In this document: piece after piece, positions 1 to 64,000 of the stretch
Layout: each line of letters starts with the position of its first letter
Numbering within the stretch: position 1 is the stretch's first letter
DNA from: an uncultured beta proteobacterium
GTDB taxonomy: Bacteria; Pseudomonadota; Gammaproteobacteria; Burkholderiales; Casimicrobiaceae
Assembly (NCBI GenBank): GCA_963763625.1
Contig: CAVXPH010000003.1
Location: forward strand, 327,615 to 391,614
Direction: 5' to 3'
DNA: 64,000 bases
Made by a program: the position numbers and the translations under genes
The notes under the pieces: generated by a model
Told to the model about the DNA's origin: nothing
Databases searched by the model: none
The model's input: the letters and a program-made list of their open reading frames with translations, nothing else

Positions 1-2137
1 GACGCTTGCGGGCTTCGCTCAGGAGGTTCTGCAAAACCTGCGACAACTGGGCCGTGTCCGCACCGCCGCGGTTCTGCAGCACAAAAGTGAAACCGCCGGC
101 AGTGCTCAACCCGCGGATCGGTGGCGGGTTGAGGACGAGCACATTGGCGTCCTTGATCTGCGCGTTGAGGCGCCCCATCAGGGTGCCCACCAGGGCGCCC
201 GCAGATTCGCCTCGTGCCTTGCGTTGATCCCACGGCTTGAGCCGGATGAAGGCTGTTCCGTTGTAGGAGACCGACTGGCCGGTCAGCAGATTGAACCCGC
301 TGATGTAGACGACGCCGTCGATACCGGGGACCTCGCGTGCGATTCGGGTCACGGCCGACAGTGTGGCATTGGTGCGCTCCAGCGCTGCCGCCGGCGGGAG
401 GCTCACCAGCGCGATCAGGTAGCCCTGGTCCTCCGGCGGTACCAGGCCGGTCGGGCGCGTGGCCACCAATCCCCAGACGGCCACCAGCAATGCGCCGAAG
501 GTCAACATGACAATGACTGCATGACGCTCCATGACCGAAACGGTACTGACGTAGCCGTCGCGCGAGCGCTCGAACAGACGGTTGAATCGAGCGAAAAACC
601 AGGTGAGCGGTCCGTGTCGCGGGCGGCCGTCATCCGCGGGCTGGAGCAGCAGCGCGCACATGGCGGGAGTGAAGGTCAGCGCGCAGACCGCGGACAGCGT
701 CACCGACACGGCGAGGGTGAGGGCGAACTGCTTATAGAGCTGCCCCGTAAGCCCGCCGAGAAAAGCAACAGGCACGAATACCGCCGCCAGCACCAGGGCG
801 ATCGCGATCACCGGGCCGCCCACGTCGGCAATGGCCGACTTGGTCGCCTCCATCGGTGTCATGCCCCCGGCATCCAGGCGCTGCTGCACCGCCTCTACCA
901 CGACGATCGCATCGTCGACCACGATCCCGATGGCAAGCACCAGCCCGAACAGAGTGAGGGTGTTGATGGAAAATCCCAGCGCCGCGAACGCTCCAAAGGT
1001 ACCGATGAGCGAAATGGGTACGACCAGAATGGGGATCAGCGTCGCGCGCCAGCTCTGCAGGAACAGGAACACGACGAACACGACCAGAACGAAGGCTATG
1101 AGCAGCGTCTTGAGCACCTCTTTCAGAGATTCGGTGACGAACGGTGTCGTGCTGTAAGGAATGGTGTACACCATGCCCGGCGGAAAATGAGGTGCCTGAT
1201 CATCCATCACCTGCTGGCACTGCTTGGCCACGTCGAGCGCATTGGCATCTGGCTGCAGGAAGATTCCGATCAGCGCCGCCGGGATGTCGTCGTTGGCACC
1301 GCTGATCGAATAGTCCGCGGCAGCGAGTTCGACACGGGCCACGTCTTTGAGACGAACCACCTGTCCATTGCCGGCCTCCCGGATGACGATATTCTCGAAC
1401 TCAGCGGCCTCGACCAGACGACCCTTGACGAATACGGTGTATTGCATCTGCTGCCCCTGCGGGACCGGGGGCAAGCCGACGCTGCCGGCGGGCGCAATCT
1501 GGTTTTGCTCGCGGATGACGTTGGCGATGTCGGTGGCGGTGACGCCAAGGCGTGCCATGCGCTCTGGGTTGAGCCAGATGCGCATGCTGTAGTCGCGGGC
1601 GCCGAAAATGCGCACCTGCCCCACGCCCCGCACCCGGCCGAGCGCGTCATACAGGTTGAGCAGCGCATAATTGCTCAGAAAGATGCCGTCATAGCGGCCC
1701 TCCGGGGAGGTAAGCGCGATGACCTCGAGAAAGTCGGTACTGGTCTTGCGCACAGTTATGCCGTTGCGGATCACGTCCGAGGGAAGCTGGCTCTGCGCGA
1801 TGGCAACCCGGTTCTGAACTTCGACCGCATCGATGTTCTTGTCGGTGCCGATATCGAAGGTCACCGTCAGAGTGTAGGAGCCGTCGTTGCCGCTCTTCGA
1901 CTCCATATAGAGCATGTCCTGCGAGCCATTGACCTGCTGCTCGATGGGGGCGGCCACCGACTGCGCCACCACGTCCGCGTTGGCGCCGGGGAAGGATGTG
2001 GACACGGAGACCTGGGGTGGAACCACCTGCGGATACTGGGCAATCGGAAGACCGAGAATGGAAAGCCCCCCGATCAGGATCATGATCAGCGCGATAACCG
2101 TGGAGAAGACCGGGCGCTCGATGAAGTAGTTGAACAC
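1..2137 (-). CDS. RND (AcrB/MexB, HAE1-type) efflux permease, partial: 3' end runs off the window start, N-terminal ~712 aa present
   Basis: Absent from the ORF track because it has no stop in the window. My reverse-complement translation from GTG 2137-2135 reads VFNYFIERPVFSTVIALIMILIGGLSILGLPIAQYPQVVPPQVSVSTSFPGA, a canonical AcrB N-terminus. I hand-checked this first stretch only and read the rest by eye as open to position 1. The 642-aa plus ORF 224..2152 is its Arg/His/Asp-rich antisense shadow. It lies 68 nt downstream of the adaptor gene. Confidence 0.9.
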   Translation of the reverse strand, partial: MFNYFIERPVFSTVIALIMILIGGLSILGLPIAQYPQVVPPQVSVSTSFPGANADVVAQSVAAPIEQQVNGSQDMLYMESKSGNDGSYTLTVTFDIGTDKNIDAVEVQNRVAIAQSQLPSDVIRNGITVRKTSTDFLEVIALTSPEGRYDGIFLSNYALLNLYDALGRVRGVGQVRIFGARDYSMRIWLNPERMARLGVTATDIANVIREQNQIAPAGSVGLPPVPQGQQMQYTVFVKGRLVEAAEFENIVIREAGNGQVVRLKDVARVELAAADYSISGANDDIPAALIGIFLQPDANALDVAKQCQQVMDDQAPHFPPGMVYTIPYSTTPFVTESLKEVLKTLLIAFVLVVFVVFLFLQSWRATLIPILVVPISLIGTFGAFAALGFSINTLTLFGLVLAIGIVVDDAIVVVEAVQQRLDAGGMTPMEATKSAIADVGGPVIAIALVLAAVFVPVAFLGGLTGQLYKQFALTLAVSVTLSAVCALTFTPAMCALLLQPADDGRPRHGPLTWFFARFNRLFERSRDGYVSTVSVMERHAVIVMLTFGALLVAVWGLVATRPTGLVPPEDQGYLIALVSLPPAAALERTNATLSAVTRIAREVPGIDGVVYISGFNLLTGQSVSYNGTAFIRLKPWDQRKARGESAGALVGTLMGRLNAQIKDANVLVLNPPPIRGLSTAGGFTFVLQNRGGADTAQLSQVLQNLLSEARKR

Positions 2138-2205
2138 AGTGGCCTTTGCTGATTACCTGACTCGGTAGGCAAGCGGCAGCATTCGCGACCACGCGCCTGC
2201 TTTGC

Positions 2206-3396
2206 CTATGTTTTGGGAGCTGCAGGCGCAGGGCTCGCAACGCCGGGACTGGAAGCAGCTTTTGTCACAAGCGGCTTAACCTGGGCGCCCGGACGGATCT
2301 TGCCGATGCCTTCAACCACGACCCGGTCTCCGGCGGCGAGGCCACTGTCGACTACCCAATCATTGTCGAGGCGATAGCTCGCAACGATTTGCCGCGGCTC
2401 GACCTTGTCGCCGGCGGTGACGACGTATACTGACTTCAGTCCCTGCAGTTCCGTCACCGCCTTTTGCGGGATGCGGATCGCGCTCGGATTGTCGAACGCG
2501 GCGACGGTGACACGCACGAACAGTCCTGGGCGCAAAATGCGCTCGGGATTGGGCACCGAGACGCGCACCTGCAGCGTTCCGCTCTTCTGGTCGATCGCGG
2601 CATCAACGAAGTTGAGCTTTCCGGCAAGTTTGTAGTCGGTCCCGTCGGCGAGCCGGATATGAAATGGCGGGGCCAGATCGGTCCGCTCTCCCGGCGGACG
2701 CTTCAGTTTCTTTTGTAACTCCAGCAGTTTGTCTTCGCTCAGGCTGAAGTACACCCACATCGGGTCGCTGGAATAGAGCGTGGTAAGCAGTGTCTGCTGG
2801 GCGGTAATCAGCGCCCCGGGCTTGACCAGCGAGCTGCTGATGAAGCCGTCCCGCGGCGCGCGGATCGTGGCGAACTCGAGGTTGAGCGCCGCGTTGCGCA
2901 CCAGAGCCTTCTGGGCTTCCACCAATGCCGTCCCTGCGTGTTCCTGCGCTACCGCCGTGTCATAGTCCTGTTGACTGACCGCCTTCTGCGCGATCAGGCG
3001 TGAATTGCGCGCCAGATTCTGCTGGGCATTGACCAGATTCGCCTCGGACTGGGCCAGGCTTGCCTTGGCCTGGGCAAGTTGCGCCTCGAAGGGCCGTTGA
3101 TCGATGACGTAGAGCAAGTCTGCTTTCTTGATCCTTGCGCCGTCCACAAAATCCTGGGACTGAAGCAGTCCCGTAACCTGGGAGCGGATTTCGATGGTGT
3201 CCGGCGCCTGGGTCTGCGCCACATACTCATCGTAGACGGTGACCGGAGCGGGCCTCACCTCGATCACGGATACCTCGGGCGGCGGAGGCGGGGGTGGTGG
3301 ATCGCTCTTGCAGCCGCCGATGGCGATCGACACAATGGCCAGGGCGAGTGCCCATCGCGCAACCAATCCGAGCCGGTACGAGCCTGTCATGGCCAT
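2206..3396 (-). CDS. RND efflux membrane-fusion (periplasmic adaptor) lipoprotein, AcrA/MexA family
   Basis: ORF 2206..3720 trimmed to ATG 3396. MAMTGSYRLGLVARWALALAIVSIAIGGC is a signal peptide plus lipobox Cys. The body is HlyD-like with a coiled coil (QAKASLAQSEANLVNAQQNLARN). It sits directly upstream of the RND permease. The longer start would overlap the MFS gene. Confidence 0.88.
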   Translation of the reverse strand: MAMTGSYRLGLVARWALALAIVSIAIGGCKSDPPPPPPPPEVSVIEVRPAPVTVYDEYVAQTQAPDTIEIRSQVTGLLQSQDFVDGARIKKADLLYVIDQRPFEAQLAQAKASLAQSEANLVNAQQNLARNSRLIAQKAVSQQDYDTAVAQEHAGTALVEAQKALVRNAALNLEFATIRAPRDGFISSSLVKPGALITAQQTLLTTLYSSDPMWVYFSLSEDKLLELQKKLKRPPGERTDLAPPFHIRLADGTDYKLAGKLNFVDAAIDQKSGTLQVRVSVPNPERILRPGLFVRVTVAAFDNPSAIRIPQKAVTELQGLKSVYVVTAGDKVEPRQIVASYRLDNDWVVDSGLAAGDRVVVEGIGKIRPGAQVKPLVTKAASSPGVASPAPAAPKT

Positions 3397-3626
3397 CTGT
3401 CCCTTCGAAGACGCCGCGAAACACACCGGTCGTTGTCTTCGTGACCGCAGTTTCGTCCGCATCAATAACTCGTGTGTGTCCGTGACGGAGCGCATCATGT
3501 CAACGGACACGGATTGGAACCTCTCTTGGCCCAATCGGAAATAACCCTGCGGACCTCGTGGCGCCCCCGCTGCCATCCATGCGGGCCAGACACGCTGCGA
3601 GAAGGGTCTTTCGCCTAGCCGCAACC

Positions 3627-4874
3627 TCATCGGGCCAAGGATAGCGGAGTAACTCGAACCTCGCGGATAGGAAGATTGACGATCGCGGCGGCGCCCGCCA
3701 GGGCCATGTCGGCGTACCACATCCAGAGGTAGTTGCCCGATTGGGCAAGCGCGATCCCGCCAAGATATGCGCCAAGAAAACCACCGATCTGATGCGAAAG
3801 CAGCGTTAGGCCGAACAGCGTGGACAGGTATCGGATGCCGAAAAACTTGGCCACGAGGGCGGCGGTCGGTGGCACCGTGGCCAGCCAGGTGAGACCCAGA
3901 CCTACGGCAAACACATAAAACGTCCCCGCGGTTTTCGGAGCCAGCAGGTACCAGCCGATCAGCAGTGCGCGTGAGCCGTACATCAAGGCGAGGATGTACT
4001 TACTGCGGAAGCGCTGGGTGGCGGAGCCGACAATCAGGCTCCCCGCGATGTTGGCGAGCCCGATCAGAGCCAGCGACCAGCTCGCCACTGCCGGCGGCAG
4101 CCCGCAGAGGTTCACCTCGCCTGGCAGATGCGTCACCAGGAACGCGATATGGAATCCGCAGGTGAAGAAGCCGGCGTGCAGCAACAGGTAGCTGCGATCG
4201 CCCATCGCATCCTGCACCGCCCGCCAGGGGGTAGATCCGGTGGTTCCACTGCGGCGCAGCGGTGCGGCCGGACCCACCACACGAACGAGGGGCAGCGCCG
4301 TGAGCGCGACTACCGCAAGCGACCACATGGCGCCCATCCATCCGAGCGTCTGGATTAGCGCTTGCGCGACCGGCGCGAAGACGAATTGTCCGAACGATCC
4401 ACCCGCGTTGATGATGCCGGCCGACTTGCCGCGCTTGTCGGTCGTGAGGTGTTGCGCGGCGGCGCCGATCAGCACAGAAAAGCTGCCGGCGCCGGCGCCG
4501 ATCGCGGTCAGCAGCCCGATCGAGAAAATCAGACCGAGCGCAGAGGTCATGAAAGGCGTCAAAGCCGTACCGACGGCAAGGATAACAAGTCCCGCGACAA
4601 GAATCCTTGCGGGGCCGTAGCGATCCGCCAGCGCCCCGGCCACCGGCTGGATGACACCCCACATCAGCTGCGCGACGGCGAGCGCAAGGCTGATCGTGGT
4701 GATGCCGAGCCCGGTCGAGCTGTTGAGCGGAGAGACGAAAAGCCCAAGCGTTTGCCGGGCACCCATCGTCACCATGAGGATCCCCGCAGCCGCCAGGGTG
4801 ACGAGCCACGGATTGCGTCCGGCGCCGTTCGCCATAGTCGCGCGCGCTGCTAGGCGACCGACTAAGGCCGCCAC
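3627..4874 (-). CDS. MFS transporter
   Basis: 415-aa ORF with a polytopic hydrophobic profile and an MFS motif-A-like GALADRYGPARIL after TM2. The start (GTG 4874 or ATG 4835) is uncertain. Confidence 0.8.
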   Translation of the reverse strand: MAALVGRLAARATMANGAGRNPWLVTLAAAGILMVTMGARQTLGLFVSPLNSSTGLGITTISLALAVAQLMWGVIQPVAGALADRYGPARILVAGLVILAVGTALTPFMTSALGLIFSIGLLTAIGAGAGSFSVLIGAAAQHLTTDKRGKSAGIINAGGSFGQFVFAPVAQALIQTLGWMGAMWSLAVVALTALPLVRVVGPAAPLRRSGTTGSTPWRAVQDAMGDRSYLLLHAGFFTCGFHIAFLVTHLPGEVNLCGLPPAVASWSLALIGLANIAGSLIVGSATQRFRSKYILALMYGSRALLIGWYLLAPKTAGTFYVFAVGLGLTWLATVPPTAALVAKFFGIRYLSTLFGLTLLSHQIGGFLGAYLGGIALAQSGNYLWMWYADMALAGAAAIVNLPIREVRVTPLSLAR

Positions 4875-4988
4875 TTCCTATGTTTCGAGCGCGATTCGCT
4901 ATCGTTACAGCAACGTCGAGTTAGGCTCAACGCAGCGGCACGAATGGCGTCGGTCACTTGAAGCTGCTTCGACACACTTCGCGCCTGT

Positions 4989-5723
4989 CTAGCGCACCGT
5001 CTCGACCGTTGCCGTAAAGACGTAACCGACACCGCGCTCGGTGCGGATCAGCTTCGCTTGCCCATCCTCGGGCGCGATCTTCTTCCGCAGGCGGCCAACT
5101 TGAACGTCGATCGAACGGTCGTAGACTTCATCATTGTGCAGACGCGACGCATTGAGCAAATGCTCTCGCGAGAGCACGCGCTGAGGCGCGGCGAGAAACG
5201 CCACCAGGAGATTGAACTCGCTGTTGGTGATCGGAATTGTCTGTCCCTGACGCGAGATGAGCCGCCGCAGCCGGACGTTCAACTCCCAGCCGGCGAAGCG
5301 ATAGCCCCGGATCCTGGCGAGGCTGTCCGCCACCGTTTCGTGGGTCCGCGACCGTCGAAGCAGCGCACGGATCCGGGCGAGAAGCTCGCGCGGCGAGAAA
5401 GGCTTCGTTAGATAATCGTCCGCCCCGAGCTCCAGGCCCATCACGCGGTCGGCTTCTTCCTTGCGACCGGTCAGCATGATGATCGGAACGTCCGAATCGA
5501 CACGCAGCGCTCGGGCGATCTGCATCCCATCCTCACCCGGTAGCTTCAGGTCGAGGATGAGCAGGTCGACCGTGTTGCGCTCCATGACGTCCCTGATGGC
5601 TTGCCCGCCGGGCAAGGTGCTGACCCTCATGTCGTTGTCGCCGAGATAGTCGGCAATCATCTGCCGCACCGACGGGTCGTCGTCGATCACCAGGACGTGA
5701 ATGGGCGCAGGCGTGACTCCCAT
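4989..5723 (-). CDS. OmpR/PhoB-family response regulator (receiver + winged helix)
   Basis: Receiver motifs HVLVIDDD, LLILDLKLPGEDG, PIIMLTG, DDYLTKPF. C-terminal winged helix ends RTERGVGYVF. ORF 4989..5792 trimmed to Met24; Met1 or Met10 remain possible starts. Confidence 0.88.
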   Translation of the reverse strand: MGVTPAPIHVLVIDDDPSVRQMIADYLGDNDMRVSTLPGGQAIRDVMERNTVDLLILDLKLPGEDGMQIARALRVDSDVPIIMLTGRKEEADRVMGLELGADDYLTKPFSPRELLARIRALLRRSRTHETVADSLARIRGYRFAGWELNVRLRRLISRQGQTIPITNSEFNLLVAFLAAPQRVLSREHLLNASRLHNDEVYDRSIDVQVGRLRKKIAPEDGQAKLIRTERGVGYVFTATVETVR

Positions 5724-5942
5724 CGCGAGGCTTTTCTGCACGGGCTCGATAGCTCTAGTCAGCATTGTGCCTCGACATTGGCCCGATGGCACGACCGGAA
5801 TTTGTCACGCTGGGCCGGCAAGTGTGTCAGATGTCATCTGGCGAGCCGGCCGCAGGCATATTGCGGAACCGCAACGCGGATCGAATGATCGCTGGGCAAT
5901 CACCGGTCGCGGGTCAAGCCTCCGCATGCCACAAGGAAAGTC

Positions 5943-6305
5943 GTGAGCTCGAAGGGCTGCATTGTAATCGTCGAACCGGACGACCTTATTCGGGAGCTGC
6001 TCGAGCGCTGGCTCGGCGAAGCGGGCTATGGAGTCGTCGTCTCGGTAAAAGACCATGGAAAAGACGTGGTCAAGCCGCAGCTCGTAATCGCGGACATTTC
6101 CGACCCAAGTTGCGCGGGAACCACCATTGCACCTCTTGAAGCGGCGTATTCTGCGCCTATTCTGGCGTTGTCCGCTCGTTTTCGGCGAGGGCTGGGTGGG
6201 TCCATCGAAGCGGCCCATCGGTTGCATGTGGGAAAGGTTCTGCCCAAGCCGTTCACGCGCGAAGAATTGCTTGCTGCGGTCGGCGAAGCGATCGAGGACC
6301 CCTGA
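5943..6305 (+). CDS. single-domain response regulator (CheY-like receiver)
   Basis: 120 aa. It has the acidic pocket (VIVEPDD), the phospho-acceptor (LVIADISDP), the Ser position (ILALSAR) and the Lys-Pro position (LPKPF). It is divergent from the OmpR-type gene and directly upstream of the hybrid kinase. Confidence 0.7.
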   Translation: MSSKGCIVIVEPDDLIRELLERWLGEAGYGVVVSVKDHGKDVVKPQLVIADISDPSCAGTTIAPLEAAYSAPILALSARFRRGLGGSIEAAHRLHVGKVLPKPFTREELLAAVGEAIEDP

Positions 6306-6373
6306 TGCGTGTGCCGCACGAGGATCACTCCGCTTGACTGCTTGCTCTAAAACACGCAATAACGGAACAGGCC

Positions 6374-9300
6374 ATGAGCGATCCAATTCGATTGGCTATC
6401 GATACCATCCCGGGGCTGGTATGGAGCAGTTTGCCGGACGGCAACATCGATTTTCTGAACCAGCGCTGGCTCGAATACACGGGACTCCCCCTTGCACTGG
6501 CGACCGGTTCGGGTTGGCAGGTTGCCGTTTTTCCGGACGATCTCCCTGGACTCCTGGGTATCTGGCGAAAGGTGTTGGCATCCGGCGCACCCGGGGAAGC
6601 CGAGGCGCGACTGCGCCGACACGACGGTGTGTTCCGCTGGTTCCTTTTTCGCGCCGAGCCTCTGTACGACATCGCCGGCAATCTGGTCATGTGGTACGGG
6701 CAGAGCACCGACATAGAAGATCGCAAGCAGGCCGAAGCGCTGCTCGCCGGTGAGAATTGCCTGCTCGAGATGATCGCCAAGGGCAGTCCGCTTGGTGCGA
6801 CGCTGGGTGCGCTTTGTCGCCTCGCCGAAGAGGATTGCCGCAAATCCTTGGCGTCAATCTTGCTGTTGGATTCCAGGGGAGATCACGTCCTGCACGGCGC
6901 AGCGCCCAGTCTCCCGGACAGCTACACCAGGGAGATCGACGGCAGACCAATTGGACTCGCATTCGGTCCGTGCGGAACCGCCGCGCGCTCGGGGGCGCAA
7001 GTCGTGGCGGTCGACATTGCTTCGGACACCCGGTGGACCGCCGAATATCGCGCGCTCGCATTGGCGCACGGTCTGGCCGCGTGCTGGTCTACGCCGATCA
7101 CCTCGTCCGAGGGAAAGGTCCTGGGCACGTTCGCCATTTATTCCCGCGAACCCGGTCCTCCCACGCCGGAACAGCAAGGCAGTATCGGACAATTTACCTA
7201 TCTGGCAAGCATTGCTATCGAGCGCGCACGGTCGATGGACGCCTTGCGCCGCTCGGAAGAGCGGTTTGCGCTCGCCGTGGGCGGATCGACCGACGGTATC
7301 TGGGACTGGGATCTGCTGACCGGCGAAATGTTTCTCTCCGAGCAAGCGCAGATCCTGCACGGACTCACGCCCGGACCAACGGTGCGCACGCGGGCGGAAT
7401 GGCGCGCCCTGTGGAAAGTCCACCCGGACGATGCACAAACGCGGACCGAGGCCATCGACGACTATATCGCCGGGCGAACCACATCGTACGACGGCGAGTG
7501 GCGCGTGCAGCGATCCGACGGGAGTTATCGGTGGGTGCGAACGCGCGGCGTTTGCGTGCGTGACGAGACGGGGCGCGCTACCCGAATCTCCGGTTCAATC
7601 AGCGATATCGATGCGCGCAAGCGCGCCGAAGCTGCGCTGCAGGCCTCGGAACAGCGCTACGCGCGCGCCATGGAAGCCTCCGGCGAGGGCTACTGGGATT
7701 GGAACATTCTCACCGACGAGTACTACGCGTCGCCACGGATGCTGGACCTCCTCGGGTTTCCGCCCGGGACCACGTTTGCCAGCCGGTCGGACTTCGTGGC
7801 CCGGTTTCCGCTTCATCCTGAGGATCGCCCGAAATGGCAGGAAGCCGTTGCGGCGCGTTTCGCCGGGAAAACAGCAGGGGACGGACTCGAGATACGCATC
7901 CTCCGTGGCGGCGAAACGCGTTGGATTCTTCTCACGGGCCTGTTGTGGAGCGACCCTTCGGGGAAGCCGTTGCGCTGGACTGGTTCGGTCGCTGACATTA
8001 CGACGCGCAAGCGCGCTGAGGAGGCGCTAAGGCTTTCGGAACACCGCTATGCGCTTGCCATGGAGGCCACCGGAGACGGCCATTGGTACTGGAATATTCC
8101 GGTCGACAAGATCTACGTCTCTCCCTTGTTGCTCGAGATGTGCGGGTTGCCAACCGACTTGACCTTTGCCAGCCGCGCCGAATGGGTCGACCGCTTTCCG
8201 TTCTATCCTGGTGAACGTCCGAGGTACGAGCAAGCCGTTGCGGAGCATTTCGCCGGCAAGACGCTTCGGCTCGATGTGGAGATTCGCATCGCTCCACGCG
8301 GAGAAACGCGCTGGATTCACATGACCGGTCGTTGCTCGCGCGACGCTTCAGGTACACCGATCCGCTGGGCCGGTTCGGTTACCGACGTCACCGCGCGCAA
8401 GCGCGTCGACGAGGAACTACGGGCGCGGCAGGAGATGCTCGATCTGGCGCAGAACGCCGCGCGCGCAGTGGCGTTCGAGTGGCGGATGGGTGCCGGCGAT
8501 GGCGAAAATCGCTGGTCGCCCGACCTTGAAGCGATGTACGGGATCCCACCCGGGTCCTACGACGGCACCTACGAATCCTGGCAAAAACTCGTGTATCCGG
8601 ATGACTGGCCGAAGGTCCGCGCGTTGATCGAAGCCGCGCAGGAGTCGGGCGATATCGCCGCGGAATACCGGATCAAGCCCAAAGGCGGAGCGATTCGCTG
8701 GTTGCAGGCGAAAGGACGCATGTTGTTCGACCACGATGGCAAGCCTACGCGCGTGGTCGGATTCATGCTCGATGTGACCGATCGCCATCTTGCCGAGGAA
8801 GGGTTGCAGCGGATGGAGCACCTGCTGCGCCAGGCTCAGCGTCTCGAAGCGATGGGAACGCTCGCCGGTGGCATCGCGCATGACTTTAACAATCTACTCG
8901 GCGCCATCCTTGGCTACGGGGAGATGGCGCTGCGAGACGTCCCCGCAGGTAGCCGGCTGCGTCGCGACCTGGAAAGCATCATGATTGCGGGGGAGCGCGG
9001 ACGGGCGCTGGTGGATCGAATTCTCGCGTTCAGCCGAAGCGGGGTCGGTGAGCGGCTCGCGGTGCACGTGGAGGAGGTCGTGCGCGAGACCCTGGAGCTG
9101 CTAACTTCAAAACTGCCGCACGGAATCACCGTCGAGGACCGGTTGCGCGCCGGAGGGGCAGCCGTTATGGGTGACGCAACGCAGATCCATCAAGTGGTAA
9201 TGAATTTGGTCTCCAATGCCATTCAGGCCATGCCTGCGGGCGGTAGGGTGCACGTGTCGGTTGCCCGTGTCAGCAACGATGTGCCACACGCAGTCACGAG

Positions 9301-10072
9301 CGGTATCGTGGACGCAAGGGATTACGTGGTGCTGGAGGTCGCCGATACGGGAAGCGGCATTCCGCCGGAGATCTTCGAAAAGATCTTCGATCCTTTTTTC
9401 ACGACCAAGGAAGTCGGCGTTGGCACCGGACTCGGGCTGTCGCTGGTGCACGGTATCGTGACCGGCCTAGGCGGTGTGATCAACGTCGAGACGGCGGTTG
9501 GCAAGGGAAGCGTCTTCACCGTGTATCTGCCCCGCGCCGGAGATGTCAGCAACGTGGGCAAACCCAGGTCGCGCGCGCAGCCCAAGACGCGGCGCGGCAA
9601 TCGGCAGCGGGTTCTGGTGCTCGACGACGAGGAGTCGCTCGTCAGGCTTGTGACGGAGACGCTAGCTGATCTGGGGTATGCGCCGGTCGGCTTTACGACC
9701 AGCGCCGCGGCGCTTGACGCCTTCCTCGCTGACCCGCAGCAGTTCGATGCGGTTGTCACCGACGAAAGCATGCCAGGCATGTCAGGATCGGAACTGATTC
9801 TCAAGTTACGGCAGATCCGGCCCAAGATCCCGATCTTGCTGGTGAGCGGATATCTCGGCACCGCGGTTGTGCGGCGGGCCCGGGAAGCGGGTGCCGACGA
9901 GGTTCTGAGAAAGCCCCTCTCCGCGCGCCAGCTCGCGACGAGCCTCGACCGCGTATTGCAAGGGACAAAACTGCAGGGTTCACGCCGTTCGGCATTGACA
10001 GGGTCAGTGGCCGGCGGAGGACGGCGCGCGCGGGCTGCGTCGTCGGCCCCAAGGCCCGCAGTGCGACGATGA
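6374..10072 (+). CDS. hybrid sensor histidine kinase: PAS, GAF, four more PAS/PAC modules, HisKA, HATPase and a C-terminal receiver
   Basis: 1232 aa. Repeated PAS/PAC signatures (W..D...G.....W.G...DIT.RK.AE.AL). H-box GGIAHDFNNLL. N, G1 and G2 boxes NLVSNAIQAM, DTGSGI, GTGLGLS. Receiver motifs VLVLDDEESL, VVTDESMPGMSG, LLVSGY, LRKPL. Confidence 0.92.
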   Translation: MSDPIRLAIDTIPGLVWSSLPDGNIDFLNQRWLEYTGLPLALATGSGWQVAVFPDDLPGLLGIWRKVLASGAPGEAEARLRRHDGVFRWFLFRAEPLYDIAGNLVMWYGQSTDIEDRKQAEALLAGENCLLEMIAKGSPLGATLGALCRLAEEDCRKSLASILLLDSRGDHVLHGAAPSLPDSYTREIDGRPIGLAFGPCGTAARSGAQVVAVDIASDTRWTAEYRALALAHGLAACWSTPITSSEGKVLGTFAIYSREPGPPTPEQQGSIGQFTYLASIAIERARSMDALRRSEERFALAVGGSTDGIWDWDLLTGEMFLSEQAQILHGLTPGPTVRTRAEWRALWKVHPDDAQTRTEAIDDYIAGRTTSYDGEWRVQRSDGSYRWVRTRGVCVRDETGRATRISGSISDIDARKRAEAALQASEQRYARAMEASGEGYWDWNILTDEYYASPRMLDLLGFPPGTTFASRSDFVARFPLHPEDRPKWQEAVAARFAGKTAGDGLEIRILRGGETRWILLTGLLWSDPSGKPLRWTGSVADITTRKRAEEALRLSEHRYALAMEATGDGHWYWNIPVDKIYVSPLLLEMCGLPTDLTFASRAEWVDRFPFYPGERPRYEQAVAEHFAGKTLRLDVEIRIAPRGETRWIHMTGRCSRDASGTPIRWAGSVTDVTARKRVDEELRARQEMLDLAQNAARAVAFEWRMGAGDGENRWSPDLEAMYGIPPGSYDGTYESWQKLVYPDDWPKVRALIEAAQESGDIAAEYRIKPKGGAIRWLQAKGRMLFDHDGKPTRVVGFMLDVTDRHLAEEGLQRMEHLLRQAQRLEAMGTLAGGIAHDFNNLLGAILGYGEMALRDVPAGSRLRRDLESIMIAGERGRALVDRILAFSRSGVGERLAVHVEEVVRETLELLTSKLPHGITVEDRLRAGGAAVMGDATQIHQVVMNLVSNAIQAMPAGGRVHVSVARVSNDVPHAVTSGIVDARDYVVLEVADTGSGIPPEIFEKIFDPFFTTKEVGVGTGLGLSLVHGIVTGLGGVINVETAVGKGSVFTVYLPRAGDVSNVGKPRSRAQPKTRRGNRQRVLVLDDEESLVRLVTETLADLGYAPVGFTTSAAALDAFLADPQQFDAVVTDESMPGMSGSELILKLRQIRPKIPILLVSGYLGTAVVRRAREAGADEVLRKPLSARQLATSLDRVLQGTKLQGSRRSALTGSVAGGGRRARAASSAPRPAVRR

Positions 10073-10410
10073 GCGGGAGCTCCTCGGGTGTGACTTGATC
10101 GCCGGCGCATGGCGGGTATTGCATACGCAATTGTTTTCCGACACCTGACACAAAACCCGAGTGCCCGGACACAAGGGGGATGCGCACCCACCGGACACTC
10201 GTTTACTCGACCACGGAAGACGGGAGCGCATAGGCCAGCTCAACGCGGAGCTGCTCGCGCTCAGGCAGGGGTGAGAAAACGTTCTCAAGCCGCGGTGCAG
10301 GCGAAGATAATGGACGGAAAATGCCGCGGGGTGGCCGCGATCAATAACCCTGCAGGGGTATTGCCGCAACATCCTCGTTCCGACATGAGGTCTTCGAAAG
10401 GAGATTTGCC

Positions 10411-10923
10411 ATGATCTTAGGTATGTCGACATCCACGTTTACTTTGGTTCACGTTCTCTTGAGCCTGGTGGGGATCTTCACGGGGTTCGTCGTGCTATTC
10501 GGCATATTGAGCTCGAAAAAAGCCGATGGCTGGACAGCGCTCTTCCTCACAACGACCGTCTTGACGAGCCTTACCGGATTCCCCTTCCCACGGGACCACA
10601 TTTTGCCGTCTCATATCGTCGGCGTGATATCGCTGGTCGTGCTGGCGATTGCCATCTTTGCGCTTTACTCTCGCCACTTGGCGGGACCCTGGCGCTGGAT
10701 CTACGTGGTGGGGGCAGTGGTGGCCCTTTACTTGAATGTGTTCGTCGCCGTTGTGCAGGCATTCCTGAAGGTGCCGACACTAAACAGGCTGGCCCCGACG
10801 CAATCGGAACCACCGTTCGTGGTCGCGCAAGCTGTGGTACTGCTTGTCTTCATCGTGCTTGGTGTCTTGGCCGTGCGATCGTTTTACCCGCGGCCCGACG
10901 CACTGGCACCAAATGCGGTTTGA
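10411..10923 (+). CDS. conserved hypothetical membrane protein (4-5 TM)
   Basis: 170-aa ORF with AAGGAG 7 nt upstream of the ATG. Hydrophobic helices alternate along the sequence. I recognise no catalytic motif. Confidence 0.6.
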   Translation: MILGMSTSTFTLVHVLLSLVGIFTGFVVLFGILSSKKADGWTALFLTTTVLTSLTGFPFPRDHILPSHIVGVISLVVLAIAIFALYSRHLAGPWRWIYVVGAVVALYLNVFVAVVQAFLKVPTLNRLAPTQSEPPFVVAQAVVLLVFIVLGVLAVRSFYPRPDALAPNAV

Positions 10924-10953
10924 ACTTCAGGCAACTCGTAAGGAGGCTGGGCA

Positions 10954-11484
10954 ATGAACACCAAATCTGCAGCGAAACAGCGGGTTGCGCCACTCGGTAC
11001 GCCAACGGGCCTTCGGTCTGAGGCCAGAGGCGATATCGCCGGTGCGCTCAATGCGTTGCTCGCGGACATCTTCGCGTTGTATCTGAAGACAAAGAACTTC
11101 CACTGGCACATGTCCGGTCCCCACTTTCGAGACTATCATCTTCTCCTGGACGAGCAGGCTGACCAGCTGTTTGGGGCCACCGACGCAATTGCCGAACGCG
11201 TGCGCAAGGTCGGCGGGACGACGCTGCACTCGATTGGCCATATCGGCCGCTTGCAGCGCGTGCTGGATAACGACGCAGATTTCGTCACGCCGCTCGACAT
11301 GCTGGCCGAATTGCGTGACGACAACAAGCAGCTCGCGGAACGGATGCGCGAAACGCACAGCCTATGCGACGAACACGGTGATGTCGCGACGGCGAGCCTT
11401 CTGGAGAATTGGATCGACGAGGCCGAGCATCGCGTTTGGTATCTGTTCGAGGCAAGCCGGCCTGGCGAAGCACCGGGCCGTTGA
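10954..11484 (+). CDS. dps: Dps family DNA-protection/ferritin-like protein
   Basis: Matches the Dps ferroxidase-centre region (FALYLKTKNFHWHMSGPHFRDYHLLLDEQ ... DMLAELRDDNKQL ... HGDVATASLLENWIDEAEHRVWYL). AAGGAGG RBS. Confidence 0.9.
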   Translation: MNTKSAAKQRVAPLGTPTGLRSEARGDIAGALNALLADIFALYLKTKNFHWHMSGPHFRDYHLLLDEQADQLFGATDAIAERVRKVGGTTLHSIGHIGRLQRVLDNDADFVTPLDMLAELRDDNKQLAERMRETHSLCDEHGDVATASLLENWIDEAEHRVWYLFEASRPGEAPGR

Positions 11485-11767
11485 TCGATCGCAGCCCAAC
11501 ACTGACACTGCGGCACTGGGCCGTTGCAGCAGGCTCGGCTCGACCTCTAGGCGGCGGAATGCGGCTAGCGCCGATCCGGCCGGATGGATCGCCGGGGAAG
11601 CCTTTACGCCGCTTCCTCCAGTGCCGGTAAGTCGCGCGCCGGGCAGCCTTGCGCTACCATGGCCGAGGCAGAATACACGTCGGGTTGATCACCTTTCGTG
11701 GGCCAGGTTCGCTTGCGTGCCCGGGCGAACGACGGCAATCCCAATTTGGATGCGAACGAGGCGGTAG

Positions 11768-12454
11768 ATGAATAAATCACCCTCGCTGCTCGACGAGCTG
11801 CGGACTCAATACGAGACGGTGCGCCAAACGTCGCATGAGCATGCCGATGTCGAGACCTTCCAGGCAATCGACTCGCGGCTGCGCAAGGCATTTCGTTGGC
11901 TGGAAAGGGCGGTTACGTACCTCGATGGGCTCAAATCCCCCATCGCTCACCGCTTCGATCTGGGTCACGGCCTCGTGTTCGAATCGCCGCGGTTCGGACA
12001 CGGGTCTGTCGGATTTCACGAGCAGCGCATCGTTGGTTTCCCGGTGATCGACGAAATCAACATCTATTATGAGATCACGGCCTCCAAGCCACTCGCCCTT
12101 GAAGTCGCACCCGGAGGTGTGGCGCTCGCGGAAAAGGCACTCGACGACGCGGGGCTGCAGTACACCAGCCGCCGCGTGGAAGACGCGGGCGGGATCGTGC
12201 ACAAGTGTTCGATTTCGGTTCCGCCAGCGATACCGGCAGCGGTCTTGTTTCGCAGCGACTATCAGACCGGACTGGTAACCGTGGCACTCGCGAACGTCGA
12301 TCGACTCGATCGCGTGACGTTGGAATTTCACAGCAACTCAATCGAAGAGCCCGTGCTCGAAGATCTGGTGCGGTTAATCCTCGGCCGGGACTCGGCCTTC
12401 CTCCGCCGCGCTCCGCTCGCAGGCTTGCATCCCCGACCGGCACCCGGCGCGTAG
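11768..12454 (+). CDS. hypothetical protein
   Basis: 228-aa ORF with balanced, coding-like composition and high GC3. I recognise no family. Confidence 0.5.
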   Translation: MNKSPSLLDELRTQYETVRQTSHEHADVETFQAIDSRLRKAFRWLERAVTYLDGLKSPIAHRFDLGHGLVFESPRFGHGSVGFHEQRIVGFPVIDEINIYYEITASKPLALEVAPGGVALAEKALDDAGLQYTSRRVEDAGGIVHKCSISVPPAIPAAVLFRSDYQTGLVTVALANVDRLDRVTLEFHSNSIEEPVLEDLVRLILGRDSAFLRRAPLAGLHPRPAPGA

Positions 12455-12466
12455 ACCTGGTCGGCC

Positions 12467-13099
12467 ATGGATACCCTGAGCACGCTGTTCGAACAGTACG
12501 GATTGCTGCTCGTATTCGGGGCGGTCCTCGTCGAACAGATTGGCCCGCCCCTGCCATCGGGCCCACTGCTCATGGTCGCTGGTGCCTTGGCCAGCGAGGC
12601 GCGGGTAGCCGCGTTGTCGGTCGCCGCCGTGGCCTGGGTAGCCGGGATGCTCGGCAAGGTTATTCTGTACTTCGTGGGCGGGCGTTACGGCAGGCAGGCG
12701 ATGGGCGCGTTGTGCCGGCTGGCGGTGACGCCGAACGCCAGTATCGGCAAAACCGACAGGCACTTCGAGCGCTGGGGCGCGGTGCTGTTGATTGTCGCCG
12801 AGTTCATTCCCGGAATAAGGACGCTCGCGCCATCAATTGCCGGAGCGGAGAAACTCTCCCCGACCCCATTCTTGTTTTACAGCGCACTCGGCGCGGCGTT
12901 ATGGACAGCAATCTATCTGGGTGCCGGGCTCCTGTTTCGCGACCAGATTGGTCGGATTCTCGCTCTTGTCGAGCACTCCGGCAAAGTCGCGCTCGCGGCA
13001 ATTGCTGCCATAATTGCGGCCTACTTTATCGCCAGGTGGTGGAGACGACGGAGGTCCCTCAAGGCGCCAGTTCCACCTAATGCAGACACCCCTGGTTAG
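12467..13099 (+). CDS. DedA/VTT-domain membrane protein
   Basis: N-terminal LLLVFGAVLVEQIGPPLPSGPLLMVAG and later LLIVAEFIPGIRTLAPSIAG match the DedA (SNARE-associated) pattern. Confidence 0.8.
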   Translation: MDTLSTLFEQYGLLLVFGAVLVEQIGPPLPSGPLLMVAGALASEARVAALSVAAVAWVAGMLGKVILYFVGGRYGRQAMGALCRLAVTPNASIGKTDRHFERWGAVLLIVAEFIPGIRTLAPSIAGAEKLSPTPFLFYSALGAALWTAIYLGAGLLFRDQIGRILALVEHSGKVALAAIAAIIAAYFIARWWRRRRSLKAPVPPNADTPG

Positions 13100-13181
13100 C
13101 GAGGCGCGATCTTTTCGCCTTTTTCGCTGATACAGGATCCACAGACTTCGCTTTTCCGCGTCGACTACTCGAGGACAATCC

Positions 13182-13868
13182 ATGATCAAGTTTTACTACA
13201 ATCTCGCACCCAACCCCACCAAGGTGGCGCTGTTCCTCGAGGAATCGGGCCTGCCATACGAACCGATACCAGTCGATACGCGCAAGGGCGAGCAGCACGC
13301 ACCGACGTATCGGGCAATCAATCCCAATGGCAAAGTCCCGGCGATCATCGACGACGAAGCTACGGTGTTCGACAGCAACGCGATCCTGTTGTACCTGGCC
13401 GAGAAGACTGGGAAGTTCCTGCCTGAAAACACGCCGGCGGCCCGTGGTCGCCTTTACTCCTGGCTGATGTTTGTAGCCTCCGGCATTGGCCCGTATTCCG
13501 GTCAGGCTGTGCATTTCAAGCACCATGCGCCCGAGCAGCTGACGTATGCCATCAATCGCTACGCGTTCGAGGCCAAGCGACACTACGGCATTCTGGACGC
13601 ACAACTTGCCAAGCACCGATACATGCTAGGCGACGCCTACACGATCGTCGATATGGACGTCTGGGGCTGGGCGCGCCTCGTGCCGTTTGTGCTGGGCGAC
13701 GATGCGCTGCCGAAATTCCCCAGCCTCAAGCGGCTCGTGGACGAAATCAGCGCGCGGCCGGCAGCGGCGCGGGCGCTGGCTTTAAAGGACAGGCACACGT
13801 TCAAAACGGAAATGGACGACGACGCTCGGCGCCACTTGTTTCCTCAGATCGCGCAGACGACCCACTAG
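13182..13868 (+). CDS. glutathione S-transferase family protein
   Basis: The N-terminal thioredoxin-like GST domain is recognisable (PNPTKVALFLEESGLPYE..VDTRKGEQH...INPNGKVPAIID...VFDSNAILLYLAEK). GAGGA RBS. Confidence 0.85.
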   Translation: MIKFYYNLAPNPTKVALFLEESGLPYEPIPVDTRKGEQHAPTYRAINPNGKVPAIIDDEATVFDSNAILLYLAEKTGKFLPENTPAARGRLYSWLMFVASGIGPYSGQAVHFKHHAPEQLTYAINRYAFEAKRHYGILDAQLAKHRYMLGDAYTIVDMDVWGWARLVPFVLGDDALPKFPSLKRLVDEISARPAAARALALKDRHTFKTEMDDDARRHLFPQIAQTTH

Positions 13869-13963
13869 GGGAATGCCGCAACCGCCACCGGCACGGGACC
13901 TGGCGCATCACCGACGCCCACTTGTACCGTGCCAAGGCGACGGTCGGGCGCGTTGGCGCGTTA

Positions 13964-15112
13964 TTAGCCTACGCGGGACGTGGCCCTCCATTTTGCCAAC
14001 AGTTCCACTTCGCGTTCCGGAGGCAAGCCCGCCTTCAACTTTGCCTGCCTCTCCGCCGGTTGCTGCTTGAACCACGCAAGCGTATCCGAAGCCGTGGTGG
14101 CGAGGGGACGGAATGTTAACCCCTTGGCAAGCGCTTTGCGGATGCTGCGCCTTGCGAACCCCGCGCTCTCGCCTTGGCCGGGGACCCATACCGGCATATC
14201 ACTCCACGGTGCGACCTTCTGCGCTTCCAGGAAACCGGTGGGCACCCACGCAATCCGTGCGTCGGCGTGAACCGCCGCCGCGATGCCGGTCAGCATGTCG
14301 CGCATCTTGATGGGGAGTTCGGGACCGGTAGCGTTAAACGTGCCGAACGTACGCGATTCGGCGACACGGACAGTCCACTCGGCGAGGTCGCGGGCATCAA
14401 TGAACTGCACAGGGTCGGAGCCGTCGCCGGGCGCCAGGACTTCGCCCCCGCGCGCGAGGCGGACGGGCCAGTAGGTAAATCGATCGCTCTGGTCGCCCGG
14501 CCCGACGATGAGGCCGGGTCGGATGATTGTGGTCCTTCCAGGGAACTGTTTCTCCGCTTCCTGCTCGCTTATCGCTTTGAGAGGCCCGTAGAGTTCGCCG
14601 ATGTTTGCGCGAAATGAGTCCCACGTCTCAGCCATTGCATCCTTACCGTTGTAGCTGGCCAGGGGAGCAGACTCATCGGCCGGTTTGTCGCCATCGGCAT
14701 ATACGGAAATCGTCGATATGAAAACATACTGTTCAATCTTGCCGTGCAACACGTTGCCGGCATCTCGCACCCAGAACGGGAGCGTGGTGGGGTTGTCGAT
14801 GCATACATCCCATTCGCGACCTTCCAGCGCCTTCAGATCCCCCGTGTTCCGGTCGCCGATCAATTCCTCGACCTGGCCGGACCATGCATCCGGCTCTCTG
14901 CCGCGATTGAACAGGGTCACCTTGTGCCCGCGCGCGAGCGCGTACCGCACCTGGTGCGGCCCCATAAAACCGGTGCCGCCTAAAATAAGAATGCGCAATT
15001 GTTTCACGGGGGGCCCCGACATATAAGCCGCAAGACCAATCTGTCCTCGCAATGCAATCCCTGTGGCTGCAAGGACGGATAGGTTGATCAGATTTCGGCG
15101 TGTCAATCGCAT
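13964..15112 (-). CDS. NAD-dependent epimerase/dehydratase (extended SDR) family protein with a Tat-type signal
   Basis: MRLTRRNLINLSVLAATGIAL is a twin-arginine leader. It is followed by the Rossmann motif ILILGGTGFMGPHQV. Confidence 0.75.
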   Translation of the reverse strand: MRLTRRNLINLSVLAATGIALRGQIGLAAYMSGPPVKQLRILILGGTGFMGPHQVRYALARGHKVTLFNRGREPDAWSGQVEELIGDRNTGDLKALEGREWDVCIDNPTTLPFWVRDAGNVLHGKIEQYVFISTISVYADGDKPADESAPLASYNGKDAMAETWDSFRANIGELYGPLKAISEQEAEKQFPGRTTIIRPGLIVGPGDQSDRFTYWPVRLARGGEVLAPGDGSDPVQFIDARDLAEWTVRVAESRTFGTFNATGPELPIKMRDMLTGIAAAVHADARIAWVPTGFLEAQKVAPWSDMPVWVPGQGESAGFARRSIRKALAKGLTFRPLATTASDTLAWFKQQPAERQAKLKAGLPPEREVELLAKWRATSRVG

Positions 15113-15215
15113 CGTGATGCCCCTGTAAGCATTGCCCAGCCGACGTGATTGTCATGGCTGCCATATGGAAGTCTAGTACGCGCCAGAGTTTTTTTGAACA
15201 CCGGGCAGGCAGGCT

Positions 15216-16292
15216 TCAGGGCGCCACCGCGAGAAACAGGAATGCGGCGAAGATGACAAGGTGCACGATACCCTGAAGCACCGTGGTGCGGCCGGTTCCT
15301 AACGTGACCACGCCGACGAAGAGCGTCAGCCCAAGCAGGACCTCCTCCTTCGGACCCAATCCAAGCTCGAGCGGCCGGCGGAGCGCGATCGAAGTGACGG
15401 CAACGACCGGGATCGTCAGGCCAATTGTCGCAAGCGCCGACCCGAGGGCCAGGTTCAAGCTGGTCTGCAGCTGGTTGGCGTGCGCTGCCTTCAGCGCCGC
15501 CAAGCCCTCGGGCAGCAACACCAGCGTGGCGATGACAATCCCCACCACGGCCTTTGGCCCATGAAGCCAGGCCACGGTGATCTCCAGCGTGGGTGTGAGG
15601 GCCTTGGCGAGGCCCACGACCACGAGCAGCGAGATAAGAAGCAGGATGACGCTGACAAGCGTGTTCCTGCCGGAGGGGCGCAGGGCAGGGGCCTCGACGC
15701 TGCCGCCTCCAACAGGCAGAAAGTCGTTGCGGTGGCGCACGGTTTGAACGAAAACGAACGAGCCATAGAGCACCAACGAGACCGTGCCGGCGAAAGCAAG
15801 CTGCGACGTGCTGAAGAGCGGACCGGGTACGCTGGTCGTGACATTGGGCAGAATGAGGGAAAGCGTCGTCAGCGCGGCCAGCACGGCCAGCGCTGCGCTC
15901 GCACCCTGGACCTGAAAGCCCTGCTCGTGGTGGCGCACCCCGCCCGCCAGCAGGCACAGGCCCACGACGCCGTTGCACGCAATCATGATGGCCGCGAACA
16001 CTGTATCGCGCGCCAGCGATGGCGCTGCAGTCCCGATCATGAGGGTGACGATCAGCGTCACCTCTATGACGGTCACCGCGACCGCCAAGACAAGCGTACC
16101 GAAGGGCTCGCCAATCCGATGCGCGATTACTTCCGCGTGATATACGGCCGCGAACACGGCCGCGATCAAAGCCGCTCCGGCAGCTGCTGCGACGACTCCG
16201 TCCGTTTGGGCAAAGATTGTCACGCTCAGCATGGCCAATCCCACGGCGGGCCATGCCCATGCCCACCAAGGTGTTCGTGTTGTGGCCATCAT
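15216..16292 (-). CDS. CaCA-family calcium/cation:proton antiporter (ChaA-like)
   Basis: 358-aa polytopic protein. AEVIAHRIGEPFGTLVLAVAVTVIEV and LAALKAAHANQLQTSLNLALGSALATI resemble the paired alpha-repeats of Ca2+/H+ exchangers. Confidence 0.75.
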   Translation of the reverse strand: MMATTRTPWWAWAWPAVGLAMLSVTIFAQTDGVVAAAAGAALIAAVFAAVYHAEVIAHRIGEPFGTLVLAVAVTVIEVTLIVTLMIGTAAPSLARDTVFAAIMIACNGVVGLCLLAGGVRHHEQGFQVQGASAALAVLAALTTLSLILPNVTTSVPGPLFSTSQLAFAGTVSLVLYGSFVFVQTVRHRNDFLPVGGGSVEAPALRPSGRNTLVSVILLLISLLVVVGLAKALTPTLEITVAWLHGPKAVVGIVIATLVLLPEGLAALKAAHANQLQTSLNLALGSALATIGLTIPVVAVTSIALRRPLELGLGPKEEVLLGLTLFVGVVTLGTGRTTVLQGIVHLVIFAAFLFLAVAP

Positions 16293-16512
16293 GATCGTCC
16301 CCTTGAGTTCACGGTTTTACCCCGCCTTGCAACCGTCAAGATTCGGCATGCATGCAGCTCACGATGCACATCAGTCTATGATACATTGCTGCAGCATGCG
16401 GACCCGCTTGGCATGCGAGCAAAGGGCTCATCGAAAAGCAGTAACCGATCGCCGCCTGCGCTGCGCTGCTCTCGCAGTGGTGTGGGCTTGGTGAATAACC
16501 CGGGGAGCCATC

Positions 16513-17013
16513 ATGTCGCGTTCATTCATCCGCATGGCTGTGGTGGTGCTTGCCATTGCGGGTTTGTTGACCTCCAGCATCGCCGAAGCACAGTGGGTGT
16601 TGCTCGCGCGGCGCGCCGTCGGTCGCGTCCAATCCATGTCGCAAACCACCAAGGATGGGACGTCGACCTTCGACACGGCGGCAGTTATCCTCGACGTCCC
16701 GGTTGAAAAGGTCTATGCCACACTGAAGAGCTCCCTGGAGCGCGCGCAAGCGACGCAGGGCATCACCATCACGCTTGAGGACGATGCGCAACGTTACGTC
16801 GCGTTCAGCAAAGGCGAGCAGAGCGTAGCCATCCAGCTCGCCATGCTTGGCGACAATCTGACCCATTTGATGGTGTCGTCAGCACGGCCGGCTGCCAGCG
16901 CGGGAATCGGCACCACCAACGGTAATGAGCCGCCGCCAACGGTAATCATTGTCGACAAGATCCTGGCGGTGTGCAAGGAAATGAACGTGGAGTGTTTCAG
17001 ACCCACGCCGTGA
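16513..17013 (+). CDS. hypothetical secreted protein
   Basis: 166 aa. The signal peptide MSRSFIRMAVVVLAIAGLLTSSIAEA|Q has an AxA cleavage site. No family recognised. Confidence 0.55.
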   Translation: MSRSFIRMAVVVLAIAGLLTSSIAEAQWVLLARRAVGRVQSMSQTTKDGTSTFDTAAVILDVPVEKVYATLKSSLERAQATQGITITLEDDAQRYVAFSKGEQSVAIQLAMLGDNLTHLMVSSARPAASAGIGTTNGNEPPPTVIIVDKILAVCKEMNVECFRPTP

Positions 17014-17140
17014 CTTTGTTGACAGGGAGCAAGAGTATTTCGCCGATTCGGCTGTTGGGCCAGTCGCTGACTTATGTGTCGGCGGCGTGGTCATGCGGTA
17101 ACGCTCCCGCTGCATCGGGCGGAACGATGGGGGCACACAC

Positions 17141-17968
17141 CTGAAGGATACGGCTGTAATCACCGGCACCACGCACGGCATCGGCCTCGTCACGAGTCTT
17201 GAGCTTGCAAGAGCAGGACGAAGCGTGGTGATGCTGTGTCGCGACATGGATGCAGGCTCTCGGGTGCGTGACCAAATTCGGGCACAGGTGCCACACGCAT
17301 CGCTCGACCTGCTTCAATGTGACCTCGCGTCCTTGGGGTCCGTACGTGAGTGCGCAAAGAACCTGCAACAGCTGGATGGAATCGACCTTCTCATCAACAA
17401 CGCGGGCATGATCAGCACGAAGCACAGGAGTTCGGTAGATGGATTCGAACTCACCTTCGCGACAAATTATCTCGGTCCATTCCTGCTTACGCGTTTGCTG
17501 CTGGATCGCGTGACGCCATCAGGCCGCATCATCAATGTCGCCTCGCGCGCTCATTATCGTGGGCGGCTTGACCTGGACCAGGTAACCAATCGGCACGCTC
17601 GCTACAGCAGTATCGCCGCGTACGCCCGTTCGAAGCTGGCCAACGTTTGTCATACCTTTGCGCTGGCACGCCGGCTATCCGGCACGCGGATCACGGCAAA
17701 CTGTCTTCACCCTGGCGTTGTTGCGACCAACCTGCTGCCGCGATGGCTGCGTGTCGTGAAGCCACTGTTAAGTCGGGTTATTTTCGACGCCGAGCGCGGT
17801 GCAAAAACCACCCTGTACCTCGCATTGTCAGGCGAAGTCGCTGATGTGAGTGGTCAATATTTCGATGAAAACCAGAAGATACAGCCGGCGGCAGGACCTG
17901 CCCTGGACATCGAGCTGCAGGATTTGCTATGGAACATGAGTGACCGCTGGGTCGGCACGTCCAATTGA
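17141..17968 (+). CDS. SDR family oxidoreductase (retinol-dehydrogenase-like); start unresolved or possibly frameshifted
   Basis: The track ORF starts at GTG 17225. However, the cofactor motif TAVITGTTHGIG is encoded in-frame upstream (17147..17185), so the true start must lie upstream of 17225. The frame is open only from 17102 and has no ATG/GTG/TTG before 17225. See the finding on the G5 run at 17129-17133. Confidence 0.7.
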   Translation: MKDTAVITGTTHGIGLVTSLELARAGRSVVMLCRDMDAGSRVRDQIRAQVPHASLDLLQCDLASLGSVRECAKNLQQLDGIDLLINNAGMISTKHRSSVDGFELTFATNYLGPFLLTRLLLDRVTPSGRIINVASRAHYRGRLDLDQVTNRHARYSSIAAYARSKLANVCHTFALARRLSGTRITANCLHPGVVATNLLPRWLRVVKPLLSRVIFDAERGAKTTLYLALSGEVADVSGQYFDENQKIQPAAGPALDIELQDLLWNMSDRWVGTSN

Positions 17969-18040
17969 CACGCGTTGCGTGTTGCCCACGTTTCTTTCCC
18001 TGCCATGACCCGCGCATCCGATACGACTGAAAGGACCAAG

Positions 18041-18904
18041 ATGGATTCCAGCGATTTCCGTGTGCCGCCGGGGGAGAAGGTCAATCTCAAGCAGTGGCCG
18101 ACTTGCGTGGACCCAGTGTACAAATCCAAAGAGCACTACAAGCTTCTGATGGAGGAGCACGTGGCGAAACTAAGCTCGCTGCAGGAGCTTCTTTATGCTT
18201 CCAACCGCTATGCGGTCCTGCTCATATTTCAGGCTATGGACGCGGCGGGAAAGGATAGCTCCATCAAGCATGTGATGTCCGGCGTCAATCCCCAAGGTTG
18301 CCAGGTATTTACCTTCAAGCATCCGAGCGCTGAGGAGTTGGAACACGATTTTCTCTGGCGCACGACGCGCAATCTGCCAGCGCGTGGGCGGATCGGAATA
18401 TTCAACCGCTCCCAATATGAGGAGGTGCTTATCGTTCGGGTGCATCCGGAAATCCTCCGCAGCGAAGGTCTCCCGGACGCGTTAGAGGACAGGAAGTTGG
18501 TTTGGCGCAACCGTTATCGCTCCATCGTGGGCCTAGAGAGACATCTTTCCAGCAATGGAACCCGCATCATCAAGTTTTACCTTCACCTCTCGAAGGAGGA
18601 GCAGCGAAAGCGCTTCCTCGCACGCATCGAGGAGCCGGTAAAGAACTGGAAACTCAGTCTTGCGGACATAGAGGAGAGAAAATACTGGAAGCAGTACATG
18701 AAGGCGTATGAAGAATGCCTGAGCGCGACAAGCACGAGCGAGGCTCCTTGGTATATCGTGCCTGCGGACGACAAGAAAAATACTGGACTGATCGTTTCTC
18801 GAATCGTCCTCGATACGCTCGAAGGACTTAGAATGTCGTACCCGAAACCAGGTGCAGCACGCCGGCGCGAATTGTTGGCCATTCGCCGGAGTCTTAAGCG
18901 CTAG
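18041..18904 (+). CDS. ppk2: polyphosphate kinase 2 (PPK2) family protein
   Basis: PPK2 signature [47 protein letters not shown]...[20 protein letters not shown] 17975..18904 trimmed to ATG 18041, which has an AAAGGA RBS. Confidence 0.88.
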
Positions 18905-18964
18905 ATTTCGGCAGAGCAGGGCAGAGAGCGCTTGAGCGCAAGAAGATGAAAAAACCTTGGCAGG

Positions 18965-20236
18965 ATGACTCCTGTGCCTGAATCAATGCGCGTCTTCGAC
19001 TGGCTTCCCCCCGAGGGATTCAAGATCCTGCTCGTGCTCTTCCTGTCCTTTCTCGTGGGCCTGGAGCGCGAGGAGCATGCGGGCGACGCGCACCGCGGTT
19101 TTGGAGGCGTTCGCACCTTTCCGCTTATCGGGTTGATTGGCTATGCCATGGCGCTCTTGGCGGGCGACCAGATCTGGCCGGTGGCATTGGTCTTCGTGGC
19201 AATCAGCGCGTTCCTGCTGCTGTCTTACTGGCACAAGCTCGTAACGCTGGCGGTGCCCGGCGCCACGTCGGAAATGGCGGCACTGGCCACCTACCTCATA
19301 GGCGCGCTGGTCTCGCAGGAGCAGTTCTGGATTGCAACCACCCTGGCCGTTGCCTGCATGATCCTGCTGGAGCTCAAGACTGCGCTCGAGGGGCTGGCTC
19401 AACGCATAGCGCCGGAAGACATTTTTACCTTCACGAAATTTCTGCTTTTGGCCGCGGTCATCCTGCCGATAGTTCCCAATCAGGAATTCACCTCGTTCCA
19501 GATCAATCCGTTCAAGACCTGGCTCGTCGTCGTTGCGGTCAGCGGCATTTCCTACGGCAGTTACGTCGTACAGAAGCTGGCCAAGGCACGAGGCGGTGTG
19601 CTCCTTGCCGCCATCCTTGGGGGCGCCTATTCGTCAACTTTGACGACAATAGTTCTCGCTAAAAGGGCGAAGGGCGACGTCCAGGAATACATGATATCGG
19701 GAGCGATTCTGATGGCATCCGGCGTGATGTATCTGCGCCTGGCGGTGCTGCTGGCACTGTTCAACCACGAACTGATGATGCGACTGGCACCGACGTTCAT
19801 CCTGCTGGCAGCGGCTGGCATCGGCGTAGGCTGGTTGTGGGCGCGCCGAGACGCATCGAGTTCGGCATTGCCCGACGCAGACCGTGAACCGGCAAACCCG
19901 CTGGAGATGCGCGCGGCCCTTGGGTTCGCATTGCTCTTCGTGGCCATGCTGATAGCGAGCCATCTCGCCGTCGCATACCTGGGCAAATCAGGCGTCTACA
20001 CGCTTGCCGCGGTCATGGGAATCACGGATGTAGATCCATTCATTATGAGCATGACCCAGGCGCCTGCGTCGACCGGTCCGACATTGGCCTCGGCCGCCAT
20101 TCTCATTGCCGCGGCCAGTAACAACGTCGCCAAAGGGGCGTACGCCTATGCACTGTCGCCACGCGGTACCGGTAGCAAGAGTCTGGCGTTGTTGTGCGGT
20201 TTGGCGGTGGCTGGCCTGTTGCCTTTGCTCTGGTAG
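18965..20236 (+). CDS. MgtC/SapB-family N-terminal domain fused to a DUF4010 membrane domain
   Basis: 423-aa polytopic protein. The N-terminus LLVLFLSFLVGLEREEH is the MgtC-type motif, and a long hydrophobic C-terminal half follows. Confidence 0.7.
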   Translation: MTPVPESMRVFDWLPPEGFKILLVLFLSFLVGLEREEHAGDAHRGFGGVRTFPLIGLIGYAMALLAGDQIWPVALVFVAISAFLLLSYWHKLVTLAVPGATSEMAALATYLIGALVSQEQFWIATTLAVACMILLELKTALEGLAQRIAPEDIFTFTKFLLLAAVILPIVPNQEFTSFQINPFKTWLVVVAVSGISYGSYVVQKLAKARGGVLLAAILGGAYSSTLTTIVLAKRAKGDVQEYMISGAILMASGVMYLRLAVLLALFNHELMMRLAPTFILLAAAGIGVGWLWARRDASSSALPDADREPANPLEMRAALGFALLFVAMLIASHLAVAYLGKSGVYTLAAVMGITDVDPFIMSMTQAPASTGPTLASAAILIAAASNNVAKGAYAYALSPRGTGSKSLALLCGLAVAGLLPLLW

Positions 20237-20354
20237 AGCGCGATCGCCCCGCATGAGTTCGCGCCGTCGGCGTCGCTCCGTTGCTCGGAGCGCTCAGTAA
20301 GTGAACGAGTAGGCAACGTAGGTTGATACGCGATTGGTCTCAGCCGCATTTAGC

Positions 20355-20375
20355 GCCCCTTCCGGCCGAAGGGGC
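20355..20375. terminator. GC-rich hairpin between convergent genes (possible bidirectional terminator)
   Basis: gccccttc-cggcc-gaaggggc forms a perfect 8-bp stem with a 5-nt loop. It lies between the stops at 20236 (+) and 20404 (-). Neither side has a clear U-tract. Confidence 0.35.
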
Positions 20376-20403
20376 ACACGGAGGTTATTGATCTTGCCGG
20401 GGC

Positions 20404-21726
20404 TCAGAGCAGCGTACCGGTCAAAACGAGCTTTGCCACGGTAAAGTAGATGATCAGGCCGGTCACGTCGACCAGAGTTGCGACAAATGGCGCGGAGGCG
20501 CTTGCTGGATCGAGGCCGCAGCGGCGAAGGATGAATGGCAACGCTGAACCGGCCATCGTTCCAAACAGAACAACGCCAACGAGGCTATACGCGATCGTGA
20601 GCGCCAGAACGACGTAGTGCTTACCATAGCTTCCGAACATCGCTTGCCAGGCAAATATGCGAGCCACGCCTATGACGCCGAGAATGCCGCCCAGAACGAT
20701 GCCGGCGAATACTTCCCGCCTGACCACCCGAAACCAGTCTCGCATCATTACCTCGCCCAACGCCATCGCGCGGATGACCAGAGTGGTCGCCTGCGAGCCG
20801 GAATTTCCGCCACTGCTGATGATCAAGGGCAGAAACAGTGCCAGCACAACTGCCCTATCCAACTCGCTCTCGAAGTGGCCCAGGGCCGTGGCCGTGAGCA
20901 TTTCTCCGAGGAATAGGACCGCCAGCCAGCCCGCGCGCTTTTTCACCAGTTGGTAGAAGCCGGTTTCAAGGTATGGCTCGTCCAGTGCCTCCATGCCGCT
21001 AACTTTCTGCATGTCTTCGCTGGCTTCCTCGTCGATGACGTCGACAATGTCATCCAGTGTCACGATGCCTACCATGCGCTGGTGCGCATCGAGCACGGGC
21101 ACCGCGAGCAAATGGCTCTTGCGCAGCAGGCGCGCGACCTGTTCCTGGTCCATGTGTCCGCTGACCGAAACCAGGTCCGTGCGCATGATCTCCCGGACCG
21201 ATATATCCGGGTCGGCCAGGAATAGTTGGCGCAGCGAAACGACGCCAGTTAGACGCTGGTGTGGATCCAGAACGTAAACGTAATCGATCGCCTGGAGATA
21301 ACCCGCCTGCTTCCTCACGTAGGAAATGGCTTCGCCACAGGGCAAGTCGGCGCGAACACGTGCAAAGCGGGGATCCATTCGGCCGCCCGCCTCATCCTCC
21401 TTGAAGGCCAATAGGGCATTGACCTCCGTGCGACTTGGATTATCCAGAAGATCCAGCAAGCCTGTTCGCTCGACCTCGTCGACGTGCTGAAGCACGTCGG
21501 CTGCATCGTCCGGGGCGAGTAATCGCATCCACAACCGACGCTCGCTCTCGGGCAGGGCGCCGAGGAGCGCGGCTTGGTCGTGAACACGGAGCGCCAGAAA
21601 GAAGTTGTCTTGTTGCCCTCGCGGAAGCAGATGAAACCACGCTGCCCGTTCCTGAAGCGGAAGCTTTGCCCAGCGCTCGGCGGCCGATTCGGCCGGGTGG
21701 TGCAGCTGATTGGTCATGTGGCTCAC
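20404..21726 (-). CDS. mgtE: magnesium transporter MgtE
   Basis: 440 aa with an MgtE N-domain, a CBS pair (IMRTDLVSVSGHMDQEQV..., LLAVPVLDAHQRMVGIVTLDDIVDVI) and a C-terminal TM domain (PLIISSGGNSGSQA..., ASAPFVATLVDVTGLIIYF). Confidence 0.92.
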   Translation of the reverse strand: MSHMTNQLHHPAESAAERWAKLPLQERAAWFHLLPRGQQDNFFLALRVHDQAALLGALPESERRLWMRLLAPDDAADVLQHVDEVERTGLLDLLDNPSRTEVNALLAFKEDEAGGRMDPRFARVRADLPCGEAISYVRKQAGYLQAIDYVYVLDPHQRLTGVVSLRQLFLADPDISVREIMRTDLVSVSGHMDQEQVARLLRKSHLLAVPVLDAHQRMVGIVTLDDIVDVIDEEASEDMQKVSGMEALDEPYLETGFYQLVKKRAGWLAVLFLGEMLTATALGHFESELDRAVVLALFLPLIISSGGNSGSQATTLVIRAMALGEVMMRDWFRVVRREVFAGIVLGGILGVIGVARIFAWQAMFGSYGKHYVVLALTIAYSLVGVVLFGTMAGSALPFILRRCGLDPASASAPFVATLVDVTGLIIYFTVAKLVLTGTLL

Positions 21727-21994
21727 TCCCGCTTAGCGAACGTTCGAGAACAGGTGGCCGATTCCATCGCCCTAAGCGCCAGCAAGATTCAGGATGAGAA
21801 TGAGTAGCAGATCTTCTTGCCGGCTTTGATGAAAATCCGCGACTTACACGCGCCTCACGTACTCAGTTGTCAGGGTCGCTTCAGCTGACCGTAAGGGAAT
21901 TCCTGTACCGTGTAAACCTTGCAAACGGAGTAATCAAGCACTCGCGTGTGCATCCAATCGGCCCCTCTTCCGGATCGATCCGCAGCGTCAACAC

Positions 21995-22618
21995 ATGCCC
22001 ACCAAGATCACAACGGTAAGGCATTGGATCGCCACCATGAGCCTTGCGCTGTTTGCCACGACGCCTCGTGCCGGAGGCATCGATCACCGGCTCGCCTATG
22101 ACGATAGTGGAATCTGGAACCATAACGTTGAACTGGCGATGATGTATACGCTGATCGGCGGCGAAGTCGCCTGCGGATTCTGGGAAGGAGGAGAGACCCT
22201 CCCCGGCAAGACCTGCTGGCAGGCCATTGACTCCTCGGCGGTCAGCGCCGTCTTCGCGCAGGCCGGCAAGTACATCTTCACGCGCTCGCGACCGAGCCAG
22301 ACCGACAATCCCAACCTGTGGTTCCAGGGCAAGGGCAATTACAGCTTCCCGAGCGGTGAAGTGACTGCAGTCACCTCGATCGTCACGCCATTCATGCTGC
22401 AGTATGGACACGAATATCCGGCGACCTATGCGCTCGCGCTGTTGCCTTTGTACAGCGGTGTGGCGCGAATGAAGGAATGGGGACATTGGCAGACCGATGT
22501 CCTGGCATCCTGGGCGCTTGGGGGGGTAACCGGCTACTGGGCCTACACGCGCGAAACGCCCCTGATCCTGAGCGTACTACCCCACGGGGTCATGGTGGGG
22601 CTGCACACAGAATTCTAG
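21995..22618 (+). CDS. PAP2-superfamily (acid phosphatase / lipid phosphatase-like) protein, variant motif 2
   Basis: Motif 1 KYIFTRSRP (K-x6-RP). Motif 2 PSGE (canonical PSGH). Motif 3 ARMKEWGHWQTD (R-x5-H-x3-D). Confidence 0.7.
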   Translation: MPTKITTVRHWIATMSLALFATTPRAGGIDHRLAYDDSGIWNHNVELAMMYTLIGGEVACGFWEGGETLPGKTCWQAIDSSAVSAVFAQAGKYIFTRSRPSQTDNPNLWFQGKGNYSFPSGEVTAVTSIVTPFMLQYGHEYPATYALALLPLYSGVARMKEWGHWQTDVLASWALGGVTGYWAYTRETPLILSVLPHGVMVGLHTEF

Positions 22619-23142
22619 TCCAGAGCCGAGCGCCTCCGCATCCACGCTTGCGGGATTAGCCGAGGAGAGGACCAGGCAAGGCTCGTACGGGGCTCGACTC
22701 CAAGCAAATCAGGTCAGCGAATCGGAGCAGATATCGCTAACGCCCCGATGCCGAATCCCATTTTCCGCGCCATTGCGCCCGATTGTTCGCGGCTCAAGAG
22801 AGTGATAGCGCATGGACCCCCGATCACGAGCGCTGGCCGGTGTCCCTTCAAACGTGGATGCATCACACGAGCGCGGTCATCAGCCGGATGGATCTGCGTC
22901 AAAGGTCACTCCGGGTCCGGCATGTCAGCGCAAGGACACGCACGCGGCAACACCGTGACAGCCCCCAAACGTTTTCGCTGCGCCGACGTTAAGCCATAAT
23001 CGGGTCGGTCGCCTGAGGCTGGACCGCTTAGAGCCTTCCGGGGAACCTCAAGATTCTGCGCGGAGAGGACGATTATTGGCATAATGTCGCCTCTGCGTGC
23101 GGCAAAGTCGGCCGCTCGCCCGGTTTTCCTATGGGAGCACCC

Positions 23143-24522
23143 ATGAAATTCTTCCGTTACGTGGCGGTCGTCGCTTCGGCTGCGATGCTGACGCTGGCGA
23201 TCACCGTACGGGCGCAAGACACGGCGCCGCCTCCCCCGAACGCGGCGCCGGCCGCCGCCGCGCCGATCTCCCAGGACCTGCTCGATTCGCTGCTAGCGCC
23301 GATTGCGCTTTATCCGGATCAGCTGCTGACGCAGGTCCTGATGGCGTCGACGTACCCGCTCGAAGTCGTCGAGGCAGCGCGTTTTGTCAAGGCCAATCCA
23401 AACCTGAAGGGCACGGCGCTCGACGATGCGTTGAAGGACAAGACATGGGACCCGAGCGTGCTCTCGCTTGCAGCATTTCCGCAGGTTCTGGACATGATGA
23501 ATGAGCACCTCGACTGGACACAGCGGCTCGGCGACGCGTTTCTGGACGACGAGGCCGGCGTGATGCGCACGGTGCAGTCGCTGCGCCTGAAGGCGCAGCA
23601 GGCAGGCAACCTGCAGAGCACGGAACAGCAAAAGGTCGTGGTTCAGGAAAAGACGATCATCATCGAACCGGCGCAGCCGCAAGTTGTCTACGTCCCGGTT
23701 TACAACCCGACCGTGATTTACGGGGCATGGTGGGCGCCCGCCTACCGGCCATGGTTCTGGTATCCGCCGCCGATTTGGGGCTACCCGCCGTATTCGGGCG
23801 CGGTCGCAGCCGGTATCTTCTGGGGCACGGCCTGGGCGATCACCGCCAACAATTGGGGTTGGTGCCGGCCGAACTGGGGCGGAAACAGCATCAATATCAA
23901 CATCAACAACAACAATGTCTGGGTGAATCGACCGCAGTACCGCAATAGCTACACGCAAAACGGCAACTGGAATCACAACGTCGAGAATCGACGCGGCGTG
24001 GCGTATCGCGACACGGCGACCGGCAATAAGTATCGGCCGACCAATAGCGCCAGCGTGCAGACGCGAGAAAATTATCGTGGCCGCGACAACGCTGCCCGGC
24101 CATCCACCATGGACCGCACGCCGGGCTCCGCAGGCAATGTGACGCGTCCATCGCAGGGCGGGAACAATAACCTCACGCGGCCTTCGCCGGGAACGGGCAA
24201 TAATGTGACGCGGCCCTCGCCTGGAGGAAGCAACAACCTGACACGGCCGTCTCCGGCAGCCGGCGGCAACCAGGCGCGGCCGTCGCCGCAGATGCCTGCG
24301 ACGCGACCGTCGGTACCGTCTGGATCCCGACCGGCGCCGTCCTACACGTCCGACTCGCGTCCCCAGGTGCAGCGCGAAGCAAGCCGCGGCGCGCAAAGTC
24401 GCGCAGCGGCGCAGTCGTCGCAACGCGCTGCGCCGCAACGCACGGCGCCGCAACGCACGGCGCCGAGCGGGAATGGAAACCGCGGCGGCGGTGGTGGTGG
24501 TGGACAGGGACGAGGTCGCTAA
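23143..24522 (+). CDS. DUF3300 domain protein with a low-complexity repeat tail
   Basis: Signal peptide MKFFRYVAVVASAAMLTLAITVRA. The DUF3300 core is LLAPIALYPDQLLTQVLMASTYPLEVVEAARF...WDPSVLSLAAFPQVL. GGGAG RBS before ATG 23143. Confidence 0.8.
   Translation: MKFFRYVAVVASAAMLTLAITVRAQDTAPPPPNAAPAAAAPISQDLLDSLLAPIALYPDQLLTQVLMASTYPLEVVEAARFVKANPNLKGTALDDALKDKTWDPSVLSLAAFPQVLDMMNEHLDWTQRLGDAFLDDEAGVMRTVQSLRLKAQQAGNLQSTEQQKVVVQEKTIIIEPAQPQVVYVPVYNPTVIYGAWWAPAYRPWFWYPPPIWGYPPYSGAVAAGIFWGTAWAITANNWGWCRPNWGGNSINININNNNVWVNRPQYRNSYTQNGNWNHNVENRRGVAYRDTATGNKYRPTNSASVQTRENYRGRDNAARPSTMDRTPGSAGNVTRPSQGGNNNLTRPSPGTGNNVTRPSPGGSNNLTRPSPAAGGNQARPSPQMPATRPSVPSGSRPAPSYTSDSRPQVQREASRGAQSRAAAQSSQRAAPQRTAPQRTAPSGNGNRGGGGGGGQGRGR
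24136..24290 (+). repeat. in-frame tandem peptide repeats (about 4 x N-[VL]-T-R-P-S-P-G-x-x-N-N) inside the DUF3300 gene
   Basis: The translation reads NVTRPSQGGNNNLTRPSPGTGNNVTRPSPGGSNNLTRPSPAAGGNQARPSP. Further downstream there is a perfect 15-nt duplication gcgccgcaacgcacg x2 (about 24430-24460) and a Gly7 run. Confidence 0.8.
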
Positions 24523-25511
24523 TGAAATCCAAACTGAATTTCATGAAGTTCGCCCGGTGGGGCGTTATCCCGCAAACGGCAATCCTGTCCCTGGCCGTGA
24601 TCGCCTGGGCCGTGCCAATCGCGCGCGCCGCGGATCCGGCCGCGGCAGCCCCGTCCGCTCATCCCCGCTACGTCCAAAGCACGTTTGCGACGCCGGAGGA
24701 GGCCGCAGCGGCGCTTGCCGACGCGATGCGCTCCGATGAGCGTAAGCAGATCTGGCGCGTGCTGGGACCGGGCGCGAGTAAGCTCGTCCGCTCGGGCGAC
24801 CCCGTGCAGGACAAGGACGCGCGCGAAGCTTTTGTGGCCGCTTACGAGAAGTCGGTGAAGTTCGAGCGCTCTGACGATAAGGCGACGCTGCTCGTCGGTC
24901 CGAACGACTTTCCGTTTCCGTATCCGCTGGTGATGAAGAACGACCGCTGGCAATTCGATGCCAAGCAGGGCGATGAGCAGGTGCTCGATCGTCGCATCGG
25001 GCGCAATGAACTGTCCGCGATCAGCGTCTGCCTGGCGTATGTCGATGCGCAGCGCGAATATGCGACGTTAGACCGCAGTGGCAACGGTTTGCTCGAGTAC
25101 GCGCAGAAACTGACGAGCACCCCCGGCAAGCACGACGGGCTTTACTGGAAGACGAAGGAGGGCGAACCACCCAGCCCTCTCGGGCCGCTGGTGGCAAGCG
25201 CACGCAGCCAGGGCTATGGCCGGGCGGGTCCCGGAGAGCCGTATCACGGGTACTTCTACAAAATCCTCACCGGCCAGGGCAAGGGCGCCCCGGGCGGAGC
25301 TTACGACTACATCGTCAACGGCAAAATGATCGGTGGCTTTGGACTGGTCGCCTATCCGGCGCGCTGGGGGAATTCCGGTGTAATGACATTCGTTTGCAAT
25401 CATGACGGCGTGGTCTACGAAAAGAGCCTTGGCCAGGACACGCAAGCGATTGCGTCAAAAATGACGCTGTTTGATCCCGATGCGACCTGGCAAAAATCCA
25501 AGGATCAGTGA
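24522..25511 (+). CDS. DUF2950 domain protein
   Basis: Characteristic DGLYWKTKEGEPPSPLGPL...YHGYFYKILTGQG...GGFGLVAYPARWGNSGVMTFVCNHDGVVYEKSLG. The ATG overlaps the upstream stop (TAATG). Confidence 0.8.
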   Translation: MKSKLNFMKFARWGVIPQTAILSLAVIAWAVPIARAADPAAAAPSAHPRYVQSTFATPEEAAAALADAMRSDERKQIWRVLGPGASKLVRSGDPVQDKDAREAFVAAYEKSVKFERSDDKATLLVGPNDFPFPYPLVMKNDRWQFDAKQGDEQVLDRRIGRNELSAISVCLAYVDAQREYATLDRSGNGLLEYAQKLTSTPGKHDGLYWKTKEGEPPSPLGPLVASARSQGYGRAGPGEPYHGYFYKILTGQGKGAPGGAYDYIVNGKMIGGFGLVAYPARWGNSGVMTFVCNHDGVVYEKSLGQDTQAIASKMTLFDPDATWQKSKDQ

Positions 25512-25753
25512 TCGCGTTTGCCTCTGGCCGACGCCACCGTAAGCAGCCGGGGGCTTCGGCGCAGGCTGTCGCGGGCTCCGACAGCGGGCGCGGCCTGGCG
25601 GTGCGCTGCAGGAACGGAAGCCGGGCGGCCTGCGACACAAGGTTCGGCAGGGGCGATTGCCGGCGGCCGACCGCCATCGTGACCTCCGCCGCGGGTTGCA
25701 TCGTGTAGACTTCGAATTACCCTGCGCACGACCCGCAGATCGCCGCAGACGCC

Positions 25754-27079
25754 TTGACCAACCCCCACTGGATACTGGAATCAATCGCCTGGGTGTTCGG
25801 CGCCGGCGCCATCATCACCACCGTTGTGTGGGGAATAGTGTGGACTGACGTCGTGCATTCGATGCGCGCGGTCCCGACGCTGCGGCTTGGGCAGACGCTT
25901 GCAGCCGCCGACCCGCCGACAGGGTGGGTGTGCGCGGTCGTGCCCGCCCACAATGAGGCACGGGTGATCGAGGGCTTCGTCCGGGCGTTGCGGGCGGAGA
26001 CTTACCCGCAATTGCGCGTCGTGCTCGCGCTGGATCGCTGTACCGATGACACCGCGCGGCTCGTCCGGGCGGGGATCGCGGGCGACGAACGCTTCGAGGT
26101 TGTCGAAATCGATGCCTGTCCGGATGGCTGGGCAGGCAAGACCTACGCCGTGCACGCCGGCGTGACACAAGCGCGCGGCGCGCAGGACGCGGAATACCTG
26201 CTCTTTGCCGACGCCGACACGGTCTTCGAGCCGGGTTGCGTCGCGGCCTCGCTCGCCCTCATGCGGCAGCGCAAGCTCGATCTGCTGAGCCTCATCAGCA
26301 CGCTGACGCACGACACGTGGTTCGAGCGGGTCGTACAGACGGCGGCAGCCCTGGAACTGATGCGGCAATATCCACTGCTGCGGGCCAACGGTCTTAAGGA
26401 TCGGCGCGCGTTCGCCAACGGCCAGTTCATGTTGTTCACGCGGGCCGCCTACGACGCGATCGGTGGTCACGCCGCGGTCAAGGGAGCCCTGCTCGAAGAC
26501 CTGGCGCTCGCGCGCCTCATCGTGGACGACCGTCGACGCAACGCCGGCGTTTTCTTTGCGGAGGGGCTTCTGCACTGCCGGATGTACGCGGGCTGGGCAC
26601 AGTTCCGGCGTGGCTGGAAGCGGATTTACACCGAGGCAGCGGATCGCAAGGCCCCGAGGCTGTCGCTTTCAGCTATGCGGGTCCACTTTCTTGGGGTGGT
26701 CCTGCCGTTATGGACGCTTGGATGCGGCCTCTACGGCGGACTGCTCGTCGGCCGCGATTTGGCAACAGGATTAACCCTGCTCGGGCTCTCGCTGGTGGCG
26801 ACGCTGGTGTGGCTGGGCGCGCTCCTGCGCATCGCTGCAGTTGCGCGGGCACCGTTCTGGACCGCGCCCCTGCATTTCGTCGGCGCATGGCTTATCGGAA
26901 AGCTGCTGTACGAAGCCGCAGACGACCTGCGCTCCCGCGTGCCCACGCAGTGGGGCGGTCGGGTGTACGACCTCGGCGTGGGAACGGCCACGCCGGCGCG
27001 AACCGGCGGCGATGCCGGTCCGACGACCGAGTCGACCAGCGTGCAACCGAGATCGCGCGGCGTCAAAAATCCCGGGTGA
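25754..27079 (+). CDS. membrane-embedded family-2 glycosyltransferase
   Basis: N-terminal TM helix, then a GT-A core (AVVPAHNEARVIEGFVRAL..YPQLRVVLALDRCTDDT, DxD at LLFADADT), then several C-terminal TM helices. Apparent TTG start. Confidence 0.75.
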   Translation: MTNPHWILESIAWVFGAGAIITTVVWGIVWTDVVHSMRAVPTLRLGQTLAAADPPTGWVCAVVPAHNEARVIEGFVRALRAETYPQLRVVLALDRCTDDTARLVRAGIAGDERFEVVEIDACPDGWAGKTYAVHAGVTQARGAQDAEYLLFADADTVFEPGCVAASLALMRQRKLDLLSLISTLTHDTWFERVVQTAAALELMRQYPLLRANGLKDRRAFANGQFMLFTRAAYDAIGGHAAVKGALLEDLALARLIVDDRRRNAGVFFAEGLLHCRMYAGWAQFRRGWKRIYTEAADRKAPRLSLSAMRVHFLGVVLPLWTLGCGLYGGLLVGRDLATGLTLLGLSLVATLVWLGALLRIAAVARAPFWTAPLHFVGAWLIGKLLYEAADDLRSRVPTQWGGRVYDLGVGTATPARTGGDAGPTTESTSVQPRSRGVKNPG

Positions 27080-27152
27080 GCCCCGCCGGCCACGACTTGC
27101 TGGGGAATAAACCGCGGCCGACTCCTGTTTTTCGTTTATCGAGGGCAATGCG

Positions 27153-27635
27153 ATGCAATCGCAGATACGGAGCAAGGCTAGCGCCGCTGTCGCCGGATTT
27201 CTGGCGTTGTGCCTGGTCGCCCCTGGCGGGAGCAGTTGGGCGGCCACCGCGGCAATCTACAAATGCCTCGACAGGAACCTTGGCCTGGTCTACACCGACC
27301 TGCCCTGTAAGGACGGAGAGCGACTGGACATTCGGCCGGGCGACGCGGATCCCGCAGCTGTGGGGCTGCTCGAGCGAGAGCGCGAAGAACTTGACCAGAG
27401 CATTTCCCAGCGTGTCGCCGAGCAACGTCGCACCATGCTCGACGGTGAAGACGCGTCGCTGCCTGGGTATCAGCCTGAAGAGGGGGGGGCAACGCCTGAT
27501 GATGGTTCAGCATACGCTTCGGGCTACGGACTCATGTCATTTCCGCGGCATCATCCGATGCACCACCGCAAGCCCAAACTGCAGCACCCGCTCCGTTTCG
27601 CGCCGCGACCGCCGTATGCAGTGCCGCGGCCCTGA
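27153..27635 (+). CDS. DUF4124 domain protein (secreted)
   Basis: A signal peptide is followed by IYKCLDRNLGLVYTDLPC, the DUF4124 signature. Confidence 0.6.
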   Translation: MQSQIRSKASAAVAGFLALCLVAPGGSSWAATAAIYKCLDRNLGLVYTDLPCKDGERLDIRPGDADPAAVGLLEREREELDQSISQRVAEQRRTMLDGEDASLPGYQPEEGGATPDDGSAYASGYGLMSFPRHHPMHHRKPKLQHPLRFAPRPPYAVPRP

Positions 27636-27667
27636 CTGCGATCGCTTGCCCATGCCGCGACGCTCGC

Positions 27668-28270
27668 GTGTGTGCATTGCGTAGGCTTGGCTATCGAATC
27701 GCGAGCGTCTTGTTCTTGCTGCTCGCGCTGCTGGCCCAAGGCGCTGCAGCAGCAACGATCGCAATCGGCGTTACAAGCGTCGCTGACCAGATCGAAATCG
27801 AGGCCAGCGCGTTGTTGAATGCCGATGCAGAAACGGCATGGCGCGTCCTGACCGATTACCCGCGCTACGTGGACTTCATTCCCGGTTTGCAGGAGTGCCG
27901 TGTGATTGCGCGCAAGGGCGCGACGGTCACGGTGGAGCAATCCGGGGAGGTCATGCTGTGGCTGCTGCATAGGCCGCTGGACGTTACATTCGAGATCACC
28001 GAAATGGCCCCCACGCGTCTGGACTCGCGTGTCGTGGCGGGCGATCTGCGCGCTTTCACCAGCCGCTACGTGCTCACTGCCGCGGGCGGCCAGGTGCGGC
28101 TCGACTATACCGGGACGCTGGACTCGGGACTGGCGCTGTTTGGCCCACTCGAGCAACTTGCGGTGCGCCAGAACGTCACGCTCCGCTTCCAGGCCCTCGC
28201 CGATGAGATCGAGCGGCGACCGGGATCGGGGCCTGGCAACGCAGGACTCGGAAGCTTAAACCGTGATTGA
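27668..28270 (+). CDS. SRPBCC (START / polyketide-cyclase-like) family protein with a signal peptide
   Basis: Pattern AETAWRVLTDYPRYVDFIPGL..C.V......V.VEQSGEV... is typical of the SRPBCC/CoxG-like fold. N-terminal hydrophobic leader. Confidence 0.65.
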   Translation: MCALRRLGYRIASVLFLLLALLAQGAAAATIAIGVTSVADQIEIEASALLNADAETAWRVLTDYPRYVDFIPGLQECRVIARKGATVTVEQSGEVMLWLLHRPLDVTFEITEMAPTRLDSRVVAGDLRAFTSRYVLTAAGGQVRLDYTGTLDSGLALFGPLEQLAVRQNVTLRFQALADEIERRPGSGPGNAGLGSLNRD

Positions 28271-28345
28271 ATCGTCCCCACGATGCAATCCCCGGCAGGG
28301 CGATCGGCTAGCGCCGCCGCGCCGGGGCGTGGGGGTGTCGGGTGG

Positions 28346-28907
28346 CTAGCGCTTGAGGTAGCCCGAAGCGTGCATGCACGAAGTGTACGTGTAGCTTTCG
28401 GTTCTCGCGCTGTTGACGGAAAGACATCCATCGTCCACCGGGGCTCCGGCCGTGTATTCCGTGACGACGATGGTGAAGGTCCAATCGCCGGGGGGGGGGA
28501 GGGGTGAACGGAACGGAGCCCGACGAGACATTCGAATAGCTGAATCCCGGGCCCAGCTGACCTAGCGTGTACTCGGCCAGTTTGTAACCGGTCACCGGGC
28601 CGCCACCAAAGGGCCCAGCGATCGCCCAGAGTTCCAGTTGCAAAGGACCGGAAGCGCCTGACGAGTCGAAGTTGCGGATCTCGTCTGCCGTCAGCACCGC
28701 AACATTGCCGGCGTACGTATAAGCCGCGTTGCCGACAAATTTGACGTTCGACGCCACGGCGTCGACGGGCGCGAGCCCGCAGCACGCCATGGCGAACAGG
28801 AGCAGGGCGCCTGATACCAGCCCTCCCAATCGCTGCCGGCCTGCCACCGCCAAGACGGTGGAAGTCATTGTTCCCTTTAGGGAAATCGCCTTCGTAATCG
28901 CATCCAT
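28346..28907 (-). pseudogene. secreted hypothetical protein gene interrupted by a frameshift at a C10 (plus-strand G10) tract
   Basis: The frame of ORF 28308..28922 is compositionally normal up to SVPFTPPPP, then becomes an Arg/His-rich tail. The frame of ORF 28346..28531 is normal after the tract (GDWTFTIVVTEYTAGAPVDDGCLSVNSARTESYTYTSCMHASGYLKR). Removing one G joins the two. The likely start is ATG 28907, 6 nt after AAGGAG. Confidence 0.7.
28490..28499. repeat. G10 homopolymer (followed by A then G4) at the frameshift point
   Basis: Counted directly: the g at 28490 plus nine g at 28491-28499. Confidence 0.95.
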
Positions 28908-28970
28908 CCGACTCTCCTTCATGACATTTTCATCTGCCGTTCAAGGGCACTTCCGACTTCACCACGGCAC

Positions 28971-28985
28971 GCTTGAGATGTGCCA
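28971..28985 (-). promoter_or_regulatory. possible sigma-54 (-24/-12) promoter upstream of the frameshifted secreted-protein gene
   Basis: The minus strand reads TGGCAC-atctc-AAGC. GG and GC have consensus spacing, but the -12 TT is replaced by AA. It lies about 55-65 nt upstream of the candidate start codons. Confidence 0.3.
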
Positions 28986-29180
28986 AAGTGGCTGCTTGTC
29001 GCGGGTCCCACCGCGTCGCGCAATCCCTACGGCGCTCGGCAGGACATCAGCAACATCTGTGCCTGCGTTGCGCGGTCGGGCCATTTCAGGTGGCTCGTAT
29101 AAGCTTGCGGCTGTCGCAGTGCGCCCGGGTGGGACGCAGGTGGTGATTGCTAACGCGCCGGCTTCGGCGGTGGGAATAGC

Positions 29181-29939
29181 GTGATGGATAAGAAGGTTGC
29201 CCTGATCACCGGGGCTGCAATGGGAATTGGCGCGGCGATAGCAAGGAGGCTCGCGCGGGACGGCTATGCGGTGGCCATCACCGACATCAACGCCCTGGCG
29301 GCGAGCGAGACGGCAGCCGAGCTAAACGCCCAGGGCTTCGACGCCTGGCCGGTGACCATGAACGTCGGCAATGCAGCGTCGATCGCCGCCGGGTTCGCCG
29401 CGGTAGCCCAGCGTTACGACCGCTGCGATGTGCTCGTCAACAACGCCGGCATCGCCAAGACATATCCGTTTGTCGACTACCCGATCGAACATTGGAACGA
29501 GGTGATGGCCGTCAATGTCACCGGTTCGATGCTGTGCGGGCAGCACGCGGCGCGGCTGATGAGTTCGCGGCGGTGGGGTCGGATCATTAACCTGGCCTCG
29601 GTAAGTGGCATGCGCGCCAGCGGGGGTCGTACGGCATACGGCACGTCCAAGGCGGCAGTGATCGGTCTGACGCGGCAGATGGCCATCGAACTGGCGGCGT
29701 ACGGCATCACGGTTAACGCCATCGCTCCCGGGCCTATCGACACGCCTCTCACTCAGGAGCTCCATTCCGAAACGACGCGCAGGAACTATCTTCGCATGCT
29801 GCCCGCGGCGCGCTACGGCACCCCCGAAGAAATCGCAGGTCCCGTCAGTTTTCTGGCCTCAGACGATGCGTCCTACATCACCGGCCACATCCTGTCCGTC
29901 GACGGCGGATTTATGGCGGCCGGTGTCCTGGAGATATGA
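29181..29939 (+). CDS. SDR family oxidoreductase (FabG-like 3-oxoacyl reductase type)
   Basis: KVALITGAAMGIGAAIARRLA (TGxxxGIG), NNAG, the catalytic S...YGTSKAAV (YxxxK) and the PGPIDTP motif. Confidence 0.88.
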   Translation: MMDKKVALITGAAMGIGAAIARRLARDGYAVAITDINALAASETAAELNAQGFDAWPVTMNVGNAASIAAGFAAVAQRYDRCDVLVNNAGIAKTYPFVDYPIEHWNEVMAVNVTGSMLCGQHAARLMSSRRWGRIINLASVSGMRASGGRTAYGTSKAAVIGLTRQMAIELAAYGITVNAIAPGPIDTPLTQELHSETTRRNYLRMLPAARYGTPEEIAGPVSFLASDDASYITGHILSVDGGFMAAGVLEI

Positions 29940-30010
29940 AGCGCGAAGCGGAATCCGGCGTACTGACGAATGAAGTAAGCTTTGGGGTCCAAACGAAGGA
30001 GGAGCGCAAC

Positions 30011-31018
30011 ATGCAAAGAAGAAAATTCATCAAGTATGGCGCTGCTGCGGCTATTGCCCCAGCCATCATCGTGCCCGGCCGGTCGCAGGCGGCGGAATTC
30101 AGTTACAAGTTTGCCCAGAACCTTCCTGCTACGCACCCTCTCTACATCCGCGCTGTCGAAGCGGCGGACAAGATCCGCGCCGACACCAAGGGTCGCGTGG
30201 ACATTCAAGTCTTCCCGAATTCCCAACTTGGTTCCGATACCGATTCCTTGAGCCAAGTGCGCGCCGGAGGAATCGAACTGTTCACCCTATCAGGGCTTAT
30301 CCTCTCCATCCTTGTCGCCCCCGCATCGATTAGCGGCATCGGCTTCGCCTTTCCGGACTACGATAAGGTGTGGGCGGCGATGGATGGCGATCTTGGGGCC
30401 TACATTCGAGAGCAGATCAAGAAGGCCGGGCTCATGGTCATGGACAAGATCTGGGACAACGGCTTTCGCCAGACCACGAGTTCAACCAGGCCAATCAACT
30501 CGCCGGACGATTTCAAGGGCTTCAAGATCCGTGTCCCGCCAAGTCCACTGTGGACGTCGATGTTCAAGGCCTTTGGAGCCGCGCCGGCCAGCATAAACTT
30601 CAACGAGGTGTATTCAGCGCTGCAAACCAAGGTGGTAGAAGGTCAGGAAAACCCACTCGCCATTGTTGCTACCGCGAAGCTCTACGAGGTGCAGAAGTAC
30701 TGTTCGCTGACCAACCACATGTGGGATGGATACTGGGTCATCGCCAATCTGCGCGCCTGGGAGCGGCTGCCCAAGGACCTGCAGACGATTGTCGCCGGGC
30801 ACCTCAACGACGCGGCGGTTCTAGAGCGCGCCGACGTGGCGAGGCTCAACGCCACGCTCAGGGCGGACCTGGAGAAGAGGGGGCTCACGTTCAACGCCCC
30901 GGCGAACCAACCTTTTCGCGATGTGCTGCGCAACGCGGGCTTCTACGTCGAATGGAAGCAGAAGTACGGGGCGGATGCTTGGGCCATCCTCGAGAGGTAT
31001 TCCGGCAAGTTGGCGTAG
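30011..31018 (+). CDS. TRAP transporter substrate-binding protein (DctP family), Tat-like leader
   Basis: ORF 29936..31018 trimmed to ATG 30011, after AAGGAGGAG. Leader MQRRKFIKYGAAAAIAPAIIVPG. DctP-family body (FPNSQLGSD...QVRAGGIELF..., YSALQTKVVEGQENPL). Confidence 0.88.
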   Translation: MQRRKFIKYGAAAAIAPAIIVPGRSQAAEFSYKFAQNLPATHPLYIRAVEAADKIRADTKGRVDIQVFPNSQLGSDTDSLSQVRAGGIELFTLSGLILSILVAPASISGIGFAFPDYDKVWAAMDGDLGAYIREQIKKAGLMVMDKIWDNGFRQTTSSTRPINSPDDFKGFKIRVPPSPLWTSMFKAFGAAPASINFNEVYSALQTKVVEGQENPLAIVATAKLYEVQKYCSLTNHMWDGYWVIANLRAWERLPKDLQTIVAGHLNDAAVLERADVARLNATLRADLEKRGLTFNAPANQPFRDVLRNAGFYVEWKQKYGADAWAILERYSGKLA

Positions 31019-31072
31019 CCTGATGCCGCGCGCTGAGCGCTTTGCCGCAGGTACCCGCGGGAATCCGTCGCC

Positions 31073-32899
31073 GTGAGACAGGCGGCGGCGAAGCTCGACT
31101 CCCTCCTGGGAGGCTTCGCCGAAATACTTGTCGCGTTGCTGGTCGTCACGGAAACCGTCATTCTCTTTGCGGGGGTGGTGGCGCGCTACGTGCTCCACTC
31201 GCCGCTGGTGTGGTCTGACGAGGCGGCCTCGATCCTGTTCCTTTGGCTCGCCATGCTCGGCGCCGTGGTTGCGTTCCGTCGCGGCGAGCACATGCGCATG
31301 ACGGCACTCGTCGCCATGTGCTCGTCGGGCTGGCGTCCTTTTTTCGAGTCACTGGCGACGGTGGCGGCATTCGTGTTTGTCATTCTAATCTTGTACCCCG
31401 CGTTCGAGTACGCGGTCGAAGAGCGCCTCATCACCACACCGGCTTTGGAAGTCTCGGGGGCCTTTCGTGCGGCGGCACTTCCGGTGGGGTTCGGACTGAT
31501 GGCCCTGAGCGCTACGCTGCGTCTGTTTCTGGTTGGTGCATGGAAGCAGGTGCTTACGGCCCTCGCATTGATCGCGGCGGTCATCCTGGCTCTTTTTGCC
31601 TTGCAGCCCGCGCTGCAGAACCTCGGCAATGTGAACCTGGTGATCTTCTTTGTCGGTTTCGCCGGGGCAATGGTCCTGGCCGGAGTGCCAATTGCGTTCG
31701 CGTTCGCACTGGCCACTTTCGGTTATCTGCTGTTTACCACGCAGGTGCCGGTGCTGGTACTGATCGGACGAATGGACGAGGGCATGAGTCACCTTATCCT
31801 GCTCTCGGTGCCGCTGTTCGTGTTCCTCGGCCTGTTGATTGAGATGACCGGCATGGCGCGAGTCATGGTCGCCTTCCTCGCCAATCTCATCGGCCACGTG
31901 CGCGGCGGACTCTCCTACGTGCTGGTGGGCGCGATGTACCTGGTGTCCGGCATATCTGGCTCGAAGGCCGCGGATATGGCGGCGATATCACCGGTGCTGT
32001 TCCCGGAAATGCAGAAGCGCGGTGCCATGCCCGGAGACCTGGTAGCGCTGCTGGCGGCGACCGGCGCGCAGACCGAGACCGTGCCCCCGAGCCTGGTGCT
32101 TATCACCATCGGGTCGGTGACCGGCGTGTCAATTGCGGCGCTGTTCACCGGTGGTTTGCTGCCGTCGCTGGTGCTCGGCCTTACGTTGTGCGTAGTCATC
32201 GGCTACCGCTACCGCAGCGAAGACCCGACCGGCACGCGCCGGGCAACGCTGCGCGAGATCGGACGCAGCTTCCTGATCGGCATACCGGCACTGGCGCTGC
32301 CGTTCGTGATTCGGGCCGCCGTGGTCGAGGGCGTGGCGACCGCGACCGAGGTTTCGACCATCGGTGTTGTCTATTCCATCCTGGCGGGGATCTTCATCTA
32401 CCGGCAGTTCGACCTCAGACGGGTGCTGCCGATGCTGGTGGAGACCGCTGCGCTATCCGGTGCGATCCTGCTCATCATCGGCGCGGCGACGGGCATGGCA
32501 TGGGCGCTCACTCAGTCCGGGTTCTCCCGCGACCTGGCCAGGGCCATGACCAATCTGCCGGGTGGATCCGTTACCTTTCTCGGTGCCTCCATCGCGGCAT
32601 TCATCGTACTGGGCAGCGTACTCGAAGGAATACCTGCCATCGTCCTGTTCGGGCCGTTGCTCTTTCCCATCGCCCGGGAAGTTGGGGTGCACGAGGTCCA
32701 CTACGCGATGGTGGTTGTGCTGGCGATGGGAATCGGCCTGTTTGCGCCACCCTTCGGGGTCGGCTATTACGCCGCATGTGCCATCGGCCGGGTCAAGCCA
32801 GACGCGGGCATGAAGCCGATTGTCGGATACCTGCTGGCGCTCATGGTCGGACTGATCATCGTTGCGACCGTGCCATGGATATCCACCGGGTTTCTCTAG
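31073..32899 (+). CDS. TRAP transporter fused small/large permease (DctQ-DctM)
   Basis: 608 aa. The N-terminus is DctQ-like with 4 TM (WSDEAASILFLWLAMLGAVVAFRRGEHMRM). The DctM-like body follows (GGLSYVLVGAMYLVSGISGSKAADMAA...). Confidence 0.9.
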   Translation: MRQAAAKLDSLLGGFAEILVALLVVTETVILFAGVVARYVLHSPLVWSDEAASILFLWLAMLGAVVAFRRGEHMRMTALVAMCSSGWRPFFESLATVAAFVFVILILYPAFEYAVEERLITTPALEVSGAFRAAALPVGFGLMALSATLRLFLVGAWKQVLTALALIAAVILALFALQPALQNLGNVNLVIFFVGFAGAMVLAGVPIAFAFALATFGYLLFTTQVPVLVLIGRMDEGMSHLILLSVPLFVFLGLLIEMTGMARVMVAFLANLIGHVRGGLSYVLVGAMYLVSGISGSKAADMAAISPVLFPEMQKRGAMPGDLVALLAATGAQTETVPPSLVLITIGSVTGVSIAALFTGGLLPSLVLGLTLCVVIGYRYRSEDPTGTRRATLREIGRSFLIGIPALALPFVIRAAVVEGVATATEVSTIGVVYSILAGIFIYRQFDLRRVLPMLVETAALSGAILLIIGAATGMAWALTQSGFSRDLARAMTNLPGGSVTFLGASIAAFIVLGSVLEGIPAIVLFGPLLFPIAREVGVHEVHYAMVVVLAMGIGLFAPPFGVGYYAACAIGRVKPDAGMKPIVGYLLALMVGLIIVATVPWISTGFL

Positions 32900-33031
32900 G
32901 CCGGGACGTGGAATGATGGCGATCATATGGATCGTCGTTTGCAAACTTTGTATGATAGGCAACTACTAGGCTTGCCCCTCGCCGAGCGGCGAGGCCGACG
33001 TTAGTTAGCCCGAATTCGACAGGAGGAGAGC

Positions 33032-34066
33032 ATGACTTCCAGACGTAGCTTTCTAAAGACCGCCGGGGCTGTCACCGCCGGCTTGGGGGCCGCCTCGACA
33101 TCGGCTTCGACCGAGAAGATGGCGACCGGCAAAAAGTATGACGGCCCTCACGAAATGCCGACCAATGTCACCCTGCTTTCCATACAGAACGCCGATGGAT
33201 CGGAGACTTTGGGCGTCAAACTGGACCATGGCACCGTGCTCGACGTGCGCAAGGCGTCCCATTTGCTCGGCATTGCCGCACCGGTCACGCTCGAGGAGTT
33301 GCTCAGGGGCGGCAATGCGAGGGGGCTCGATAAGCTCGTGGCAGCCGCCAAGACCTCGCCCAAGGCCAAGGCTGCGAGGGTCAACGAATCGGACATCACC
33401 TTCGGCAGGCTATTCACGAATCCAGGCAAGATTGTCTGCATCGGGCTCAATTACCGGGCCCACATCGAGGAAACGAATGAAAAGCTTCCTTCGGTGCCGA
33501 TCCTGTTCAACAAGTACAACAACGCGCTCGCGGCCCACAATTGCACCATCAAGCTTCCGCCCAGGGACGTCGCGTACAAGTTCGACTACGAGACGGAACT
33601 CCTGATCGTCATGGGGAAGACAGCCCGCAACGTGTCGGAGGCCGATGCCCTGAACTATGTCGCGGGCTATTGCACTTCGCACGATTTCTCCGCGCGCGAT
33701 CTGCAGTGGGAAACACCGAACGTGCAATGGATGATCGGCAAGACGCTGGACAGCTTTGGCCCGATCGGCCCTTACTTCGTGTCCGCGGATTTGGTCGGCG
33801 ATCCGAACAACCTGAAGATTGAGACTCATGTCAATGGCGAGGAGCGTCAATCGTCCAACACCAGTTTCATGATTTTCAATCCCCAGAAGCTGATCGCCTA
33901 CATCACGAAGATGTGGACGCTGGAGCCCGGTGACATCATCTGGTCGGGAACGCCCCAGGGCGTCATTTACGGATATCCGAAAGAAAAGCAGGTGTGGCTG
34001 AGAGCGGGTGATGAAATAAAGAGCTCCATCGAGAAGCTCGGCGAGCTGAAGTTCAAGCTGGCGTAG
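33032..34066 (+). CDS. fumarylacetoacetate hydrolase (FAH) family protein with a twin-arginine signal peptide
   Basis: N-terminus MTSRRSFLKTAGAVTAGLGAASTSAS. FAH core KIVCIGLNYRAHIEE...FDYETELLIVMGK...GYCTSHDFSARDLQ...GKTLDSFGPIGP...PGDIIWSGTPQGV. Strong AGGAGGAG RBS. Confidence 0.85.
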   Translation: MTSRRSFLKTAGAVTAGLGAASTSASTEKMATGKKYDGPHEMPTNVTLLSIQNADGSETLGVKLDHGTVLDVRKASHLLGIAAPVTLEELLRGGNARGLDKLVAAAKTSPKAKAARVNESDITFGRLFTNPGKIVCIGLNYRAHIEETNEKLPSVPILFNKYNNALAAHNCTIKLPPRDVAYKFDYETELLIVMGKTARNVSEADALNYVAGYCTSHDFSARDLQWETPNVQWMIGKTLDSFGPIGPYFVSADLVGDPNNLKIETHVNGEERQSSNTSFMIFNPQKLIAYITKMWTLEPGDIIWSGTPQGVIYGYPKEKQVWLRAGDEIKSSIEKLGELKFKLA

Positions 34067-34247
34067 CGGTGTGGAGCCCGCTCGCCATGTGCGGGCCTTG
34101 GTGGGCGGGCTTTTCGTGGCAGGGGTGCCGGATCCGGCGCGTGCTGCGCCGTACGCTGCCGGTCACTCCAAGACGCCTCCGGAAAGACCACCAGTTTGGC
34201 GTCGCGAGCCGCCGCCCCGACGTGTGGTCATTTTCTGCGCCCACCCA

Positions 34248-34958
34248 TTAGTGCGATAACAGCCAGCCGCCGACTAGCGTACCGATCGCCGCCGCACCGA
34301 TCGCAAGCAGATCGTGACTGCCTTCGTGTTCTCGAATGCGCTCCTCATCAAACAGCGCATTGAGCTGCACTTCACTTAATGCGGTCGTCGTTGGCGCCGC
34401 TTGGCTCGGAGTTGCCGTGCCTCCGGCTACCAGGTCATGAAGGGCCTTGGCAACGCCATCGGCGTCAATCAGCGCGATGGGCGCTCCGCAATGCGCGCAA
34501 ACGGTTTCCGTTGCGAGATCGATCGGCGCTCCGCATTGGCTACAGCTCACCTGGCGCACGGTGGCGCGCAACTTGGCCAGTTCGTCTACTGAGGGAGGGC
34601 GAATGAAGTTCTTTTCTGCCAGGAACTGGCCGAAAGTGATCAGCTGGCCATGGTCATCGGCGCAACGCCAATAGGTGAAACGGGTCGCCCGCTGCAGGTC
34701 ATGGGTGAAGGCGAGGGCACGGTGACAGCGCGGGCAGCTGAGGTTCGAGGCCAGCGCATTCCTGGCAGATCCCGCCTGGCCCAGGTACTGGAAAAGCCCG
34801 AGGACGGCCTGGGGTGTGAGCGCGACGCTTGCCGCCTCGTCGAACCAGAATAGATTGCATGGGGCGCAACTGCCGATCTCGATCGTGCGAGGGACGGAAG
34901 CGTTAACCGCGACGGTTTGCGTGGCCATGGGCACACGACAATTGGGGCAGTCGACCAC
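34248..34958 (-). CDS. TFIIB-type zinc-ribbon repeat protein with a C-terminal membrane anchor
   Basis: Three CxxC...CxxC units (CPNC..CAPC, CPRC..WRC, CSQC..CAHC). C-terminal hydrophobic helix LLAIGAAAIGTLVGGWLL. GTG start. Confidence 0.6.
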   Translation of the reverse strand: MVDCPNCRVPMATQTVAVNASVPRTIEIGSCAPCNLFWFDEAASVALTPQAVLGLFQYLGQAGSARNALASNLSCPRCHRALAFTHDLQRATRFTYWRCADDHGQLITFGQFLAEKNFIRPPSVDELAKLRATVRQVSCSQCGAPIDLATETVCAHCGAPIALIDADGVAKALHDLVAGGTATPSQAAPTTTALSEVQLNALFDEERIREHEGSHDLLAIGAAAIGTLVGGWLLSH

Positions 34959-35075
34959 CGCGTCATTCTATCCGTGCCGGGGCCTTTGGTCTTGGCTTCA
35001 ATGAGGCTGCAAGCAGAACGGACTTGGAGCGTCACGGCTCCCGTCCGGATCGTGGGCAAAACCGGGTAGCGCCGG

Positions 35076-35441
35076 TCACGACGGGTCCGGTCGCGACCGG
35101 GCGGCGACCGTCTCCCGTATCGGCCTTATCGGCCGCACTTCCACGCAGCCGATGCGCGCCGGTGGGATTTTTGCAGCAATCTGGATCGCTTCGTTCAAGT
35201 CCCTGGCATCGATCATGTAGAAGCCGGCAAGCTGTTCCTTGGTCTCGGCGAACGGGCCATCGGTAACCGACAGCTTGCCGTTACGAACGCGCACGCTGGT
35301 GGCCGTCTGCACGGATTGCAATGCCTCCGACGCAAGGCAATAGCCCTTCTTGCGGATGGCCGTGTCGTATTCGACACAATCTTCGTCGGGCACTTCGTCG
35401 CGTCGCTTCTCATCGAGGTAGACCAGACAAAGATACTTCAT
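35076..35441 (-). CDS. YciI/DGPF-family protein
   Basis: ORF 35076..35582 trimmed to ATG 35441 after an AGGAGA RBS. MKYLCLVY...VTDGPFAETKEQLAGFYMIDARDLNEAIQIA is the YciI-like DGPF signature. Confidence 0.8.
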   Translation of the reverse strand: MKYLCLVYLDEKRRDEVPDEDCVEYDTAIRKKGYCLASEALQSVQTATSVRVRNGKLSVTDGPFAETKEQLAGFYMIDARDLNEAIQIAAKIPPARIGCVEVRPIRPIRETVAARSRPDPS

Positions 35442-35535
35442 CGCATACTCTCCTAAGGACGGTGGCCGCGTCCTTCTCAGCCGCCGTGTGGCATCGGCTC
35501 TTCGCCACCGGTCATGAATTCGGGTGTCTCGCGGT

Positions 35536-35991
35536 TCACTGCTTGCGCATTGCTTCCTGCATTTCCGCAGGCGTTGCGTCACGAATGTGCGTGGCTACCG
35601 ACCAATGGTGGCCAAACGGGTCGTCGAGCCTGCAATAGCGATCGCCCCAGAACATGTCCGCGAGCGGCATCGTGACCTTCGCCCCCGCGTCGACGGCACG
35701 CTGCACGAACGCGTCCACATCCTCGACATAGAGGTGAATCGTAACGGGCGAACCCTTGAGCGATTTGGGCCCGAACGAACCGCAATCGGGGTATTCGTCG
35801 ACCAGCATCACCGTCGAATCGCCAATCCGGATCATGCCGTGCATGAGCTTTCCGTCGGGGCCTTTCAGTCGAGCTATTTCCTGAGCGTTGAAGGCTCGCT
35901 TGTAAAAGTCGATTGCATCGGCGGCGCCGGCGCAAGTCAAGTGCGGCGTTACCGTGTGCATGCCTTCCGGGACAGGCTTAACCTGGGCCAT
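35536..35991 (-). CDS. VOC (glyoxalase/bleomycin-resistance, PhnB-like) family protein
   Basis: TPHLTCAGAADAIDFYKRAFNA...HGMIRIGDSTVML...MFWGDRYCRLDDPFGHHWSVA matches the PhnB-like VOC pattern. Confidence 0.82.
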   Translation of the reverse strand: MAQVKPVPEGMHTVTPHLTCAGAADAIDFYKRAFNAQEIARLKGPDGKLMHGMIRIGDSTVMLVDEYPDCGSFGPKSLKGSPVTIHLYVEDVDAFVQRAVDAGAKVTMPLADMFWGDRYCRLDDPFGHHWSVATHIRDATPAEMQEAMRKQ

Positions 35992-36054
35992 GATTCGATG
36001 CTCCTTCTGACGTTGGGTTAAATGACAGGGCGCCGACCTGCCGCCCGATCGAGC

Positions 36055-36468
36055 CTATTTCGCACCGACTCCCATCTTGCGAAAGCGGTCGATCGCCTCG
36101 CTGGGAGCGAAATCCTCCAGCTCGAACAGCTGGCGCACCTCGATTTCGCCTTCGTTCCCGTCGACCGCGGGATTGGGAAAGCGCTTGGTCCATTCGATCG
36201 CTTCCTGCTTCGACTGCACGCGGATAATGGTGTAGCCGGCGGCCAGCTCCTTGGTCTCGACAAAGGGGCCGTCGACGAAGGTATGCTTGTCTTTGGAGAA
36301 TTTGATGCGCCAACCCTTGGCGCTTGATTGGAGTCCGGAGGCATCCAGCAGCACCCCGGCCTTGGCCAGTTCCTCGTGAAATTTCTGCATGGTGGCAAGC
36401 AGGGTTTCCCCCGGCATGACGCCGGCTTCCGAATCCCGGGTGGCTTTCACGATGATCATGAATCGCAT
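36055..36468 (-). CDS. YciI/DGPF-family protein
   Basis: MRFMIIVKAT....FVDGPFVETKELAAGYTIIRVQSKQEAIEWTKRFP is the DGPF signature. AAGGAGA RBS. Confidence 0.82.
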   Translation of the reverse strand: MRFMIIVKATRDSEAGVMPGETLLATMQKFHEELAKAGVLLDASGLQSSAKGWRIKFSKDKHTFVDGPFVETKELAAGYTIIRVQSKQEAIEWTKRFPNPAVDGNEGEIEVRQLFELEDFAPSEAIDRFRKMGVGAK

Positions 36469-36574
36469 GATGGTATCTCCTTGTCGTATCGGTAGCTTCT
36501 AAGCTGGGCGCCGGTCGCCGCGACCGTGCGCGACCCATCGCCCGGCCACCTGAAGCGGCCGGCCTCGACTGATA

Positions 36575-36601
36575 GTCGATTGGGGCAGCCCGAAATCGAC
36601 A
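36575..36601 (-). promoter_or_regulatory. ECF-type promoter motif copy A (TGTCGA-N17-CGAC) upstream of the YciI/DGPF gene
   Basis: The minus strand reads TGTCGATTTCGGGCTGCCCCAATCGACTAT. It lies between the sigma-factor stop (36617) and the YciI start (36468). It shares TGTCGATTT and ATCGACTAT with copy B. Confidence 0.55.
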
Positions 36602-36616
36602 GACTCCGATCAAATT

Positions 36617-37861
36617 CTAAAGCTCGGCCAGCCGGCGCTCGATAAACCGGCGCTCGGGCTCCTGGTAGGTGAGCTCGAGCGCGCGGTGGTAGGAATCCCG
36701 CGCCTCCGCCGCCCGTCCGAGACGCCGGCACAGGTCCGCCCGCGCTGCGTGGGCGAGGCGGTAGTCCAGGAGATCGCCACGCGCGAGAAGGGCATCGACG
36801 AGCGCCAGGCCCGCTTGTGCCCCGTCGCGCATGGCGACGGCAACGGCGCGGTTCAGTTCGACGATAGGCGACGGAGCCGTTTCCAGAAGCAGATCATATA
36901 GGCCGACAATCTGGGCCCAATCGGTTGCGCCGGCATCGGGTGCCTCCGCGTGCGTCGCCGCGATGGCTGCCTGCAGGCAATACGGACCCCTCCCGCGCAT
37001 GGGCAATGCGCGCTCGAGTAGCGCGATCCCCTCGGCGATCCGTTCCCGATTCCAAAGCCCACGGTCCTGGTTTTCGAGCAGGATCAGATCGCCGGTCGCC
37101 GAGGTACGCGCCACGCGCCGCGATTCGTGCAGAAGCATCAGCGCGAGAAGTCCCATTACCTCGGGCTCCGGCAGTAGCTCGGCGACGAGGCGGGCGAGTC
37201 GGATCGCTTCGCTCGAAACATCGTGCCTGGTCAACGTTTCGCCCGACGAGGCCGAGTAGCCCTCGTTGAAGACCAGGTAGATCACGCGCAGGACGCTGTC
37301 GAGACGCTCCGGCAGTTCGTCCGGCGACGGCACTTCGTAGGGAATCTTCGCATCGCGGATCTTCGTCTTCGCGCGAACGATACGCTGCGCGAGCGTCGGC
37401 GCCCCGATCAGGAACGCGGCCGCGATCTCCTCCGTCGAGAGGCCGCAAACCTCGCGCAGTGTCAGAGCGACCTGCGCATCCGGCGTCAGCGCCGGATGGC
37501 AGCAGGTAAAAATCAATCGCAGCCGGTCGTCTTCGATATCCTCGCCATCGAAGGCCACCGTCTCGTCGGCAATGTTTTCGACCTGCTCGGCGACGTCATC
37601 GAGCGCGTCGAAGCGGGCGTGGCGGCGCATGCCGTCGATGGCTTTGAAGCGGCCCGTCGACACCAGCCACGCCCGTGGATTGCCAGGCACGCCATCCTTG
37701 GGCCACTGTTCCAGCGCCGCCCGGAAAGCGTCGTGCAATGCCTCCTCCGCAGTCCCGATGTCTCCGAGCAGGCGGATCAGCGTGGCGAAGACGCGGCGCG
37801 ACTCGGAACGATAGACGCCGTCCACGATCGCACGCATCTTCTCGTCTGCATCCTCGCTCAT
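36617..37861 (-). CDS. ECF sigma factor with a long C-terminal TPR-like extension (ECF42-type)
   Basis: Sigma-70 regions 2 and 4 are present (ESRRVFATLIRLLGDIGTAEEALHDAF...NPRAWLVSTGRFKAIDGMRR...ALTLREVCGLSTEEIAAAFLIGAPTLAQRIVRAK). About 230 aa of helical extension follow. ORF 36617..37882 trimmed to ATG 37861. Confidence 0.85.
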   Translation of the reverse strand: MSEDADEKMRAIVDGVYRSESRRVFATLIRLLGDIGTAEEALHDAFRAALEQWPKDGVPGNPRAWLVSTGRFKAIDGMRRHARFDALDDVAEQVENIADETVAFDGEDIEDDRLRLIFTCCHPALTPDAQVALTLREVCGLSTEEIAAAFLIGAPTLAQRIVRAKTKIRDAKIPYEVPSPDELPERLDSVLRVIYLVFNEGYSASSGETLTRHDVSSEAIRLARLVAELLPEPEVMGLLALMLLHESRRVARTSATGDLILLENQDRGLWNRERIAEGIALLERALPMRGRGPYCLQAAIAATHAEAPDAGATDWAQIVGLYDLLLETAPSPIVELNRAVAVAMRDGAQAGLALVDALLARGDLLDYRLAHAARADLCRRLGRAAEARDSYHRALELTYQEPERRFIERRLAEL

Positions 37862-37982
37862 CGGCTTGGGTCCCTGCGCCACCAGGATTCAGCGCCGGTC
37901 AATATATCCCTCCCGGTCAAATGCGGCCAAGTCGTGCTGGAGCGGGTCAGCGGCGAAAAGCAGTGGCGCCTACATCGGCGGG

Positions 37983-38009
37983 TGTCGATTTGGCCCAATC
38001 CCGATCGAC
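37983..38009 (+). promoter_or_regulatory. ECF-type promoter motif copy B (TGTCGA-N17-CGAC), partly palindromic, in the sigma / small-ORF divergent region
   Basis: The plus strand reads TGTCGATTTGGCCCAATCCCGATCGACTAT, 55 nt upstream of ATG 38064. Its reverse complement reads AGTCGA-N17-CGAC towards the sigma gene. Confidence 0.55.
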
Positions 38010-38063
38010 TATTGAATAGGAGCGAGCGATTAACCCTGGATAGCGCCTGCATCGGGAGACTCA

Positions 38064-38228
38064 ATGGTACTACTGCAAAAACTGGGCAAATGCTGCGCCT
38101 GGGTCCTGCTACTGATAGCGCCCGGTTCGTTCGTCGTGCTGCCGGCGTTGTGGCTCGTCAGGTTGCTGGCCGTTCAAGCGGCCCGCAGAAAAACCATTCT
38201 GCAACAAGCTGCGCACGGCATGCAGTGA
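38064..38228 (+). CDS. candidate small membrane protein (54 aa), not in the ORF track
   Basis: ATG 38064 lies 5 nt after GGGAGA. The translation MVLLQKLGKCCAWVLLLIAPGSFVVLPALWLVRLLAVQAARRKTILQQAAHGMQ has one TM helix followed by a basic patch. It is preceded by promoter motif copy B. Codon usage is less GC3-biased than its neighbours. Confidence 0.4.
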   Translation: MVLLQKLGKCCAWVLLLIAPGSFVVLPALWLVRLLAVQAARRKTILQQAAHGMQ

Positions 38229-38363
38229 GGTGCAGCGCGAACCGCAGGTGGGTGCACGCGCCTGCGAAGCATCAGTTCTTCTTGTCGCGGGCAGCTACCC
38301 GGTGCGGCAGCGCGTCGAGCGCCGGGTACAGCAATTGCCCCGACGGTGGGCTGCGAGTGCCAC

Positions 38364-39911
38364 TCAGGCAAAATAATCGGCGGCGGCGGTCTCGTCAACG
38401 CGTGCCTGTGGCGCCCGCATCGCGTTGAACACGGGCGTCAGCACGATGGCCAGTAGCAGATTGAGAAGCACCGTGTAAAGTGCGGTGTAACCGGGGAACG
38501 TGTGGCCGGCAACCGCGAGCGGGAAGGTCGGCGTAAGGTTTGCAGCGATTGCCATCGCTGTACCCGCAATCGTCCCCGCGGCCCAGCCGACAAGCAGTGC
38601 CCAGTCATTGAACCAGCGGGTATAGGTACCGAGCATTACCGCGGGAAGCGTCTGGATGATCCAGATGCCACCCAGAAGCTGCAGCTGGATCGCGTACTGT
38701 GTCGGCACAAAGATGATGAACACAAGCGCGCCGAGCTTGACGATCAGCGACACCCATTTGGCCATCTGCGCTTCCTGCCGGTCGGTCGGCGTCTTGTTGA
38801 CGAACTCGCGGTAAATATTGCGCGTATACAAATTCGCCGCCGCAATGGACATGATCGCCGCCGGTACCAAGGCGCCGATGCCGATGGCCGCGAAGGCGAA
38901 GCCGACGAACCAGGCTGGAAAACTATGCAGGAAAAGCGCGGGTACGGCGAAGTTATTTCCAAACTGCTTGAAGCCGGCGGCGTATTCGGGAAGCCCGGAG
39001 ACCCCGGCAGCGATGGCAAAAAAGCCAACCAGGGCGAGCAGGCCGAGCATAAAGGAGTAGCCCGGCAGCATCGCTGCATTGCGGCGGATGGCGTGGCCGC
39101 TGCTGGCGCTGAGAATCCCCGTCAGCGAATGCGGGTAGAGGAACAGGGCAAACGCCGAGCCCAGGGCGAGCGTCGCATAGGAGCTGTATGCGCCGGTCGT
39201 ATTGGCCCCGGGGACCGCCAGCAGCAGCTTCTGGGCGGGCACCGCCGCGAAGATCTTGCTGAACCCGCCGAGTTGGATCGGTATGACGATCACGGCCGCA
39301 AAAGCAGTTATATAGATCAGAATGTCCTTGACGATCGCAATCGAGGCGGGCGCCCTGAGGCCACTCGAATAGGTAAACGCCGCGAGCACCACGAATGCAA
39401 TGATCAGCGGCAGGTCAGCCGCAAAGCCCGTCCCTGAGATGCCGAGCGCGCCAACAACGACCTGAATGCCGACCAGCTGAAGGGCAATGTAGGGCATCGT
39501 CGCGACAATGCCGGTGACGGCGACCGCCAGCGCCAGCCACCGATTGCCGAAGCGGCCGCGCACGAAATCCGCCGCCGTGATGTAACCGTGCTTCTTGCAC
39601 ACGTTCCAGAGGCGCGGGAAGACCAGAAACAGGATCGGATAGATGACGATGGTGTAAGGCACGGCGAAGAAGGCAATCGCGCCGGCACCGAACGCCAGCG
39701 CAGGCACGGCGATAAACGTATAGGCCGTGTAGAGATCGCCCCCGACGAGGAACCAGGTGACAACGGTGCCAAAGCGCCTGCCGCCGAGCCCCCATTCATG
39801 CAGCTGATCGAGATCGCCCCGCCGCCACCTGGACGCTGCGAACCCCAGCCAGGTGATGAAACCGAACAGGACCAAGAAGACGGAAAGCGAAATCCAGTTT
39901 ACACCCTGCAC
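38364..39911 (-). CDS. sodium:solute symporter (SSS) family transporter (monocarboxylate/MctP-like)
   Basis: 515-aa polytopic protein with about 13 TM and SSS-like N-terminal helices (GGRRFGTVVTWFLVGGDLYTAYTFIAVPA). It pairs with an upstream DUF3311 gene, as is typical for this subfamily. Confidence 0.85.
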   Translation of the reverse strand: MQGVNWISLSVFLVLFGFITWLGFAASRWRRGDLDQLHEWGLGGRRFGTVVTWFLVGGDLYTAYTFIAVPALAFGAGAIAFFAVPYTIVIYPILFLVFPRLWNVCKKHGYITAADFVRGRFGNRWLALAVAVTGIVATMPYIALQLVGIQVVVGALGISGTGFAADLPLIIAFVVLAAFTYSSGLRAPASIAIVKDILIYITAFAAVIVIPIQLGGFSKIFAAVPAQKLLLAVPGANTTGAYSSYATLALGSAFALFLYPHSLTGILSASSGHAIRRNAAMLPGYSFMLGLLALVGFFAIAAGVSGLPEYAAGFKQFGNNFAVPALFLHSFPAWFVGFAFAAIGIGALVPAAIMSIAAANLYTRNIYREFVNKTPTDRQEAQMAKWVSLIVKLGALVFIIFVPTQYAIQLQLLGGIWIIQTLPAVMLGTYTRWFNDWALLVGWAAGTIAGTAMAIAANLTPTFPLAVAGHTFPGYTALYTVLLNLLLAIVLTPVFNAMRAPQARVDETAAADYFA

Positions 39912-39970
39912 GGCATTTTTCCCTTCGGCTCAATAGCCTGAGATCTCGGATCGCGCCATGCTTCGACGAC

Positions 39971-40174
39971 TCATTTCTCGGTCGCGAAGTAGACAACCGC
40001 AGTGAGTACCGCGCCAATGAGGACGCACAAAAGCTGATACCAGTAGAAGAATGGGATACCCAGCCAGTACGGCTCGGCCGAATTGTAGAAAGGCGGCCAT
40101 AAGACCACCAGCTGAACCACGAAGAGCAAGTACCACCAGCTCCATTTGCCCGGCTTGTTGTGCGAATCGTTCAT
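39971..40174 (-). CDS. DUF3311 small membrane protein (SSS-transporter-associated)
   Basis: 67 aa with 2 TM. WSWWYLLFVVQLVVLWPPFYN...PYWLGIPFFYWYQ matches the DUF3311 pattern. It sits immediately upstream of the symporter. Confidence 0.75.
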   Translation of the reverse strand: MNDSHNKPGKWSWWYLLFVVQLVVLWPPFYNSAEPYWLGIPFFYWYQLLCVLIGAVLTAVVYFATEK

Positions 40175-40691
40175 GAGATGTTGACGAGCCTCTCGTCGCG
40201 ACAGTTGGACGGAATGCGCGGAACGCGCGATGGGTCAGAGTTCCTCCACAGCCCCAGCATCATTTTGACTGCCTGTTGTCCTTGGTGCCGTAACCTGGAC
40301 CGCAGGGGTTGCCGATTATCTGTTCTGAGGCGTCGATCCAGACCGCGCTTGCGACCGGCCCCCAGTGCGCCATTAGCTTTAACGCTGCTCAAAAAAATGT
40401 CAAGTATAATTAATCGAAATCGGAAATCCGGTGGTCGGAACCGGGCACTCAAGCGTGGGAACGTACGAACATGTGCTCCCCCCGGTGCCCGAGGACGCGG
40501 AAGGGTTGCTCGGCGTCACGTGATCGTGCTGCCTCGGCGTTGTGGGAACCCGGCAATTCTTCCGCCGCCCGTCCGGTAGCCACACTCCCGAGGCACAGCG
40601 CGGAGAAAGCTAAACGCCCGGAATGGATGTGATGGGTATCGCCGCCGCGCCGCATAAAACGCGCTGGCTGGCGAGCAGAGGACACGAGGTC

Positions 40692-41420
40692 ATGACGTAT
40701 TGTATTGGCGTAATGCTTGACCAGGGAATGATCCTTGCCTCGGACTCCCGAACGAATGCCGGCGTGGATAATTTTGCCAAATTCTGCAAGATGACGGTAT
40801 TCGAGCGAAGCGGCGACCGGGTCATTGTTTTGTTGAGCTCAGGAAACTTGGCCGGAACACAGGCCGTGATCGGCATACTGAATCAGCGCTGCGCCGCAGG
40901 CGCCGCCTTCGCCAACATCTGGAGCGTGCCAACAATGTTCGAGGTCGCGATGCTCGTTGCCGACGCCATGCGCGATATCGAGCGCCGCGATGGAGAGTAC
41001 CTGCAGGAGAACGAAATCGGCTTCAACGCCTCCTTCATCATCGGCGGGCAGATATGCGGTGAGCCGTTACGGCTGTTCCGGATCTACTCCGAGGGCAATT
41101 TCATCGAAGCCGGTCTGGACACGCCCTACTTTCAAACCGGTGAGACCAAGTACGGCAAACCAATCATCGATCGCGTGATCACCCGCTCTACGCCGCTGGT
41201 TGACGCTACCAAGTGTGTGCTGGTGTCATTCGATTCCACCATGCGCTGCAACCTGTCGGTGGGAATGCCCATCGACCTGCTTTGTTACGAACGGGACAGT
41301 CTCGAGGTGCGGATGCGCTGCCGCTTCGACGACGGTGATCCCTATTTCACCGCGCTGAGCTACGCCTGGAGCGAAGGCACGCGACAGGCATTTCGGCAGC
41401 TGCCCGAATTGCGTTGGTGA
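40692..41420 (+). CDS. Anbu (ancestral beta-subunit) proteasome-type Ntn peptidase
   Basis: ORF 40623..41420 trimmed to ATG 40692. The N-terminus MTYCIGVMLDQGMILASDSRTNAG puts the nucleophile Thr directly after Met, with no propeptide. This is the characteristic Anbu start. Confidence 0.85.
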   Translation: MTYCIGVMLDQGMILASDSRTNAGVDNFAKFCKMTVFERSGDRVIVLLSSGNLAGTQAVIGILNQRCAAGAAFANIWSVPTMFEVAMLVADAMRDIERRDGEYLQENEIGFNASFIIGGQICGEPLRLFRIYSEGNFIEAGLDTPYFQTGETKYGKPIIDRVITRSTPLVDATKCVLVSFDSTMRCNLSVGMPIDLLCYERDSLEVRMRCRFDDGDPYFTALSYAWSEGTRQAFRQLPELRW

Positions 41421-41433
41421 CCAGGCCGGCGGA

Positions 41434-42135
41434 GTGAACGATTGCTTCCTGATCAGCTGTGAACACGGGGGCAACCGGATTCCCGCGGCCTACCAACCGT
41501 TATTCGATGGTTATCATGCGCTGCTAAATTCCCATCGCGGCTACGATCGCGGCGCGCTGGCAATGGCGAGGGAACTGGCGGCGGCTTTCAGGGCGCCGCT
41601 CGTGGCGTCGACCGTGAGCCGTCTGCTCATCGACCTCAATCGCTCGATCGGTCATCCCCGGCTCTTTTCCGCGGCGACCCGCGCAACGCCAGCGCCGATC
41701 CGCGAGCAGATTGTCGCGCAATACTACCGACCCTATCGGCTGAGAGTTGAGCGTTTCGTCAGCCAATCGGTAGCGCGCCACGGACGGGTGATCCATATCT
41801 CGGCGCACAGTTTCACAGGGGAGCTGGACGGCAGAGTGCGTTGCGCCGACGTGGGTTTGCTTTATCACCCTGCTCGGCGTGGGGAGTCCGCACTTTGCGC
41901 CCGCTGGAAGGCATCGCTCGCAGCGCTCTCTCCGGAACTCCGGGTCCGGCGCAACTATCCGTACGCCGGCAAAGGGGATGGGCTAACGTCGTATTTGCGC
42001 CTTCGCTTCTCGCGCCGCGTTTACGTCGGGGTCGAGCTCGAGCTCAACCAGAACATTGTGCTCGCTGCGGGCCGACGTTGGACGGTGCTGCGGCGCATGC
42101 TTATCGATTCGCTACGCGCCGCGTGCGCGGACTGA
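41434..42135 (+). CDS. N-formylglutamate amidohydrolase (FGase) family protein
   Basis: FLISCEHGGNRIP...SRLLIDLNR...VIHISAHSFT...GVELELNQ matches FGase/HutG-type zinc hydrolase motifs. GTG start 13 nt after the Anbu stop. Confidence 0.8.
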   Translation: MNDCFLISCEHGGNRIPAAYQPLFDGYHALLNSHRGYDRGALAMARELAAAFRAPLVASTVSRLLIDLNRSIGHPRLFSAATRATPAPIREQIVAQYYRPYRLRVERFVSQSVARHGRVIHISAHSFTGELDGRVRCADVGLLYHPARRGESALCARWKASLAALSPELRVRRNYPYAGKGDGLTSYLRLRFSRRVYVGVELELNQNIVLAAGRRWTVLRRMLIDSLRAACAD

Positions 42136-42183
42136 ACTCGGCCGCAGGACGCAAGCCAAGCCAAAGACTACCGGAGGTTCCCC

Positions 42184-42990
42184 GTGCAAATCCGCGTCGG
42201 CTTCGAAATGATCTACGAGTGCCCGCAACCCACTCCCATGATATTGAACCTGAACGTCCACTTCACACGCGTGTCGGATCTGGTTGGCCGCGATGACTTG
42301 GTGGTGGACCCGCCAGTACCGATGGCGGCGTATCGTGACAGCTTTGGCAATTGGTGCACGCGTCTGGTCGCTCCGAAGGGCCGCACCCGCATCTCGGCCG
42401 ATGCGATTGTGAACGACAGCGGAGTCCCTGACGTGATCGTTCGTGAGGCGCAACAACTTCGCGTGGAGGACCTCCCCGAGGAAACGCTGCTTTTCCTGCT
42501 GGGAAGCCGCTATTGTGAAACGGACCGGTTATCCGAGATGGCGTGGAATCTTTTTGGGCAGGCACCCACGGGATGGGATCGCGTCCAGGCAATCTGCGAC
42601 TATGTTCATCGGCAGATCACCTTCGGTTATGAACACGCGCGTATGACGCGGACGGCGCTCGAGGCCCTATACGACCGAACCGGAGTCTGCCGCGACTATG
42701 CCCACCTCGCAGTTGCATTCTGTCGGTGCATGAACATCCCGGCACGTTACTGCACCGGCTACCTCGGTGACATCGGCGTGCCGCCGCCCTACGGCCCGAT
42801 GGATTTCGCAGCCTGGTTCGAGGCTTTTCTCGATGGTCATTGGTACACGTTCGACCCCCGCAACAACGTGCCGCGCATCGGCAGGGTGCTCATTGCGCGA
42901 GGCCGCGACGCGAGCGACGTGGCGATCAGCAGCACGTTCGGGCCCAACACGCTCGCCAGCTTCAAAGTATGGTGTGACGAGGTGCGCTGA
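42184..42990 (+). CDS. transglutaminase-like cysteine protease family protein
   Basis: Catalytic Cys context GVCRDYAHLAVAFCRCMNIPARYCTGY, then the His/Asp context FLDGHWYTFDPRNN. Confidence 0.85.
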   Translation: MQIRVGFEMIYECPQPTPMILNLNVHFTRVSDLVGRDDLVVDPPVPMAAYRDSFGNWCTRLVAPKGRTRISADAIVNDSGVPDVIVREAQQLRVEDLPEETLLFLLGSRYCETDRLSEMAWNLFGQAPTGWDRVQAICDYVHRQITFGYEHARMTRTALEALYDRTGVCRDYAHLAVAFCRCMNIPARYCTGYLGDIGVPPPYGPMDFAAWFEAFLDGHWYTFDPRNNVPRIGRVLIARGRDASDVAISSTFGPNTLASFKVWCDEVR

Positions 42991-43127
42991 CCCTGAACCA
43001 TTGGAGCTTGGTGGGCGGAACGAGCCAGCGCATTGCGATTGCACCGGGTGGCTCGGTCGGGGCGCTTCGGGAGCCGGTCCCGGAGGGAGCCGCGGGTGAA
43101 ATGCGACGGGCGACGCAGAAACAACGC

Positions 43128-44012
43128 TCAACCTTGCGCTGCGGCGGCAATCCTTTGCTCAGAAGTTCTCTTGAGGTCCCAGGCAAGACCGAGCTTCGAC
43201 AGGATATAGATGGACCACTTGGTTGGATCCCAGTGATACCAGCGAACGCCGTTGCGATAATCGGTCGGGAAGCGGTGATGAAAATTGTGAAAGCCTTCGC
43301 CGTTGGTCAGCACCGCGCCGATCCAGTTATCACGCGCCGATTGCCCGCGCGCATAGCGTTGGGTACCGAAGGTATGGGCGAAGGAATTGACAAAAAAAGC
43401 GGAATGCAGGACAAGGACGATGCGCAGGCAGACGGCCATGATAAATCCTCCCAGCGGATGCCCGATCCACCAGGCAATGAGCATGGGAAGGACAAGCCCT
43501 CCGCCGACCGACCACCAGGCGTGGTAAGCGTGCTGATGTGACACCAGACGCGACCGCTTCAAATCGTTCACGTTGTTGTAGTTGGTGCGGTGGCGCCAGA
43601 ATAGTATCCAGCCGATGTGCGCGTGCCAGAAGCCCTGGTTGACGCCGTAAGGGTCATGCTCCGTATCGGTAAACATGTGGTGCTGGCGGTGCTGCGAGGA
43701 CCACTTCAGGGCGGATTCCTGGAATGACGCGGCACCAAAGAGCAGAAGAAAAAAGCGCAGGACCGCAGCAGCCTTGAACGTGGAATGCGCAAACAGGCGG
43801 TGATAGCCGACAGTTGTCGACATGCCCGTCGCGACAAGAAAGAAGAAGAACAGCACAAGTTCGGGCGCCGTCACGCCGCGGTAGTAGATGTAAAGAGGCG
43901 TTCCGATGAACGCAACGACGTGAAGAATGATGAAAAAGATGAGCCCGAGCCAGCGGACCCGACGCTGGGGCAAAGGATAGTCGTCGGCGAGTTGTATTGC
44001 GTGAGCGGTCAT
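43128..44012 (-). CDS. acyl-CoA/acyl-lipid delta-9-type fatty acid desaturase
   Basis: Three His boxes: HRLFAH, HRQHH and HNFHH. Four TM helices. Confidence 0.9.
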   Translation of the reverse strand: MTAHAIQLADDYPLPQRRVRWLGLIFFIILHVVAFIGTPLYIYYRGVTAPELVLFFFFLVATGMSTTVGYHRLFAHSTFKAAAVLRFFLLLFGAASFQESALKWSSQHRQHHMFTDTEHDPYGVNQGFWHAHIGWILFWRHRTNYNNVNDLKRSRLVSHQHAYHAWWSVGGGLVLPMLIAWWIGHPLGGFIMAVCLRIVLVLHSAFFVNSFAHTFGTQRYARGQSARDNWIGAVLTNGEGFHNFHHRFPTDYRNGVRWYHWDPTKWSIYILSKLGLAWDLKRTSEQRIAAAAQG

Positions 44013-44210
44013 GCGCTATAGGGAAATTCGTCAAGTGCTGCTGCGGCGCGCCAAGCGATCGGCGCCGCGGAGAAAGACTGCATCTCTCGGCCTTTGGGAA
44101 CGGGCGTGCCGTTTGCGGCCGGAATTCATCGCGAGAAACACCATTAGCGCCACAAAAGGCGCACCATAAAATGATATCACGATTGAGCGCTCTTGGCTAT
44201 GGGGAGCCTC

Positions 44211-45603
44211 TTCCAATGGGGTGTGAGCCTGAAGGCTGGATCGTGTTTCCAATGGGGTATGAGCCTGAAATGAGGTTTTTGGATCGATCATCACAGCATG
44301 GTGATCGATATGAACGATGTGCAACTCGTCACCCTCGAGCAGTTGCGAGGGTTTTTGGCCGGCGCCGTCGACCTCGGCCTCACCCCAACGGCCGACGCGG
44401 TGGCTCGCTATGGCCATATCAAGAGTGTGCTCAAGCGGTTCAAGTATCCGCTGCAGAGCAAAGCCCACCGCGGCTTGATCCGCCGCTATCTGCGGCGGGT
44501 GACGGGCTATTCGCGCCCGCAGCTCAGCCGCTTGATCGCGCAGTACCTGCACAGCGGACGCCTGGTGCAGCGCTACCGAGCCACCACGACGTCCTACGCG
44601 CGCAAGTTCACCCCGGAAGACATCGTGCTGCTCGCCGAGCTCGACAGCCTGCACGGCACGCTCTCCGGCCCAGCCACCCGGGTGCTGCTGCAGCGCGCTT
44701 TCCACCGCTTTGGCCAGGCCAGCTATGAGCGACTGGCCACCATTTCGGTCTCGCATCTATACAACCTGCGGGCAAAGCCCCTCTACCAACAGCGCCGGGT
44801 CCATTACAGCAAGACCCAGACCCGGCCCAGCAGCATTGGCATCCGGCGCGCGCCCGCTCCCGAAGGTCGTCCCGGGTTCATCCGCATCGACACCGTCCAT
44901 CAGGGTGATCACGACGGCCTCAAGGGGCTCTACCACATCAATGCCGTCGACATCGTCACCCAGTGGCAGTTGGTCGCCAGCTGCGAGCGTATCAGCGAAG
45001 CCTATTTGCTGCCCGTGATTGCCGAGCTCCTGGCCGGCTTCCCCTTCGTGGTCCAGGGCTTTCATTCCGATGGCGGCGGCGAGTACATCAATCACGACGT
45101 GGCCCAGCTGTTGGAGAAACTACGCGTCGAGTTCACTCGCTCCCGACCGCAGCACACCAATGACAACGCCCTGGTGGAAAGCAAAAACGGCAGCGTCATC
45201 CGCAAACAGTTCGGCTACGCCCATATCGCCCAGCGCTTTGCCCGTGACATGAATGCCTTCTGCCGCGACTTCCTCAACCCCTACGTCAACTTCCGCCGCC
45301 CCTGCTACTTCTCCATCGAAGAGGTCGACGCCAAAGGCAAGATCCGCAAGCGCTATCCGCACCAGCTCATCATGACCCCGTTCGACAAACTCAAAGCCCT
45401 GCCACCACCGCTCATCAACCTCGCACCCGGCATCACCTTCAGGAGCCTCGAACACCAAGCCCACCAAATGACCGATAATCAAGCCGCGAAGGCCCTGACC
45501 GACGCCCGGTCAAGGCTCTTCCAATCCATCCACCGTCGATCCAAAGCCGTTGCTTGACTCACCTACGAGACCTACCGAGTTCAGGCTCATACCGCTATTG
45601 GAA
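44211..45603 (+). mobile_element. insertion sequence (about 1.4 kb) with an rve-type transposase and imperfect terminal inverted repeats
   Basis: Left end TTCCAATGGGGTGTGAGCCTGAA (44211-44233) is repeated as TTCCAATGGGGTATGAGCCTGAA (44247-44269). The right end (45580-45603) reverse-complemented reads TTCCAATAGCGGTATGAGCCTGAA. I could not identify clean target-site duplications. Confidence 0.7.
44298..45557 (+). CDS. DDE transposase/integrase (rve catalytic core)
   Basis: 419 aa. The integrase core is IRIDTVHQGD...INAVDIVTQW...GFHSDGGGEYIN...RSRPQHTNDNALVESKNGSVIRK (D, D, E spacing). An N-terminal HTH-like region precedes it. Confidence 0.85.
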   Translation: MVIDMNDVQLVTLEQLRGFLAGAVDLGLTPTADAVARYGHIKSVLKRFKYPLQSKAHRGLIRRYLRRVTGYSRPQLSRLIAQYLHSGRLVQRYRATTTSYARKFTPEDIVLLAELDSLHGTLSGPATRVLLQRAFHRFGQASYERLATISVSHLYNLRAKPLYQQRRVHYSKTQTRPSSIGIRRAPAPEGRPGFIRIDTVHQGDHDGLKGLYHINAVDIVTQWQLVASCERISEAYLLPVIAELLAGFPFVVQGFHSDGGGEYINHDVAQLLEKLRVEFTRSRPQHTNDNALVESKNGSVIRKQFGYAHIAQRFARDMNAFCRDFLNPYVNFRRPCYFSIEEVDAKGKIRKRYPHQLIMTPFDKLKALPPPLINLAPGITFRSLEHQAHQMTDNQAAKALTDARSRLFQSIHRRSKAVA

Positions 45604-45784
45604 AATACTTGGGGCAGGGCCCGATTGGCGCCGGCGCTGCGGTGCAGAAGTGCACCGCGTTTCATTTTCAAACAACCTGGGCAGCTTTCGCTCGTTGCTC
45701 GCCTGCACACTGCGCACAAGCGACTGCCCTTCACAGGGGCATGCGCAGCGCTTATTCTCTTAACTGCGCTCAAACCTCGAGGTC

Positions 45785-46147
45785 ATGATGCATTCGTCTC
45801 GACCGCTTTTCTGGATCATGATGGTTGTGCTCGTCCTGACGGGCGCTTCGTGTGCGACCAGCGCCGCCGAGAGCGACTACAACACCTTCCTGGAACAGAT
45901 TGCGCGGGAATGCAAGCCGCTGATCATCGGCTCCGACGACTATACGCAGGCGATCGTCTTCAACGGCTTAGGCGTCGATCCAGGCAACTACAACAATTTC
46001 CTGATGATGACGCGGTCGCTCTTCAACGGGGGCATTCCGCCGGACATTTACCGTAGCTCGCTCACCGCCTTCATCGGCGGCGGCACTTATAACGATCGTT
46101 CCTTTAACTGCATCATGGCCCATTTGCCGAAGCCGCCAAAGCCTTAG
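45785..46147 (+). CDS. hypothetical secreted protein / possible lipoprotein
   Basis: 120 aa. Leader MMHSSRPLFWIMMVVLVLTGASC. No family recognised. Confidence 0.5.
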   Translation: MMHSSRPLFWIMMVVLVLTGASCATSAAESDYNTFLEQIARECKPLIIGSDDYTQAIVFNGLGVDPGNYNNFLMMTRSLFNGGIPPDIYRSSLTAFIGGGTYNDRSFNCIMAHLPKPPKP

Positions 46148-46361
46148 GGCCGCGCCCTCGCTCCGCACCGTTCCGGGTGGAAGGTCGATGTGGGAGCTTG
46201 CCCAACCCGGAGCGCTTGCAAGCGGATTGGACCGAGCCCAAGACGAGCAACTCCGGGCCGAGGTCGGCCTGGCCCGTGGGAACGTACCGGGCAGCGTCCC
46301 GCCGCCGGCGCGATTGACTGCCCGACCCACCGCGGCTCGCGGCCGACACCGCGAACCGGCA

Positions 46362-46607
46362 CTAGGCCTTTTTGATCAGGCGTACGAGGAAGAGCAGGAT
46401 GATCGCGCCGATCGTCGCTACGACCAGGCTGCCGATCAATCCGCCGCCGGCGGATATCCCCAGCGCCCCGAAGATGAATCCCCCGAGCAGCGCGCCGATG
46501 ACGCCGACCACGATGTCGCCGATGACACCGTATCCACCTCCGCCCATCACTTTGCCCGCCAGCCAGCCGGCAACCAAGCCAATCAAAATGAACCAGACGA
46601 ACTCCAT
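46362..46607 (-). CDS. GlsB/YeaQ/YmgE (transglycosylase-associated) stress membrane protein
   Basis: 81 aa. ILIGLVAGWLAGKVMGGGGYGVIGDIVVGVIGALLGGFIF is the family signature. Confidence 0.85.
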   Translation of the reverse strand: MEFVWFILIGLVAGWLAGKVMGGGGYGVIGDIVVGVIGALLGGFIFGALGISAGGGLIGSLVVATIGAIILLFLVRLIKKA

Positions 46608-46744
46608 CGTGCCCCCCCGCAGTCGGTTAATTTCGGCGCGGCAGACTCAAAAACCACTACGCCGCCGGTATCCCGCTTAGGTACGTCGCGCTTCGAGTAC
46701 GCGTTGCATCCGAGGGCGCTTGGGTGCGCCCTCTTCGGCTGCAA

Positions 46745-47221
46745 TCAGGAGCACGCTTTCCCATGATCGGGATGGTTCCCCGCCGCCTTGGCGGCGGCTT
46801 CGGTCATGTATGCGCCCTGCTTGGTCTTGCCATAATACTTGTCGCCCGAACAGTGGTAGACCTTCGACGCGGTGTTGACCCAGACCTGTCCGGGGCCACC
46901 GCCGGCAGCCGGCGCGGCAGGGGCAGCAGCGGTCTTGGCCGCCGGAGCCGCCGCAGCAGGCGCCATCGGCGCCGCAGTCTTGGCCGCCGGTGCGGCTGGA
47001 GCCGCCGCAGCAGGCGCCGGGGCGGCGCTCTTGGCCGCCGGCGCGGCACTGTACCAATCCTTCACGCCACCATGACCGGAACAGGCGCCACGCTTGCTTG
47101 TCGCCGTGGTGTAGCTGCCATCCTTGCATTCCCCGGTCGAGCCGGCAGGCGCCTGCGCGTAGCCCATCGCCGCTATCAGCATCCCCAGCACGATCCCTAT
47201 CGATGTCCTCAAGATTCTCAT
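46745..47221 (-). CDS. DUF3761-domain secreted protein with an Ala/Pro-rich repeat linker
   Basis: ORF 46745..47314 trimmed to ATG 47221 (GGAGAG RBS). After the signal peptide comes CKDGSYTTATSKRGACSGHGGV (DUF3761). The C-terminal motif is VYHCSGDKYYGKTKQGAYMTEAAAKAAG. The linker 46897..47050 has three imperfect 45/51-nt repeats marked by tcttggccgccgg. Confidence 0.7.
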   Translation of the reverse strand: MRILRTSIGIVLGMLIAAMGYAQAPAGSTGECKDGSYTTATSKRGACSGHGGVKDWYSAAPAAKSAAPAPAAAAPAAPAAKTAAPMAPAAAAPAAKTAAAPAAPAAGGGPGQVWVNTASKVYHCSGDKYYGKTKQGAYMTEAAAKAAGNHPDHGKACS

Positions 47222-47490
47222 TGCGCTCTCCACAGTTTGGGTGACTCCCTGCACTTCGTCGCCAGCCACGGCAGGTATGCCGCGTAGCATGCCAGAAGAT
47301 CCCCCCTGCTCCAAACCCGTCGCTTAGGGGCCGGCGCGACGGGACCATGCGGCTTCCGACCGATCGCGGGTATGCTTGCGCCGAGGACTCTCCGATCGGC
47401 CAGCATCCGAACGACGGGACCTGACCCGACGCGGCTCCGACAGCGGATCTGCGTTGCGATCCTTTGGCGCCATGCTAGGAGGAGCGAGTC

Positions 47491-48462
47491 GTGACCCAGA
47501 TCGCCGTGCTTGATGATTGGCAGCGCGTTGCGCGCGCGAGCGCAGATTGGGCGCCGCTCATGGCCCGCGCCGAAGTCACCTTCTTCGAGGCACCGTTTGC
47601 AAGCGAGGACGCCGCCGCGCAAGGGCTCTCCCAGAGCGACATCATCCTGGCCATCCGCGAGCGCACGCCGTTCCCGCCCTCGCTGGTTGCACGCCTGCCT
47701 CGTCTGCGCATGTTCGGTCTTACCGGGTCGCGTGCGGCGCTCATCGATATCGATGGCATGCTCTCTCGCGGCATCACCGTGTGCTACACCGGGTCAGGAC
47801 CGTCGGGGAATTCAACCGCGGAGCTGGCGCTCGGCCTCCTGCTCGCCGCGGCCCGGCGCATTCCCGCAGGCGACGTCGCCGTTCGTGCCGGTCGGTTCCA
47901 GCTGGGGACCGAGGCGGGCCCGGTTCTCGACGGCAAGACGGTCGGGCTCATTGGACTGGGCCGAATCGGCTCGCGCATGGCTGCCTATTGCCGCGCCCTG
48001 GGCATGAGCGTGCTGGCATGGAGCCAGAATCTCACCGCCGAAGCGGCGACTGCGGCGGGCGCAACACTGGCGTCAAAGGAGGAGCTGCTTGCCCGCGCCG
48101 ACGCGATCAGCCTGCACCTGGTGTTGTCGGAGCGTACCCGCGGCATCCTCGGTGCCGCCGACCTGGCGCGCATGAAGCCCGGTGCGATCCTGATCAATAC
48201 CGCGCGCGCACAGCTCATCGAGGAGGCGGCGCTGGTCGCTGCCGTTGTGTCGGGACGGATCATTGCCGCACTCGATGTGTACTATCGCGAGCCGCTAGCG
48301 GCGGATCACCCCTTAACCCGCGCGCCCAACACGGTGCTCACGCCGCATCTGGGCTACTCGGTGATCGAGGTATACCGCGAGTATTACCGGCAAAGCGTCG
48401 AGAACGCCCTGGCGTTTCTCGATGGCAAGCCGATTCGGGTATTGCAGGCGAAGTCAACCTGA
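47491..48462 (+). CDS. D-isomer-specific 2-hydroxyacid dehydrogenase family protein
   Basis: NAD motif GKTVGLIGLGRIGSRMA. The catalytic region is LINTARAQLIEE...LDVYYREPL..HPL...NTVLTPHLGY. AGGAGG RBS with a GTG start. Confidence 0.88.
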   Translation: MTQIAVLDDWQRVARASADWAPLMARAEVTFFEAPFASEDAAAQGLSQSDIILAIRERTPFPPSLVARLPRLRMFGLTGSRAALIDIDGMLSRGITVCYTGSGPSGNSTAELALGLLLAAARRIPAGDVAVRAGRFQLGTEAGPVLDGKTVGLIGLGRIGSRMAAYCRALGMSVLAWSQNLTAEAATAAGATLASKEELLARADAISLHLVLSERTRGILGAADLARMKPGAILINTARAQLIEEAALVAAVVSGRIIAALDVYYREPLAADHPLTRAPNTVLTPHLGYSVIEVYREYYRQSVENALAFLDGKPIRVLQAKST

Positions 48463-48464
48463 CG

Positions 48465-49463
48465 CTACGCCGTGCGCGCCGCCTCGACCATGGTCCGGAA
48501 TTTCTTGACGTTGTCCTCGCCGGCGTAGGCTGCGATGCGCTTGTAGGCGGGCTCCATCTTGGCCCGAAACGGCGCGAGGTCGGGGCGCGTGATCTGCATG
48601 CCGGCCGCTGCGAGCTTGACCAACTGGTCGGCCTCACCCTCGGCGATGAGCTTGCGCATGAGGTCGCCGGCGGCGGCGCTTTCCTCGCGGAAGATCGCCT
48701 GCTGCGCAGGCGTCAGCTTCTTCCACGAATTGACGCCGATGGTGTGGATCATGTTGTTGTAGATGTGCCGGGTCAGCGCGAGATGCTTCTGCACCTCGTA
48801 GAACTTGCTGTAATAGATCACCGGAATCGGGTTTTCCTCGCCGTCGACGACCCCCTGCGAGAGCGCGAGGTAGAGCTCAGGAAACGCAATGGCCTGTACG
48901 GTGGCACCGAGCGCCTCCATCGAAGCCTGGATCTGCAACTCGGGCGGCGTGCGGATCTTGAGCCCCGCAACATCGGCGGGGACGTTGATCGGGCGCACGC
49001 CGTTGGTCACGTTTCGAAACCCGTATTCCCAGTTGTGCAGCAAGATGAAGCCCTGCTTCTCGGCAAGCGGCGCAAGCCAGTCCATCGCCGGCCCGTCGAG
49101 GACTCGAAATACCTGAGCCGGGCTGTCGAAGATGAACGGCAGCATGACGGCTCCAAACGCGGTGTCGTACTTGTCGAGCTGTCCCTGGGTGGGCAGTCCC
49201 ATGTCGATCGTTCCGAGCTTGATCTGCTGCGCCTGCTCCGGCGGCCCGCCGAGCACGTTGTTGGGAAAAATGTTGATCTTGATCGCGCCGTTGGTACGCA
49301 TCTCGACCCGGCTCGCAAACTGCTTGGCCGCAATATTGGCCGGATGATCTTCCGGTGCAAAGTGCGCCCAGCGCAACGTCAGCGGCGCCTGCCCGCGCGC
49401 AACGTAGGGAGTGGCCAGCGACGCTGCGGCGCTGGCAGTCTTCAGAAACCTTCTGCGGTCCAT
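48465..49463 (-). CDS. TRAP transporter substrate-binding protein (DctP family), Tat-like leader
   Basis: MDRRRFLKTASAAASLATPYVARG leader. DctP-family body (FPNNVLGGPPEQAQQIKLGTIDM..., PELYLALSQGVVDGEENP). Confidence 0.88.
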   Translation of the reverse strand: MDRRRFLKTASAAASLATPYVARGQAPLTLRWAHFAPEDHPANIAAKQFASRVEMRTNGAIKINIFPNNVLGGPPEQAQQIKLGTIDMGLPTQGQLDKYDTAFGAVMLPFIFDSPAQVFRVLDGPAMDWLAPLAEKQGFILLHNWEYGFRNVTNGVRPINVPADVAGLKIRTPPELQIQASMEALGATVQAIAFPELYLALSQGVVDGEENPIPVIYYSKFYEVQKHLALTRHIYNNMIHTIGVNSWKKLTPAQQAIFREESAAAGDLMRKLIAEGEADQLVKLAAAGMQITRPDLAPFRAKMEPAYKRIAAYAGEDNVKKFRTMVEAARTA

Positions 49464-49508
49464 AGCCTTCTCCTCCTTAAGAACTGTCCCGAATGCTGCC
49501 GCACAGTG

Positions 49509-51407
49509 TTAGCCACGAAAGCCGAAATGATGCGGCAGAAACAATGCCAGCGACGGCACGAACGCGACGATCAGCAAGCCAACGAGCACCATGGCCAGAT
49601 ACGGAAGCATGGCGCGCGACGCGGCCTCGATATCGGCACGCATGATCGCACAGCAGACATAGAAACCCACGCCGGCAAGCGGCATGAAGCCACCGATGCC
49701 CATGGCGATGATCAACACCAGGGCGTAGTGCAGTTCGCTCAAGCCGAGCTTGCCGGCGATGGGGATGAGCAAGGGTGCCAGGACGTTGAGCGAAGGCAGG
49801 CCCTCGAGTAGCACGCCAACGACGATCAGGAGCCCGATCGAGCCGACCATGAAGATGGCGGTGCTGTTGCCGATCGAATGCAGCAGGTCGACCAGCCGCT
49901 GCGGCAGGTACGCCACCGTCAGCGTCCACGAAAATCCCGACGCGGCGGCGAAGATAAAGAGGAGCACGCCGGTCAGCGCGGCGGTATCGGCGACGGTGCG
50001 CAGAAGTCCCTTCAGGGTCATCTCGCGATAGACCAGCATCGAGAGCAACAGCCCGTAGACGACGGCGAAGGCCGCCACCTCGGTCGGCGTGGCGATCCCC
50101 AGCAGAATGCCCGCCAGAAGCATTCCCGGCATGAGCAGCGGCAGCAGCGCGCCGAGTCCGGCGCGGAGCAGGGTGACGAGCGGCACGCGGGGGATGCGGG
50201 GCGTGCCGGCGCGGCGCGTGCGCAGGTCGATAAGCAGCATCAGGCACAAGGCCATCACCGCTGCCGGGATGAGGCCCCCGATGAACAGGCCCGCCACCGA
50301 AACACTGGTGATGGAGCCGACAATCAACATGGCAATACTCGGCGGCACCGTCTCGCCCATGATCGCCGCTGCGGCGAGCACCGCCGCGCCCTCGGCTGCG
50401 CCGTGACGCTCGCGCAATTCGTCGCGCATGACCGTGCCCACGGCCGCGACGTCCGCAGGCTTGGAGCCGGAAAGGCCGGATACCACATACATGCTCAGTA
50501 CGGCGACCTGGAGCAGCCCGCCGCGGGCGTGGCCGACCGCGCTCTGGATGAAGCGGATCAGGCGCACGCTGATCCCGCCGCGCTCCATGATCAGCCCCGC
50601 CAGGATAAAGAAAGGCACCGCGAGCAGGATGAAGTTGCCCGTGCCGTTGACCATGCTTTGCGGCAACACCACCAGCGACGCCGTGCCGGTGCCCCACATG
50701 TACGCGGCCGCGGACAGGAGCAGCACGAAGCCAACCGGGACGCCGGCCAGGATCGCCACGAGGAAGAATACGAGGACGGCGCTGATCGCGACGTCGGCGG
50801 TGAACCACGCCTGCCAGGTTGCGCGCGTCAGCGTCGCCGCGGCCAGCACCACGGCAAACACCGATCCGACCTGCCACGCGATCCGTCCGTGCTCGCGCCG
50901 GAGATGGATGAATGCATAGATCGCAAGCAGCGCCATGCCCAGGGGAAGCGGCAGGCCGATAATCGCCGCCGGAAGCTGCAGCACCGGCGTGCGTTCGTTC
51001 CAGCTCGAAGCAAGGAATTCGATCGAGGCAATGCCGGTCAGGCCGGCGACGAAGAGCACCAGGACATCGGCGAGCGCCAGGCAGACGCTGCGCGTCGGTG
51101 CCGAGCAGAGGTTGAGGACTACGCGGACAAAGGCATGATCGCGGCGCCGATACGCGACCGCACCGCCGATGAACGCCAGCATCGAGAGGGTCAGACGCGC
51201 CAATTCGTCGGCCCAGAGAAACGAATGATGGAAGAATGCACGCGCGACGACGTTGGCCAGGACCATGACCAGTTCGCCCAGGAGCGCCACCACGACAACC
51301 GACTCGGCGAGCCGGTCCAGTGCGCGCAGCGCGACACCGTCGTGCGCGGCGAGCGGATAGGATGGGGAGGGCACCGCCTGCTGCGTTTCGACGCCGACCG
51401 GTTGCAC
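49509..51407 (-). CDS. TRAP transporter fused small/large permease (DctQ-DctM)
   Basis: 632 aa. DctQ-like N-terminus (LWADELARLTLSMLAFIGGAVAYRRRDHAF) and DctM-like body (GGLLQVAVLSMYVVSGLSGSKPADVAAV). Confidence 0.9.
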   Translation of the reverse strand: MQPVGVETQQAVPSPSYPLAAHDGVALRALDRLAESVVVVALLGELVMVLANVVARAFFHHSFLWADELARLTLSMLAFIGGAVAYRRRDHAFVRVVLNLCSAPTRSVCLALADVLVLFVAGLTGIASIEFLASSWNERTPVLQLPAAIIGLPLPLGMALLAIYAFIHLRREHGRIAWQVGSVFAVVLAAATLTRATWQAWFTADVAISAVLVFFLVAILAGVPVGFVLLLSAAAYMWGTGTASLVVLPQSMVNGTGNFILLAVPFFILAGLIMERGGISVRLIRFIQSAVGHARGGLLQVAVLSMYVVSGLSGSKPADVAAVGTVMRDELRERHGAAEGAAVLAAAAIMGETVPPSIAMLIVGSITSVSVAGLFIGGLIPAAVMALCLMLLIDLRTRRAGTPRIPRVPLVTLLRAGLGALLPLLMPGMLLAGILLGIATPTEVAAFAVVYGLLLSMLVYREMTLKGLLRTVADTAALTGVLLFIFAAASGFSWTLTVAYLPQRLVDLLHSIGNSTAIFMVGSIGLLIVVGVLLEGLPSLNVLAPLLIPIAGKLGLSELHYALVLIIAMGIGGFMPLAGVGFYVCCAIMRADIEAASRAMLPYLAMVLVGLLIVAFVPSLALFLPHHFGFRG

Positions 51408-51419
51408 TGCGTTTTATCC

Positions 51420-51586
51420 GTTGTGGCGAAGCGCTGGTAACGACGGCGACTGCCCGAAAGGTGCTGCTGCATGGCCCGCCGGCGGGCCGTTGGGTCGCCG
51501 GCGCCAATCGCGGCAACCATCCGACGATGCTCCGACCGGATGTGCCCGCGAGTGCTAGTATTTCCCGGCCGTCGGGCGCGAGTCAA
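51420..51586 (-). pseudogene. possible relic of the C-terminal end of a GntR/FadR (FCD-domain) regulator
   Basis: The minus-frame translation HIRSEHRRMVAAIGAGDPTARRRAMQQHLSGSRRRY resembles the last helices of FCD domains (EH..i..Ai..gD...A...m..Hl). There is no room for the N-terminal 150+ aa, because the SDR gene starts at 51628 on the other strand. Confidence 0.3.
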
Positions 51587-51627
51587 TCGCTGTCGGCATC
51601 ACCGTGGCCGTCGGGCGGGAGTTCCGG

Positions 51628-52431
51628 ATGACAGACTATCGCAGACTATTCGATCTGACCGGGCGCAAGGCGCTCGTCCTCGGCGCCGCCTCCGGTATCG
51701 GCAAGGCGGCGGCGGAAGCGCTCGGCGCGCTCGGGGCCGCAGTCCATTGCGCGGATCTCGATCTGGCGCTGGCGGAGGCGACTGCAGCGGCGATCCGCGC
51801 CGGCGGTGGGGTTGCCGATGCATCGCGTGCCGACGCCGCCAGCGGCGATGAGGTCGCCGCGCTGGTGAACCGGACCCAAGCTTCTCTTGGGGGCATCGAC
51901 GTCGCCGTGACGACGCCGGGCATCAACATCCGCAAGCTGTTGCTGAATTACAGCGAAGCCGAATTCGACCGCATTCTCGATCTCAACATCAAAGGGACTT
52001 TCTTTTTCTTGCGCGAGGTCGGCCGGGTCATGGTGGCGCAGAAACGTGGCAGCATCATCGCCTCATCGTCGATACGCGCCTTCACCATCGAGCCGGGGCT
52101 GGCGGTCTACGGCGCGACTAAGGCCGCGATCTCGCTGCTCGTCAAGGGGTTTGCCGCCGAGGTCGGCGGCTACGGTGTCCGCGTCAACGCGATCGCGCCC
52201 TCGATCATCGAGACGCCGCTCACTGCGCCGATCAAGACCCGTTCAGACATCTATGAAACCTACGCCAAACACACCGTCCTCGGGCGCTGGGGTCAGCCGC
52301 ACGAAGTCGGGAGCGTGGTGGGTTTCCTCGCGTCCGACGCAGCGAGCTACATCAGCGGCAGCACCCTGATGATCGACGCCGGATGGACTGCGATCGACGG
52401 CCCGCCGACGGGATTGACGCAGGTTGGCTGA
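51628..52431 (+). CDS. SDR family oxidoreductase
   Basis: ORF 51604..52431 trimmed to ATG 51628. GRKALVLGAASGIGKAAA, the catalytic S...YGATKAAI and a PSIIETP motif. Confidence 0.85.
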   Translation: MTDYRRLFDLTGRKALVLGAASGIGKAAAEALGALGAAVHCADLDLALAEATAAAIRAGGGVADASRADAASGDEVAALVNRTQASLGGIDVAVTTPGINIRKLLLNYSEAEFDRILDLNIKGTFFFLREVGRVMVAQKRGSIIASSSIRAFTIEPGLAVYGATKAAISLLVKGFAAEVGGYGVRVNAIAPSIIETPLTAPIKTRSDIYETYAKHTVLGRWGQPHEVGSVVGFLASDAASYISGSTLMIDAGWTAIDGPPTGLTQVG

Positions 52432-52447
52432 CCCCCTGGCAGAGAAG

Positions 52448-52475
52448 AAAAAAGCCCGGTTGCCCGGGCTTTCTT
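52448..52475. terminator. bidirectional rho-independent terminator
   Basis: aaaaaa-GCCCGG-ttgc-CCGGGC-tttctt. It lies between the convergent stops at 52431 (+) and 52496 (-), with an A-run on one side and a T-run on the other. Confidence 0.8.
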
Positions 52476-52495
52476 GATTCACCGCTGCGATTGAA

Positions 52496-52702
52496 TTAAT
52501 CGAGCATCCTAATATTCGCGGCCTGATCCCCTTTGGGACCGGTGGTGACGTCGAAGCTCACCTTCTGGTTCTCGCGCAGGCTCTTGTGGCCTTCACCCTG
52601 AATCGCCGAGAAGTGGGCAAACAGATCCTTGCCGCCGCCATCGGGAGTGATGAAGCCGAAACCCTTGCCATCGTTGAACCACTTTACTGTACCTGTACTC
52701 AT
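52496..52702 (-). CDS. CspA-family cold-shock protein
   Basis: ORF trimmed to ATG 52702 (AGGAG RBS). [34 protein letters not shown] carries the RNP1 and RNP2 motifs. 68 aa. Confidence 0.93.
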
Positions 52703-52839
52703 GTCTACTGCTCCTGGGAAAGATAAATGACGGGCCTTGGCCCGGCGCTGGAACTTCAAGGGAGAGAGACGAAGACCTGATGAGTACCGCCGAAGCGGCA
52801 ACGCGGGACTGGCAATTCGCTTGAGGAACCGGCAGCTCT

Positions 52840-52868
52840 TCTATACACGTATTTGGCCGGCACGTCAA
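52840..52868 (-). promoter_or_regulatory. candidate sigma-70 promoter for the csp gene (long 5' leader)
   Basis: The minus strand reads TTGACG, a 17-nt spacer, then TATAGA. This implies a leader of about 130 nt, as is typical for cspA-family genes. Confidence 0.45.
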
Positions 52869-53221
52869 ATTACCTATCGCGTTTAGCTGAGACGTGAATG
52901 CAATACCGGTATATAGTCTGATTGTTGCGGCAGGTGCTGCGCGACGCTTGGAGGTTGGCTCGGCAATGGGGCTTGGGTGCCCAATCGATGGAGGTGGACG
53001 GTGACGGCAGTGGCCGTCTTCGGGTCCGGTCGCGCTTCGGCCGGCTTGCGTGACCAGTTTCTCTGCGCGCTGGACGCGAGCGACGAGCTCCTGCTCCGCG
53101 ACTTGGCCACGCATCTGCGCAGTTGCACCAACATTCTTCCGAGCACGACGTGCGTGTTGTTGGGACTTCCGGCCGGAAGTACCTACGCCGTGGGCGCGCG
53201 GGCTGTCATCGAGCGAAAGCC

Positions 53222-53653
53222 ATGCTGAAGCAGGCAATCCTCGCCGTCCGGCCAGCAAGCAGCGAATACGCTGACGCAGGACCGATCGCCACCACCCAGG
53301 AGTTCACCGCGGCGCTGCTTGCCACGCGTGACTGGATCGGTATCTCGCCAACCCAGTTGCAGATGCTTCAGGCGCAGTGTCGGGCGCCGGAAGCGACCAT
53401 CACCGCGGCGCAGCTCGCCACGCAGCTCAGCTTCAAGAATTGTGCGGCGGCCCGCCTGCAATACGGCACGCTGGCTCGCGCGATCGCAGAAAAGCTCGGA
53501 TATGCGCCGCCGCAGAAGGGCAAGGGCCCGGTTCGCTGGTGGTTTGCCCTGTCGATTGCAGCCAACGGCGAGGACGACGCGGGTGACGGCGAGTTCAAAT
53601 GGATCATGCGGCCGGAATTGGTTGCGGCGCTGCGCATGATGAAGTGGGCCTGA
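53222..53653 (+). CDS. hypothetical protein (143 aa)
   Basis: ORF 53123..53653 trimmed to ATG 53222. The composition is coding-like. Its pattern is discussed in the findings. Confidence 0.5.
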   Translation: MLKQAILAVRPASSEYADAGPIATTQEFTAALLATRDWIGISPTQLQMLQAQCRAPEATITAAQLATQLSFKNCAAARLQYGTLARAIAEKLGYAPPQKGKGPVRWWFALSIAANGEDDAGDGEFKWIMRPELVAALRMMKWA

Positions 53654-54300
53654 GCCGAGCTGGAGCCCCGGCAATTGCGACTGGGCCCGCGCGGGCGCGC
53701 CGCGACTGTCCTTGCATCCCTCGACGCTGAGTGTCGATGGTCGACACGCGGCACAGGCGCTAAGCTGCCCGCGAGCAAGTCCGTAACTTGCGACCCGGCG
53801 CGAGCGAGATGACCAGGGCGGTTCGCTCATGTCGGTCGTCGCTTCGCCCCGGGGAAGAAACCTGCGCCACTTCTAGCCCGTCTTTGGTTCCCCTCCAGAC
53901 CGAATCTGGGCACTGAGCCCAGGGTGAGGGTTTCCTAGCGACCCTCTGCGGTCCGTCAATTTTTGCCGCCATTCGGTAGCGGCGAAGCGGACGTTTGGTG
54001 CCGTAGTTCGACGACGGCACATCAATACGGCCCGACTGAGGCCCATGCGTGAGTTCGCCTTGTAACCGTCAGCCAGATTGATTAGCGCTGATTACCTGAA
54101 TGCAGCTCATCCTTTCGGGATCGGCACGGGCACTGCTGGATTTCTACGGTCACATGTGCAATCTCTCGATGCAGGGCAAGCGTCTCGCGAACGCGACCGG
54201 CAGTGAGCGTTGTGTCTGGGACAGTAACACGAATACCGGTGGGCAATCTGTCGCACCCGAACCCCGATATCGACAATCCCACGTCACTCCAGATGAACCG

Positions 54301-54332
54301 CAGAAACAGCAAGCCCCGCCGGAGCGGGGCCT
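54301..54332 (-). terminator. rho-independent terminator of the PEP-CTERM gene
   Basis: The minus strand forms GCCCCGC-tccg-GCGGGGC followed by ttgctgtttctg, about 20 nt after the stop at 54351. Confidence 0.6.
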
Positions 54333-54350
54333 GCGTTGGCGTTGAATCGG

Positions 54351-55097
54351 TTACTGCTTGCGGCGCGAGAAGCCAAGTCCGGCGAGGCCGAGGCCGAGCA
54401 GCGCCAGCGTGGCGGGCTCTGGGACGTTATGAATATCGAAGCTCAGGTCCTGATACTGCGTCACGAAAGTGAAGGTTCCCGTCTCAGCGGCGCCGACTGT
54501 TGTAATTTGCGTGAGCCCGAGCACTATCGGATCGCCGTCGAAGTTCGGATTCGTCGTACCAAACAAGCCGGTCGCAAAGTTGAACTCAAGAAAATTCGAG
54601 GCCACCAAGTCGGATTGCGAGAAGGAATTAAACCCGGTTCCGCCGGGGTTGTTGGGGCCGTCGAAAACCGCTCCAGGAATTGCTGCCGCGTAGTAGAGAC
54701 CATCCTGCAAGATCGTAGGGCGAAACGTATTGCCAAAGCCGGTGCCCGTGACAGTTGTTATGGCGTTCTTAAGCGCCGAAGCATCGATCGAGTTGATCGC
54801 ACCCTGGGTCGACGGATCATAGTCGAAGGTGTTGTTGGTTAGTCCCTGTGCGACCATATGGGTCGTGAGAGTTCCATCCAAAGTGTAGCTCGCCGTGAAC
54901 TGCAACGTGTCGGCCGGAGTGGCCGGGTTCGCATAAACGATGCTCGCGGAGGAGTCCGAAGAATAGGTCGGGCTTGCCGAGTAGCTGGCAAGGCTCATAG
55001 TATTATCGGTGAAGAGCACGTCGGCGGCGGCTGGCCCCGCGCCCGCGACGATTGCTAGCACTGCCGCCAAGGCAAGACGCGTCCGCAGGTACTTCAT
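54351..55097 (-). CDS. PEP-CTERM sorting-domain protein (secreted, exosortase substrate type)
   Basis: ORF trimmed to ATG 55097 (GGAGG RBS). Signal peptide MKYLRTRLALAAVLAIVAGAGPAAA. The C-terminus VPEPATLALLGLGLAGLGFSRRKQ is a canonical PEP-CTERM motif. Confidence 0.88.
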   Translation of the reverse strand: MKYLRTRLALAAVLAIVAGAGPAAADVLFTDNTMSLASYSASPTYSSDSSASIVYANPATPADTLQFTASYTLDGTLTTHMVAQGLTNNTFDYDPSTQGAINSIDASALKNAITTVTGTGFGNTFRPTILQDGLYYAAAIPGAVFDGPNNPGGTGFNSFSQSDLVASNFLEFNFATGLFGTTNPNFDGDPIVLGLTQITTVGAAETGTFTFVTQYQDLSFDIHNVPEPATLALLGLGLAGLGFSRRKQ

Positions 55098-55142
55098 TGA
55101 GCCTCCATTCATTATCGGAAAATGAGCCAATGTTATCCGGCA

Positions 55143-55158
55143 TGCAAGTACGATGCCA
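55143..55158 (-). promoter_or_regulatory. sigma-54 (-24/-12) promoter candidate for the PEP-CTERM gene
   Basis: The minus strand reads TGGCAT-cgtac-TTGCA against the consensus TGGCAC-N5-TTGCW. It lies 45 nt upstream of ATG 55097. Confidence 0.55.
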
Positions 55159-55610
55159 GTTTCTCTGAACCGCTGCCAATCAGTCACTTAAGGGTGCGTC
55201 GGCACTTCTGGCAATGTGAGCCTGTAAACTTTCCTGACATGTTTCCAGCGACATCTCGGAATCACCGGGATTTGCGAGGCAACCCTGCCACAAAGGCAGA
55301 GCGGGCAACTCGTAGTTGAAGCGATAAGCGAACCCTGTGTCGGTCCGAGGCAATTTAGCCGGGGACGCCGACCGGCTGCGATTGGCCGATTTCGGGACAC
55401 CCACAATCTTTGCGTCGCCCTTTGCAGCGGCGTGGGCTGATCGTACCCTCCGCGGTGTCTCGGCATGAGGCGACGAGTCATGCTTCTGCTGATGGGGGAT
55501 TGCCAGCGTCGGATCGGTCTGACGCCCCGTCGGGAGCATTTGTGGACAAGTTCCCGGAGCGCACACGATGGTCATGTTCGCCGGTCGACAGTACCGGCCA
55601 AGGTATGCCC

Positions 55611-56468
55611 TCAACCTTGGAGCACGCATCTTGCCTTCCAAGGAAATTCGGAACCGTACTTGGCACTCATGAAGGCGTTGCCTTCCTTGAAAAAGCCGAT
55701 CGGCAGGTCTCTATTTCCGCGCCAGGTATTGTTGCGTTCCGGATGACCATCTATTTTTTCTGCTGGATCGTTGACCGGCCAGACGACGGTCGCACGTCCA
55801 GAGCACATATAAGGGGCGTTCGATCTGCGTAACGCGTCGAACAGCACCCGGTCGCTTGCCTTGCGCATCTTGGGATCGAGCCGGTGCTGGACCAGTTGCC
55901 CCCCGACGACGGGTGCCAGTTCTCGCGATATCAGATAGCAGTTCGTATCAACAAGATTGGACCACGGTCGAGGGGGCTGTACTCCTCGCGTGTCGGCATC
56001 TCTCTGAAACACCCACGAGGCCTCCGGGCCAATGCTTTCGCAGTTGTCGTCAACAGACTCCCCGGTGGTTAGGTCCACGACCTTGCGTTGCGAAAAGGCC
56101 CACTGCAGCTTGTTGCTTTCACACAAGCTCAGCAATTCCTCGATGTGATCGGGCTCCTGGTAGGCGTCCTGGTCCAGAAATGCGATCCACGGCGTATCGA
56201 CGATCATCATGCTCATCGCGTAGATGCGATAGCCATAGAATTCGCTATGGCCAGTATTCCAGGGCAACTCGAGAATCTGGCGTTTGGAATCGATTGCACC
56301 CAGATGCGGAACGACCTTCGAGTCGAATTCGCGCTTGAAGGCGGGGCCATCGACACACAACAAATGCATCGCTTGCTTGCACGTCTGGGCAGCCACGCTT
56401 GAGATGGCCCGCAGAATGGACTTGCTGCCGGTGCAGGCTGACACCACCGTTACCTTGTCGTCACCCAT
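55611..56468 (-). CDS. GT-A-fold glycosyltransferase-like protein (family-2-like), lower-GC gene
   Basis: VTVVSACTGSKSILRAISSVAAQT..HLLCVDG and the DxD-like IAFLDQDAY fit a GT2-type N-terminus. The remainder is unrecognised. My hand counts on two 60-nt lines give about 53-55% GC. Confidence 0.5.
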   Translation of the reverse strand: MGDDKVTVVSACTGSKSILRAISSVAAQTCKQAMHLLCVDGPAFKREFDSKVVPHLGAIDSKRQILELPWNTGHSEFYGYRIYAMSMMIVDTPWIAFLDQDAYQEPDHIEELLSLCESNKLQWAFSQRKVVDLTTGESVDDNCESIGPEASWVFQRDADTRGVQPPRPWSNLVDTNCYLISRELAPVVGGQLVQHRLDPKMRKASDRVLFDALRRSNAPYMCSGRATVVWPVNDPAEKIDGHPERNNTWRGNRDLPIGFFKEGNAFMSAKYGSEFPWKARCVLQG

Positions 56469-56667
56469 GAATCTATCCTGGCGCGCCGAAAGACCGGCGG
56501 TCGCATTTTGGTGCAGGTTAGCTGCTTATTTCTCTATCGTTTCGGGGACAGTAAATGCAACGCTCTCGACGCACCGTCGCGAGCACCGTAGCACGTCTTC
56601 ACTGGCCCGGACCGACGTTGGCCCGGGGTGACAATTGATAAGATCAGCGCAATGAGCGCCGTGGCGA

Positions 56668-57675
56668 TCAGGGCCCGACTTTGTAACCGAGCGCGGCGGC
56701 CTCGCGGTAGACCGCTTCGATCAGGGACTTGCCGATGCGTTCTTCCATCTGTCGATGCACGGGCAGCAGCGCCAGGCGCCAGGCCGCCTGCTCCTCGGCG
56801 GTCAGCGCATAGACGTTGGTTTTGCCAGATGCCTTGACCTTGGCGATACTCTCTTCGTTGTCCTGCAACGAGAGGTGATTCTCGTAGTCGGTCGCCTCGT
56901 GCATCGCGCCCTCGAGCGTGGTTCGGATGTCGGCTGGTAGCGCGTCCCAGAATTTCTTGTTGGCGATGACGGCGTAGCCGTCGTAGCCGTGGTTCGACAG
57001 GGCCACGTACTTCTGCACCTCGTACATCTTTTGCGTGTACAGATTCGGCGGCGTGTTCTCCGTGCCGTCGACCACGCCCGTCTGCAACGCCTGGTACACC
57101 TCCGAAAAGGCCATGACCTGGGGCAGCGCCCCGAGCGCGCGCATCTGCGCATCGAGCACTTTGGACGACTTGATGCGCATCTTCAGGCCGCGGAAATCGG
57201 TGACGCGGTGCAAGGGCCGGTTCGCACTCATCACCTTGAAGCCGTTGTCCCAATACGCGAGCCCGACGATGCCCTTGGTTTCAAGCCGCTGCAGAAGGTT
57301 TTTGCCGATCTCGCCGTCGACCACCCGGCGCAGCACGGCCCGGTCAGGAAAGATATAAGGGAGATCGAACACCTCAAACTCCGGCAGGCCGAGCGGGCCG
57401 AATTTGGACGTCGACGGGGCGAGCATTTGCACCGATCCGAGTTGCAGCGCCTCCAGTTCCTCACCGTCCTTGTACAGCTGGCTATTGGGATAGACCTCGA
57501 TGTGCACCCTGCCGTTGGTGCGCTCCTCGGCAAGCTGCTTGAATCGCTCCGCCGCCATCCCCTTTGGCGTATCCGGCGCGACGACGTGGCTGAACTTGAT
57601 CACGATCGGCGCCTGCGCCCAGGCCGCACCGGCGAAGAGCAGCGCGGCGACGACCCACAACCATTTGCGCATCAT
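56668..57675 (-). CDS. dctP: C4-dicarboxylate-type TRAP substrate-binding protein DctP (orphan, no dctQM adjacent)
   Basis: ORF trimmed to ATG 57675 (AGGAAGGA RBS). Signal peptide MMRKWLWVVAALLFAGAAWA. IVIKFSHVVAPDTPKGMAAERFKQLAEERTNGRVHIEVYPNSQLYKDGEELEALQLGSVQMLAPS closely follows the classical DctP pattern. Confidence 0.9.
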   Translation of the reverse strand: MMRKWLWVVAALLFAGAAWAQAPIVIKFSHVVAPDTPKGMAAERFKQLAEERTNGRVHIEVYPNSQLYKDGEELEALQLGSVQMLAPSTSKFGPLGLPEFEVFDLPYIFPDRAVLRRVVDGEIGKNLLQRLETKGIVGLAYWDNGFKVMSANRPLHRVTDFRGLKMRIKSSKVLDAQMRALGALPQVMAFSEVYQALQTGVVDGTENTPPNLYTQKMYEVQKYVALSNHGYDGYAVIANKKFWDALPADIRTTLEGAMHEATDYENHLSLQDNEESIAKVKASGKTNVYALTAEEQAAWRLALLPVHRQMEERIGKSLIEAVYREAAALGYKVGP

Positions 57676-57689
57676 GCTGTCATCCTTCC

Positions 57690-59057
57690 TCAGGCGATTG
57701 CGGTGGCGCCGTGACGCGCTGGGACGCTCAGCCGGGGAAGCGCCCCGGCGTCCGCGCTTTGCTCCAGACGCCAGCATGCGCCGAGCAGCGCTTCGATGGC
57801 ATCGTCGGCGAGGATCGGCGCGCACAGCGCCCGGAACTTGTCCTCGAGATCGCGATCGGTCATCGGCCGCGCGAGGCTTCCAAGCGCGTGCGCGACGAAG
57901 CGCTCGACCATGCGACCGTCCTTGAGACGAATGCGGACCCGCGCCGCGTCCTCGGCCAATGCCGGGTCGACCGTAGCCACGACGCGGTCGCGCAACGCGA
58001 TCACGCGCGGATCGGCCACGCGCGCGTCCGAATACTGCGCCTCGCCCGCCGCGCCGTCGATCAGCGCTACCGCGGCGCTATGGAAGACGCTGAACTTGCC
58101 CTCGAGGCCGACGCTGGGAGTCTTCTTCCCGGTGAGCTCCAGCACAAGCGGATGCACGCTAAGCTCGACGCCTTCGATCGCCTCGGCGGTGAGGTGCTCT
58201 TCAGCACGAAGCTGCAGGCAACCGTCGATGACCGGGTGGACGACGATGCCGCAGGCGAACGGTTTGTAGGTGTTGTCGGCGAGCTCCCAGGTCTCCCCGA
58301 GTCCGGCGGTGATCTTGCCATAGTCGCGCGCGGTCGCGAGCACGTTGGCGAAGCCGCGTCGTCCCTCGATTCCCTGGACGGCGCTGGTGAAATTCTGCCG
58401 CGCGAGCAGTGCTGCGACCATGCCGTTGCGCGCCGCCAGGCCCGGATGCAGCGGCTTACACATCGACCCGAACATTTCGCGCAGGCCCGAAGCCTGCGTT
58501 GCCGCGGTTCCCAGGGCCCACACCAACTGCGCTTCGGACAGGCCGAGCAGTCGGCCGGCCGCGGCGGCGGCGCCAAACACGCCGGCGGTGCCGGTGATGT
58601 GCCAGCCGATGTCGTAATGCGACGGGTAGACGGCATTGCCGATCCGACACTCGACTTCGACTCCGAGCGCAAACGCATGCAGCCATTCGCTGCCCGTGAC
58701 CGGCAGGTACTCGGCAAGCGCCAGCAGCGCCGCCGCAACCGGTCCGCTCGGATGGATGATGGTTTTCAGATGCGTGTCGTCGAAATCGAAGGTGTGGGAC
58801 GCCATCCCGTTGAGGAGTGCGGCATGCAGGCAATCGAAGCGCTCGGCCCTGCCGAGGATCGTCGCTTGCGCAGCCCCGGCGAAGGGAGAGAGCGCGGCGA
58901 TGGCCCGGGTTACCGCATCGTGGCGCGAAGCGCCGATCGCACAGCCGAGAAAATTGAGCAGCGCGCGCTTCGCTTCGTGGCGCACGGCAGCGGGCAGGCG
59001 GGCGGCATCGGCCGTGGCGACGAAGCGGGCGAGGGCGAGCGTGGGCTCGGCCGTCAT
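57690..59057 (-). CDS. MmgE/PrpD family protein
   Basis: The 672-aa ORF is trimmed to ATG 59057, because the upstream 217 aa are an Arg-rich artefact. ALLNGMASHTFDFDDTH...IHPSGPV...GWHITGTAGVFGAAAAAG are PrpD-family motifs. The start overlaps the upstream stop (ATGA). Confidence 0.88.
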   Translation of the reverse strand: MTAEPTLALARFVATADAARLPAAVRHEAKRALLNFLGCAIGASRHDAVTRAIAALSPFAGAAQATILGRAERFDCLHAALLNGMASHTFDFDDTHLKTIIHPSGPVAAALLALAEYLPVTGSEWLHAFALGVEVECRIGNAVYPSHYDIGWHITGTAGVFGAAAAAGRLLGLSEAQLVWALGTAATQASGLREMFGSMCKPLHPGLAARNGMVAALLARQNFTSAVQGIEGRRGFANVLATARDYGKITAGLGETWELADNTYKPFACGIVVHPVIDGCLQLRAEEHLTAEAIEGVELSVHPLVLELTGKKTPSVGLEGKFSVFHSAAVALIDGAAGEAQYSDARVADPRVIALRDRVVATVDPALAEDAARVRIRLKDGRMVERFVAHALGSLARPMTDRDLEDKFRALCAPILADDAIEALLGACWRLEQSADAGALPRLSVPARHGATAIA

Positions 59058-60277
59058 GCCTGTGTCGTCTCCGCCTGGCGCGTGGGCGTCGGCGCAGCGG
59101 CGCTGCCCTGCAGGTACTCGAGCGCAGCCTGGATTCCACCGGGCCGGTGCGGCACGCCGCTGGCTCCCAGTCCCATCTCGACGCCGCACAGCGTGCCGCA
59201 GAGCATGAGGTCGTTGAAGAAGCCAAGGTGGCCGATGCGGAACACGCGCCCCGCGAGCCGTCCCAGTCCGGTGCCGAGCGACAGGTCGAAGCGTTCGAGC
59301 ACCCGGCGGCGGAACGCATCCGCGTCGTGGCCTTCGGGCATCACGATCGCGGTCAACGAGTCGCTGTACTCGGCGGGGTGGCGGCACAGGATCTCGAGTC
59401 CCCAGGCGCGCGCCGCGCGCCGCGTCGCCTCGCCGTGACGATGATGACGCGCGAAGACCGCCGGCAGTCCCTCCTCGAGCAGCATGGCGATCGCCTCGTG
59501 CAGCCCGTAGAGCAGGTTCGTCGGCGGCGTGTAGGGAAAGGACCCGTCGCGGTTCGCAGCGACGATCTCCTCCCAGCTCCAGTACGAGCGCGGTAAACGC
59601 GCGCTCCGGTTCGCCGCGAGCGCCTTGTCGCTGATCGCGTTGAAGGACAAGCCGGGCGGCAGCATCAAGCCTTTCTGCGAGCCCGCGACCGTCACGTCGA
59701 CGCCCCACTCGGCGTGGCGATAGTCCATCGACGCGAGTGAGGAAATCGTGTCGACCATGAACAGCGCCGGATGCCGCGCGCGATCGATTGCCTGGCGGAT
59801 TTCCGCGATGCGGCTGCTGACCCCGGTCGAGGTCTCGTTGTGCACGACCAGCACCGCCTTGAACCCGTGTGCGCGGTCCGCGACGAGCTTTTCTTCGACC
59901 ACGGCCGGATCGACGCCGCTGCGCCAGTCACCGCTGACAAACTCGACCTCGAGCGAGAGGTTTCCGGCCATCTTGCGCCACAGCGTTGCGAAGTGTCCGG
60001 TCTCGAACATGAGCACGCGGTCGCCCGGGGAGAGCGTGTTGACCAGTGCCGCCTCCCACGCCCCGGTGCCCGACGCGGGATAGATGACCACCGGCCCGGC
60101 GGTCTTGAAAATCGACTTCAGTCCGTCGAGGATCGTCCGCGTCAGACGCGCGAACTCGGGCCCGCGGTGATCGATGGTGGGGTGATCGATCGCCCGCAAT
60201 ACCCGGTCGGGAACGTTGGTGGGCCCGGGAATCTGCAGGAAATGGCGACCGCTGGGGTGATCGTCGAGGCGAAGCAT
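59054..60277 (-). CDS. class V aminotransferase (serine/alanine-glyoxylate aminotransferase type)
   Basis: The 525-aa ORF is trimmed to ATG 60277. FLQIPGPTNVPDRVLRA...YPASGTGAWEAAL...HNETSTGV...VAGSQKGLMLPPGLSF contains the PLP-lysine motif. Confidence 0.88.
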   Translation of the reverse strand: MLRLDDHPSGRHFLQIPGPTNVPDRVLRAIDHPTIDHRGPEFARLTRTILDGLKSIFKTAGPVVIYPASGTGAWEAALVNTLSPGDRVLMFETGHFATLWRKMAGNLSLEVEFVSGDWRSGVDPAVVEEKLVADRAHGFKAVLVVHNETSTGVSSRIAEIRQAIDRARHPALFMVDTISSLASMDYRHAEWGVDVTVAGSQKGLMLPPGLSFNAISDKALAANRSARLPRSYWSWEEIVAANRDGSFPYTPPTNLLYGLHEAIAMLLEEGLPAVFARHHRHGEATRRAARAWGLEILCRHPAEYSDSLTAIVMPEGHDADAFRRRVLERFDLSLGTGLGRLAGRVFRIGHLGFFNDLMLCGTLCGVEMGLGASGVPHRPGGIQAALEYLQGSAAAPTPTRQAETTQA

Positions 60278-60309
60278 AAGGCTACCCTGGTGGCAGACAA
60301 CACCCCATT

Positions 60310-61413
60310 CTATCCGGACAGCGCTTTGGCCGCCGCGTACATGCGCTTGGTGCGGATCGCCACGTCGTCCGGGGCGATGGCCTCGGCGCGGGCATAGTGC
60401 GCCGCGCTTTCGGCGTAGCGGCCGAGATGAAACGCGCACAGGCCGAGCGCCGCATGCGCGTTGGCGCCAAAGATCGACGCGTCGTAGGCCAGCTCGCCGT
60501 CGTCGAGTAGGGCGGCATCGGTCGCGGCGAGCTTGGCGAACAGCGGCATGGCCTCGGCGTATTGGCGCCGTCCGACCAGGTTCTGCGCGAGGAGCCAGGT
60601 CAGTGCGTGATTGTCGGGAAACCAGCGACAACCCTCGTCGAGCAGCGCAGTGGCGTCACGCTGCCCTTCGAGCAGGTGCCGCGCCAGGTGCAGGTGCGGC
60701 AGGCTGTCCCCCGAAGTCCGCGACCGCAGTTCGCGCACGACCTCGACGCCTTGTTGCCACGCGGCTTCGGCGCCGGCAAGGTCGCCCTGTGCGGCGAGCG
60801 TCGCACCCAGATGCGCCAACGTGTAGACATGCTTCGGCTCGCTCCGCAGCCGCGCGCGCAGCAGCGGCAGATCGCGCGCGGCCTTGGCCTGCGGGTCGGC
60901 GTAGCCGTAGTGCTCGAGCGCGACCGTGCTCGCGCCCACGCGAAGGCCCTCACGCTGACGCAACGCCGTCAATGCTGGAATCAGGCTCTCATGGATGACG
61001 CCGCGGAAGCGCAGGTCGGGACGGTTGCGAAACAGCCGGTGCTCGCGATAGCGCGTGTAGCCGGCGCGCGGCCGCAAGCGCACCGTGTAGCACGCGGTAC
61101 GTGCATCGGCGAGATCGGCCTCCACGGCGGCGCGGTCGAAGGCGACGACCTCTTCGTCGGCGTCGATGTAGAGGATCCACTCCCCGGACGCGGCGTCGAG
61201 CGATGCATTGCGCGCGGAGGAAAAATCGTCAGTCCAGGCGCGGTGCAGGAGGCGTGCACCGAATCTCTTCGCGATTTCAGGCGAGCGATCGGTCGAACCG
61301 GTGTCGACGACCACGATCTCATCGACGCGGGCGGCGAGGGAGCGCAGGCAGGTCGCGAGAAACCGCTCTTCGTTGCGAACGATCAGTGCCGCGGAAAGCA
61401 GCGGGCGCGGCAC
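60310..61413 (-). CDS. family-2 glycosyltransferase with a C-terminal TPR-like helical domain (SunS-like architecture)
   Basis: LIVRNEERFLATCLRSL..VDEIVVVDTGSTDRSPEIA...WTDDFSSARN...EWILYIDADE, then HRLFRN.PDLRFRGVIHE, then about 200 aa of helical repeats. GTG start. Confidence 0.8.
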   Translation of the reverse strand: MPRPLLSAALIVRNEERFLATCLRSLAARVDEIVVVDTGSTDRSPEIAKRFGARLLHRAWTDDFSSARNASLDAASGEWILYIDADEEVVAFDRAAVEADLADARTACYTVRLRPRAGYTRYREHRLFRNRPDLRFRGVIHESLIPALTALRQREGLRVGASTVALEHYGYADPQAKAARDLPLLRARLRSEPKHVYTLAHLGATLAAQGDLAGAEAAWQQGVEVVRELRSRTSGDSLPHLHLARHLLEGQRDATALLDEGCRWFPDNHALTWLLAQNLVGRRQYAEAMPLFAKLAATDAALLDDGELAYDASIFGANAHAALGLCAFHLGRYAESAAHYARAEAIAPDDVAIRTKRMYAAAKALSG

Positions 61414-61449
61414 GCCGGCAGCCGGGTCGCTGCGGATGCGGTCGCGGCC

Positions 61450-61725
61450 CTAACGGTCGCGGCGGCGGCGTAGCAGAAGGGTCGCGGCGGCGCCGATCGC
61501 GGCGGCCATCGCGGTTAAGGTCCAGCCGGAGCTCGCCGGCACCGATTGTGGGAGGGTCTGATTTGGCCCCTGCGCCTGAGCCACGCCCTCGAGGCTCTGC
61601 ATCGAGAAGGATGCAATCAGCGGCGCGCTGTACAGCACGGTTCCGGCGAGTATCTTGCGCAGTGCCTCCCGGCGGCTGGGATCGACGCGTTCGAGGAAGC
61701 GTTCGAAGCGGGGATTGGTGCTCAT
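61450..61725 (-). CDS. small (91 aa) protein with a Tat-like N-terminal signal and a PEP-CTERM-like C-terminal TM + Arg cluster
   Basis: High-GC3 coding-like codons. GAGG lies 9 nt upstream of the ATG. The sequence is MSTNPRFERFLERVDPSRREALRKILAGTVLYSAPLIASFSMQSLEGVAQAQGPNQTLPQSVPASSGWTLTAMAAAIGAAATLLLRRRRDR. Confidence 0.6.
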   Translation of the reverse strand: MSTNPRFERFLERVDPSRREALRKILAGTVLYSAPLIASFSMQSLEGVAQAQGPNQTLPQSVPASSGWTLTAMAAAIGAAATLLLRRRRDR

Positions 61726-61801
61726 CGATGGACCTCGTTCAAGGGTTGTCGCGCACGGCTGGCCGGATATTCCACCCTAAGCCTAGATAACACATCGCGT
61801 T

Positions 61802-62089
61802 TCAGCCGGCAAGGCGTGGGTCCTTGCTCACCAGCAGGCCCTCTTCGAGGAGCTTGGCCAGGCAGCTTTCGACTTCTGCCACCGGGGGCGCGTCGAGCCG
61901 GAACGCGGCGGCGAGCAGCTCCGGCAACTCGCGCGCCGGGATGTTTCCGTCGCAGCTTTCGAGCAGCATGGTCGCCGTCGGATTGAGGTAATGGAGCCGG
62001 TCGCGCGCCGGGTCGTAAGCGACGAAGCCATCGCTCACCTCGCGGATCTCGATATCCGGCGCACGTTGCGCGCGCATCTCCCAATCCAT
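61802..62089 (-). CDS. PqqD-family protein (RiPP recognition element / peptide chaperone type)
   Basis: 95 aa. EVSDGFVAYDPARDRLHYLNPTATMLLESCDGNIPARELPELLAAAF......VESCLAKLLEEGLL fits the PqqD winged-helix pattern. Confidence 0.78.
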   Translation of the reverse strand: MDWEMRAQRAPDIEIREVSDGFVAYDPARDRLHYLNPTATMLLESCDGNIPARELPELLAAAFRLDAPPVAEVESCLAKLLEEGLLVSKDPRLAG

Positions 62090-62132
62090 GCTTGATCGCC
62101 TCAGCGCCGATTGAGAATTCTAGCGCAATGAT

Positions 62133-62795
62133 ATGCTAGCTTTGATCGCAGAATTCATGCAAGCGGCCTACGCTCCCGAGGCGCTTCGCGCCTCTCTTCG
62201 CACCCGCATCGAGGCATGCATCGTCTCGCTGCACGGTTGGACCACGGTCGACAAGGGACTGCGTCTGGCCGAGCTGGTCGTCGGCGCGCAGGCCGGCCTC
62301 TCCGTCGAGCTCGGCGTGTTTGGCGGCCGGGGAACGATCTCCATGGCGATCGGCCACGAGGCGCTCGGCAGCGGCTGCGTCGTGGCCGTCGACCCGTGGG
62401 AAAGGGCCGCCTCGCTCGAGGGCGTGAACGCACCGGAAAACGACAAATGGTGGGGCGGGCTCGACCATGAGGCGATCTACCAAAGCTTCGTCAGGGCGCT
62501 CGCCGAATCCCGGGTCGAACCGTACTGCCGCGTGTTGCGCCTGCGCTCACAAGTCGCAGCAGACCGCTTCGGCGATGGCTCGATCGCTGTCTTGCACCAG
62601 GACAGCAACCATTCGGTAGAGGTTTCGGCGACAGAGGTCGCGCTGTGGACCCCGAAGCTTTGCGCCGGCGGCTACTGGGTGGCCGACGACACCGACTGGG
62701 TCACGACCGAGCGGGCGCAACGCCTGCTGCAGGAGAAGCGCTTCGCCATCGTGGAGGAGTACCCGAACTGGAAGGTATTTCGCAAGGAGATGTAG
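62133..62795 (+). CDS. class I SAM-dependent methyltransferase (Methyltransf_24 / CmcI-like)
   Basis: Motif I-like VELGVFGGRGTISMA, then acidic VAVDPW and LHQDSNHS. 220 aa. Confidence 0.5.
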   Translation: MLALIAEFMQAAYAPEALRASLRTRIEACIVSLHGWTTVDKGLRLAELVVGAQAGLSVELGVFGGRGTISMAIGHEALGSGCVVAVDPWERAASLEGVNAPENDKWWGGLDHEAIYQSFVRALAESRVEPYCRVLRLRSQVAADRFGDGSIAVLHQDSNHSVEVSATEVALWTPKLCAGGYWVADDTDWVTTERAQRLLQEKRFAIVEEYPNWKVFRKEM

Positions 62796-62798
62796 GCG

Positions 62799-63773
62799 AT
62801 GAGTGGTGTTGTGGCGACGCTTGTCTACCCGACCTATCGCAACGAGCCTGGGTTTGAATGGTTTGCCGACAGCCTAGCGGCGCAACTCGACCCCGGCGAC
62901 GACATCGAGCTGATTCTGGTCGACGGAGCGCACGATCGTGAACGTGCAGAACGCTTCGCCTGCGCGGTAGCCGGACGCGTGACGCTGCGCCACGTTGCGG
63001 CCAAGCCCTCGCCGTACAACGGCGCCAACCGGCTGACGCGGCGCAACCTCTTCGCCGCGGCGAGCGCCCGCAACACCGGCCTTGTTTATGCAAGCAAGCC
63101 GTACGTCATCTTCGTCGACGACGCCTGCGTGCTTGCCGAAGGGTGGTGGCGGGCGGCGCGCGAAGCCGTAGCCGCCGGCCGGGTTGTCACCGGGGCGTAC
63201 CGCAAGGATTGGGGCATGGAGGTCTTGCGTGGCGTGCTGGTTAACCGTCGCTCGCGCTCCGGGCTGGACTCGCGCTGGCCGCAGGGCGACGACAGCGGCC
63301 CGGTCCGCGTCGGGGGCGGGCAGCTTTTCGGCGCCAGCATCGGTGCCCCGCGCGACCTGCTGCTGCAGGTAAACGGCTTCGACGAGCTGTGCGACGCGAT
63401 CGGAGGCGAGGACTGGCAGCTCGGCGTCCGGCTCGAGTTCGCCGGCGTGCCGATCTATTACGATCGGAGGATGCTGAGCATCGAAAGCGAAGACCTTCAT
63501 CGCCGCGGAGTGCCCTTCGCCCGCATCGATCCAACCTTGCCTGCCGCGGCATACCTTGAGCGCCTCGGGGAATTCGGCGTCCACCGGCGGCACATTCCAG
63601 GGGCCTGCGACAGCTCGCACATGCTGCTCGACGTGGTTTATGGCACCGAGTCGGTACAGACGCAGGGCAATTATTATTGGCTTGCGGACCTGACTGAAGC
63701 CACGCTCGCGGCGACCACGCGGCGCTTTCCACGCCGGCACTGGTTCGACCGGCGGCCGCTCTGCGATCTGTGA
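62799..63773 (+). CDS. GT-A-fold glycosyltransferase-like protein
   Basis: VATLVYPTYRNEPGFEWFADSLAAQ...IELILVDGA and the DxD-like IFVDDAC. It starts 4 nt after the methyltransferase stop. Confidence 0.5.
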   Translation: MSGVVATLVYPTYRNEPGFEWFADSLAAQLDPGDDIELILVDGAHDRERAERFACAVAGRVTLRHVAAKPSPYNGANRLTRRNLFAAASARNTGLVYASKPYVIFVDDACVLAEGWWRAAREAVAAGRVVTGAYRKDWGMEVLRGVLVNRRSRSGLDSRWPQGDDSGPVRVGGGQLFGASIGAPRDLLLQVNGFDELCDAIGGEDWQLGVRLEFAGVPIYYDRRMLSIESEDLHRRGVPFARIDPTLPAAAYLERLGEFGVHRRHIPGACDSSHMLLDVVYGTESVQTQGNYYWLADLTEATLAATTRRFPRRHWFDRRPLCDL

Positions 63774-64000
63774 CGACCGTGGTGCGCCAGCGGCGTCTGC
63801 TTTCGCGCGGCGACATCCCGGGCAGCGACGGCGGCATCTACAATCCCGGCGCACTGGCGCGGGGACCGAAGGTCATCCTGCTGTGCCGACGCGAGATCGA
63901 CTATCGTTTCTCGCCGATCGTCCACGCCGAACGGATCCTGCTCGATTCCGAGACGTTGTCGGTGATTGAGCACGGAACGCTGCTCCGGCGCGGCTTCCCG
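63770..64000 (+). CDS. partial CDS (5' end only), possibly a GH130 / DUF377-like glycosidase-phosphorylase
   Basis: GTG 63770 overlaps the previous stop (GTGA). My translation MTTVVRQRRLLSRGDIPGSDGGIYNPGALARGPKVILLCRREIDYRF... is open to the window end. The pattern IYNPGA...ILLCRRE resembles GH130-like N-termini. Confidence 0.4.
   Translation, partial: MTTVVRQRRLLSRGDIPGSDGGIYNPGALARGPKVILLCRREIDYRFSPIVHAERILLDSETLSVIEHGTLLRRGFP

Follow-up and report, generated by a model that had tools for sequence, protein, structure and literature searches.

Gene content of the locus

The window (the whole stretch of DNA that was analysed, 64 kb in length) carries near its end a short gene on the minus strand, located between the genes for a PqqD-family protein and for a glycosyltransferase (GT) of the GT2 family with TPR domain. 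These three genes are referred to as the cassette, and a divergent operon on the plus strand extends from it to the window end. The features of the locus are as follows.

60310..61413, minus strand: third cassette gene, GT2 (GT-A, DAD motif) and TPR glycosyltransferase of 367 aa, predicted to be cytoplasmic (Pfam Glycos_transf_2, 76.7 bits, and TPR)
61450..61725, minus strand: putative precursor gene, 91 aa and stop, composed of leader, core and sorting tail
61453..61542, minus strand: sorting tail, residues 62–91, with a VPASSGW motif, a transmembrane helix (69–85) and RRRRDR; probably a diverged IPTL-CTERM-type domain
61543..61572, minus strand: core, residues 52–61, QGPNQTLPQS
61555..61563, minus strand: N55-Q56-T57, candidate modification site
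61573..61725, minus strand: leader, residues 1–51, described from alignment A1, a profile search, column statistics and dN/dS
61733..61736, minus strand: ribosome-binding site (GAGG), recognisable in the sequence itself, at a distance of 7 nt from the ATG start codon
61802..62089, minus strand: first cassette gene, PqqD-family protein of 95 aa (Pfam PqqD, 29.2 bits, cut-off 23.4)
62133..62795, plus strand: first gene of the divergent operon, Methyltransf_24 methyltransferase (Pfam, 51 bits)
62799..63773, plus strand: divergent operon, second GT2 glycosyltransferase, 324 aa (Pfam Glycos_transf_2, 34 bits)
63770..64000, plus strand: start of a GH130-like gene, seen in translation and cut by the window end

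The translation of 61450..61725 on the minus strand is MSTNPRFERFLERVDPSRREALRKILAGTVLYSAPLIASFSMQSLEGVAQAQGPNQTLPQSVPASSGWTLTAMAAAIGAAATLLLRRRRDR, in exact agreement with the initial annotation, which had described a 91-aa ORF with SRREALRK at residues 17–24, AQA at 49–51 and QGPNQTLPQS at 52–61. Homologue search with this ORF yielded 54 proteins of 80–125 aa in length with 56–97% identity, and the invariant or near-invariant columns of their alignment (A1) are the twin arginine (RR), P35, N55, P63 and the Arg cluster. The dN/dS value is 0.36 for the whole gene and 0.15–0.29 for close pairs; among its parts, the leader has the lowest value (0.28) and the core the highest (0.67). The 91-aa ORF is a real, conserved gene under purifying selection, and conservation of the reading frame, which the initial annotation had left to be checked, is borne out by the 54 homologues and the dN/dS range of 0.15–0.36.

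The AlphaFold model of the peptide contains helices at residues 5–13, 16–52 and 67–90 and a disordered stretch from 53 to 66. Since the model consists of helices only and is of low confidence (pLDDT 60), no fold-based inference was drawn from it. A Pfam CoA_transf_3 match to residues 41–89 (20.3 bits, cut-off 23.3) was judged spurious because the region is rich in alanine. No promoter was seen on scanning 60000..62400, and the single terminator-like site, located behind the GT gene, is weak and within chance expectation.

The first gene of the cassette encodes a predicted RiPP-recognition-element (RRE) peptide chaperone, which besides its Pfam match scores 22.6 bits, below threshold, against TIGR04353 (HPr-rel-A PqqD). 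Sequence matches of the third gene product in the PDB are GmaR (5.7e-27), a ThuS-type enzyme (7msk, 2e-18) and SunS (2e-13). Its AlphaFold model has a pLDDT of 95.4, and a Foldseek search with this model placed ThuS/SunS in the top six positions (E about 1e-18, TM 0.65, full length), the next match being at 1e-8. D84-A-D86-E87, which holds the DxD motif, is invariant. The enzyme is soluble and, by its model, has the fold of peptide glycosyltransferases.

Leader, core and sorting tail of the putative precursor

The leader begins with an n-region helix, followed by S17-RREALRK24, an h-region (residues 25–42) with Y32-x-A-P35 and S39-F-S-M42, and finally the AxA site A49-Q-A51. The Tat consensus is S/T-R-R-x-F-L-K at the boundary of n- and h-region. 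The family consensus of the present leaders is S-R-R-D-F-L-R-K and the window sequence is S-R-R-E-A-L-R-K, in which RR and L are kept while F is replaced by A and K by R. The h-region is only mildly hydrophobic, with a mean Kyte-Doolittle value of 1.57 as compared to 1.86 for the transmembrane segment of the tail.

Profile search revealed that a module of about 55 aa, with nearly invariant RR, P and SF(S)M followed by AxA and then Asn, is common to at least 137 protein clusters (50% identity) from several phyla which differ in their C-termini, many of them matching in the leader module only and being otherwise unrelated. Almost all of these clusters come from uncultured soil and water bacteria. 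Among the 131 representatives counted, RR is present in 130, P in 130, F in 125 and S/T in 130, and in the AxA columns Ala occupies position -3 in 99 and position -1 in 93. No Pfam or NCBIfam model covers the module. The window protein has no match to TIGR01409 (TAT_signal_seq) at E <= 1 and does not reach its cut-off of 16.7 bits, and of two relatives one passes (16.8 bits) and the other just misses (15.6 bits). As judged from profiles and alignments, the leader is a family-specific N-terminal module and not a generic Tat signal. The Tat-like leader proposed in the initial annotation is retained as to its twin-arginine layout and the relatives at the TIGR01409 cut-off, but it is a conserved module of about 55 aa and not an ordinary Tat signal. 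Some family members carry DUF11 domains and others bona fide IPTL-CTERM tails, which implies that they are exported, and no other export signal is present in them. The export signal thus seems to double as a recognition leader.

Such conservation of an h-region is unusual for a signal peptide and could indicate that it never serves as one.

The core would be a variable linker and the sole part of the protein exposed after export; it falls in the disordered stretch of the AlphaFold model. Alignment A1 shows N55 without exception and Q56 with a conservation of at least 90%. In the wider family, Asn is present in 130 of the 156 representatives, in most of these 11–14 residues after the SFSM motif, and N-x-S/T sequons are enriched about two-fold (103 observed against 47 +/- 6 in shuffles); about half of the family lacks S/T two residues after the Asn. 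Two Cys residues frame the NQT motif in some sub-families, forming a single Cys-Cys loop; the window peptide contains no Cys. At loci which carry LicD instead of GT2-TPR, Ser-rich linkers replace the Asn motif.

Within the tail, VPASSGW of the window protein aligns with IPTTSEW and VPTTSEW of orthologues, P63 is invariant and RRRRDR forms the last six residues, after the transmembrane segment. Three orthologues, likewise encoded in the cassette, exceed the cut-off of the IPTL-CTERM model TIGR04174 (L020 29.2, L021 25.2 and L022 38.5 bits; cut-off 20.5), and another family member (P0240) is named IPTL-CTERM sorting domain protein by NCBI. The window protein itself has no match to TIGR04174, does not reach the cut-off of Pfam IPTL-CTERM PF18203 (10.5 bits, cut-off 20.8) and stays below that of NF033207 midcut_by_XrtH (23.4 bits, cut-off 45). 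Because the orthologues pass its model, IPTL-CTERM is preferred over the other C-terminal sorting families, and by this homology the tail is a diverged IPTL-CTERM domain, related by descent to IPTL(xxWG)-CTERM. The initial annotation was right in seeing an exosortase-type tail, in which the motif and a transmembrane helix are followed by a basic cluster at the very C-terminus, but its suggestion that VPASSG marks a variant substrate class gives way to the IPTL-CTERM assignment. Tails of the LPXTG, MYXO-CTERM, GVDTG, Loki-CTERM, VPXXXP-CTERM and PEP-CTERM types gave sub-threshold matches driven by the transmembrane segment and the Arg cluster, and were rejected; against TIGR02595 (PEP-CTERM), the window ORF has no match at E <= 1.

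A PEP-CTERM protein located about 7 kb away (54351..55187, minus strand) had been taken earlier as a sign of an exosortase. The protein is genuine (TIGR02595, 29.6 bits, cut-off 16), but it has no bearing on the sortase of an IPTL-type tail. In a scan limited to the 64-kb window and to the 10-kb surroundings of 35 related loci, in which hydrophobic segments were crudely counted, the window had no exosortase-like polytopic ORF and the loci had no exosortase.

Conservation of the cassette

Related loci were retrieved with a 13-sequence alignment (A3). A PqqD homologue is encoded within 10 kb at all 26 loci carrying the leader module, and a GT2-TPR homologue downstream of the precursor at 21 of them; the remaining five comprise two loci truncated at a contig end and three with other enzymes. 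Besides these two no neighbour is conserved at the 26 loci, and the gene order PqqD-like, precursor, GT2-TPR is kept amid unrelated genomic surroundings. The arrangement recurs in metagenome-assembled genomes of Betaproteobacteria, Alphaproteobacteria, Actinomycetota and Thermoanaerobaculia. Some relatives of the cassette contain an HprK/ScmC-like P-loop protein between PqqD and precursor, together with an NTP_transf_5 gene.

Precursor genes can also be duplicated. One locus (L015) has four in tandem, encoding 54–63 aa (three intact, the fourth being a truncated copy in L014), and another (L017) has two. The precursors of L014 and L015 are hypervariable, short and without membrane anchor. Relatives that lack any anchor keep both neighbours, PqqD-like and GT2-TPR. 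A short gene beside a PqqD-type RRE protein and an enzyme, with conserved leader, variable core and tandem copies, is the pattern of RRE-dependent RiPP precursors, and at the level of sequence the present family displays it. No Pfam or NCBIfam model matched the cassette as a system and no description was found in the literature searched; the RRE-Finder paper mentions RRE-glycosyltransferase fusions only.

Proposed course, alternatives and relation to known systems

The gene context agrees with the initial idea of a minimal sorted, possibly glycosylated peptide, which had been put forward without notice of the flanking PqqD-like and GT2-TPR genes. Since these genes flank the ORF and the GT is SunS/ThuS/GmaR-like, a dedicated cytoplasmic modification of the RiPP type is the likeliest source of any glycosylation. 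General periplasmic N-glycosylation of NQT by an OST/PglB-type enzyme was set aside as the less likely route, given the dedicated cytoplasmic GT in the adjacent gene. We therefore propose, with a probability of roughly 0.6, that the ORF encodes the precursor, and thus the substrate, of a three-gene modification cassette consisting of PqqD-like chaperone, precursor and GT2-TPR peptide glycosyltransferase.

The events inferred for this precursor, from leader binding and glycosylation at a particular acceptor residue to Tat-dependent export, cleavage at a defined site and a possible exosortase step, would run as follows. In the cytoplasm, the PqqD-family RRE protein would bind the 51-residue leader and present the peptide to the SunS/ThuS/GmaR-like GT, which would attach a sugar within the short core; the most likely position is Asn55 of N-Q-T or a residue next to it. 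To our knowledge, relatives of this enzyme modify Cys, Ser or Thr and not Asn, and the acceptor within the core is therefore uncertain. Since the twin-arginine motif, the AxA site and the mildly hydrophobic stretch between them all lie in this same leader, we propose that Tat exports the modified peptide, after which signal peptidase would cut behind A51 (AQA|Q). The transmembrane helix and RRRRDR would keep the product, a glycopeptide of about 10 residues, tethered to the inner membrane on its outer face. If the genome has a matching exosortase of the XrtH type, the tail could then be cleaved and the glycopeptide passed on.

It is possible that the leader is of RiPP type only, its RR and hydrophobic stretch serving recognition by RRE or enzyme and not Tat, in which case the product would leave by another route or become a helical-hairpin membrane peptide with both hydrophobic helices inserted and the core outside. 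The h-region is far more conserved at its P, F and S/T columns than in normal signal peptides, the window protein misses TIGR01409, the universal PqqD partner would suffice to explain the conservation, and AlphaFold draws one long helix from 16 to 52. However, the family consensus, the mild h-region and A-x-A together make up the Tat layout, relatives lie at the TIGR01409 cut-off, and members with DUF11 or IPTL-CTERM need an export signal and have no other, so that we consider a leader without Tat function unlikely. Quite improbable, in our view, is an ordinary small tail-anchored Tat substrate or plain IPTL-CTERM exosortase substrate left unmodified by its neighbours, with synteny reflecting co-regulation only. 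In its favour, the tail shows homology to IPTL-CTERM, Tat-dependent proteins with a tail anchor are known, and midcut-by-XrtH, to which the similarity is sub-threshold, hints that a signal followed by a short linker and an IPTL tail may occur as a separate architecture; but the order of the trio is kept across phyla while the other surroundings change, the anchor-less relatives retain the same two neighbours, and the GT fold is that of peptide glycosyltransferases.

The peptide might also act as a membrane tether or regulator which recruits or controls the GT, together with the PqqD-like protein, instead of being its substrate. GmaR is bifunctional, with a second, regulatory role, and is the best sequence match of the GT; moreover, TPR domains mediate protein-protein contacts. 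Substrates are nevertheless a better fit for the tandem, hypervariable and anchor-less short versions at L014/L015 and for a conserved leader joined to a variable core, making a regulatory peptide very improbable. That the ORF is a chance product of GC-rich DNA, where many spurious ORFs overlap, is refuted by homologues of constant length, by dN/dS well below 1, by the ribosome-binding site and by the conserved operon position, and can be practically dismissed.

A wider reading that joins these elements is more speculative, and we hold it to be somewhat less than an even chance. The cassette would then belong to a widespread, unannotated class of RRE-dependent systems in which the twin-arginine signal is itself the RiPP leader, and a PqqD-like proofreading chaperone would keep hold of the Tat signal while the first mature residues are being modified by a cytoplasmic enzyme, which is interchangeable (GT2-TPR here, LicD or an HprK-like kinase elsewhere), whereupon Tat would export the product. 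In the GT2-TPR branch, Asn in N-x-S/T could be the target of a peptide glycosyltransferase with GT2 fold, which would be the first of its kind, and the window product, a glycopeptide of about 10 residues, would be handed to exosortase-type sorting. If true, RiPP biosynthesis with its leader-guided cytoplasmic tailoring would be linked to Tat/exosortase export and sorting, two fields which rarely meet, and one 50-residue segment would be both recognition leader and export signal. The use of Tat would then be explained, in a way that can be tested, by modification of the cargo before export. Candidate substrates would become available for PqqD/HprK-related cassettes that have no precursor in the libraries searched, the clusters carrying the module would make a new leader family for genome mining, and the roughly 10 exposed residues would offer a very small natural substrate for studying what IPTL-CTERM and exosortase do to their cargo.

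Among known systems, the tail resembles IPTL-CTERM (TIGR04174/PF18203, putative exosortase H substrates) in its position at the extreme C-terminus, the Pro motif with Trp at +5, the transmembrane helix and the Arg cluster. It differs in having VPASSGWT for IPTLxxWG, in failing both models and in almost lacking a passenger domain, and the window gene lies in a PqqD/GT cassette and not beside an exosortase. Midcut-by-XrtH (NF033207) shares the near-passenger-less architecture: its sub-threshold matches in the family (16–29 bits, model positions about 7–64) run from the signal peptide through a short linker and the IPTL-like motif to the transmembrane segment and the Arg cluster, whereas the model runs about 110 residues further, a part missing in the window protein. 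The function of that family is taken from its name only.

Glycocins (SunA/SunS, ThuA/ThuS) are likewise small ribosomal peptides encoded beside a soluble GT-A and TPR peptide glycosyltransferase, and the Cys-Cys loop around NQT in some sub-families of the present system adds to the likeness. However, glycocins are helix-loop-helix peptides with two disulfides and a Cys, Ser or Thr acceptor in the loop, while the window core has no Cys and is predicted to be disordered. The present cassette has a PqqD partner, a membrane-anchoring tail and a twin-arginine leader in place of a double-glycine or other leader, lacks the bacteriocin ABC exporter and immunity gene, and is found in Proteobacteria, Acidobacteriota and Actinomycetota, in contrast to the Bacillota hosts of glycocins. 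SunS and ThuS, as far as we know, need no RRE partner.

TIGR04353 is the best NCBIfam match of the PqqD-like proteins of the window, L006 and L007 (22–29 bits, below cut-offs), and the relatives with HprK/ScmC-like protein and NTP_transf_5 recall HPr-rel-A (TIGR04352 kinase, TIGR04353 PqqD) and the tailoring of lasso peptides by HprK-like kinases and NTP_transf_5. The window cassette, however, has no kinase, and no such precursor is tied to HPr-rel-A in the libraries searched. As with the Tat chaperones TorD, DmsD and NapD, the twin-arginine leader has a small cytoplasmic partner dedicated to it, the product of a neighbouring gene, and export after cytoplasmic maturation would be shared; the present chaperone has the PqqD/RRE fold and not that of TorD/NapD, and maturation would be glycosylation instead of cofactor insertion. 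A C-terminal transmembrane anchor after a short exported part is also seen in Tat-inserted tail-anchored proteins. HMW1C/NGT (GT41) offers a parallel in that an enriched N-x-S/T would be modified in the cytoplasm, ahead of export, but the present enzyme has a GT2/GT-A fold in place of GT41/GT-B, the sequon is optional and the Asn acceptor is hypothetical.

The methyltransferase and second GT2 of the divergent operon accompany the cassette in only five loci, all of them betaproteobacterial, and a full-length homologue of the GH130-like gene (at L001) has a weak match to Pfam Glyco_hydro_130. The divergent operon may be an accessory of the cassette.

The 91-residue putative precursor and its C-terminal tail

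The ORF is present with a translation identical to that of the initial annotation, and the genes that matter to its reading are as follows.

Features of the precursor and its surroundings
61802..62089 (-): PqqD-family protein, 95 aa, 76 nt upstream of the ORF
61450..61725 (-): putative precursor, 91 aa
residues 17-24: SRREALRK
residues 25-42: hydrophobic stretch (mean Kyte-Doolittle 1.57)
residues 49-51: A-Q-A
residues 52-61: QGPNQTLPQS (the core)
final 30 residues: VPASSGW, a 17-residue Ala-rich hydrophobic helix (mean 1.86) and RRRRDR
7 nt 5' of the ATG: ribosome-binding site GAGG
60310..61413 (-): GT2+TPR glycosyltransferase (GT2-TPR), 367 aa, soluble, 36 nt downstream of the ORF
62133..64000 (+): divergent operon of Methyltransf_24, a second GT2 and a GH130-like gene (cut by the window end)
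54351..55187 (-): PEP-CTERM protein, 278 aa, with sub-threshold flocculation PepA and EDSAP-1 matches

The ORF has 54 homologues among the 5.8 billion proteins searched, every one of them 80-125 aa in length and 56-97% identical. Fourteen orthologues collected at genomic loci give an overall dN/dS of 0.36, with close pairs at 0.15-0.29. Together with the ribosome-binding site, these observations refute a chance reading frame, and the ORF is a real gene. By region, dN/dS is 0.28 in the leader, 0.67 in the 10-residue core and 0.42 in the tail; ribosomal precursor peptides are expected to show just this contrast between a conserved leader and a variable core. Residues M1, L11, P16, Y32, A34, P35, S39, L45, G47, A51, Q52, N55, P63, A80 and R87 are invariant in the family alignment and the RR pair is nearly so. 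The AlphaFold model built from this alignment (pLDDT 60) contains helices only (5-13, 16-52 and 67-90) with residues 53-66 disordered, and the peptide is thus predicted to be without a folded passenger domain.

The window tail itself fails both TIGR04174 and Pfam IPTL-CTERM (10.5 bits against the latter), and the initial annotation had set VPASSG beside variant motifs that define dedicated substrate classes. It does not mark a new class, since same-cassette orthologues (~56% identical) that read IPTTSEW, VPTTSEW or VPTTSPW pass TIGR04174 with 38.5, 25.2 and 29.2 bits (cut-off 20.5). One 90-aa member is named by NCBI as an IPTL-CTERM sorting domain-containing protein, and NF033207 (midcut-by-XrtH), a curated family that in part has a comparable succession of signal, short linker and IPTL tail, gives recurrent sub-threshold matches at model positions ~7-64. 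On these grounds VPASSGW is a diverged IPTL-CTERM. A 360-aa member of the wider leader family passes TIGR04174 as well. No exosortase-like gene was seen in the 64-kb window or within 10 kb of any related locus. The canonical PEP-CTERM protein noticed earlier nearby is confirmed by TIGR02595 (29.6 bits, cut-off 16); it and the precursor are the only two ORFs in the window ending in a hydrophobic helix and a basic cluster. Its gene adjoins a 285-aa ORF of unknown function (55611..56468, -).

The shared leader module and the candidate acceptor

When 1.84 billion cluster representatives were searched with the family profile (E <= 1e-3), 137 clusters matched, many of them at profile positions 1-57 only and with quite different C-termini. 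These include very short peptides ending a few residues past an Asn, others carrying repeats of GSNQ(T/S) or GNMT, and proteins that bear DUF11 repeats, other domains or bona fide IPTL-CTERM tails; public annotations call them 'hypothetical protein' or, occasionally, use tail-based names. The consensus of the module is ..ERVLERVDPSRRDFLRKLL.GAAFAAPVVASFSMDGL....A.AQ.SNQT., in which RR, P and S/T are each kept in 130 of the 131 representatives and F in 125, while Ala occupies position -3 in 99 and -1 in 93. Judged from this consensus, the module has the layout of a twin-arginine signal; two relatives reach 16.8 and 15.6 bits on TIGR01409 (cut-off 16.7). TIGR01409 apart, no Pfam or NCBIfam model covers it. 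Since canonical twin-arginine signals occur on other window proteins, namely one from 33032 (+) onward (MTSRRSFLKTAGAVTAGLGAAS) and a TRAP solute-binding protein at 48465..49463 (-; beginning MDRRRFLKTASAAASLA), Tat signals of the ordinary kind appear to be in use in this organism too.

Among 156 representatives of less than 60% mutual similarity, an Asn follows the SFSM motif in 130, with a sharp peak 11-14 residues downstream. The same set holds 103 N-x-S/T sequons against 47 +/- 6 in 300 shuffles (maximum 68); the first Asn lies within a sequon in only 62/130. In several sub-families two Cys flank the Asn motif (e.g. LCQNQTLGTC, QCANQTGPC). Because of the position of the Asn, the sequon enrichment and the Cys framing, the Asn or a neighbouring Ser/Thr is the likeliest candidate modification site. 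To our knowledge, the enzymes most similar to GT2-TPR act on Cys, Ser or Thr. Five leader-bearing metagenomic proteins (P0084, P0114, P0163, P0184 and P0187) have cores built of GSNQ(T/S)HG, GGSNQ, GNMT(T/A)PM or YGSNM repeats, which suggests multiple modification sites per peptide.

A constant leader/PqqD-like pair with exchangeable enzymes

The flanking PqqD-family and GT2-TPR genes had not been seen in the initial annotation. The former passes Pfam PqqD with 29.2 bits (cut-off 23.4), and its closest NCBIfam model, sub-threshold, is TIGR04353 (HPr-rel-A system PqqD peptide chaperone). GT2-TPR matches GmaR (5.7e-27), the flagellin O-GlcNAc transferase of Listeria, and ThuS-type 7msk (2e-18) and SunS (2e-13), which are glycocin S-glycosyltransferases. 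The six best PDB matches to its AlphaFold model (pLDDT 95.4) are to ThuS and SunS (E ~1e-18, TM 0.65 across both domains), the following match being ten orders of magnitude weaker, and its D-A-D-E metal/nucleotide-sugar motif is invariant in 31 homologues. By sequence and predicted fold, the enzyme resembles known protein and peptide glycosyltransferases. In one MAG (L003, 10279..11418) the gene call covers just 255 aa (TPR part), whereas the tblastn alignment spans the full 367 residues (82% identity); the short call is probably a mis-called start or frameshift.

Searching 185,579 species-representative genomes with the leader motif alone gave 20 loci, all in MAGs, from Acidobacteriota, Thermoanaerobaculia, Alphaproteobacteria, Betaproteobacteria, Actinomycetota and Nitrospinota. 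All 26 loci analysed have a PqqD homologue within 10 kb, and 21 have a full-length GT2-TPR homologue (40-93% identity) downstream; no other neighbour is conserved in these 26 loci. The order PqqD-like, peptide, GT2-TPR is constant across loci whose other genes are entirely different, such as a protocatechuate operon with an IclR regulator in several and uvrC with a DUF454 gene in another. Only five betaproteobacterial loci, the window included, pair the cassette with the divergent operon.

Among the five loci in which GT2-TPR was not detected, one contig ends before the gene start (L028) and another after its first 32 residues (L029). Two from Acidobacteria (L011, L013) carry LicD and an NTP-transferase/CobD-like fusion in its place, with precursors whose Ser-rich linkers are without the Asn motif, and L025 (Nitrospinota) has an HprK-related-kinase-like protein and a methyltransferase. 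At several alphaproteobacterial, actinomycete and metagenomic loci an HprK/ScmC-like P-loop protein stands between PqqD and precursor, and some add an NTP_transf_5 gene. Leader and PqqD-like gene thus form the constant pair and the tailoring enzyme is exchangeable; RRE-dependent RiPP systems (RRE, RiPP recognition element) follow this logic.

The variants differ in their precursors. The acidobacterial version (L031 2155..7555; L011 4148..7810; L013 9724..13380) has a precursor of 215-221 aa with a Ser-rich linker, followed by LicD and the fusion (NTP-transferase/threonine-phosphate-decarboxylase-like) replacing GT2-TPR, and suggests phospho-alcohol modification of Ser. In L025 (546..3236) a precursor with a Met-rich SPM-repeat tail neighbours the methyltransferase (PRMT-like), a PqqD protein and the kinase-like protein (TIGR04352 48 bits, sub-threshold). 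Tandem precursor genes number four in L015 (54-63 aa; three are intact and the fourth, in L014, is truncated) and two in L017. In the arrays of L014 (10001..10917), L015 (3623..4534) and L034 (7747..8174), with precursors of 54-63 aa and the P-loop protein between them and PqqD, the predicted mature parts are just 6-8 residues (YTSNTT, YTSNAF, YTGNLL, QSGNQSS).

Proposed pathway and alternatives

In the reading we prefer, to which as a whole we give a probability of about 0.6, the PqqD-like protein would bind the leader in the cytoplasm and GT2-TPR would glycosylate the core, after which the twin-arginine leader would direct export by the Tat pathway, which accepts pre-modified cargo. Signal peptidase would cleave after A51, and the IPTL-type helix, its Arg cluster lying on the cytoplasmic side, would keep the glycopeptide of ~10 residues tethered; an XrtH-type exosortase may cleave and transfer the glycopeptide. 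In the five betaproteobacterial loci the glycan may be extended or methylated by products of the divergent operon. The analysis shows a real gene in conserved synteny, a shared leader, the fold of the enzyme and the homology of the tail; the other parts of this pathway we infer.

The leader could instead be an RRE leader only and no Tat signal; the window ORF, with A replacing F in its RR motif, has no match to TIGR01409. Set beside the layout kept across the representatives, this reading is considerably less probable. A plain tail-anchored or IPTL-sorted mini-protein, unmodified by its neighbours, would fit the tail and is improbable next to the recurrent PqqD-like and GT2-TPR genes; a tether or regulator of the glycosyltransferase is the least probable of the three. 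The initial view of a minimal sorted, possibly glycosylated peptide fits this gene neighbourhood.

The single parts (PqqD RRE, glycosyltransferase of glycocin type, Tat signal, IPTL-CTERM tail) are already known; their combination and the leader family itself matched none of the curated models in Pfam and NCBIfam and no paper in the literature searched. There is a substantial chance, somewhat below even odds, that the cassette stands for a class of its own, with the Tat signal serving as RiPP leader. Elsewhere in the window the GC skew is shifted around a 419-aa transposase- or integrase-like ORF (44298..45557, +), a possible mobile element.
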